Source: a virus
Lineage: Duplodnaviria > Heunggongvirae > Uroviricota > Caudoviricetes
Length of the DNA: 7,836 nucleotides
Reading direction: 5' to 3' (one strand)
IMG/VR virus record: IMGVR_UViG_2529293142_000019
Span: 1 to 7,836 of that record
The position numbers and the translations under genes were made by a program. Numbering within the stretch: the first letter of the stretch is position 1; the number at the start of each line of letters is the position of its first letter. Shown one piece after another: positions 1 through 7,836 of this stretch. The notes below the pieces were generated by a model. That model had not been told where the DNA came from. It made no database searches and saw nothing but the letters and a program-made list of their open reading frames with translations.

Positions 1-1431
1 AGTAATATCATTGCCCAGCTCGTGGCGGTCTTGCTGAATGGCAATATCGCGGGTGATGGCCACGATGCTGTCGATTTCTTCTGGATGGGCAAAGACCATC
101 ATATGCCAGTGCACGGTGCCGTCATGGTGAGGCTCCACCGTGCGGATGCCATACCAGCGCAGGCCGTCGCGGTTCAGTTTCTTGCGGACCGCCGCAAAAA
201 ACGTGTTAACCAGGTAATCGCTGGAGTCGCGCATGGTGGCCCCGTTCCATTTGGGATTCGGATGACCGTTCTCTGTTGTGGCGTGGTATTTTGACGGGCA
301 GGTGACAGTCAGAAACACCGCTTTGTCGCCACGGGCTTCGGCCAGAAGTTCCAGTCCCTTCATGGTGGCCATCATTTCTGCCTTACGGTGAACCGGGTTA
401 CTTACTCCCGCGTAATACACTGTCTCGAGATCAATCGTGAAGCCGTCTTCGTTTTCCAGTTCGAAGCTCTTCAGGAAGTCGCGGGTTTTCTCGCGCTGTG
501 CGCGAAACTCGCTTAACGCGTCCTGGCTCAGATAGGGTGATGTTTTTCTGGAAACCAGACAGGCGGCGCGGAGTTGTTCTTCTCTCCACTCGCAACGTAA
601 CAGCCACAGTTTGCGTTTCCACCAGTCCGCACAGGTCAGGCGAAGGATTGCGCCCGGCAGCAGTTCCGTATCCGGTTCGCTCTTGTTCAGGGCTTCGTAA
701 TGTGGCGGCATGTTGTGCAGGCGTAATGCGATACGAGCCAGCATCCGGTAAGCCTTCAACATTACATCCATGGTCAGCTCGCCATCTCTGGCACCAAAGC
801 CATCGCAGAGTGTTTCGAAGGTGCTGCTGAACATCGCCGCGGTCATGGTGGCCAGCATCTGTATCTGGTGCTTGTTGAGCTGCGGCAGGTAAAGCAAATC
901 GTCCAGGCGTTCGCGCCCGGCAAGGGAGCGATAACCCGGTGTCAGCCAGCGTCCGTCAGTGCGATCCAGACGTTCGAATATTTTGCGCAGGGTTCCGCGT
1001 GCATAGCGTTCCGCCTGCCAGCTCTTTTTGCCTTTCTGGCGATCGGCTTCCTGTTTTTTGCGCAGGAAAGAGAGGTGGCGGCTCAGTGGTTCACGCAGAT
1101 AAACAGGTAGTGCCTTTAGTGTGGCAAAGGCACGGGCTACCGGGTCTTGTTCTGTTGCCCGGCGCTTACTGATGATGCTCTGTGCCAGCTTTTCACGCTG
1201 TCCGGCTTCCTCAAGGGATGCCATGAGTTTTTTACCCATGGCGGATTGTGCGAAAAAGGCTTCCTCCTTCGCTTCCTGTTCTTCCTGTTCTTCCTGTGCC
1301 CTTTTGTCCGCCTCAAGGTAGTAACGGATGGCGCGTTGCAGGTCGGTTTCAGTTTCCTGCCTGCGCTCCGTAAATCTGGCCGGATCAATGGCTGGCCGTG
1401 GTTCATTCCAGCTCCATGCAAACTCACTCAT
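1..1431 (-). CDS. Replication initiation endonuclease, P2 gpA-like (HUH rolling-circle Rep); partial, N-terminal ~477 aa, C-terminus lies beyond the left window edge
   Basis: Uninterrupted minus-strand reading frame from ATG at 1431-1429 to position 1 (my own translation; it is missing from the ORF track because no stop falls in the window). Translation begins MSEFAWSWNEPRPAIDPARF and contains GIRTVEPHHDGTVHWHMMVFAHPEE, a His-hydrophobic-His motif typical of HUH Rep endonucleases. The start overlaps the stop of the upstream ORF (ATGA at 1428-1431). Position next to a P2-type int/C/cox switch fits gene A. Confidence 0.8.
   Translation of the reverse strand, partial: MSEFAWSWNEPRPAIDPARFTERRQETETDLQRAIRYYLEADKRAQEEQEEQEAKEEAFFAQSAMGKKLMASLEEAGQREKLAQSIISKRRATEQDPVARAFATLKALPVYLREPLSRHLSFLRKKQEADRQKGKKSWQAERYARGTLRKIFERLDRTDGRWLTPGYRSLAGRERLDDLLYLPQLNKHQIQMLATMTAAMFSSTFETLCDGFGARDGELTMDVMLKAYRMLARIALRLHNMPPHYEALNKSEPDTELLPGAILRLTCADWWKRKLWLLRCEWREEQLRAACLVSRKTSPYLSQDALSEFRAQREKTRDFLKSFELENEDGFTIDLETVYYAGVSNPVHRKAEMMATMKGLELLAEARGDKAVFLTVTCPSKYHATTENGHPNPKWNGATMRDSSDYLVNTFFAAVRKKLNRDGLRWYGIRTVEPHHDGTVHWHMMVFAHPEEIDSIVAITRDIAIQQDRHELGNDIT
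1272..1298. repeat. In-frame 9-bp tandem repeat (cttcctgtt x2 plus cttcctgtg) inside the gpA-like gene
   Basis: Three adjacent near-identical 9-mers on the plus strand; on the minus strand they encode an acidic QEEQEEQE stretch near the gpA N-terminus. Confidence 0.6.
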
Positions 1432-1817
1432 GGCTGGTATCCCGTCACGCGCTGCCACTCCTGCGAGAAGATGGCGGAAAGGCGGTTAAATTCAGCGGTG
1501 TATTCACTCAGCGAGGCACACCCGCCAGCAGTGCGATGCGCCAGCATTGCCGCGAATACGGAGGCCGGGGAGTCGTAATACGCCAGCAGTGATTCGCCGT
1601 GCGGTGTCAGGCAGTGCAACGCCAGTCCGTGTGGTGTGAAGTCCACGCGGTAGCAGTCGTCTACTGTGAAATAAAGGGTATCCACATTCTCCGGTTTTGT
1701 AGTGCGTGCTCTGTTGTCACGACCACGGATGTAAAGATCAAATAATCCCTGAAGAACGGGAGCCAGACGGGTGTCCTGTGTGCGCACCCATCTTGTGAAG
1801 TCATGAGCGTCAATCAT
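1428..1817 (-). CDS. Hypothetical protein (129 aa), translationally coupled to the gpA-like gene
   Basis: ORF with ATG at 1817-1815; its stop TGA (1430-1428) overlaps the gpA ATG as ATGA. Sits in the position of the small ORFs that precede gene A in P2-like phages. No recognisable motif. Confidence 0.55.
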   Translation of the reverse strand: MIDAHDFTRWVRTQDTRLAPVLQGLFDLYIRGRDNRARTTKPENVDTLYFTVDDCYRVDFTPHGLALHCLTPHGESLLAYYDSPASVFAAMLAHRTAGGCASLSEYTAEFNRLSAIFSQEWQRVTGYQP

Positions 1818-1889
1818 GCTGCAATTCTCTTTACTACAGATGTGCGAAGGCCTCCCGCCGCAAGGTGCAGGAAAGGCCCGGAACAGGAA

Positions 1890-2120
1890 TTAATGGAGTT
1901 TGTTTTGCTGCTGGATGAGCTGCTGAAGCTCGCGCAGATCATCCGCCAGATAACTGAAAACAGCGGATGAGTAGAGGTTTGAAAGTTCGCAGCTACGCTC
2001 ATGCAGCATATTGATGTGCATGATTTTAGCGACGCGGAATGCGCGGGAAAGTCTGCGGTTGATTTCAGTCTGGATGTGACGACGCTCCGCGATAGCGCGG
2101 TGCTGTTTGCGGTTTGCCAT
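1890..2120 (-). CDS. Hypothetical small basic protein (76 aa), first gene after the structured non-coding segment
   Basis: ATG at 2120-2118 preceded by AAGAGG about 7 nt upstream (minus strand reads ACAACCAAAGAGGCCACACC-ATG). Translation MANRKQHRAIAERRHIQTEINRRLSRAF... is Arg/Lys/His-rich with helical-looking composition. An alternative 224-aa ORF in another frame across this region looks non-coding. Confidence 0.55.
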   Translation of the reverse strand: MANRKQHRAIAERRHIQTEINRRLSRAFRVAKIMHINMLHERSCELSNLYSSAVFSYLADDLRELQQLIQQQNKLH

Positions 2121-2130
2121 GGTGTGGCCT

Positions 2131-2175
2131 CTTTGGTTGTAAGTTTTGAAAACTCACCATCCAGAGCTGCGAAAC
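2131..2175 (-). promoter_or_regulatory. Box module X: boxA (CTTTGGTTGT, 2131-2140) and boxB (GCTGCGAAAC, 2166-2175) in the leader of the 76-aa ORF; boxA abuts the ribosome-binding site
   Basis: Both 10-mers recur in the same order at 2326-2351 (module Y) and as an inverted copy at 2198-2220 (module M). On the minus-strand RNA, boxA lies immediately 5' of the AGAGG Shine-Dalgarno of the 76-aa ORF. Confidence 0.35.
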
Positions 2176-2183
2176 TGTGGGTG

Positions 2184-2257
2184 GCGAGACGTACGGGGTT
2201 CGCAGTACCGGCAACCAAAGAACCCGGCCCGACCGAAGTCGGCCCCGTACGCCCCGC
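2184..2257 (-). ncRNA. Candidate ~70-nt structured RNA element carrying the inverted box module M, enclosed by a long-range stem; P4 CI-RNA-like by architecture only
   Basis: Perfect 9-bp inverted repeat cgtacgggg (2190-2198) / ccccgtacg (2243-2251), extendable by ggcgag/cccgcc with one G-U on the minus-strand RNA. It encloses a 5-bp hairpin with a UUCG tetraloop on the minus strand (2229-2242) and the inverted boxes at 2198-2220. No ORF with coding character covers it. Confidence 0.3.
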
Positions 2258-2297
2258 CATAATTCTGACGCGAAAAAAACGTGGCAATACAGTACGC

Positions 2298-2320
2298 ACA
2301 AAAAAACCGCTGGCGCGGTT
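2298..2320 (-). terminator. Putative intrinsic terminator on the minus strand (short GC hairpin followed by a U-tract)
   Basis: Plus strand 2305-2320 aaccgc-tggc-gcggtt forms a 6-bp stem with a 4-nt loop; on the minus strand it is followed directly by a T-run (plus-strand A-run 2300-2306). It lies immediately 3' of box module Y on the minus-strand RNA. The stem is short, so strength is uncertain. Confidence 0.35.
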
Positions 2321-2325
2321 GTGCG

Positions 2326-2351
2326 CTTTGGTTGTCAGCAGGCTGCGAAAC
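2326..2351 (-). promoter_or_regulatory. Box module Y: boxA (CTTTGGTTGT, 2326-2335) and boxB (GCTGCGAAAC, 2342-2351) separated by 6 nt
   Basis: Direct repeat of module X with a shorter spacer. Its reverse complement matches module M (2198-2220) over 9 + 7 nt with the same 6-nt spacer. Confidence 0.35.
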
Positions 2352-2456
2352 CCGGCACCCGTTTTATGAGGTGCAGCGAAAATGTAACCTGACTGATTGC
2401 GGCATGGCAAGCGGTTTTTTTGTGAGAACGGCATACTAAAAAATCCTGATACTGCT

Positions 2457-2481
2457 CCGGCCAGCGGTTTGCACTGGCCGG
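2457..2481 (-). other. Perfect 8-bp GC-rich inverted repeat 6 nt downstream of the SPFH gene stop; possible 3' stabilising hairpin or atypical terminator
   Basis: ccggccag (2457-2464) and ctggccgg (2474-2481) with a 9-nt loop. On the minus strand the nearest U-run starts about 14 nt after the stem, so it is not a canonical rho-independent terminator. Confidence 0.3.
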
Positions 2482-2487
2482 GTGTCA

Positions 2488-3318
2488 TTACTTCACGGGA
2501 ACGAACGGAACAGCGGTGTTACTGGTCATGTATTGCGGCAGCGTGCCGTTCCATTTGTTGATCGCTTCCAGCTCCATAACGCCGGGATTCTGGCGCAGAG
2601 CTTCGCCGCGTAAACGAATGGCGTCGGCTTCAGCCTGGGCTTTTGTGCGAATGGCATCGGCCTGTCCGGCAGCTTCTGCGCGCAACATGTTGGCTTCTGC
2701 TTCGCGTTGCTTGACTTCCTGTTCGCGTTGCAGGGTTTTCTGGTTTGCCGTGACTTTGGCGTTAATGCTGTCGATAACGGTTGGCGGATATTCCGGTTTA
2801 CCGACATAAGAGAGGCTCATGACCTGAATACCGATGGGGGTCATCTCTTCCTGAATATCTTTAAGTGCTGAATCCAGCAGTTCAGACTTACCACCGTCGA
2901 TAAACTTATCGGTGGTCATTTTGCTGGCCAGTCGGTTGAGTGCATCGGCGATCTTCTGGCGCAGGTCAGTGTCGGTAATGTCGTCCACGCCTTTGCGGTA
3001 GGTCTGAAACACTGTGGTCACTTTGGATGGATCAACCTTGTAGGCCACGCCGATGTGATAGCCGATGGTTGTGCCATCGCTCATCTGGAAACTGAACGGC
3101 TCATCGTAGGTCTTCATTTGTTTGAAGGTCGGGAAGATGTAAACCTCGGTATTCCAGCCAGTCCAGTAGCGGCCAACGCCAACCACTTCGCCGACGCCTT
3201 TGTCGTCGCCCAGCTTGTTGACTTTGATGCCCACATTACCTGGCTCAACGCGATCGCAACCAACCAACAGGATGGCCGCAAAAAGCGGGATAATCTGAAA
3301 GAGTTTGAGTTTCTTCAT
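2488..3318 (-). CDS. SPFH / band-7 (prohibitin-HflK/C-like) domain lipoprotein, 276 aa
   Basis: N-terminus MKKLKLFQIIPLFAAILLVGCDR has a signal peptide with lipobox LVGC. A central SPFH-like region is followed by an Ala/Glu/Arg/Gln-rich coiled-coil stretch (QREQEVKQREAEANMLRAEAAGQADAIRTKAQAEADAIRLRGEALRQ) typical of SPFH proteins. AAGGA lies about 9 nt upstream of the ATG; the start overlaps the upstream ORF stop as ATGA (3315-3318). Confidence 0.8.
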   Translation of the reverse strand: MKKLKLFQIIPLFAAILLVGCDRVEPGNVGIKVNKLGDDKGVGEVVGVGRYWTGWNTEVYIFPTFKQMKTYDEPFSFQMSDGTTIGYHIGVAYKVDPSKVTTVFQTYRKGVDDITDTDLRQKIADALNRLASKMTTDKFIDGGKSELLDSALKDIQEEMTPIGIQVMSLSYVGKPEYPPTVIDSINAKVTANQKTLQREQEVKQREAEANMLRAEAAGQADAIRTKAQAEADAIRLRGEALRQNPGVMELEAINKWNGTLPQYMTSNTAVPFVPVK

Positions 3319-3518
3319 TGTTTGATTTCCTTGATGTACTTACTGAAAAGGCGAACAACGCCTGCCGGGTACAGCATGGCAATGAAAATGCCCAGCAATA
3401 CCAGGAAGGAGCTGTCTGATGAAATCATTCGGGGGAGTAGTCCTGCATACAGAATGAGAGAGACGAGGACGCATACCAGCGCCCACATGTATGCGCGAAA
3501 CCAGGTCTTTTTGTTCAT
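3315..3518 (-). CDS. Small membrane protein (67 aa, two predicted TM helices), coupled partner of the SPFH lipoprotein
   Basis: Translation MNKKTWFRAYMWALVCVLVSLILYAGLLPRMISSDSSFLVLLGIFIAMLYPAGVV has two hydrophobic segments. ATGA overlaps at both ends (3515-3518 and 3315-3318); AAGAGAG-type Shine-Dalgarno upstream. Confidence 0.6.
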   Translation of the reverse strand: MNKKTWFRAYMWALVCVLVSLILYAGLLPRMISSDSSFLVLLGIFIAMLYPAGVVRLFSKYIKEIKQ

Positions 3519-3733
3519 GTTGATTGCTCTCTTTTGTTATTCAGGAAAAAGTCAAAAACGTTATCGATGCGCATCATAAGTTCGCGCTGCATCGCTTCTG
3601 GTGTTTCCGGTTCGCCAGGCGACCCCAGCGTTGCGCAGAAATCAGCGATCTCGTGTTGAATGAGTTCTTTCAGCGTCAGTAAGGAATTCATGTGTGTGCG
3701 GCGATGCCTGCGTGTGATTCGCCTTCTGCTCAT
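3515..3733 (-). CDS. Hypothetical protein (72 aa) with a highly basic N-terminus
   Basis: ATG at 3733 preceded by AGGAG about 8 nt upstream; its start overlaps the upstream stop as ATGA (3730-3733). Translation begins MSRRRITRRHRRTH. No recognisable motif. Confidence 0.5.
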   Translation of the reverse strand: MSRRRITRRHRRTHMNSLLTLKELIQHEIADFCATLGSPGEPETPEAMQRELMMRIDNVFDFFLNNKREQST

Positions 3734-3933
3734 TTACGCTGCTCCTGTACCTGTCGGATAAGGTTTACCCGCGCCACATTAGTGGCGCAGAAATAAGTGC
3801 CGTCAGTGAGGTAGATGTGGTGTGCATCCTTTTCCGAACGATGTTTGTCGATAGTGGTAATCAGGCGTTCGTCGACCTCGTATTCGCGCCCTCTGGAGGT
3901 AAAGCGAACGACGGGAAAATGCTTAATTGCCAT
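3730..3933 (-). CDS. Hypothetical protein (67 aa from the ATG at 3933; the track ORF extends to a TTG at 3954)
   Basis: ATG at 3933-3931 is preceded by a strong purine-rich Shine-Dalgarno (AAAAAAAGGGGGGCA-ATG on the minus strand). The stop overlaps the next ATG. Confidence 0.5.
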   Translation of the reverse strand: MAIKHFPVVRFTSRGREYEVDERLITTIDKHRSEKDAHHIYLTDGTYFCATNVARVNLIRQVQEQRK

Positions 3934-3959
3934 TGCCCCCCTTTTTTTGTCCAATAACC

Positions 3960-4313
3960 CTATGCGTTAAATACGGCACGTTGCGCGTCATCAATGAATA
4001 CAGCTTGAGAGCGTTCTATCAGGCGGAGATTTGTCAGAAGCTCTGACTCTTTTGTGTGGTAAGGCGTTATCAGGTATTTGCCGTGCAGTTCGGCAATAAT
4101 GGTGTATTGCAGCATCATTGCTGAACCAAGAATATAAATGCAGCGCCCAATGCTGGACGGATTCATGGCTGCAACTGTTGACTGTGTTTTAAGAGTGTCG
4201 ATTTCTTTGCTCTGTTCCTCAATAATTTTAGCTGCGTCAGCGGTGATTTTTGCAATGGTCAGTGCGTGAAGTGCTGCCATGTGTTGGCTATGGTTCATGG
4301 CATCTTTAGCCAT
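3960..4313 (-). CDS. Hypothetical protein (117 aa; alternative start at ATG 4298 giving 112 aa)
   Basis: ORF with ATG at 4313 (GGAAG about 5 nt upstream). The internal ATG at 4298 overlaps the stop of a possible 26-codon upstream micro-ORF as ATGA. No recognisable motif. Confidence 0.5.
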   Translation of the reverse strand: MAKDAMNHSQHMAALHALTIAKITADAAKIIEEQSKEIDTLKTQSTVAAMNPSSIGRCIYILGSAMMLQYTIIAELHGKYLITPYHTKESELLTNLRLIERSQAVFIDDAQRAVFNA

Positions 4314-4467
4314 CTGGTCTTCCGCTTCAGATATTTTTTTAATGTGTCGATGATGCCTTCTTCTTTTGCGTTCATTTTATATCTCCGCTATTTACGTGTG
4401 CGAATACCTCCGTTAATACGGATGGTTTTCACGTTTTCTTATTTAATTTGATGTTTTATTTGTATCG

Positions 4468-4692
4468 TTATTCATCAGAGAAAAAACGCTCGATCTTTTT
4501 CACTGAATGAATAATTCGCATAATTCCAATGGCACAGGCCACCGAAATAATCAGAACAAGCCATGAGATAATATACTCATGCGATATTCCCCAGCTTATA
4601 CGGTTCAATATGTTCCCCGCATTCTGCGGCACAGATAAGCTCGGAAAGCTCGTTAAGTGCATCCAGATCATCAGCGTAAAAAGCCACGTCAT
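4468..4692 (-). CDS. Possible small membrane protein (74 aa); overlaps the upstream ORF out of frame, start uncertain
   Basis: ATG at 4692 with GGAG about 5 nt upstream; the C-terminal half (YIISWLVLIISVACAIGIMRII) is strongly hydrophobic. It overlaps 4577-4692 of the 80-aa ORF in another frame, so one of the two may be spurious or they truly overlap. Confidence 0.3.
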   Translation of the reverse strand: MTWLFTLMIWMHLTSFPSLSVPQNAGNILNRISWGISHEYIISWLVLIISVACAIGIMRIIHSVKKIERFFSDE

Positions 4693-4819
4693 ACAGACTC
4701 CGGATTGCTCTGGTTAATGAGTCACGGGCTGCACGTTCAGCATGAGCGCCTGATGCACTTAAGCGAAAATAAAAACGCTCAAGTGCTTTGTTAATGAGAG
4801 TTTTATATTCTTTGCCCAT
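4577..4819 (-). CDS. Hypothetical protein (80 aa from ATG 4819; the track start at 4822 is a GTG)
   Basis: AAAGGG about 7 nt upstream of the ATG; it follows the upstream stop (TAA at 4831-4833) by a short gap. Translation MGKEYKTLINKALERFYFRL... has protein-like composition. Confidence 0.5.
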   Translation of the reverse strand: MGKEYKTLINKALERFYFRLSASGAHAERAARDSLTRAIRSLYDVAFYADDLDALNELSELICAAECGEHIEPYKLGNIA

Positions 4820-4830
4820 CACAACGCCCT

Positions 4831-5109
4831 TTAATCTGCTTTCTGAATTTCAGCTTCTGAATCCATACAAATAATTTCGATATAGGGTTCATCGCCATTA
4901 ACCTGACGTGCCTTTTCAGCTTCGCTAATGATTTCGCGTACGGTCTGGTACGGAAGTTCCACAAACAATCGCGTGCCGTTCAGATAAAGGTAAGTGGCCA
5001 CATCTTTTTCTGCCGGGACTACAGCATCAATAGCTGATGCGCGTAACAACAACTCACCGCGAAAATCAATAAAGCGGATAAATACACCTTGTGCATGGTC
5101 TTTAGTCAT
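4831..5109 (-). CDS. Hypothetical acidic protein (92 aa from ATG 5109; the track ORF extends to a TTG at 5169)
   Basis: ATG at 5109 preceded by AGGTG about 4 nt upstream and by the upstream stop (TAA-CAGGTGCTTT-ATG). Translation MTKDHAQGVFIRFIDFRGELLLRASAIDAVV... has an acidic C-terminus. Confidence 0.5.
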   Translation of the reverse strand: MTKDHAQGVFIRFIDFRGELLLRASAIDAVVPAEKDVATYLYLNGTRLFVELPYQTVREIISEAEKARQVNGDEPYIEIICMDSEAEIQKAD

Positions 5110-5119
5110 AAAGCACCTG

Positions 5120-5578
5120 TTATAAATCAGCTTGTTTAATAAAACTTTGCCCACGAAGCAGACGATCAACTGTGCGAAGTGCTTCGTATAATGTGAAATC
5201 CTGCCCGAACTGATTGTCGCCGCAGTTCAATGCAAAAATGCGGTTTCCGGTAAATGGATTGCGTGGGCATCTGTGAACTACGATTCCAGCTTTTTCAATC
5301 AGCCAAGTGTGTTCGCCAATTTGTTTTACTGTATGGCCATCTGGCGTTGCGTGCGTCTCGCTTAGGCTGTAGCGAGAGTTGCTACGTGATGCACTGGTAG
5401 TGAAGCGGTTAGCGTGGCGTTCTGCGCCGTTGCGGAAGCGCTGTTGTGAAGAATTGCGCTGTTGCTTCATGTCAAAAACTCCGTACCTGTTTACTTCCCC
5501 GGCATAACGCCCATTTTCAAAATAATTGCGGCGAAATCCCATGTTATTGGGTTCGCTGTTTCGCTGTTGCTTATTCAT
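5120..5578 (-). CDS. Hypothetical protein (152 aa from ATG 5578) with an N-terminal Asn/Gln/Arg/Ser-rich low-complexity region and a C-terminal globular-looking domain
   Basis: ATG at 5578 preceded by AGAGGCACAAAAA-ATG; it starts 11 nt after the stop of the upstream small membrane ORF. The C-terminal part (HTWLIEKAGIVVHRCPRNPFTGNRIFALNCGDNQFGQDFTLYEALRTVDRL) looks folded. The track start at 5605 is a TTG. Confidence 0.5.
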   Translation of the reverse strand: MNKQQRNSEPNNMGFRRNYFENGRYAGEVNRYGVFDMKQQRNSSQQRFRNGAERHANRFTTSASRSNSRYSLSETHATPDGHTVKQIGEHTWLIEKAGIVVHRCPRNPFTGNRIFALNCGDNQFGQDFTLYEALRTVDRLLRGQSFIKQADL

Positions 5579-5589
5579 TTTTTGTGCCT

Positions 5590-5796
5590 CTACCCGATAA
5601 GCCAAATAACAAACGCTATGAGCACCGCGCCAATAGTGGTCGGGAAAAGACCTCTGGTATAGGCGGCGAGGTAATGAACGTTGAGAACAATAAAGCGCTC
5701 TTTTTGTCCTGTTAGCTTGTTAAGCAGATAAATCGCTATTACACCCACTTCCAGGAATACAAGGTTCAGAATGGCGCTGATGATATTGCTGGTCAT
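5590..5796 (-). CDS. Possible small membrane protein (68 aa, two hydrophobic helices); start uncertain
   Basis: The hydrophobic C-terminal segment of track ORF 5590..6045 is MTSNIISAILNLVFLEVGVIAIYLL...IGAVLIAFVIWLIG. The longer N-terminal extension overlaps the Cox-like gene out of frame and looks non-coding. The ATG at 5796 has no clear Shine-Dalgarno, hence low confidence. Confidence 0.4.
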   Translation of the reverse strand: MTSNIISAILNLVFLEVGVIAIYLLNKLTGQKERFIVLNVHYLAAYTRGLFPTTIGAVLIAFVIWLIG

Positions 5797-5806
5797 TTTT
5801 GTGTGT

Positions 5807-6328
5807 TTAGTTGCCTTCGCTGCTTTTGAGTCGCTCCAGCTTTGAACTTCTGCCTGTATAAACTCGCTTACCGTTAATGGTCTGGCAGTCTTCTTTATTA
5901 GCTGGAAAGAACTTTCTTTTCTGGCGGTCATACGTCCAGTAACTTTTCCAGTTGTGCCATTCTGGTGGCTCAAGTTCCGGTAGCTCGTCAGCCAGTGCGT
6001 CCCACTCTTTGGCGTTAAACCACCATACTCCGTCTGAGTTTTCATCTTCCGGGTTTGTGCGCGTCTTGTGTCCCGGCATTTGACCGCGATGAATGGCTAC
6101 GCGCAGTGCAGATTTTGTTAGCCCAATATATGCCGCGCCTTTTTCCAGAGAGCAAAGCCCGGCGATCGGACCATCCAGCCGTAAAGTCGCTCCTTTTTTG
6201 TAGGAACGCTTTTTCTTGTTTTCTTCGTGTTCGTCGTCGTTGGCGGCATCAATGGATCCGCTGAGTGCGTCACTTTCCTGAAGTGGTTGGTGGTCAGATA
6301 ACTCTTTATCGGCAATGAAGTCCCGCAT
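5807..6328 (-). CDS. Cox/excisionase-like HTH DNA-binding protein, first gene of the early operon, unusually long (173 aa) with an acidic N-terminal extension
   Basis: ATG at 6328 preceded by AGAGGA 6 nt upstream, and divergent from the repressor gene. The central segment LCSLEKGAAYIGLTKSALRVAIHRGQMPGHK followed by WWFNAKEW resembles the winged-helix excisionase/Cox-Apl family arrangement. Sits where cox lies in P2. Assignment is from motif resemblance only. Confidence 0.5.
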   Translation of the reverse strand: MRDFIADKELSDHQPLQESDALSGSIDAANDDEHEENKKKRSYKKGATLRLDGPIAGLCSLEKGAAYIGLTKSALRVAIHRGQMPGHKTRTNPEDENSDGVWWFNAKEWDALADELPELEPPEWHNWKSYWTYDRQKRKFFPANKEDCQTINGKRVYTGRSSKLERLKSSEGN

Positions 6329-6390
6329 TTGTTATCCTCTTGCGTTGGTGCGCTTGTCGCGCCTTGTGATGGTTTGTTTTGGCTTGTAAA

Positions 6391-6448
6391 GATAACCAAA
6401 TGGTTATCTTTGTGCGAGAGGTTAATACTCAAATGGTTATCTTGTCAA
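6391..6448. promoter_or_regulatory. Lysis-lysogeny switch region: 14-bp direct-repeat candidate operators plus a consensus -35 for the leftward early promoter
   Basis: caaatggttatctt occurs at 6397-6410 and 6430-6443 (33 bp apart, about three helical turns). The first copy is also part of an inverted repeat gataacc-aaat-ggttatc (6391-6408). The minus strand carries a perfect TTGACA (plus-strand tgtcaa, 6443-6448) abutting repeat 2, with a weak TATTAA candidate -10 (6422-6427) lying between the repeats. In P2 the C repressor binds direct repeats flanking the -10 of Pe. Confidence 0.5.
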
Positions 6449-6774
6449 TAGACTATGCAAAAAAGTTACGTCAGATACGTAAGGCGGAAGGGTTAACACA
6501 AAAGCAGTTTGCGGATATTACTGGGTTGTCTTTGGCAACCATAAGGAATTACGAATCGGGGCAAAAGAACGCTAGAGCAAAAATCGTTGAGGCGGTTCTG
6601 CAAGTCGATCGCTTTGAAAAATACATGCTGTGGCTAATAAAAGATAAGACGCTACCTGTCGCCGGGCAGATTGCACCGGCTCTCTCTCTTGATGGCTCTA
6701 TTCAGTCGGAGGGCGATCAGGTTTCAATCGGCATTACCCAAAAATCACCCCGATCAGGCCGCAATGTTGGCTGA
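6433..6774 (+). CDS. Immunity repressor, P2 C-like, HTH (XRE-type), 113 aa from ATG 6433 (the ORF is open from a TTG at 6379; an alternative ATG is at 6400)
   Basis: HTH motif LTQKQFADITGLSLATIRNYESG. The C-terminal region KYMLWLIKDKTLPVAGQIAPALSLDG resembles the P2 C repressor as I recall it. Divergent from the Cox-like gene and directly upstream of int on the same strand, as in P2 (C then int). GAGAGG lies 11 nt upstream of ATG 6433. Confidence 0.75.
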   Translation: MVILSIDYAKKLRQIRKAEGLTQKQFADITGLSLATIRNYESGQKNARAKIVEAVLQVDRFEKYMLWLIKDKTLPVAGQIAPALSLDGSIQSEGDQVSIGITQKSPRSGRNVG

Positions 6775-6843
6775 CTCTACACATTGAGCGAATTACATAT
6801 CGCAAGGAGTGTTTAGTTAATTTATCCGTTGGAGGGGCTAATC

Positions 6844-7836
6844 ATGTCGATTAAGCAACTCAAAGACGGACGTTATCAGGTCGATGTCAGACCGCAGGGG
6901 GCGGAAGGAAAGCGGATTCGAAAAATCTTTGCCCTGAAATCAAAGGCTCAGGAGTTTGAGAAGTATGTGTTACAGAACTTTCATGACAAGCCATGGCAGG
7001 CTAAGCCAGCTGATCAGCGGCGATTATCAGAGCTGCTTGATGCGTGGTGGATGCTTGATGGGCGTAATCAGGCTTACGGGGATAGCTACAGGGTTAGGCT
7101 AGGGAAGGTTGTTCGTGAAATGGGAGATCCTCGCGCCAGTCAGATGACGCGAAAATTTATGCTTGAATATCGGTCAGAGAAATTACAGGCCGGATTAATG
7201 CCGTCCAGTATTAATCGTGACTTATGCGTACTGTCTACCATGTTCACGGTGCTGATTGAAGCTGAGGTCTTTCACAACGCGAACCCTGTACGCGGTATAC
7301 GAAAACTGAAAGTTCAGAACACAGAGATGGCCTTTCTTTCTGATGATGAGATTGAACGGCTTCTTGAGCGACTGGAGGGTGATGCGCGTCGTGTTGCCAT
7401 TCTGTGTCTTTCTACTGGTGCCCGATGGAGTGAAGCATCGGAACTACGTGGAGAGCATATCGTTGGCAACCGGGTGACGTTCTTTAACACCAAAAACGGA
7501 AAATCCCGTTCGGTTCCTGTGGCGGATTCGGTCGTGCCTCTGATTAAAACCCGTCGAACGGGGTTATTGTATCAGGTTGATTATCTGAAGTTCCGGGAGA
7601 TTCTTCAGGAGGTGAAACCGGATTTGCCGAAGGGGCAGGCTACGCATGTCATGCGTCATACGTTTGCCACACACTTTATGATGAATGGCGGAAATATTGT
7701 TACGTTGCAACGAATCCTGGGGCACGCAACGATTCAGCAAACAATGACGTACGCTCATTTTTCGCCGGACTTTTTACAGGACGCGATCAACTTTAATCCG
7801 CTGGCTGAAAGTGTCCATAAACTGTCCATCGATTAG
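6844..7836 (+). CDS. int: Tyrosine integrase (phage integrase family, P2 Int-like), 330 aa
   Basis: GGAGG 8 nt upstream of ATG 6844 (the track start at 6829 is a TTG). The N-terminus MSIKQLKDGRYQVDVRPQG parallels P2 Int. C-terminal catalytic signature present: ARWSE (Arg), HVMRHTFATHF (His-x-x-Arg), LGHATIQQTMTYAHF (catalytic Tyr). The stop TAG is at 7834-7836, the window end. Confidence 0.9.
   Translation: MSIKQLKDGRYQVDVRPQGAEGKRIRKIFALKSKAQEFEKYVLQNFHDKPWQAKPADQRRLSELLDAWWMLDGRNQAYGDSYRVRLGKVVREMGDPRASQMTRKFMLEYRSEKLQAGLMPSSINRDLCVLSTMFTVLIEAEVFHNANPVRGIRKLKVQNTEMAFLSDDEIERLLERLEGDARRVAILCLSTGARWSEASELRGEHIVGNRVTFFNTKNGKSRSVPVADSVVPLIKTRRTGLLYQVDYLKFREILQEVKPDLPKGQATHVMRHTFATHFMMNGGNIVTLQRILGHATIQQTMTYAHFSPDFLQDAINFNPLAESVHKLSID

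Follow-up and report, generated by a model that had tools for sequence, protein, structure and literature searches.

A probable C4/CI-type RNA immunity module in the early operon of a P88-like prophage

The window, that is, the whole analysed stretch of 7,836 nucleotides of viral record IMGVR_UViG_2529293142_000019, belongs to a P88-like (Xuanwuvirus) prophage of the P2 family, whose resident repressor, encoded at 6439-6774, is of the P2 C type (35% identity, E = 2e-23). A module of RNA elements lies in its early operon, ahead of the replication gene. The features of this region are listed below in window coordinates.

1814-2488, minus strand: Ash-type open frame of 224 codons, of which residues 35-126 match Pfam PF10554 (Phage_ASH)
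2381-2410, minus strand: putative sigma-70-type internal promoter from a consensus scan, with -35 TTGCCA at 2410-2405, an 18-nt spacer and -10 TACATT at 2386-2381
2300-2374, minus strand: IsrK/P4 seqA-type leader RNA by its match to Rfam RF01394 (65.9 bits, gathering threshold 50)
2355-2374, minus strand: 5′ hairpin of the leader
2343-2349, minus strand: core of box a1, in the leader
2326-2334, minus strand: core of box b1, in the leader
2298-2320, minus strand: predicted intrinsic terminator from the terminator scan, with its stem at 2305-2320 and a U-run to 2298
2177-2264, minus strand: C4/CI-type antisense RNA by its match to Rfam RF01695 (clan CL00128)
2243-2259 with 2182-2198, minus strand: closing stem of C4, 17 bp (Rfam alignment and fold)
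2229-2242, minus strand: UUCG hairpin of C4
2207-2228, minus strand: second hairpin of C4, with b′ (2212-2220) in its loop
2199-2205, minus strand: a′, in the 3′ junction of C4
2166-2175, minus strand: target box a2, with the core UUCGCAG (2167-2173) exactly complementary to a′
2121-2140, minus strand: target box b2 (2131-2140) and Shine-Dalgarno sequence AAGAGG (2128-2133), as read from the sequence
1890-2120, minus strand: gene of 76 aa, a likely homologue of P4 epsilon; first gene after the RNA module and its presumed regulated target
1428-1817, minus strand: ORF of 129 aa, phrog_3237 (ORF list, PHROG match)
1-1431, minus strand: 5′ part of the gpA replication endonuclease gene (Pfam Phage_GPA, E = 1.6e-114; P88 annotation)

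A preliminary description of this DNA had noticed two boxes that recur in the same order, with an inverted copy of both between them. All of the sequences it reported were found where it had placed them. Box CTTTGGTTGT is present at 2131-2140 (b2) and 2326-2335 (b1), and box GCTGCGAAAC at 2166-2175 (a2) and 2342-2351 (a1). The inverted copies, CAACCAAAG at 2212-2220 (b′) and TTCGCAG at 2199-2205 (a′), both lie inside C4, and in the window they are exactly complementary to the upstream pair a1/b1 and to the downstream pair a2/b2. The three sites are called modules Y (a1/b1), M (a′/b′ inside C4) and X (a2/b2). The recurrence had been judged unlikely to arise by chance. This was true of the 9-mer CTTTGGTTG, which occurred three times against 0.08 expected (at least three occurrences in 0 of 200 shuffles), but not of the 7-mer CTGCGAA alone, whose four matches against 1.5 expected were unremarkable (11 of 200 shuffles). 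The significance of CTGCGAA comes from its placement and covariation, not from its count.

A search of Rfam for a model like the CI RNA of satellite phage P4 had also been suggested. It returned RF01695 for the central element and RF01394 for the upstream one, both on the minus strand. The match to RF01695 is full-length (1-87) and scored 87.1 bits against a gathering threshold of 45 (E = 1e-16), which places the central element in the C4/CI antisense-RNA family by sequence. Its minimum free energy (MFE) is -49.8 kcal/mol (z = -3.9), and the MFE fold equals the structure of the Rfam model. The perfect 9-bp stem described earlier (2190-2198/2243-2251) is present, but it is only the inner part of the 17-bp closing stem. 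A conserved AAUUAU leader and an ACC-type 3′ tail are visible around C4. The mature RNA is predicted to extend from about 2258 to 2180 (~79 nt), with ends placed by analogy with the annotated P1 c4; in the C4/CI family the mature form is about 77 nt long and is released from a longer precursor, with RNase P acting at its 5′ end. A scan of the window for tRNA and tmRNA genes found none.

The upstream element appears, from its own Rfam match, to be a leader of the IsrK/seqA type with a terminator at its 3′ end. By itself the leader folded no better than shuffled sequence (z = -0.4). The hairpin and T-run that had been pointed out at 2298-2320 were returned by the terminator scan, and the stem is invariant across 48 distinct relatives. 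The consensus scan likewise recovered the proposed TTGCCA/TACATT site, which matches the promoter consensus at 9 of 12 positions and would start transcription near 2374; both hexamers are invariant or nearly so in the same 48 relatives. Its -10 aligns to positions 2-7 of the Rfam c4-a1b1 model, as does the -10 of the annotated P1 c4 promoter (P1c4/P51b). The match to c4-a1b1 is weak (19.6 bits, below gathering) and served for positional alignment only, not for membership. A second promoter-like site at 2287-2259 was set aside, since its -35 lacks conservation and a transcript begun there would contain only part of C4.

Box a2 begins 2 nt past the 3′ end of the C4 match (2177), a placement that agrees with the annotated a2 of P1. 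Box b2 had been described as abutting the Shine-Dalgarno sequence of the 76-aa ORF. It overlaps AAGAGG, 7 nt before the AUG at 2120. The box duplexes have energies of -10.5 to -15.3 kcal/mol, that of b2 being -14.8 kcal/mol. When mature C4 was co-folded with either target, the energy did not improve on balance (ddG 0 to -0.6 kcal/mol); loop-loop contacts are left out in MFE co-folding, and therefore only the box-level duplex energies were used. In the full read-through RNA, the MFE fold pairs a1/b1 with a′/b′ in cis, breaks the C4 fold and leaves the ribosome-binding site at 2128-2133 unpaired.

The protein of 76 aa is identified as a homologue of P4 epsilon by sequence similarity. It reached 29.5 bits on Pfam PF25738, marginal against the gathering threshold of 27, while P4 epsilon itself scored 170 bits; BLASTP aligned the two proteins at 29% identity over 66 aa (E = 1e-8). 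Diversity among relatives peaks at the third codon position of its frame, and the gene is preceded by the module in all 83 loci where it was found. By analogy, its product may be an antagonist of the primary repressor. The 129-aa ORF follows; it showed no BLASTP similarity to P4 ORF151, and its stop overlaps the start of gpA (ATGA, 1428-1431). gpA follows the module within one transcription unit. On the minus strand, the scan returned no promoter-like site from 1800 to 2258. The terminator scan, to which Rho-dependent sites are out of reach, returned nothing downstream of a2/b2.

We surveyed box types in 87 sequences (83 loci, the window and three phages) and computed pairing statistics on 48 distinct modules from P88-like prophages. 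Five a-types and about 13 b-types were found in 18 combinations in the 87 sequences, and the boxes were exact or G-U-tolerant complements at all three sites. Covariation had been named as a check of the box system, and all three copies of both boxes do change together among relatives. In the 48 modules a1:a′ was 100% paired with four compensatory pairs, b1:b′ 100% with seven, a′:a2 100% with four, and b′:b2 97% (97.2%) with six. The 17-bp closing stem was 99.9% paired with three compensatory pairs and the first C4 hairpin 100% with two; the second hairpin was invariant. The whole structure was 99.8% paired, compared with about 40% when the partners were slid, and none of 500 shuffles reached the observed value. 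Box columns were about four times as variable as the rest of the module. A three-way match with other box sequences was also present in P4, P1, Stx/lambdoid phages and 80 P4-like satellites. The satellites added a further 13 combinations, none of them in common with the 17-18 of the P88-like relatives. In four IMG genomes with co-resident modules, the b box differed in three pairs and one pair was identical, a sample too small for any conclusion. From the covariation and hypervariability of the boxes, it is likely, as part of the model proposed below, that these boxes, which have diversified among close relatives, set immunity specificity.

The segment had been described as having no ORF with coding character. 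Its codon statistics agree with that description, but a frame of 224 codons is open across all of it. The AUG of this Ash-type frame at 2488 overlaps the stop of the SPFH gene (TAATG, 2486-2490), and its stop at 1814-1816 shares bases with the AUG that opens the 129-aa ORF (ATGA, 1814-1817). A second in-frame AUG at 2434, upstream of the -35, is widely conserved. The frame was open in 56 of 59 distinct relatives and broken in three, and the AUG was conserved. With C4 as the reference, P88-like phages, P4 and an Stx phage all have this frame open, but P1 does not. P4 has a 214-aa ORF over its own immunity region, which we take to be eta and which matches PF10554 as well. A conserved 224-aa protein had been named as an observation that would speak against the RNA. 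The conserved frame does exist, but P4 carries the same ORF over its CI RNA, and the two coexist there. BLASTP found no similarity between the long ORFs of the window and P4; therefore, the RNA is what is conserved.

We looked for selection on this frame in several ways. Diversity at the three codon positions in the module was 0.061/0.092/0.079, with no excess at the third position, and there was no such excess over the epsilon-like gene either. The openness of the frame across the epsilon-like gene was not significant (P = 0.08 by synonymous resampling, P = 0.15 by codon-order shuffling). Among possible box variants, 92% of b triples and 81% of a triples keep the frame open; the observed 13 of 13 and 5 of 5 were not significant either (P ~0.12). 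No protein-like selection is seen in the Ash-type ORF, which may only let ribosomes of the early operon read through. Such a translational bypass is offered as a hypothesis, because both openness tests were non-significant. In P4, translation of the ORF reportedly prevents termination of transcripts from the upstream promoter. Pfam PF10554 itself appears to be a translation of the RNA module.

The module was present in 1282 of 5426 complete E. coli genomes (24%); a scan of genome contigs yielded three loci only. PGAP calls the segment an "ash family" protein, flagged as an incomplete pseudogene. The early regions of P2 and 186 gave no Rfam match at E <= 0.1, and the module is specific to the P88-like lineage, P2 and 186 being without it. 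Sequence upstream of about 2424 varies between relatives, and the module is common to them. It is also carried in the records of P88 and phiSM, described as phages obtained from lysogens.

The preliminary description had compared the arrangement with the seqA/seqB/seqC logic of P4, and this comparison was borne out. The P4 immunity region gave the same Rfam matches in the same order as the window (isrK, C4, c4-a1b1), and an epsilon homologue follows module X. P4 also has boxes complementary to the RNA, two on its upstream and two on its downstream side, a long ORF of the Ash type whose frame is the same and whose start precedes the internal promoter, an epsilon-family gene followed by a replication gene, and box specificities diversified combinatorially. 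We read the resemblance, at the level of sequence, as homology, because the three copies of each box change together in the 48 distinct modules and remain 97-100% paired. There are also differences. The module here belongs to a complete phage of the P2 type, which has C, cox, int and gpA, whereas P4 is a satellite; the replication gene is gpA instead of the alpha primase; the spacer between leader and RNA is ~35 nt instead of ~107 nt; and none of the box specificities recurs in the 80 P4-like loci. In P4, the gene beginning after the downstream boxes (kil) consists of the last 65 codons of the long ORF and keeps its frame, with epsilon further on. In the window, the epsilon-like ORF comes directly after b2; its frame is not that of the long ORF, which runs across it and on to 1814.

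In its geometry, judged from sequence, the module is as close to immI of P1 as to P4. The window agrees with the a1, b1, c4, a2, b2 and icd features annotated in the P1 record. P1 and P7 share with it an RNA of the C4 family (68.8 bits in P1), an a2 box directly after the RNA, a spacer of 22-25 nt, a b2 box lying over the ribosome-binding site of a small first ORF (about 75 codons), and a promoter -10 in an equal position relative to a1/b1. In P1 the regulated product, Ant, antagonises the primary repressor according to its record, as may the epsilon-like product in the window. P1 differs in having no isrK leader above threshold, no open frame across c4 and no co-directional upstream operon, and its targets are icd and ant instead of an epsilon-like gene and gpA.

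The preliminary description did not recognise the system as a described one. This was mistaken, as 'IsrK-C4 immunity' is known from P4, P1, P7, N15 and lambdoid prophages (PMC3632133, PMC4825925). In Gifsy-1 of Salmonella (isrK-orf45-anrP), an IsrK leader and a C4-like RNA (STnc1160) lie upstream of an antirepressor, as they lie upstream of the epsilon-like gene here, and are structural homologues of P4 seqA and CI (PMC4825925, PMC3632133). The Stx and mEp460 versions of the cassette are ~72% identical to the window over 2127-2388 and have their own matching boxes; in lambdoid phages, unlike the window, the open frame is fused in-frame to a Rha-type antirepressor. In the literature we found no description of an IsrK-C4 module in a P2-type phage, and neither antisense RNA nor derepression comes up in a recent survey of P2-like viruses.

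Element identity, structure, three-way covariation and gene context led us to the view that the segment is, with good probability, an RNA-based secondary immunity module of the C4/CI family in the early operon. The model goes further, to the activity of the promoter, the processing of the RNA, repression, and what the epsilon-like protein and the ORF would do, as follows. A constitutive internal promoter (2410-2381) would fire with a start near 2374. Most transcripts would end at the intrinsic terminator (2320-2298), giving an IsrK/seqA-like RNA of ~75 nt that carries a1 and b1. The read-through precursor would be cut into a C4/CI-like RNA of ~79 nt (~2258-2180), analogous to RNase P processing in P1 and P4. 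This RNA would then use its loop b′ and junction a′ to bind b2 and a2, in the same transcript or a related one, and so would cover the ribosome-binding site of the epsilon-like gene and block translation of that gene. The untranslated RNA would probably be exposed to termination, which would turn off the 129-aa ORF and gpA. Pairing with a1/b1 would be a mutually exclusive alternative, which might aid termination in the leader or allow the leader to titrate C4. During lytic growth, ribosomes on transcripts from the early promoter may pass through the module by translating the Ash-type ORF, which is coupled upstream to the SPFH gene and downstream to the 129-aa ORF and gpA; such transcripts would then be insensitive to the RNA.

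Two other ways of using the same parts have to be weighed against the proposed repression of the epsilon-like gene. The RNA might chiefly stop transcripts before the 129-aa ORF and gpA, as in the replication immunity of P4, with the epsilon-like gene being incidental. We regard this as possible but somewhat doubtful. gpA lies in the same unit downstream with no promoter-like site in between (1800-2258), the ORFs are chained through overlapping stop and start codons, and the order of leader RNA, CI-type RNA, target boxes, epsilon and replication gene is that of the P4 record. The CI RNA of P4 is also said to act through termination. However, the terminator scan was empty downstream of a2/b2. 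Moreover, the C repressor shuts the early promoter in a lysogen, and a block of gpA would matter only for transcripts from the internal promoter. The sign of control might also be opposite. In Gifsy-1, prophage induction depends on the homologous IsrK, which switches on translation of the downstream ORF and of the antirepressor; this activation, not repression, by the short RNA is what has been shown experimentally there (PMC4825925). Transferred to the window, cis pairing of a1/b1 with a′/b′ would silence the long RNA, and the abundant short leader would open it in trans and turn on the epsilon-like gene, making the module a trigger of induction instead of an immunity lock. The cis pairing is indeed the MFE fold of the read-through RNA, and the leader scores above the isrK threshold and has a terminator of its own. 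But cis pairing alone would be insufficient to silence the gene, because that fold leaves the ribosome-binding site unpaired. Covariation with C4 is equally tight for a2/b2, where b2 lies on that site, and for a1/b1; this speaks for direct occlusion of the P1 kind. We therefore think an IsrK-type trigger rather unlikely as the main mode, although activation of this type and direct occlusion are not mutually exclusive.

It is also conceivable that a genuine 'Ash family' protein, 205-224 aa long, is encoded in the segment and that the boxes are by-products of protein repeats or chance. PF10554 and several PHROG 'transcriptional regulator' families match the translation, the PGAP name says the same, and the frame is open in most relatives. 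Nevertheless, the frame has no third-position excess, and over the epsilon-like gene it is the epsilon frame that carries this signal. A coding function would leave unexplained the concerted reverse-complement changes at three places. The dissimilarity of the window and P4 ORFs, the presence of the RNA without an open frame in P1 and the PGAP pseudogene flag also argue against a protein, which we consider very improbable. We consider it equally improbable that the module is a dead relic, brought into a P2-like prophage by recombination from a P4-like satellite or a lambdoid cassette. The variable sequence upstream of about 2424 next to a shared module, and the lack of the module in the prototypes P2 and 186, would fit such an origin. 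However, the module occupies the same place in 83 of 83 loci and is found in 1282 of 5426 complete E. coli genomes; its structure and pairing are 99-100% kept while the boxes diversify, unlike decay, and its carriers P88 and phiSM are recorded as phages that came from lysogens.

P2 serves in textbooks as the example of a non-inducible phage, with a repressor that P4 epsilon inactivates from outside. Here, an apparent epsilon homologue stands under a CI/C4-type RNA switch in a P2-type phage, directly ahead of gpA. We tentatively suggest that P88-like phages of the P2 family have a P1-like two-layer immunity, in which the C repressor is complemented by an RNA-gated antirepressor, and that this second layer is homologous part for part (leader RNA, CI-type RNA, target boxes, epsilon) to the cassette of satellite P4. 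If this is true, helper and satellite exchanged the cassette, and the epsilon-like protein would be a derepressor of the phage itself or of a rival prophage. The hypervariable boxes would then mark selection for heteroimmunity between competing P2-like phages and satellites, which raises the question of whether the 17-18 box combinations decide which P2-like phages coexist in one cell. In present annotation, this RNA is listed as an "ash family protein" pseudogene. The module offers a testable route to derepression and replication control in a prophage lineage that is common in E. coli, and to the origin of the immunity cassette of P4.

The window covers the early part of a P2-family prophage. 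Its nearest phage records (P88, vB_EcoM-569R5, P884B11 and Citrobacter phiSM) are all Peduoviridae, and their genus is Xuanwuvirus wherever the record gives one. The preliminary description had reported two boxes that occur twice, with an inverted copy between them, in a minus-strand segment of this region. All of its coordinates and sequences proved exact when checked on the window sequence, and the three-box segment was confirmed. The features are, in gene order:

6829-7836, plus strand: integrase
in the window: P2 C-type repressor (35% identity to P2 C)
5807-6328, minus strand: Cox-type gene
after the Cox-type gene, minus strand: series of small ORFs
2488-3318: SPFH lipoprotein, after the small ORFs and before the RNA segment
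2300-2374, minus strand: isrK (RF01394; Rfam scan, 65.9 bits, gathering score 50)
2177-2264, minus strand: C4 antisense RNA (RF01695; Rfam scan, 87.1 bits, gathering score 45)
1890-2120: 76-aa ORF (epsilon-like), between the RNA segment and the 129-aa ORF
1428-1817: 129-aa ORF, between the 76-aa ORF and gpA
1-1431: gpA, last in order

The stretch from the Cox-type gene to the SPFH gene (3315-5605, minus strand) holds many small overlapping, uncharacterised ORFs (PHROGs 1130, 4144, 3459 and 9338). The ORF set varies among otherwise close relatives, so the stretch is a variable cargo region. Directly downstream of gpA in P88 (222-1497, past the left end of the window) are ParM and a partition protein, which suggests that plasmid persistence of P88-like phages is possible.

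The Rfam search proposed earlier gave C4-family and isrK matches above their gathering scores in the segment. A c4-a1b1 match in the same scan was weak, and its first positions align with the proposed -10. The inverted copy (module M) consists of b', which forms the loop of C4's second hairpin, and a', at the 3' junction of C4. The upstream pair (module Y) is a1/b1, inside an isrK-type leader whose end is the terminator, and a2/b2 make up the downstream pair (module X). C4 is closed by a 17-bp stem, and the 9-bp stem noted previously is its inner half. A consensus scan recovered both the promoter-like and the terminator-like sites. Between this terminator and C4 there is a second promoter-like site (TTGCCA-17-AATTAT; 2259-2287, minus strand). 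Its -10 coincides with the AAUUAU leader conserved in C4, and the -35 is variable among relatives (TTGCCA or TCGCCA).

The predicted fold of C4 agreed with that of the model (-49.8 kcal/mol, z = -3.9), and the leader by itself had no unusual stability (z = -0.4). In the full read-through RNA, the preferred pairing was a1/b1 with a'/b' in cis, an arrangement reminiscent of "structure A" at the Gifsy-1 locus. Duplex energies at box level were -14.5 (b':b1) and -15.3 kcal/mol (a':a1) for the upstream boxes, and -14.8 (b':b2) and -10.5 kcal/mol (a':a2) for the downstream boxes.

IsrK has been equated with P4 seqA, and C4 with P4 CI RNA; an "IsrK-C4 immunity system" was reported for P4, P1, P7, N15 and lambdoid prophages (PMC3632133, PMC4825925). 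The P4 immunity region gave the same three Rfam matches in the order of the window. Both run from a leader RNA through a CI-type RNA and its target boxes to an epsilon-family gene and a replication gene, which is gpA in the window and alpha in P4. The 76-aa protein scored above the Pfam threshold for PF25738, which P4 epsilon matches along its full length, and it aligned to P4 epsilon (29% identity, E = 1e-8). Therefore, the P4 gene order is reproduced, with gpA replacing alpha. The P1 record annotates a1, b1, c4, a2, b2 and icd in the same geometry as the window; a2 directly follows the RNA and, after a 22-nt spacer, b2 lies at the ribosome-binding site of a 73-codon ORF. The P4-like interpretation, first offered as an analogy, is supported as homology.

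Using the 76-aa protein as query, we retrieved 83 loci, and the module was upstream of the epsilon-like gene in 83/83. Once the window and three phage records were added, the set held 87 sequences, in which 5 a-types and about 13 b-types occurred in 18 combinations; in every combination the upstream box, C4 segment and downstream box co-vary. Compensatory changes were found in an alignment of 48 distinct sequences: a1:a' was 100% paired with both sides changed at 4/7 pairs, b1:b' 100% (7/9 pairs), a':a2 100% (4 compensatory pairs) and b':b2 97% (6 compensatory pairs). The entire structure was 99.8% paired, compared with about 40% with slid partners, and the observed value was reached in 0/500 shuffles. 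Box columns were ~4 times as variable as the remaining module columns. P4, P1, Stx2a_1447 and mEp460 each have their own mutually matching boxes. Another 13 combinations (3-4 a-types with 7 b-types, each matching at all three sites) came from 80 P4-like satellite loci, none in common with the P88-like set; epsilon there was 96-99% identical in 78 loci and 70% in the other two. Such a pattern is to be expected if an antisense RNA has recognition boxes that set immunity specificity.

One a' core of the P88-like set, GUGGAAA, is exactly the reverse complement of UUUCCAC, an a' core of the P4-like loci. Four IMG genomes have two module-bearing contigs (P88-like loci L026/L049, L036/L083, L034/L046 and L085/L087). 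The b box differs in three pairs and is identical in one, which hints at box-defined compatibility, although a sample of four genomes is too small for a conclusion.

A 224-codon Ash-type frame (1814-2488, minus strand) crosses the segment, and its conservation as a protein had been named as potential counter-evidence. The frame is indeed kept and matches Pfam Phage_ASH (residues 35-126, ~nt 2111-2386), but this does not count against the RNA, since P4 has a comparable ORF. The 214-aa ORF of P4 (8168-8812) matches the same family, begins upstream of the P4 promoter and covers seqA, CI and seqC; the AUG following the downstream boxes opens the final 65 codons. This P4 ORF is eta, and kil is its tail; eta translation from the upstream promoter PLL reportedly prevents immunity-dependent termination in P4. 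The same C4-relative frame is open in the window and in P88, 569R5, phiSM and P4, as well as in an Stx phage that has it fused to a Rha antirepressor. P1 lacks any open frame across c4, and its flanking sim genes run on the other strand. Among the P88-like set, the frame was open in 56/59 distinct loci, with a conserved AUG ~20 nt 5' of the -35 regardless of the upstream gene. The window ORF also has a start AUG that overlaps the stop of the SPFH gene (TAATG); its end overlaps the start of the 129-aa ORF (ATGA), whose own end overlaps the gpA start (ATGA). No third-position excess was found in the Ash-type frame, in contrast to the epsilon-like frame, where it is present; openness was not significant on resampling (P = 0.08; second test, P ~0.12). 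Considering these results and the P4 parallel, we treated the ORF neither as a protein in its own right nor as evidence against the RNA. It is plausibly a ribosome track by which early-promoter transcripts would bypass the RNA lock.

Within this frame, a perfect 8-bp hairpin (CCGGCCAG...CTGGCCGG, 2458-2481) closely follows the stop of the SPFH gene; it has no adjacent U-run and is missing in relatives whose upstream gene differs. Like several PHROG 'transcriptional regulator' families, Pfam PF10554 ('Ash protein family') seems to be a one-frame conceptual translation of the IsrK-C4 module (window 1814-2488, minus; P4 8168-8812, minus; record L005 1448-2599, minus; record L091 6282-6545). In RefSeq the module is entered as an 'ash family protein' pseudogene, flagged incomplete, with no RNA feature listed, and lambdoid records extend antirepressor/Rha genes ~190 codons upstream, across the module.

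The evidence best fits a C4/CI-type lock that would act on the epsilon-like gene, all functional steps of which we infer. It would be driven from a constitutive internal promoter and, through polarity, would also hold back the 129-aa ORF and gpA, with specificity set by the boxes. A stand-alone Ash protein and a dead remnant were both rejected because each conflicts with the data on covariation and conservation. The same data contradict chance repeats, which the preliminary description had thought improbable; that judgement held for the boxA (b-type) 9-mer, present three times against 0.08 expected (three reached in 0/200 shuffles), but the boxB (a-type) 7-mer alone is not rare. Under the lock reading, the a1/b1 leader may aid termination, or may be a decoy and activator, as for IsrK. 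The chief output may be antirepressor control, following P1 logic, or replication control through termination, following P4 logic.

The early regions of P2 and 186 had no such element. A 541-bp query (module and epsilon-like gene) matched 1282/5426 complete E. coli genomes, where PGAP labels were "ash family protein" and "derepression protein"; the former was flagged as an incomplete pseudogene in one record inspected. This enterobacterial P2-like region is also carried by L010 (NZ_JBQPOM010000071.1), labelled Vagococcus sp., a Gram-positive genus; its epsilon-like protein has 84% identity, and contamination or mislabelling is the likely cause. The preliminary description did not recognise the arrangement as described. 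This kind of system is already known, but the literature searched gave no account of the module in P2-type phages. The setting appears to be undescribed: a P4-type cassette carried by a P2-type helper phage, in which an epsilon homologue lies ahead of gpA.

Follow-up and report, generated by a model that had tools for sequence, protein, structure and literature searches.

Few membrane scaffolds are as widespread as proteins of the SPFH family, of which only a small number have been given a defined role, and phage genome papers still assign no function to the phage members. A search of the literature for tested functions of phage SPFH proteins returned only genome-annotation remarks and one virulence paper on PM0222 of Pasteurella multocida, an HflK/C-like SPFH protein encoded by a prophage, which is reported to associate with OMVs, to be a TLR1/2 agonist and to be required for full virulence (PMC9872710). 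The closest deposited counterparts of the locus analyzed here are gp11 (YP_009113054, 'membrane protein') and gp12 (YP_009113055, 'lipoprotein' or 'putative SPFH domain protein') of phage P88. The window, the whole 7,836-nucleotide stretch of DNA that was analyzed, encodes a 67-aa protein with 98.5% amino acid identity to gp11 and an SPFH protein with 99.3% identity to gp12, in the same order, with the same overlap and at the same early-region position, such that nothing substantial differs between the two pairs. The upstream neighbor in P88 is an ead/Ea22-like gene, unlike that in the window, a difference indicating a mosaic context. The window pair is a further copy of an already deposited and annotated gene pair of uncharacterized function and, for this window, the gain is mainly that an optional cassette of a common family of E. 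coli prophages is correctly annotated.

The initial annotation described a two-helix membrane protein and an SPFH lipoprotein encoded by genes coupled through ATGA overlaps and followed by a strong GC hairpin, all of which was borne out. Both ORFs are present on the minus strand (Table 1), and the overlaps were read directly from the sequence at 3315-3318, where the stop codon of the 67-aa ORF meets the start of the SPFH gene, and at 3515-3518, where the stop codon of an upstream 72-aa ORF meets the start of the 67-aa ORF. The hairpin 3' of the pair has a perfect 8-bp stem, CCGGCCAG/CTGGCCGG. A further overlap at 3730-3733 ties in a 74-aa ORF upstream, so that the chain comprises four coupled ORFs rather than two.

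Table 1. Features of the accessory cassette, with positions numbered from the first nucleotide of the window.
Feature	Position	Strand	Basis
Whole accessory cassette, 1,115 bp (hairpin, SPFH lipoprotein gene, two-TM gene and its ribosome-binding region, last 7 codons of the 72-aa ORF)	2425..3539	(-)	blastn and by-eye junction analysis against PV468777
Two-TM membrane protein, 67 aa	3315..3518	(-)	ORF, hydropathy, PHROG 1130
SPFH/Band-7 lipoprotein, 276 aa	2488..3318	(-)	Pfam PF01145, PHROG 200, AlphaFold2, Foldseek
Predicted lipoprotein signal peptide, to lipobox LVGC	3256..3318	(-)	Read from sequence
SPFH (Band 7) domain, residues 23-209	2692..3252	(-)	Pfam envelope; alpha/beta core in AlphaFold2 model
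Long C-terminal helix, residues 179-255, coiled-coil 'wall' region	2554..2784	(-)	AlphaFold2 helices 179-243 and 245-255
GC-rich hairpin, just 3' of the SPFH stop codon	2457..2481	(-)	RNA fold; inside the indel

In its domain plan the larger protein, a full-length member of the SPFH family, matches the cage-forming HflK/C, prohibitin, erlin and stomatin. Pfam Band_7 was matched at 5.7e-31 with 108.4 bits against a cut-off of 23.6, the match covering positions 2-176 of the 176 in the profile, and PHROG 200 was matched at 3.6e-112. In the AlphaFold2 model, which has a mean pLDDT of 91.2, one continuous helix follows the alpha/beta core and forms the coiled-coil tail over residues 179-243. The top Foldseek matches in the PDB were HflK, HflC, prohibitin, erlin and stomatin, each with a probability of 1.00, a value also obtained for flotillin, QmcA and MVP. 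The long helix is followed by a conserved K-W-x-G-x-L-P motif in which W256 is invariant and G258 and P261 are at least 90% conserved among 87 sequences, a pattern compatible with a putative cap. The signal peptide, MKKLKLFQIIPLFAAILLVGC, satisfies the lipobox rule [LVI][ASTVI][GAS]C and ends in L-V-G-C with the cysteine codon at 3256-3258. This cysteine is at least 90% conserved in one alignment of family members, and a lipobox is present in 111 of the 145 full-length family representatives. These results bear out the initial proposals of an SPFH protein, a lipoprotein and a coiled-coil tail. The residue at +2 is aspartate (codon 3253-3255), and C-D-R occurs in the window and in every E. coli-type copy examined. 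Aspartate at +2 is an inner-membrane retention signal in Enterobacteriaceae. From these features the SPFH domain is predicted to sit at the inner membrane in the same periplasmic orientation as that of HflK/C.

The two-transmembrane nature of the small partner was also confirmed, the 67-aa protein having two hydrophobic segments (approximately residues 6-33 and 34-58), basic residues at both ends and a match to PHROG 1130 'membrane protein' at 1.3e-22. The predicted topology is N-in/C-in, and the predicted periplasmic loop, LLPRMISSDSS, is conserved with the family consensus P-x-[LM]-[ILV]-S-[SA]. Pfam returned no family at E ≤ 0.01 for the 67-aa protein or for the N-termini of the fused homologues described below. 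Sub-threshold matches (E ≤ 1) to RseC_MucC, DUF2207_C and Holin_SPP1 were dropped as compositional, generic look-alikes of a transmembrane hairpin.

A fusion of the two-transmembrane domain with the SPFH protein was found here for the first time. Among full-length representatives of 50%-identity clusters, which are distant members of the family, approximately 20 of 145 (∼15%) carry the two-transmembrane domain at the SPFH N-terminus, where the fused hairpin precedes the hydrophobic anchor of the SPFH protein itself; on one genome contig the fusion is a single continuous ORF of 383 aa. An HMM of the fused N-termini scored the 67-aa protein at 29.8 bits against a maximum of 19.8 for 1000 segment-preserving shuffles, and two other free small proteins at 44.3 bits (shuffle maximum, 20.4) and 51.4 bits (shuffle maximum, 11.3). 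The AlphaFold2 model of a fused homologue has three N-terminal helices (pLDDT ∼70-90) before the SPFH body. Since the N-terminal fusion occurs in ∼15% of the distant representatives, the two genes appear to encode one unit. The fused relatives, with three transmembrane segments, necessarily stay in the inner membrane and, together with the aspartate at +2, point to retention of the SPFH lipoprotein there. The results also point to the small upstream ORF, often unannotated as in Stx2 phages and phage Pastis, as the probable other half of the SPFH unit.

The partner accompanies the SPFH gene in most of the loci surveyed. Both genes were found in 59 of 59 P88-type IMG/VR loci, the small gene being frameshifted in one, and a further SPFH type, that of a P1-like element, was shared by 24 IMG/VR loci. 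With genome loci taken one per species (n = 31), the upstream partner was present in 22 and fused in one. One related-loci search was seeded with 17 closer sequences. In Proteobacteria, Leptospira, Bacteroidota and Firmicutes alike the two genes lie side by side or overlap, and the partner is also found in phages Pastis, Maja, Hena1 and Gekk3-15. It is absent at two Shigella/E. coli loci and four distant genome loci, and in Kayvirus, Bruynoghevirus and Ounavirinae its place is taken by unrelated ORFs or by nothing. The P1-like partner overlaps the SPFH gene by 20 nt and that of Hena1 lies one ORF away. Overall, the SPFH family was detected in 765 of ∼50,700 deposited phage records, its carriers extending to strictly lytic groups (Kayvirus, Vequintavirinae, Ounavirinae, N4-like Schitoviridae, Bruynoghevirus and Bcepfunavirus, among others), and distant SPFH homologues were found in haloarchaeal viruses.

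The proposal that the pair is accessory and not part of the core P2 gene set was upheld by comparison with close relatives. PV468777, a 93%-identical relative, lacks exactly the interval 2425-3539 and has 25 unrelated bp instead, homology reaching 2424 and restarting at 3540. The pair is likewise absent from other Xuanwuvirus genomes, and among complete E. coli genomes the whole cassette is present in ∼145 as against 1153 with the flanking segment, UTI89 being a carrier of the cassette; some copy of the SPFH gene occurs in ∼10% of complete E. coli genomes. No repeats were found at the indel junctions with PV468777, and transposon-like mobility was rejected on this ground. A hotspot for alternative cargo at this position was rejected as well, the site being empty in the relatives examined. 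The SPFH gene is also present in Stx2 lambdoid phages at 92% nucleotide identity and related copies occur in P1-like elements, the Stx2 and P1-like copies each with a small two-transmembrane partner of their own. Comparison of these sequences shows that the pair has been inserted or deleted as a unit and has moved between P2-like, lambdoid and P1-like phages.

The 91-nt region with the hairpin has a predicted folding energy of -27 kcal/mol (z = -2.4 relative to shuffled sequences), and the hairpin, which lies inside the indel, is missing from the empty-site relative. With its U-run 13 nt past the stem, and not being among the sites called by the terminator scan, the hairpin is strong but not a canonical intrinsic terminator, and its designation as the operon terminator was dropped as unproven. 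Downstream of the cassette on the same strand are the isrK and C4 RNAs, an ORF for a 76-aa 'derepression protein', a 129-aa ORF and a gpA-like replication endonuclease gene. The location at the end of the early operon, as first described, was not supported since the C4/isrK unit and the replication gene come after the pair on the same strand. The surrounding region has a P2-type C/Cox switch. No sigma-70 promoter-like site was found before the pair in the three backbones examined by a crude consensus search, which could overlook a promoter that is weak or not of the sigma-70 type and that works in the lysogen. Thus, of the view that the pair is a moron, the accessory presence or absence stands and the strict sense of a gene with its own promoter finds no support, the consensus search having returned no promoter and the start being ATGA-coupled to the preceding early gene. 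As judged from gene order, the cassette genes appear to be early and lytic in context, and the pair is likeliest to be expressed with the C-repressed early lytic operon and not from the resting prophage.

The best explanation of the results as a whole, with about an even chance of being correct, is that the products of the two genes form a single membrane device, which a P88-like prophage (Xuanwuvirus, P2-like) carries as optional cargo. The functional steps, every one of which we infer, would be as follows. The proteins would be produced from the early lytic transcript that runs from Cox to A, and not while the lysogen is at rest. The exported and acylated SPFH domain would stay on the periplasmic face of the inner membrane and pair approximately 1:1 with the two-transmembrane protein, which would supply the transmembrane 'fence' that a lipid anchor lacks. 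The SPFH protein would oligomerize into a ring or dome walling off a patch of the inner membrane. The most speculative step is the benefit, which would be at the level of the envelope and self-contained without mimicry of a particular host regulator; it could consist in guarding the inner membrane and proton-motive force of the infected cell from premature lysis or from abortive infection directed at the membrane or, alternatively, in barring phage genomes that arrive later. Exclusion during lytic growth, by analogy with imm and sp of T4, would fit and is counted within this explanation. In its favor, strictly lytic phages have homologous pairs among their early genes or those for DNA metabolism; the loci that lack the partner count against it. 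A bolder and rather unlikely proposal is that the two-transmembrane miniprotein and the exported SPFH lipoprotein form a self-sufficient 'split HflK-like' cage that many unrelated phage families, temperate as well as lytic, would build early during infection at the periplasmic surface of the inner membrane so as to enclose a patch of it. If true, such a cage would represent a widespread and so far unrecognized class of phage device and the first SPFH cage with a transmembrane palisade contributed by a separate subunit, and could serve general superinfection exclusion or protection from membrane-targeting abortive-infection effectors.

Defense by the lysogen, in which the prophage would express the pair and superinfecting phages would be stopped at the inner membrane through exclusion or abortive infection, is unlikely although several observations agree with it. 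Competition genes typically show such a patchy, accessory distribution and pass between unrelated phages that share a host, the location in the envelope at the periplasmic face fits, and in the Vi01-like phage PhiSH19 the SPFH gene adjoins an annotated superinfection-exclusion gene. However, the pair has no promoter-like site before it and is coupled to the C-repressed early operon, and the family is common in strictly lytic phages that have no lysogen to protect. Furthermore, a scan of nine early-region proteins against PADLOC-DB 2.0 matched no defense model for eight, the SPFH protein included; the 67-aa protein gave one weak sub-threshold match (PDC-M18B, E 0.0078) with no passing stretch. 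A role specific to lysogeny is doubtful in general, given homologues in hundreds of phage records of which many are from strictly lytic groups. The initial annotation had suggested superinfection exclusion or abortive infection at the envelope, or modulation of host proteolysis during lysogeny; the lysogeny-centered forms of these ideas, exclusion by the lysogen and an HflK/C-FtsH effect on the lysis-lysogeny decision, are weakened by the occurrence of the family in strictly lytic groups and the lack of a PADLOC model for the SPFH protein.

Modulation of FtsH/HflKC, in which the phage SPFH protein would associate with host HflK/C around FtsH or compete with it, altering degradation of phage or host membrane proteins and hence developmental decisions or protein stability, is distinctly improbable. 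HflK and HflC are the closest solved structures by sequence and fold, the phage protein is predicted from its lipobox to be on the same side of the membrane, weak NCBIfam matches to hflC and hflK were obtained, and such a role has been suggested in several genome papers. Nonetheless, the NCBIfam matches to HflK, HflC and FloT were all sub-threshold, those to hflC (25.7 versus 134.4) and hflK (23.5 versus 159.4) being far under the equivalog cut-offs, and identity to HflK/C is only 17-18%, making mixed oligomers unlikely. The cassette, like the window, has one SPFH gene and not an HflK/HflC-type pair, and the family extends to lytic phages without a lysogeny decision and, distantly, to the haloarchaeal viruses. 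The switch here is of the P2 C/Cox type, and no match to a CII-type family was found among the ORFs scanned with Pfam and PHROG.

A lysis-timing device, in which the scaffold would confine holin or spanin components within the inner membrane and so adjust the onset of lysis, is very unlikely. The SPFH gene mbpS of Staphylococcus phage K, with mbpV for a small membrane protein, directly follows the holin and endolysin genes; however, even that unit is separate, located between annotated terminators, and in seven other phage contexts (P88-like, Stx2, P1-like, N4-like, Vequintavirinae, Ounavirinae and Bcepfunavirus) the SPFH gene is among early or DNA-metabolism genes far from lysis cassettes. 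Least probable of all is a lysogenic-conversion or virulence lipoprotein that would leave the cell, in vesicles for example, to act on an animal host, for which the HflK/C-like PM0222 may be a precedent (PMC9872710), and against which stand the indications of inner-membrane retention, the wide distribution of the family in lytic phages and phages from the environment that infect hosts other than animal pathogens, and the lack of an own promoter in the crude consensus scan. PM0222 is reported to act from the lysogen (PMC9872710), which counts against the explanation preferred here, a membrane device made early in lytic growth.

The arrangement in the window resembles several described systems. 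The SPFH gene is adjacent to and co-oriented with a gene for a small membrane protein, an adjacency kept in most of the surveyed loci, and SPFH-NfeD operons (QmcA-YbbJ of E. coli, PDB 8z5g, and FloT-NfeD2 of B. subtilis) are likewise made up of an SPFH gene and a gene for a small polytopic membrane partner, which are co-transcribed. QmcA ranked 34 among the Foldseek matches of the window SPFH protein. QmcA faces the cytoplasm, whereas the window protein is predicted to be exported, and the window partner is unlike NfeD in having no NfeD/OB-fold domain and no Pfam match and, at 67 aa, is too short. In Kayvirus, as in the window, the phage SPFH gene follows an overlapping gene for a small membrane protein; MbpS is ∼25% identical to the window SPFH protein, but mbpS and mbpV are beside lysis genes, unlike the window pair, and MbpV is a 102-aa protein with a single transmembrane segment unrelated to the two-transmembrane family (3.6 bits). 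Imm and Sp of T4 are small, early-expressed accessory proteins of the inner membrane or facing the periplasm; the likeness of the pair to these and other phage membrane exclusion proteins is one of analogy only, no sequence relationship having been detected with Pfam and PADLOC. The window protein shares with HflK/HflC of the E. coli FtsH complex an SPFH core, a long helix and a C-terminal tail, and differs from them in having a lipid anchor and a separate two-transmembrane partner instead of an N-terminal transmembrane helix.

The window covers the lysogeny switch and early region of a P2-type E. coli prophage that resembles P88 (Xuanwuvirus, Peduoviridae), and the phages closest to it were vB_EcoM-569R5, PV468777 (93% identity) and P88. 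In length the Cox-like protein is roughly double the 87 positions of the Pfam Phage_Cox profile; it matched this profile over residues 58-129 and has an acidic N-terminal extension. DNA of the Cox-like gene is 98.5% conserved with PV468777; P88 instead carries a different 141-aa Cox-type regulator.

Features of the lysogeny-switch and early region (window positions)
Feature	Position	Strand	Remarks
Integrase	6829-7836	+	
C-type HTH repressor	6379-6774	+	
Cox-like protein	5807-6328	-	173 aa
Run of small early ORFs	between Cox-like gene and cassette	-	
74-aa and 72-aa ORFs	3515-3954	-	PHROGs 3459 and 4144 (function unknown); outside the indel
Two-TM protein	3315-3518	-	67 aa
SPFH lipoprotein	2488-3318	-	276 aa
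Hairpin	2457-2481		
Promoter-like (sigma-70-like) site	2410-2381		ahead of isrK
isrK	2300-2374	-	RF01394, 65.9 bits
Promoter-like (sigma-70-like) site	2287-2259		ahead of C4
C4 antisense RNA	2177-2264	-	RF01695, 87.1 bits
224-aa ORF as listed	1814-2488	-	covers isrK/C4 region
'Derepression protein' ORF	1890-2120	-	76 aa
129-aa ORF	after cassette genes	-	conserved
gpA-like replication endonuclease gene, 5' part	window left edge	-	

In an alignment with PV468777, homology ended at 2424 and restarted at 3540, so that the indel takes out the hairpin, both genes of the pair and the final 7 codons, within the overlap, of the ORF ahead of them, and nothing else. At this site PV468777 has 25 unrelated bases, and no repeats flank the indel. 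The 72-aa ORF terminates 7 codons sooner in the empty-site relative. The pair was also absent from Xuanwuvirus P88_4B11 and 520873, with no replacement cargo at the site, and present in P88 (gp11 and gp12, 98.5% and 99.3% identical), where another gene precedes it. In a set of 5,426 complete E. coli genomes, 1153 matched the flanking segment with isrK, C4 and the derepression ORF over at least 80% of its length, 145 at least 80% of the cassette and 575 some part of the SPFH gene, with 226 of the places matching that gene being plasmid-borne. Stx2-converting lambdoid phages carry the SPFH gene adjoining int-xis at 92% nucleotide identity, and P1-like elements carry it adjoining ban at 93% amino-acid identity. 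The indel, the empty-site relatives, the frequencies and the other backbones thus indicate that the pair is clearly not shared by essentially all P2-family genomes, in agreement with its initial annotation as cargo and not core. The pair is accessory and horizontally exchanged, an optional cargo of many phage lineages.

Both ORFs were confirmed at the positions first assigned to them, and direct reading of the sequence revealed the ATGA overlaps at 3315-3318 and 3515-3518 as described; the coupled chain extends upstream through a further ATGA overlap, at 3730-3733, between the 74-aa and 72-aa ORFs. The 276-aa protein matched the whole Pfam Band_7 profile (5.7e-31) and PHROG 200 'lipoprotein' (3.6e-112). 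Its N-terminus, MKKLKLFQIIPLFAAILLVGC followed by DR, contains the lipobox LVGC with Asp at +2, and MKKLKLFQIIPLFAAILLVGC reads as a textbook lipoprotein signal peptide; by these sequence rules the protein is predicted to be exported and lipid-anchored. In enterobacteria, Asp at +2 marks a lipoprotein for retention in the inner membrane (Lol-avoidance rule). The AlphaFold2 model (pLDDT 91.2) showed an alpha/beta core followed by a single 65-residue helix, and the top Foldseek matches were HflK, HflC, prohibitin, erlin, stomatin, flotillin, QmcA and major vault protein, all with probability 1.00 at 14-18% identity; searching the PDB by sequence alone returned only HflK and a prohibitin fragment. 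These results show a full-length SPFH protein of cage-forming architecture. In the 67-aa protein, which matched PHROG 1130 (1.3e-22), basic ends flank two hydrophobic spans. The hairpin CCGGCCAG...CTGGCCGG proved real, with no adjoining U-tract and no call at that position in a terminator scan.

The SPFH gene is genetically welded to its two-TM partner. The pair was kept in 59 of 59 P88-type IMG/VR loci, one with a frameshift. The SPFH start is overlapped by a 62-aa unannotated two-TM ORF in the Stx2 phage and, by 20 nt, by a 78-aa two-TM ORF in the P1-like element. A wider survey of one genome per species (31 loci, among them Enterobacterales, Xanthomonadales, Sutterella, Leptospira, Flavobacterium and Oscillospiraceae) placed a two-TM ORF immediately upstream in 22, of which 20 matched an HMM of fused N-termini (described below) at E < 0.01; one further locus was fused, one had only a 29-aa upstream fragment, and the partner was missing in seven, including the Shigella/E. 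coli type and a truncated pseudogene. The same partner occurs in the lytic phages Pastis (N4-like), Maja (Bcepfunavirus), Hena1 (Vequintavirinae; one ORF intervenes) and Gekk3-15, and a different small ORF, or none, accompanies the SPFH gene in Kayvirus, Bruynoghevirus and Ounavirinae.

Signs of decay or variation of the pair were seen in the Shigella flexneri and E. coli chromosomes L090 and L091, with an SPFH lipoprotein and no two-TM partner, in Candidatus Symbiopectobacterium (L097), with an N-terminally truncated SPFH pseudogene, and in IMG/VR locus L019, with the frameshifted small gene. The partner is unannotated in the deposits of Stx2a phage LC567829 (3467-3655, minus strand) and Pastis (3007-3210). 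The 'serine protease' label on the Stx2-phage SPFH gene is unsupported by its domain content.

HMMER, run exhaustively against 1.84 billion cluster representatives, returned 2,908 relatives at E <= 0.001, of which 222 reached E <= 1e-30. In about 20 of the best 150, an N-terminal extension brings the length to 320-390 aa. It consists of two TM helices and a connecting loop (motif P-x-[LM]-[ILV]-S-[SA]-x-[ST]); a basic linker, the customary hydrophobic or lipobox segment and the body of the SPFH protein come after it. The small protein of the window carries the same loop (LLPRMISSDSS). An HMM built solely from fused N-termini scored the free proteins of the window, P1-like element and Stx2 phage at 29.8, 44.3 and 51.4 bits, against maxima of 19.8, 20.4 and 11.3 over 1,000 segment-preserving shuffles of each. 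A continuous fused ORF is present in genome contig L107, and AlphaFold2 placed N-terminal helices at 2-27, 32-52 and 59-73 (pLDDT about 70-90) before the SPFH domain of a fused homologue. The two genes thus appear to form one unit, which is the main addition to the finding. Within it the small ORF appears to correspond to an N-terminal domain that the SPFH protein can carry fused or detached, a point of incremental comparative genomics that is apparently unstated in searchable papers; Pfam and NCBIfam contain no model for the two-TM domain. The positive-inside rule predicts both ends of the small protein to be cytoplasmic and the conserved loop periplasmic. In the fusions the third helix would carry the SPFH domain outward, in keeping with the export signal that the lipoprotein bears when the two proteins are separate.

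The placement of the pair at the end of the early operon was not upheld, since isrK, C4, the derepression ORF, the 129-aa ORF and the replication endonuclease lie downstream on the same strand. The isrK/C4/derepression region resembles an antirepressor unit of the P1 immI type (c4-icd-ant), under antisense-RNA control, within a P2-like early region; a weak match to the c4-a1b1 target overlaps isrK. The listed 224-aa ORF probably does not encode a protein and is a miscall on non-coding RNA genes, as is, probably, the 'ash family protein' pseudogene that RefSeq places on these RNAs in genomes of E. coli (L088, 8747-9010). In the P2 paradigm the C repressor turns off the Cox-side early promoter in the lysogen. 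No promoter-like site was detected ahead of the cassette in P88-like, Stx2 or P1-like settings, and the early ORF before it overlaps its first gene; most simply, the cassette would be transcribed from the Cox-side early promoter and shut off by the C repressor in the lysogen. The chromosome of UTI89, a uropathogen that has been studied extensively (NZ_CP064825.1, 942189-943285), carries the cassette at 91.8% identity, and existing transcriptome and Tn-seq data for this strain could reveal its expression or importance in a lysogen.

The best explanation, to which we give about even chances as a whole, envelope benefit included, is a device made early in lytic growth: the SPFH protein would stay in the inner membrane with its SPFH domain in the periplasm, the two-TM partner would supply a transmembrane palisade, and the assembled ring or dome would isolate a membrane patch. 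The benefit ranked first, a best guess at well below even chances, would be an envelope function that is self-contained and acts in the cell under infection, either by protecting the membrane or the proton-motive force or by shutting out phages that arrive later. Ranked second, and unlikely, is defence expressed in the lysogen. Slightly less probable still is modulation of FtsH/HflKC: the SPFH protein fell outside HflK and HflC in membership tests, and the spread of the family in strictly lytic phages and in viruses of Gram-negative, Gram-positive and (distantly) archaeal hosts argues for a host-independent physical role over mimicry of one host regulator. Control of lysis timing is improbable; of the five lytic-phage contexts with informatively annotated neighbours, four have the pair in the company of early or DNA-metabolism genes, and phage K alone has the SPFH gene beside holin and endolysin, as a separate unit. 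The gene is just upstream of a terminase-family gene in Pae-1, and the neighbours of the pair in Gekk3-15 are uninformative. A virulence lipoprotein, the role reported for Pasteurella PM0222 (PMC9872710), is the least credible candidate.

The cassette is a real, correctly described and ordinary accessory cassette. Its genes are already deposited in GenBank and RefSeq (P88 gp11, gp12) and in PHROGs, and many genome papers mention a phage 'SPFH/HflK-C-like lipoprotein' of unclear role; the literature searchable here yielded no experiments on this subfamily. Long NfeD proteins with a ClpP-class protease domain partner cellular SPFH proteins. A 'CLP protease' CDS three genes upstream of the Pastis cassette (720-1466) recalls that domain, though this may be coincidence. 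The cassette protein is a member of the SPFH superfamily and is not an orthologue of HflK or HflC, and the cassette differs from SPFH-NfeD pairs in that its partner is a two-TM protein without an NfeD domain.

Follow-up and report, generated by a model that had tools for sequence, protein, structure and literature searches.

In phage P2, a divergent switch with C and int facing cox is followed by a series of small genes (cox-orf78-B-orf80-orf81-orf82-orf83-A) that extends up to the gene for the rolling-circle endonuclease A. Phage 186 (apl-cII-fil-dhr-...-A) encodes small host-directed early proteins at the same place, among them Fil, which blocks cell division, and Dhr, which blocks host replication. 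In phage P88 (Xuanwuvirus P88, NC_026014) and P88-like relatives, the shared order is Cox, DUF4761, a 92-aa protein, DUF4754, a 37-aa membrane protein, a 67-aa protein and, further downstream, tm67, an SPFH protein, a derepression protein and A. The publication on P88 leaves the early genes aside (PMC5285337), and literature searches for DUF4761, DUF4754 and the RefSeq accessions retrieved nothing. Moreover, a survey of 8165 P2-like prophages revealed recognisable anti-defence genes in only 28 of them, with the defence hotspots located elsewhere (PMC13586616).

Judged by its sequence, the window, i.e., the whole stretch of 7,836 nucleotides analysed here, comprises the int–C / cox–…–A switch and the early region of a P88-like (Xuanwuvirus-type, P2-family) prophage. 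The genes int (6829-7836) and C, encoding the immunity repressor (6433-6774; HTH_3, E 2.7e-11), are located on the plus strand and face the first gene of the early operon on the minus strand, which encodes a 173-aa Cox-family protein (5807-6328; PF10743, E 6e-7; hhalign to P2 Cox 92%; named accordingly in RefSeq), corresponding to the layout of the P2 family (Peduoviridae). The gene for the replication endonuclease A runs off the left end of the window on the minus strand (<1422) and is located directly downstream where the collinear region is annotated in RefSeq and in phages; the gpA-type endonuclease domain PF05840 is present in the related loci L088, L089 and L095. E. coli prophages match the full length of the window with 97.5% identity, and their annotation comprises a phage integrase, an HTH-domain protein at the position of the C repressor, Cox and the replication endonuclease; dmsA adjoins the prophage region. 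In line with the earlier assignment to a temperate phage of the P2/186 type, identity to P88-like prophages and phages is 92-97% overall, and 92-93% for P88 and its relatives. The comparison with Xuanwuvirus, which concerns one window and no whole genome, gave 92.3% identity over 51% of the 7.8 kb with the gene order of P88. Parts of the region are carried by 1383 of 5426 complete E. coli genomes (approximately a quarter). The locus is ordinary; it belongs to a prophage that is very common in E. coli, and it had been annotated before.

Between C and cox, a 19-nt direct repeat (ATAMYCAAATGGTTATCTT) occurs twice, with the copies 33 nt apart (6392-6443); by analogy to O1 and O2 of P2, these are candidate operators for the C repressor at the early promoter. 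A consensus scan showed no early promoter between C and cox, and promoter-like sites were not above chance (3 found vs. 5.0 expected); we infer the position of the promoter from the direct repeats and from P2. As in P2 and 186, the operon would be transcribed from an early promoter adjacent to the gene for the C repressor, and would be silent in the lysogen and turned on upon infection or induction. After Cox, small genes follow one another at short distances or with translational coupling up to the replication endonuclease A. At gathering thresholds, an Rfam scan of the whole window revealed only C4 and isrK (2177-2374).

The earlier note had described at least eight small ORFs of unassigned function, flanked by the Cox gene (6328-5807) on one side and the SPFH module on the other. 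This dense run on the minus strand, where all features described below are located, is real, and six of the ORFs were correctly delimited (5590-5796, 5120-5578, 4831-5109, 4577-4819, 3730-3933 and 3515-3733), whereas two were not (4468-4692 and 3960-4313). Conservation of the six extends across 80 viral contigs and RefSeq, the order of the small genes is kept in more than 80 related prophages, and every real ORF is under purifying selection (pN/pS 0.10-0.38). The short spacing was likewise confirmed, with gaps of 10-11 nt at cox/tm68, tm68/DUF4761, DUF4761/ac92 and ac92/DUF4754, and ATGA overlaps at DUF4754/mini-TM gene, p67/p72, p72/tm67 and tm67/SPFH. In contrast to the notion that none of the ORFs can be placed in a known family, PF15958 and PF15946 are matched with 230 and 182 bits, respectively, and every real gene belongs to a PHROG, with all matched Pfam and PHROG families of the small genes annotated as being of unknown function.

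The DUF4761 protein (5120-5578; 152 aa) aligns with residues 48-152 to positions 1-105 of 105 of the PF15958 profile (230.5 bits; gathering threshold 27 bits). In the AF2 model, residues ~72-145 form a domain of five strands and a helix. The N-terminus, which had been described as disordered, is conserved and basic (pI 11.1, with 10.2 for the whole protein) and shows a pLDDT below 50 at residues 1-14 and most of 39-68. RefSeq starts the protein internally at 5470 (116 aa); the N-terminal extension is under constraint (pN/pS 0.21), 1217 database members are likewise called with a length of 152 aa, and the 11-nt spacing between tm68 and DUF4761 is identical in L088. DUF4761-ac92 fusions of 211 aa, considered as Rosetta-stone cases, provide weak evidence: they are singletons that arise by frameshifts into an alternative frame that is open, and the shift occurs at four different sites. 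The 92-aa protein ac92 (4831-5109; phrog_3800; pN/pS 0.17) is acidic as predicted (pI 4.6, net charge -7), and its AF2 model comprises a small beta-sheet, a long helix and an acidic tail. In a Foldseek search of BFVD, this fold is matched by numerous small phage proteins, all of them uncharacterised and unnamed (TM 0.5-0.6, E about 2e-3). A DNA mimic of the Ocr/ArdA type was rejected given the net charge, the pI and the lack of a PDB sequence match. DUF4754 (4577-4819; 80 aa; pN/pS 0.14) matches PF15946 over its full length (1-80 of 80; 181.7 bits; gathering threshold 27 bits) and is 100% identical in most related loci. Its composition suggests that it is probably helical; a PDB profile match to designed helical repeats (E 2e-5) is attributable to composition alone.

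Regarding the incorrectly delimited ORFs, the 74-aa "two-TM" ORF 4468-4692 turned out to be an artefact that fuses the out-of-frame 3′ end of DUF4754 to a 37-aa single-TM gene. The N-terminal half (4582-4692) is an alternative frame of DUF4754 and not a gene (pN/pS 1.32), with no PHROG match and no such gene product on record, and a Kyte-Doolittle scan of the 74-aa ORF gave one TM segment instead of two. The stretch 4468-4580 is the remnant of the 37-aa mini-TM gene (consensus MSIFISWLVLIISVACAIGIMRIIHSVKKIERFFTGE), the ATG of which (4580) is located at the ATGA overlap with DUF4754, and which is frameshifted in this lineage (T3>T2 at ~4571) with 9 codons read from the ATG. The gene is intact in 77 of 78 sequences (77 related loci and this window), with 41-aa homologues in L087-L089. 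Since this near-universal gene is lost in the present lineage, it is not needed at least to keep the prophage. In contrast to the stand-alone layout of Hok/Ldr/TisB-type toxins, it is ATGA-coupled to DUF4754 within an operon, and Rfam at gathering thresholds gave nothing near 4468-4580, although an undescribed antisense RNA would escape such a scan. The 117-aa ORF 3960-4313, taken for a gene in the earlier note, is the 3′ remnant of a 138-aa accessory gene (3960-4375, ATG at 4375), broken by A8>A7 at ~4340, and matches positions 22-138 of 138 of phrog_9338. The 138-aa cassette is present in about half of the related loci. Both frameshifts are unique among about 80 loci and common to the independent assemblies L095 and L096, which argues for real lineage alleles; homopolymer sequencing errors were therefore rejected as their cause.

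Further downstream, p67 (3730-3933) is a basic 67-aa protein of phrog_3459 with a strong Shine-Dalgarno sequence (pN/pS 0.11) and homologues of 34% identity in distant loci. Translationally coupled to it is p72 (3515-3733; 72 aa), which contains an Arg-rich N-terminus and a C-domain of ~45 aa also found in ‘Ead/Ea22-like’ proteins of 99-104 aa (phrog_4144). RefSeq marks p72 as a pseudogene; however, 70-aa homologues are located downstream of p67-like genes in the distant loci L088 and L089 (33-35% identity, residues 3-65). Given these coupled homologues, a truncated Ead-like pseudogene was dropped, and p72 is probably intact. The 68-aa protein tm68 (5590-5796; phrog_14475; pN/pS 0.38) contains two hydrophobic segments, in agreement with its two-TM appearance, and is encoded in about 40% of the related loci, including a copy with 73.5% identity in the distant L088. 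The cassette adjacent to p72 (2488-3518), comprising the 2-TM protein tm67 (3315-3518; phrog_1130) and an SPFH/Band-7 lipoprotein (2488-3318), is ATGA-coupled to p72 and likewise present in about 40% of the related loci.

Core genes and cassettes were separated by means of a presence table and the slot lengths across the related loci. The results reveal that tm68, the 138-aa gene and the tm67-SPFH pair are insertable cassettes at three fixed slots, and synteny identifies DUF4761, DUF4754, the mini-TM gene, p67 and p72 as the lineage core, all of them lineage-specific. The former view that the genes are mostly accessory cargo is not supported as it stands: synteny of DUF4761, DUF4754, the 37-41-aa TM gene, p67 and p72-like genes extends to relatives with 34-45% identity, and the gene order is maintained even where the identity of DUF4754 drops to 38-45%. 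The protein ac92 is near-core, being usually present and missing from L089. The small-gene families are tiny and confined to Enterobacteriaceae, and a profile search of genome contigs with DUF4761 yielded three species only. Taken together, the locus is routine, and the added value consists in the separation of core and cassettes and in corrected gene models, namely the 37-aa gene, the 152-aa start of DUF4761, the likely intact p72 and the two real frameshifts.

That no function can be assigned was borne out by the searches. Pfam, NCBIfam, PADLOC and PHROGs, applied to all ORFs including permissive thresholds, returned only DUFs and PHROGs of unknown function; PADLOC defence models gave chance-level matches only (E about 0.01). 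PDB sequence profiles for DUF4761, ac92, DUF4754, the 138-aa gene and p67 yielded nothing meaningful, and Foldseek against the PDB with the AF2 models of DUF4761 and ac92 gave no match below E 1e-3, i.e., both modelled folds lack a solved relative. The resemblance of DUF4761 to the anti-CRISPR AcrIF24 (E 0.48, TM 0.23, 56 aligned columns) and those of ac92 to LytTR, PH-like and Sac7d folds (best PDB matches, E >= 0.1) are not significant and were discarded.

In our view, the best and a somewhat probable explanation is a P88-like early lytic operon composed of lineage core and cassettes that encodes small early binder proteins. These might act stoichiometrically by binding to proteins of the host or the phage during the initial minutes of the lytic cycle, which we propose tentatively since no enzyme family is matched, the proteins comprise 37-152 aa and the only confident model shows a compact binding-type fold. 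A further, rather unlikely extension is that the block of DUF4761, DUF4754 and the 37-aa TM protein, with or without ac92 and perhaps with p67 and p72, represents a previously unrecognised set of small inhibitors of host machinery or immunity; the block itself is present in roughly a quarter of E. coli genomes. One of the eight ORFs, the 74-aa ORF, is indeed an artefact and two genes are frameshifted, which would fit a region that is non-coding or in decay, with reading frames open merely by chance. However, the pN/pS values, the conserved order, the Shine-Dalgarno and ATGA coupling and the family membership of all other ORFs speak against it, as does P88 being an inducible, plaque-forming phage (PMC5285337); the conservation data refute it for seven gene positions, and its probability is negligible. 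Alternatively, the core genes may serve phage development, either as replication helpers for A in place of gpB or as modulators of C/Cox, C4-RNA or derepression switches. This possible, though doubtful, reading would fit the strict cox-to-A synteny across distant relatives, the strong purifying selection, the undetected gpB homologue, the very basic DUF4761, the predicted pI of which is compatible with nucleic-acid binding, and the wHTH regulators that other alleles of the operon hold in the same stretch. Yet ac92 and the mini-TM gene can be missing, Foldseek recognised no DNA-binding or helicase-loader fold for DUF4761 and ac92, and phage 186 does without a gpB equivalent by using host functions.

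An anti-defence role of some small proteins (ac92, DUF4761, tm68 and the 138-aa cassette), inhibiting restriction or abortive infection early in infection, appears improbable. Their small size and early-operon position, the acidity of ac92, the coming and going of tm68 and the 138-aa gene as cassettes, which is often true of counter-defence genes, the lack of PDB fold matches, which could point to new inhibitors, and the non-significant AcrIF24 match of DUF4761 (E 0.48, the best in the PDB) are in line with it. Conversely, none of the solved anti-defence proteins shows significant similarity, ac92 differs from a DNA mimic in being rich in beta-structure and in carrying a net charge of just -7, and the core genes are nearly invariant, as exemplified by DUF4754, whereas arms-race genes usually diversify. 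AntiDefenseFinder matches are moreover rare in P2-like prophages, which indicates only the absence of known anti-defence genes (PMC13586616). Likewise, it is quite unlikely that tm68, the 37-aa peptide and tm67-SPFH are morons for lysogenic conversion or superinfection exclusion, expressed from the prophage rather than in the early lytic phase. Although phrog_1130 (tm67) is classed as moron/membrane protein, Stx phages and plasmids likewise contain the SPFH cassette, and tm68 and tm67-SPFH behave as cassettes, all these genes share the strand of the early operon and either overlap the gene upstream by 4 nt or follow it at a distance of 10-11 nt, promoter-like sites do not exceed chance, and PADLOC shows no defence model.

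For the favoured early operon of binder proteins, the niche would by analogy be that of Fil and Dhr in 186 and of orf78/B/orf80-83 in P2. Since homology to any P2 or 186 early protein is lacking, the functional analogy to Fil and Dhr is one of position. The core proteins are strongly conserved, restricted to Enterobacteriaceae and devoid of detectable relatives of known function, which renders them reasonable, albeit unprioritised, candidates for toxicity and phage-challenge screens.

When compared with P2 (orf78, B, orf80-83, orf91) and 186 (cII, fil, dhr, gp31-34, orf84, tum, orf97) by hhalign, all probabilities remained below 10% except for Cox; thus, the small genes of P2, including gpB, have no detectable homologue in the window, which resembles P2 in its switch, in Cox as the first gene and in small genes up to A. 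Clear homology to core P2/186 early proteins, named in the earlier note as an outcome that would speak against its reading, was accordingly not observed. Unlike P2, the lineage harbors the C4/isrK RNA and a derepression gene ahead of A. The early proteins of the P88-like phages are 80-100% identical to those of the window, and the DNA is about 92% identical over the shared parts. In contrast, the immunity type differs from that of P88 (C 37%, Cox 31% identical), the window contains in addition the tm68 cassette, the 36-aa N-terminal extension of DUF4761 and the broken 138-aa cassette, and p72 takes the place of a wHTH and Ead/Ea22-like pair in P88. The SEN5 early proteins and small alignments of Fil and Dhr were likewise negative in hhalign against the families of the window, again except for Cox. 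In SEN5/phiT5282H (cox-hyp-DUF4761-fil-dhr-dam-A), which share DUF4761 alone with the window (37% identity over the core domain) and, unlike the window, encode Fil and Dhr, a minimal DUF4761 of 68 aa is located directly before the Fil and Dhr homologues.

Over its full length the window is 97.5% identical to prophages that adjoin dmsA in complete E. coli genomes. Their annotated gene order is phage integrase, HTH repressor, Cox-family protein, several hypothetical proteins, SPFH protein, an 'ash' pseudogene, two hypothetical proteins (231 and 390 nt) and the replication endonuclease, with the 231-nt gene occupying the slot named 'derepression protein' in phage P88. Among named phages, P88 and related members of the genus Xuanwuvirus (Peduoviridae) are nearest, sharing 92-93% identity over the common parts. 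Judged by the prophage annotation and the similarity to P88, positions 3515-5796 on the minus strand are the early operon (cox to A) of a P2-family prophage, a locus annotated before in RefSeq and in P88. The earlier note's description of the region as an early operon whose genes are of unknown function is upheld. Of 5426 complete E. coli genomes, 1383 carry some portion of the region; in 89 of these its coverage is 80% or more. Plasmid records, too, match portions of the window (228 places). Beyond its left end (related loci L001, 1-20, and L005, 245-1520), ParM and a partition protein are encoded downstream of A in P88-like phages; such plasmid-segregation genes are unusual for an integrating P2-family phage.

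The small ORFs are real genes, closely packed on one strand. Gene models were obtained by reading the minus strand of the window and by comparison with the close relative EC571. Downstream of cox (6328-5807, 173 aa) we delimited, all on the minus strand, tm68 (5796-5590, 68 aa), the DUF4761 gene (5578-5120, 152 aa; RefSeq start 5470, 116 aa), ac92 (5109-4831, 92 aa), the DUF4754 gene (4819-4577, 80 aa), a 37-aa gene starting in an ATGA overlap at 4580, a 138-aa gene with its start at 4375, p67 (3933-3730, 67 aa), p72 (3733-3515, 72 aa), tm67 (3518-3315, 67 aa) and the SPFH gene (3318-2488, 276 aa). From cox to SPFH the genes are spaced by gaps of 10-11 nt or by ATGA overlaps, with exceptions only at the flanks of the 138-aa gene (92 nt upstream, 26 nt downstream). 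Moreover, every real ORF is under purifying selection in a comparison that took in 80 related viral contigs together with RefSeq and phage loci, with pN/pS values of 0.10 for the DUF4761 core, 0.11 for p67, 0.14 for DUF4754, 0.17 for ac92, 0.18 for p72, 0.36 for a 117-aa part of the 138-aa gene and 0.38 for tm68. The run of ORFs listed in the earlier note was largely right, and required four gene-model corrections.

Two of the ORFs proposed there are not genes as delimited. The N-terminal half of the 74-aa ORF overlaps DUF4754 in another frame with a pN/pS of 1.32 and is therefore not coding; the frame is opened by a T3>T2 shift (~4571) that leaves 9 codons of the 37-aa gene. The latter, with consensus MSIFISWLVLIISVACAIGIMRIIHSVKKIERFFTGE and a single hydrophobic segment, is intact in 77 related loci; among the 78 sequences compared, T2 in place of T3 after codon 3 is unique to the window. 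Likewise, the 117-aa ORF, aligning with phrog_9338 at positions 22-138, represents part of the full 138-aa gene, which is broken by A8>A7 (~4340). Between the window and EC571 we observed three sites of 1-nt indels in 7.8 kb, all within 3941-4569. Read errors were considered as the source of the frameshifts and rejected, given that L095, an independent assembly with 99.5% identity, carries both, and L096, another independent assembly (100% identical over 2.8 kb), carries the A7 allele. The frameshifts are therefore real alleles of this prophage lineage, in which the 37-aa and 138-aa genes are inactivated, and the sublineage has consequently lost both genes. Its int, C, cox and SPFH genes and the start of A are still open.

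For DUF4761, the 152-aa start is the better model in the window, because the resulting 11-nt spacing after tm68 matches that in the related locus L088, and because the additional 36 codons are in frame, are flanked by a 14-nt repeat and evolve as coding sequence (pN/pS 0.21). The repeat, AAGCAACAGCGMAA on the coding strand, is present at both candidate starts (5454-5467 and 5559-5572), and the in-frame 36-codon insertion between its copies, absent from L088 and P88, suggests recombination at the 5′-end of the gene. The p72 gene is flagged in RefSeq as an N-terminally truncated pseudogene, as we had at first read it; this view was dropped, as 70-aa homologues are kept in distant loci. Since these occur in preserved gene order, p72 probably belongs to a family of 70-72-aa proteins and is intact. 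The C-domain of p72 (~45 aa) is common to 99-104-aa 'Ead/Ea22-like' proteins.

The families concerned are very small and narrow. DUF4761 and DUF4754 correspond to Pfam families PF15958 (230 bits) and PF15946 (182 bits), and PHROG placements were obtained for tm68 (phrog_14475), ac92 (phrog_3800), the 138-aa gene (phrog_9338), p67 (phrog_3459) and p72 (phrog_4144), all of them families of unknown function. More permissive family-search thresholds yielded no further match for the small ORFs, and NCBIfam and PADLOC yielded none. At 90% identity the ac92 family forms 109 clusters from Escherichia, Citrobacter and Salmonella, the least similar at 52%; the DUF4761 family comprises 145 clusters, Enterobacteriaceae throughout except for one record labelled Vagococcus, and the p67 family 63. 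Exhaustive reading of 1.84 billion entries gave 21 representatives of DUF4754, and a pattern scan detected DUF4761 in 3 of 185,579 species genomes.

A presence table and anchor-to-anchor distances over related loci show that the small genes are a lineage-specific set of the P88-type early operon, with a core that is conserved and three slots for cassettes. DUF4761, ac92, DUF4754, the 37-aa gene, p67 and a p72-type C-domain are near-universal. The slot from cox to DUF4761 contains tm68, another gene or nothing; that from the 37-aa gene to p67 is either empty (86 nt, 35 loci) or holds the 138/136-aa gene (~530 nt, ~40 loci); and that from p67 to the isrK/C4 RNA region measures 618-638 nt, ~1360 nt (window) or ~1700 nt, depending on its wHTH, Ead-like and tm67-SPFH content. 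Gene order is kept even in four distant loci (L086-L089) with DUF4754 only 38-45% identical: cox is followed by DUF4761, ac92 or another gene or none, DUF4754, a 41-aa TM gene (4-nt overlap), a p67-like gene (34% identical), a 70-aa p72-like gene (33-35% identical over residues 3-65), and later by derepression, a 137-aa gene and gpA. The p67-like gene immediately follows the 41-aa gene in L087 and L089; L088 has two other genes in between, and its p67-like and p72-like genes are separated by a ParE-like one. The suggestion of cargo genes with anti-defence roles finds no support where the core is concerned. The cassette of tm67 and the SPFH lipoprotein (2488-3518, minus strand), present in ~40% of related loci and without PADLOC match, matches Stx2a-converting phages at 92% identity, where it is annotated 'serine protease'.

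Clear homology to core P2/186 early proteins, named in the earlier note as counter-evidence to its proposal, was found for Cox only (hhalign probability 92%): in profile comparisons with P2 (cox, orf78, B, orf80-83, orf91) and 186 (apl, cII, fil, dhr, gp31-34, orf84, tum, orf97) all other families stayed below 10%. Against SEN5 and phiT5282H proteins and small Fil and Dhr alignments, nothing but DUF4761 itself matched. The AF2 model of DUF4761 contains a domain of five strands and a helix (residues ~72-145) at moderate confidence (pLDDT 72-86); its N-region is modelled with low confidence, yet nearly invariant in sequence. The ac92 model is confident (pLDDT 84, pTM 0.75) and combines five strands with a long helix and an acidic tail. 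Foldseek searches of the PDB with both models gave no match below E 1e-3, the best being non-significant (LytTR, E 0.1; AcrIF24, E 0.48), and in BFVD many unnamed 60-110-aa phage proteins resemble ac92 (E ~2e-3, TM 0.5-0.6). A PDB sequence-profile search with five families found no match, and a literature search no paper on these families. In many ac92 database alleles (101-104 aa; e.g., P0038, P0043, P0046, P0061, P0083) a basic tail ...NPISKLFVWIQKLKFRKQIKGRCDGQRI replaces the acidic one, owing to frameshifts, differing in position, that lead into an alternative open frame of 53 codons (4803-4964, minus strand) extending into the DUF4754 start. A conserved (D/I)EPY motif is also present close to the C-terminus of the neighbours ac92 (residues 74-77, DEPYIEII) and DUF4754 (residues 72-75, IEPYKL); it may be coincidence or a common short binding motif.

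By analogy to P2 and 186, a C-repressed early promoter would drive the small genes, and their products would act early in lytic growth. Considering their size, the absence of enzyme-family matches and their neighbourhood, the small proteins might bind host or phage proteins, and on the same grounds host takeover of the Fil/Dhr type is, tentatively, the likeliest role. Phage-internal functions in replication or switching rank second and seem somewhat doubtful. An anti-defence role is improbable. A 2026 survey of P2-like prophages reported recognisable anti-defence genes in just 28 of 8165 and located the defence hotspots in the gpA-gpQ interval and beside int, outside the early operon (PMC13586616). 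Exclusion or conversion, which would concern the membrane proteins, is likewise quite unlikely. These roles are not mutually exclusive across genes. Regarding host takeover, SEN5 and phiT5282H harbor a minimal 68-aa DUF4761 within the order cox-hyp-DUF4761-Fil-Dhr, and it is by this neighbourhood that the family may be placed among host-directed early genes.

Between C and cox, two copies of a 19-nt direct repeat, 33 nt apart (6392-6443) and each containing the palindrome CCAAATGG, overlap the C start codon and may act as repressor operators at the early promoter. Further downstream in the operon, Rfam models detected C4 antisense RNA (87 bits) and isrK (66 bits) at 2177-2374 on the minus strand, a region labelled 'ash family' pseudogene by PGAP, and just beyond it lies a gene of the 'Derepression' family PF25738 (1890-2120, minus strand). 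Together, C4/isrK and the derepression gene look like the antisense-RNA and antirepressor module of the c4/ant type known from phage P1.

Follow-up and report, generated by a model that had tools for sequence, protein, structure and literature searches.

The window, that is, the whole 7836-bp stretch of DNA analysed here, comes from a P2-like (Peduoviridae) prophage, whose early region it covers in an orientation opposite to the one customary for P2. On the minus strand, positions 1-1422 carry the 5′ part of the gene for the gpA replication endonuclease, as identified from the annotation of relatives, and positions 5807-6328 encode a 173-residue Cox-family protein, the first product of the leftward early operon. 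A Phage_Cox domain is detected by Pfam at residues 58-129 of this protein (E = 6e-7), and the corresponding product is annotated as Cox or as a regulatory protein in relatives. A 104-bp spacer separates the Cox-family gene from the immunity repressor gene (6433-6774, plus strand), whose 113-residue product falls in the P2 C family (HTH_3, E = 2.7e-11); the same 342-nt coding sequence is annotated by RefSeq in relatives. A P2-type tyrosine integrase gene (6844-7836, plus strand; Pfam Int_N, 9.9e-28; Phage_integrase, 1.1e-18) follows in the same direction as the repressor gene. The P2-type gene order, with a leftward cox-type gene facing a rightward C and with int behind C, is present in the window, as it is in the annotation of relatives. 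The switch region is 97% identical to that of phages vB_EcoM-569R5 and vB_EcoM-705R2, and the region is found in 324 of 5426 complete E. coli genomes, the ST131 strain JJ1886 among them.

Between the replication gene and the switch, the early operon contains a gene for an SPFH (prohibitin-like) domain protein with a lipoprotein-type N-terminus (2488-3318, minus strand), which is likely an accessory (moron) gene. Two Rfam matches above the gathering score are located on the minus strand, one to the C4 antisense RNA (RF01695) at 2177-2264 with 87 bits and one to isrK (RF01394) at 2300-2374 with 66 bits. Both lie inside a mechanically called open reading frame of 224 residues (1814-2488), which is therefore probably spurious; an ‘ash family’ pseudogene is annotated at this position in a close relative. 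The segment 2177-2374 looks like a P1-type C4/antirepressor-like module set within a P2-type early operon, and such a module could provide an induction route for a repressor devoid of a RecA-cleavage domain. The Cox-family protein, at 173 residues, is about twice the length of the Cox of P2 or WPhi; the Phage_Cox domain occupies residues 58-129 only and is preceded by an acidic N-terminal extension. In Chuche, P88_4B11 and Shae_phiSM, which encode related repressors, Cox stays at about 95 residues.

Residues 9-89 of the repressor match the solved structure of P2 C (2xcj/2l49, E = 1.1e-14). The protein is 35.5% identical to P2 C and 50.6% identical to WPhi C (residues 10-96). When compared with the C proteins of phage records (a spread sample of 150 matching records), the nearest distinct repressor among the matches listed is that of Chuche, at 54% identity, and all the others among these matches reach 54% at most. 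HTH_3 is the sole domain returned by a domain search of the repressor, which found no peptidase or RecA-cleavage domain. In the repressor alignment, the G, Q, P and L of a conserved GQIAPAL motif are invariant and both alanines nearly so. The features by which a P2-type C protein is recognised, namely a length of about 100 residues, an N-terminal helix-turn-helix, the GQIAPAL motif and the lack of a cleavage domain, are all found in the window repressor. Immunity classes have been delimited by a C identity of at least 95% within a class (PMC3448106). Both the identity to WPhi C (class III) given above and the 73% identity to the repressor of PhiECO5 (class IX) fall below this threshold, and by this measure the prophage belongs to neither of the two named classes compared.

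The 14-mer CAAATGGTTATCTT is found exactly at 6397-6410 and at 6430-6443, 33 bp apart from start to start, as reported in the original prediction. The similarity of the two copies extends over 19 nt at 17/19 identity (6392-6410 and 6425-6443). In 20,000 dinucleotide-preserving shuffles of 6329-6448, a direct repeat of 14 nt is never reached (mean longest 6.5, maximum 13). The first copy had been described as embedded in a palindrome with 7-nt arms; the actual arms are 11 nt long and perfect (AAAGATAACCA at 6388-6398 and TGGTTATCTTT at 6401-6411), a length that likewise appears in none of the 20,000 shuffles (mean longest 4.4, maximum 9). The core GGTTATCTT occurs exactly three times on the two strands of the 7836-bp window, each time in the switch, with one inverted copy (6389-6397, minus strand) and two direct copies (6402-6410 and 6435-6443, plus strand).

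The putative distal operator (6388-6411) is a perfect 11+2+11 palindrome, AAAGATAACCA-AA-TGGTTATCTTT, which holds the first copy of the repeat and whose arms covary across repressor classes. The putative proximal operator (6421-6444) is a degenerate dyad that holds the second copy; it is centred on the repressor ATG and fills the spacer of the predicted leftward promoter Pe. Its right half, TGGTTATCTT (6434-6443), equals the distal arm. Its left half, TTAATACTCA, matches the half-site at 5/11 positions, exhibits no covariation, and overlaps the Pe -10 element and the ribosome-binding region of the repressor gene. Because this left half is poor and does not covary, a pure dyad model fits the distal site only.

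The repressor ATG at 6433 lies inside the second copy and in frame with the 6379-6774 open reading frame, just as proposed. The alternative ATG at 6400 is indeed present, in frame, in the first copy; it is not conserved and was rejected as a start codon, being lost in most relatives that encode an identical repressor. The suggestion that the repressor would sit on its own translation start is correct to the extent that the site overlaps the start codon on the DNA; this implies no block to translation, and a roadblock to transcription from the repressor promoter Pc is a possible consequence of the overlap. Further operator candidates were discarded or set aside. The sequence GTTATCCTC at 6331-6339 is invariant across classes with differing half-sites and corresponds, on the opposite strand, to the ribosome-binding site of cox. 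The sequence GATAACTCTTTATC at 6297-6310 has a different arm spacing and lies in a region identical in UTI89-class prophages, so that it shows no covariation. A one-mismatch copy at 6524-6532, considered as a third operator within the repressor gene, is at chance level and has no UTI89-class counterpart.

The sequence TGTCAA at 6443-6448, which reads TTGACA on the minus strand, is supported as the -35 element proposed for the leftward promoter. This predicted Pe -35 is situated within repressor codons 4-6, is invariant in the relatives’ alignment, and is homologous to the annotated Pe -35 of P2, which lies in the first codons of C, and to the TTGACA of WPhi. The predicted Pe -10, for which the original prediction named no hexamer, is TAACCT (6419-6424, minus strand); it is separated from the -35 by 18 nt and is the top minus-strand match (score 11.0) of a PWM scan that recovers the known Pe of P2 and of WPhi as top minus-strand matches. 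TATTAA, at a spacing of 15 nt, was rejected as the -10, with a score of 5.8 vs 11.0 and a position that is not conserved. At the position of the Pe -10, a TAnnnT is present in all relatives examined (TATCCT, TAAAAT or TATACT). The weaknesses of Pe are its weak -10 (TAACCT) and its 18-nt spacer, and a stricter consensus scan of 6200-6900 found no sigma-70 promoter; the assignment of Pe as a positionally conserved TTGACA-18-TAnnnT is, at the level of sequence, well supported. With Pe placed in this way, the proximal repeat fills its spacer and the palindrome covers approximately +1 to +24 of the predicted Pe transcript, an arrangement like that of P2 and WPhi. The two repeats flank the leftward -10, in agreement with the original prediction, copy 2 within the Pe spacer and copy 1 at the predicted start region. 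On the opposite strand, the Pe -10 overlaps the Shine-Dalgarno sequence of the repressor gene, GAGAGG (6416-6421, plus strand), whose GAGG is invariant in the relatives’ alignment.

Codons 1-4 of the repressor gene spell the half-site and are translated as MVIL, MVNM or MNSTL in three classes. A TCA serine codon within codons 4-6 (TTG TCA ATA, 6442-6450) is kept in every clade class and is codon 2 in P2; its invariance presumably arises because codons 4-6 also spell the Pe -35. The facing promoter, Pc, is weakly assigned to 6345-6373 on the plus strand (PWM 5.7), where a -35 TTGGTG (6345-6350) is followed by a 17-nt spacer and by TGt and GATGGT (6368-6373). Candidates at the Pc position are also found in the relatives L017 (9.3), L018, L022, L026 and L028, and the location resembles that of the annotated P2 Pc.

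The class-invariant part of the spacer carries four YTTGT repeats on the plus strand (6353-6387) in an exact 10-bp phase, at 6353, 6363, 6373 and 6383. The 11-mer TGTTTTGGCTT (6375-6385) recurs just past the int stop codon of phage 569R5 (8058-8068 of L001), a recurrence length reached in 26 of 2000 shuffles. These elements are candidates for binding by the Cox-family protein, both at Pc and at the attachment site. The palindrome at 6388-6411 was rejected as an intrinsic terminator: none is predicted, the stem is AT-rich, and no U-run is seen in sister classes.

Within the class of the window, the exact 64-nt sequence 6385-6448 is present in 3 of the 283 E. coli genomes with an operator region, and 271 differ from it at 1-3 positions; the exact 14-mer is a minority allele. 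Of eight close relatives that were read directly, seven have the repressor of the window unchanged, the exception being Z1324. Six of the eight carry A or C at position 6401, in the centre of the dyad, which abolishes the ATG at 6400 and renders the 14-mer repeat inexact. Position 6396, in the left arm, and position 6429 are also variable among close relatives. No close relative read shows any change in the right half-sites, 6402-6411 and 6435-6444.

The prophages of ETEC1734, UTI89 and JNE082640 encode a repressor 73% identical to that of the window, together with cox and int genes that are about 100% identical. Relative to ETEC1734, 113 of 116 differences over 5990-7450 fall in 6388-6670, an immunity cassette comprising both operators and repressor codons 1-80, which appears as a block exchanged between otherwise identical prophages. 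The divergent block extends from the first palindrome base to around codon 80 of the repressor gene, and the position of its edge implies that the DNA determinants of specificity must lie at or to the right of 6388. The original prediction had proposed checking whether the repeats covary with the repressor class. This check is positive: the half-sites change together with the recognition helix. In the window class, the distal arms are GATAACC/GGTTATC, the proximal half-site is GGTTATC and the helix is LATIRNYE; in the UTI89 class, the arms are CTTCACC/GGTGAAG, the proximal half-site is GGTGAAC and the helix is VGTIGNYE; in the N51 class, the arms are TGTCG/CGACA, the proximal half-site is CGACAC and the helix is VNTQRYYE.

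For the 16 unique distal dyads, Watson-Crick symmetry holds in 117 of 128 cells at positions ±3 to ±10. Two or three pair types occur at seven of the eight positions, and ±3 is constant. At the central positions, ±1 and ±2, only 9 of 32 cells are symmetric. The overall dyad symmetry is reached by 0 of 5000 column shuffles, and the slid-partner control is biased because dyad centres were picked by maximising symmetry. Among 29 repressor classes taken from IMG/VR and phage records (1000 shuffles each), a dyad with a third direct copy 20-36 bp away is found at p ≤ 0.01 in 7 and at p < 0.05 in four more; for P2 and WPhi, the same scan finds a direct repeat only and no perfect dyad. The perfect dyad of the Chuche class, TTTCTCATATGAGAAA, lies at the proximal position and includes the ATG, so the symmetry is not tied to one position. 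Class spacings cluster at 22-24 or 31-34 bp, which makes the 33 bp of the window typical.

At L015, where the repressor is 92% identical, the distal site is again a perfect 11+2+11 palindrome, AAAGATACTCG-TG-CGAGTATCTTT, with four inner bases that differ from those of the window in both arms. The inner distal-arm bases of L015 and L016 (repressors 90-92% identical) differ from their proximal site, and the mixed, non-identical arms of L016 make positions -5 and -4 look loosely constrained. Across L015, L016 and L017, all from IMG/VR (repressors 88-92% identical), the distal inner arms vary (GATACTC, GATAATC) and the proximal site stays the same. In the WPhi group (L034, L036, L037, L042-L044, L048, L074, L077, L083 and L002, which is WPhi), a near-invariant AAAAGG(T)-N12-(A)CCTTTT surrounds the distal operator at about -60 to -35 from the C start, while the 12 inner nucleotides differ from one repressor class to another; this inverted repeat may belong to the operator as its conserved outer portion, or it may form a hairpin at the 5′ end of the Pe RNA. 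In L072, which encodes a distant C-family repressor and has no evident second copy, positions -53 to -26 from the C start form a perfect 28-bp palindrome, ATAAAAATCCTCAATTGAGGATTTTTAT.

In the known systems, P2-type C proteins bind as dimers to two directly repeated half-sites (PMC1904268). These half-sites are 8 bp long at a spacing of 22 bp, flanking the Pe -10, in P2; 8 bp long at a spacing of 26 bp, on either side of the Pe -35, in P2 Hy dis; and 10 bp long at a spacing of 34 bp, flanking the Pe -10, in WPhi (PMC1904268). The statement that the copies of the window lie about three helical turns apart, with a length and period unlike those of P2, is borne out, as 33 bp fits the 34 bp of WPhi and not the 22 bp of P2. 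The crystal structure of P2 C reveals a symmetric dimer close to palindrome binders such as P22 c2, and its authors proposed that one dimer occupies each half-site, one helix recognising the repeat and its partner making contacts of lower specificity (PMC2995052). P2 C cannot bind a single half-site (PMC2995052).

WPhi (class III; Liu & Haggard-Ljungquist 1999; PMC1904268, PMC1904263) resembles the window in its homologous C, in two operator copies about three turns apart that flank the Pe -10, and in a TTGACA -35 next to the C start. Its sequence contains GTCACCAAT twice, 34 bp apart, and a TTGACA-17-TATATT adjoining the C ATG. The proximal site of WPhi, AGTCACC-AATA-GGTTACT, is a 6/7 pseudo-dyad whose centre resembles the GATAACC-AAAT-GGTTATC of the window. 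WPhi differs from the window in its half-site sequence and immunity class, in a Pe spacer of 17 nt and in a Cox of about 90 residues; its 10-bp repeat has been described as non-palindromic, and its O2 has no matching second arm. P2 itself (2xcj) shares with the window the protein family, the gene order, operators flanking the Pe -10 and a Pe -35 in the first codons of C; the P2 record annotates its O1 and O2 operators and its Pe -35 at these places. Face-to-face Pe and Pc with overlapping transcripts are a further mark of the P2-type switch; in the window, convergent promoters are assigned by homology with P2, with Pc as a weak candidate. The 8-bp repeats of P2 lie 22 bp apart, with no usable dyad found, whereas the window has one perfect 24-bp palindrome.

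The closest counterpart is PhiECO5 of UTI89, assigned to a tentative immunity class IX in a study where its operator was not located (PMC3448106). It has an identical class of Cox-family protein, an identical integrase and the same integration next to dmsA, and its switch likewise combines a dyad at the distal position with a half-site on the ATG at the proximal one, spaced by 32-33 bp; it departs from the window in a repressor that is only 73% identical and in half-sites CTTCACC/GGTGAAG vs GATAACC/GGTTATC. As in P22 c2 and 434 cI, a symmetric helix-turn-helix dimer would be paired with a dyad whose centre of about 4 bp is non-contacted (PMC2995052). Unlike in those systems, no operator is shared by both switch proteins and one site is only a half-dyad. 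The lambdoid CI/Cro arrangement is further set apart by a Cox that is identical where the dyads differ, by promoters that are, by homology with P2, convergent and by a repressor with no RecA-cleavable domain. The dimer sites of C.Esp1396I are directly repeated and bound cooperatively (PMC2995052).

Judged by protein homology, gene order and operator position, the region belongs to the P2 C/Cox switch family, and on this agreement its original assignment to the operator and promoter part of a P2-type C/Cox switch holds. The family feature of two operator copies 2-3 turns apart spanning the Pe -10 or -35 is present, as is an operator that differs between classes together with helix 3 of C, here within the block 6388-6670. 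The family feature of non-palindromic direct-repeat half-sites does not hold at the distal site; single half-site behaviour is confined to the proximal one. The claim of direct rather than inverted repeats is accordingly upheld for the proximal operator, which keeps one good half, and not for the distal operator, a perfect 24-bp palindrome whose arms change in concert.

The reading nearest to P2 is that C recognises only the two direct copies, each dimer making a single specific contact, and that the palindrome's left arm is incidental. The operators of P2 and WPhi were experimentally defined as direct repeats (PMC1904268, PMC2995052) and gave no perfect dyad in the scan; the two right half-sites are invariant among close relatives, with the left arm polymorphic at 6396; and the proximal site is without a good left half. 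For the proximal site alone, this reading is possible. As an account of the whole region it is unlikely, given that the left arm changes with the right arm in every clade class (the 117/128 symmetric cells at ±3 to ±10), that an 11-nt perfect arm is absent from all 20,000 shuffles, and that a dyad with a further copy reaches p ≤ 0.01 in 7/29 classes, with the perfect dyad of Chuche at the proximal position. The least probable alternative is that the repeat arose by chance in T-rich intergenic DNA. Nothing but the low complexity of the spacer speaks for it, and it can practically be dismissed in view of the 0/20,000 shuffles for repeat or palindrome and of a pattern that is conserved and covarying in relatives.

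The palindrome might instead act mainly in RNA. At the 5′ end of the Pe transcript it would give a 4-nt loop on a 10-bp stem, which might, for instance, stabilise the RNA; in the Pc leader, alternative pairings might make the repressor start codon accessible or mask it. In its predicted fold, the Pe leader has a hairpin at the 5′ end (-18.5 kcal/mol, z = -4.0, 0/200 shuffles as stable), palindromic covariation with a free 4-nt centre is also the expectation for a stem-loop, the common C>T change at 6396 gives a G-U pair in the plus-strand RNA, and WPhi-group phages keep the AAAAGGT-N12-ACCTTTT inverted repeat invariant at the same place. Such a fold is, however, automatic for any DNA palindrome, and the fold of the Pc leader is unexceptional (z = -2.1). 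A role in RNA also leaves unexplained the third direct copy in the Pe spacer, which is located upstream of the Pe start and varies in step, as well as the covariation with the recognition helix and the cassette boundary. The dyads of L027, L088 and L072 are perfect through the centre and leave no loop, and other classes have their dyads at the proximal site; a hairpin there would mask the start codon. Overall, the RNA reading is improbable. That the dyad is a binding site of Cox or of a host factor rather than of the immunity repressor seems very improbable. Cox-family proteins do bind this spacer in P2 (PMC3448106, PMC3936717), but the Cox of the window is about 100% identical to that of UTI89 and ETEC1734, yet most arm positions of the dyads are different. 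Direct repeats spaced by one turn are what Cox and related factors bind (PMC7498355), and such an arrangement is found instead at 6353-6387.

We consider it probable that the region consists of two operators of a P2-family C repressor within a convergent-promoter lysis/lysogeny switch. Binding, stoichiometry, transcript starts and autoregulation are here what we infer from the DNA and its relatives. Each operator would be a 24-bp dyad for one symmetric C dimer, with centres at 6399/6400 and 6432/6433, 33 bp apart, which would place the two dimers on roughly the same face of the DNA. The degeneracy of one half of the proximal site is proposed to result from that site also encoding the Pe spacer, the ribosome-binding region, the ATG and codons 1-4. 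Bound C would occupy the Pe spacer and start region, turning off cox and the early operon, and lysogeny and immunity would thereby be maintained. The silencing of Pe should relieve interference on the facing Pc and thus favour Pc, as described for P2 (PMC3448106). At high levels of C, the same complexes, located within the Pc transcription unit, could limit repressor synthesis, resulting in negative autoregulation. In conclusion, the prophage represents a new immunity class of a known switch, with operators that are dyads rather than purely direct repeats; the switch is otherwise of an ordinary, well-understood phage type.

P2 C has been cited as unusual in that a symmetric helix-turn-helix dimer acts on non-palindromic direct repeats, and the mechanism is still a model. 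It is conceivable, and only a little short of an even prospect, that P2-family C repressors are dyad binders in general and that the direct repeats of P2 are dimer sites with one decayed half each, the decay having taken place under the overlapping constraints of promoter, ribosome-binding site and start codon. In the limited literature searched, no P2-type C protein was found to be described with dyad operators. The lineage is common in E. coli and offers at least three natural specificity variants in a backbone that is otherwise 100% identical, a series ready for half-site swaps, heteroimmunity tests and dimer-DNA structures, and the 283-bp immunity cassette is usable for typing these prophages. 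The clade presents a perfect palindrome beside a half-site embedded in codons 1-4, together with natural swaps of specificity in an otherwise identical backbone. If the dyad reading is true, the question of how a symmetric dimer reads direct repeats would become directly testable.
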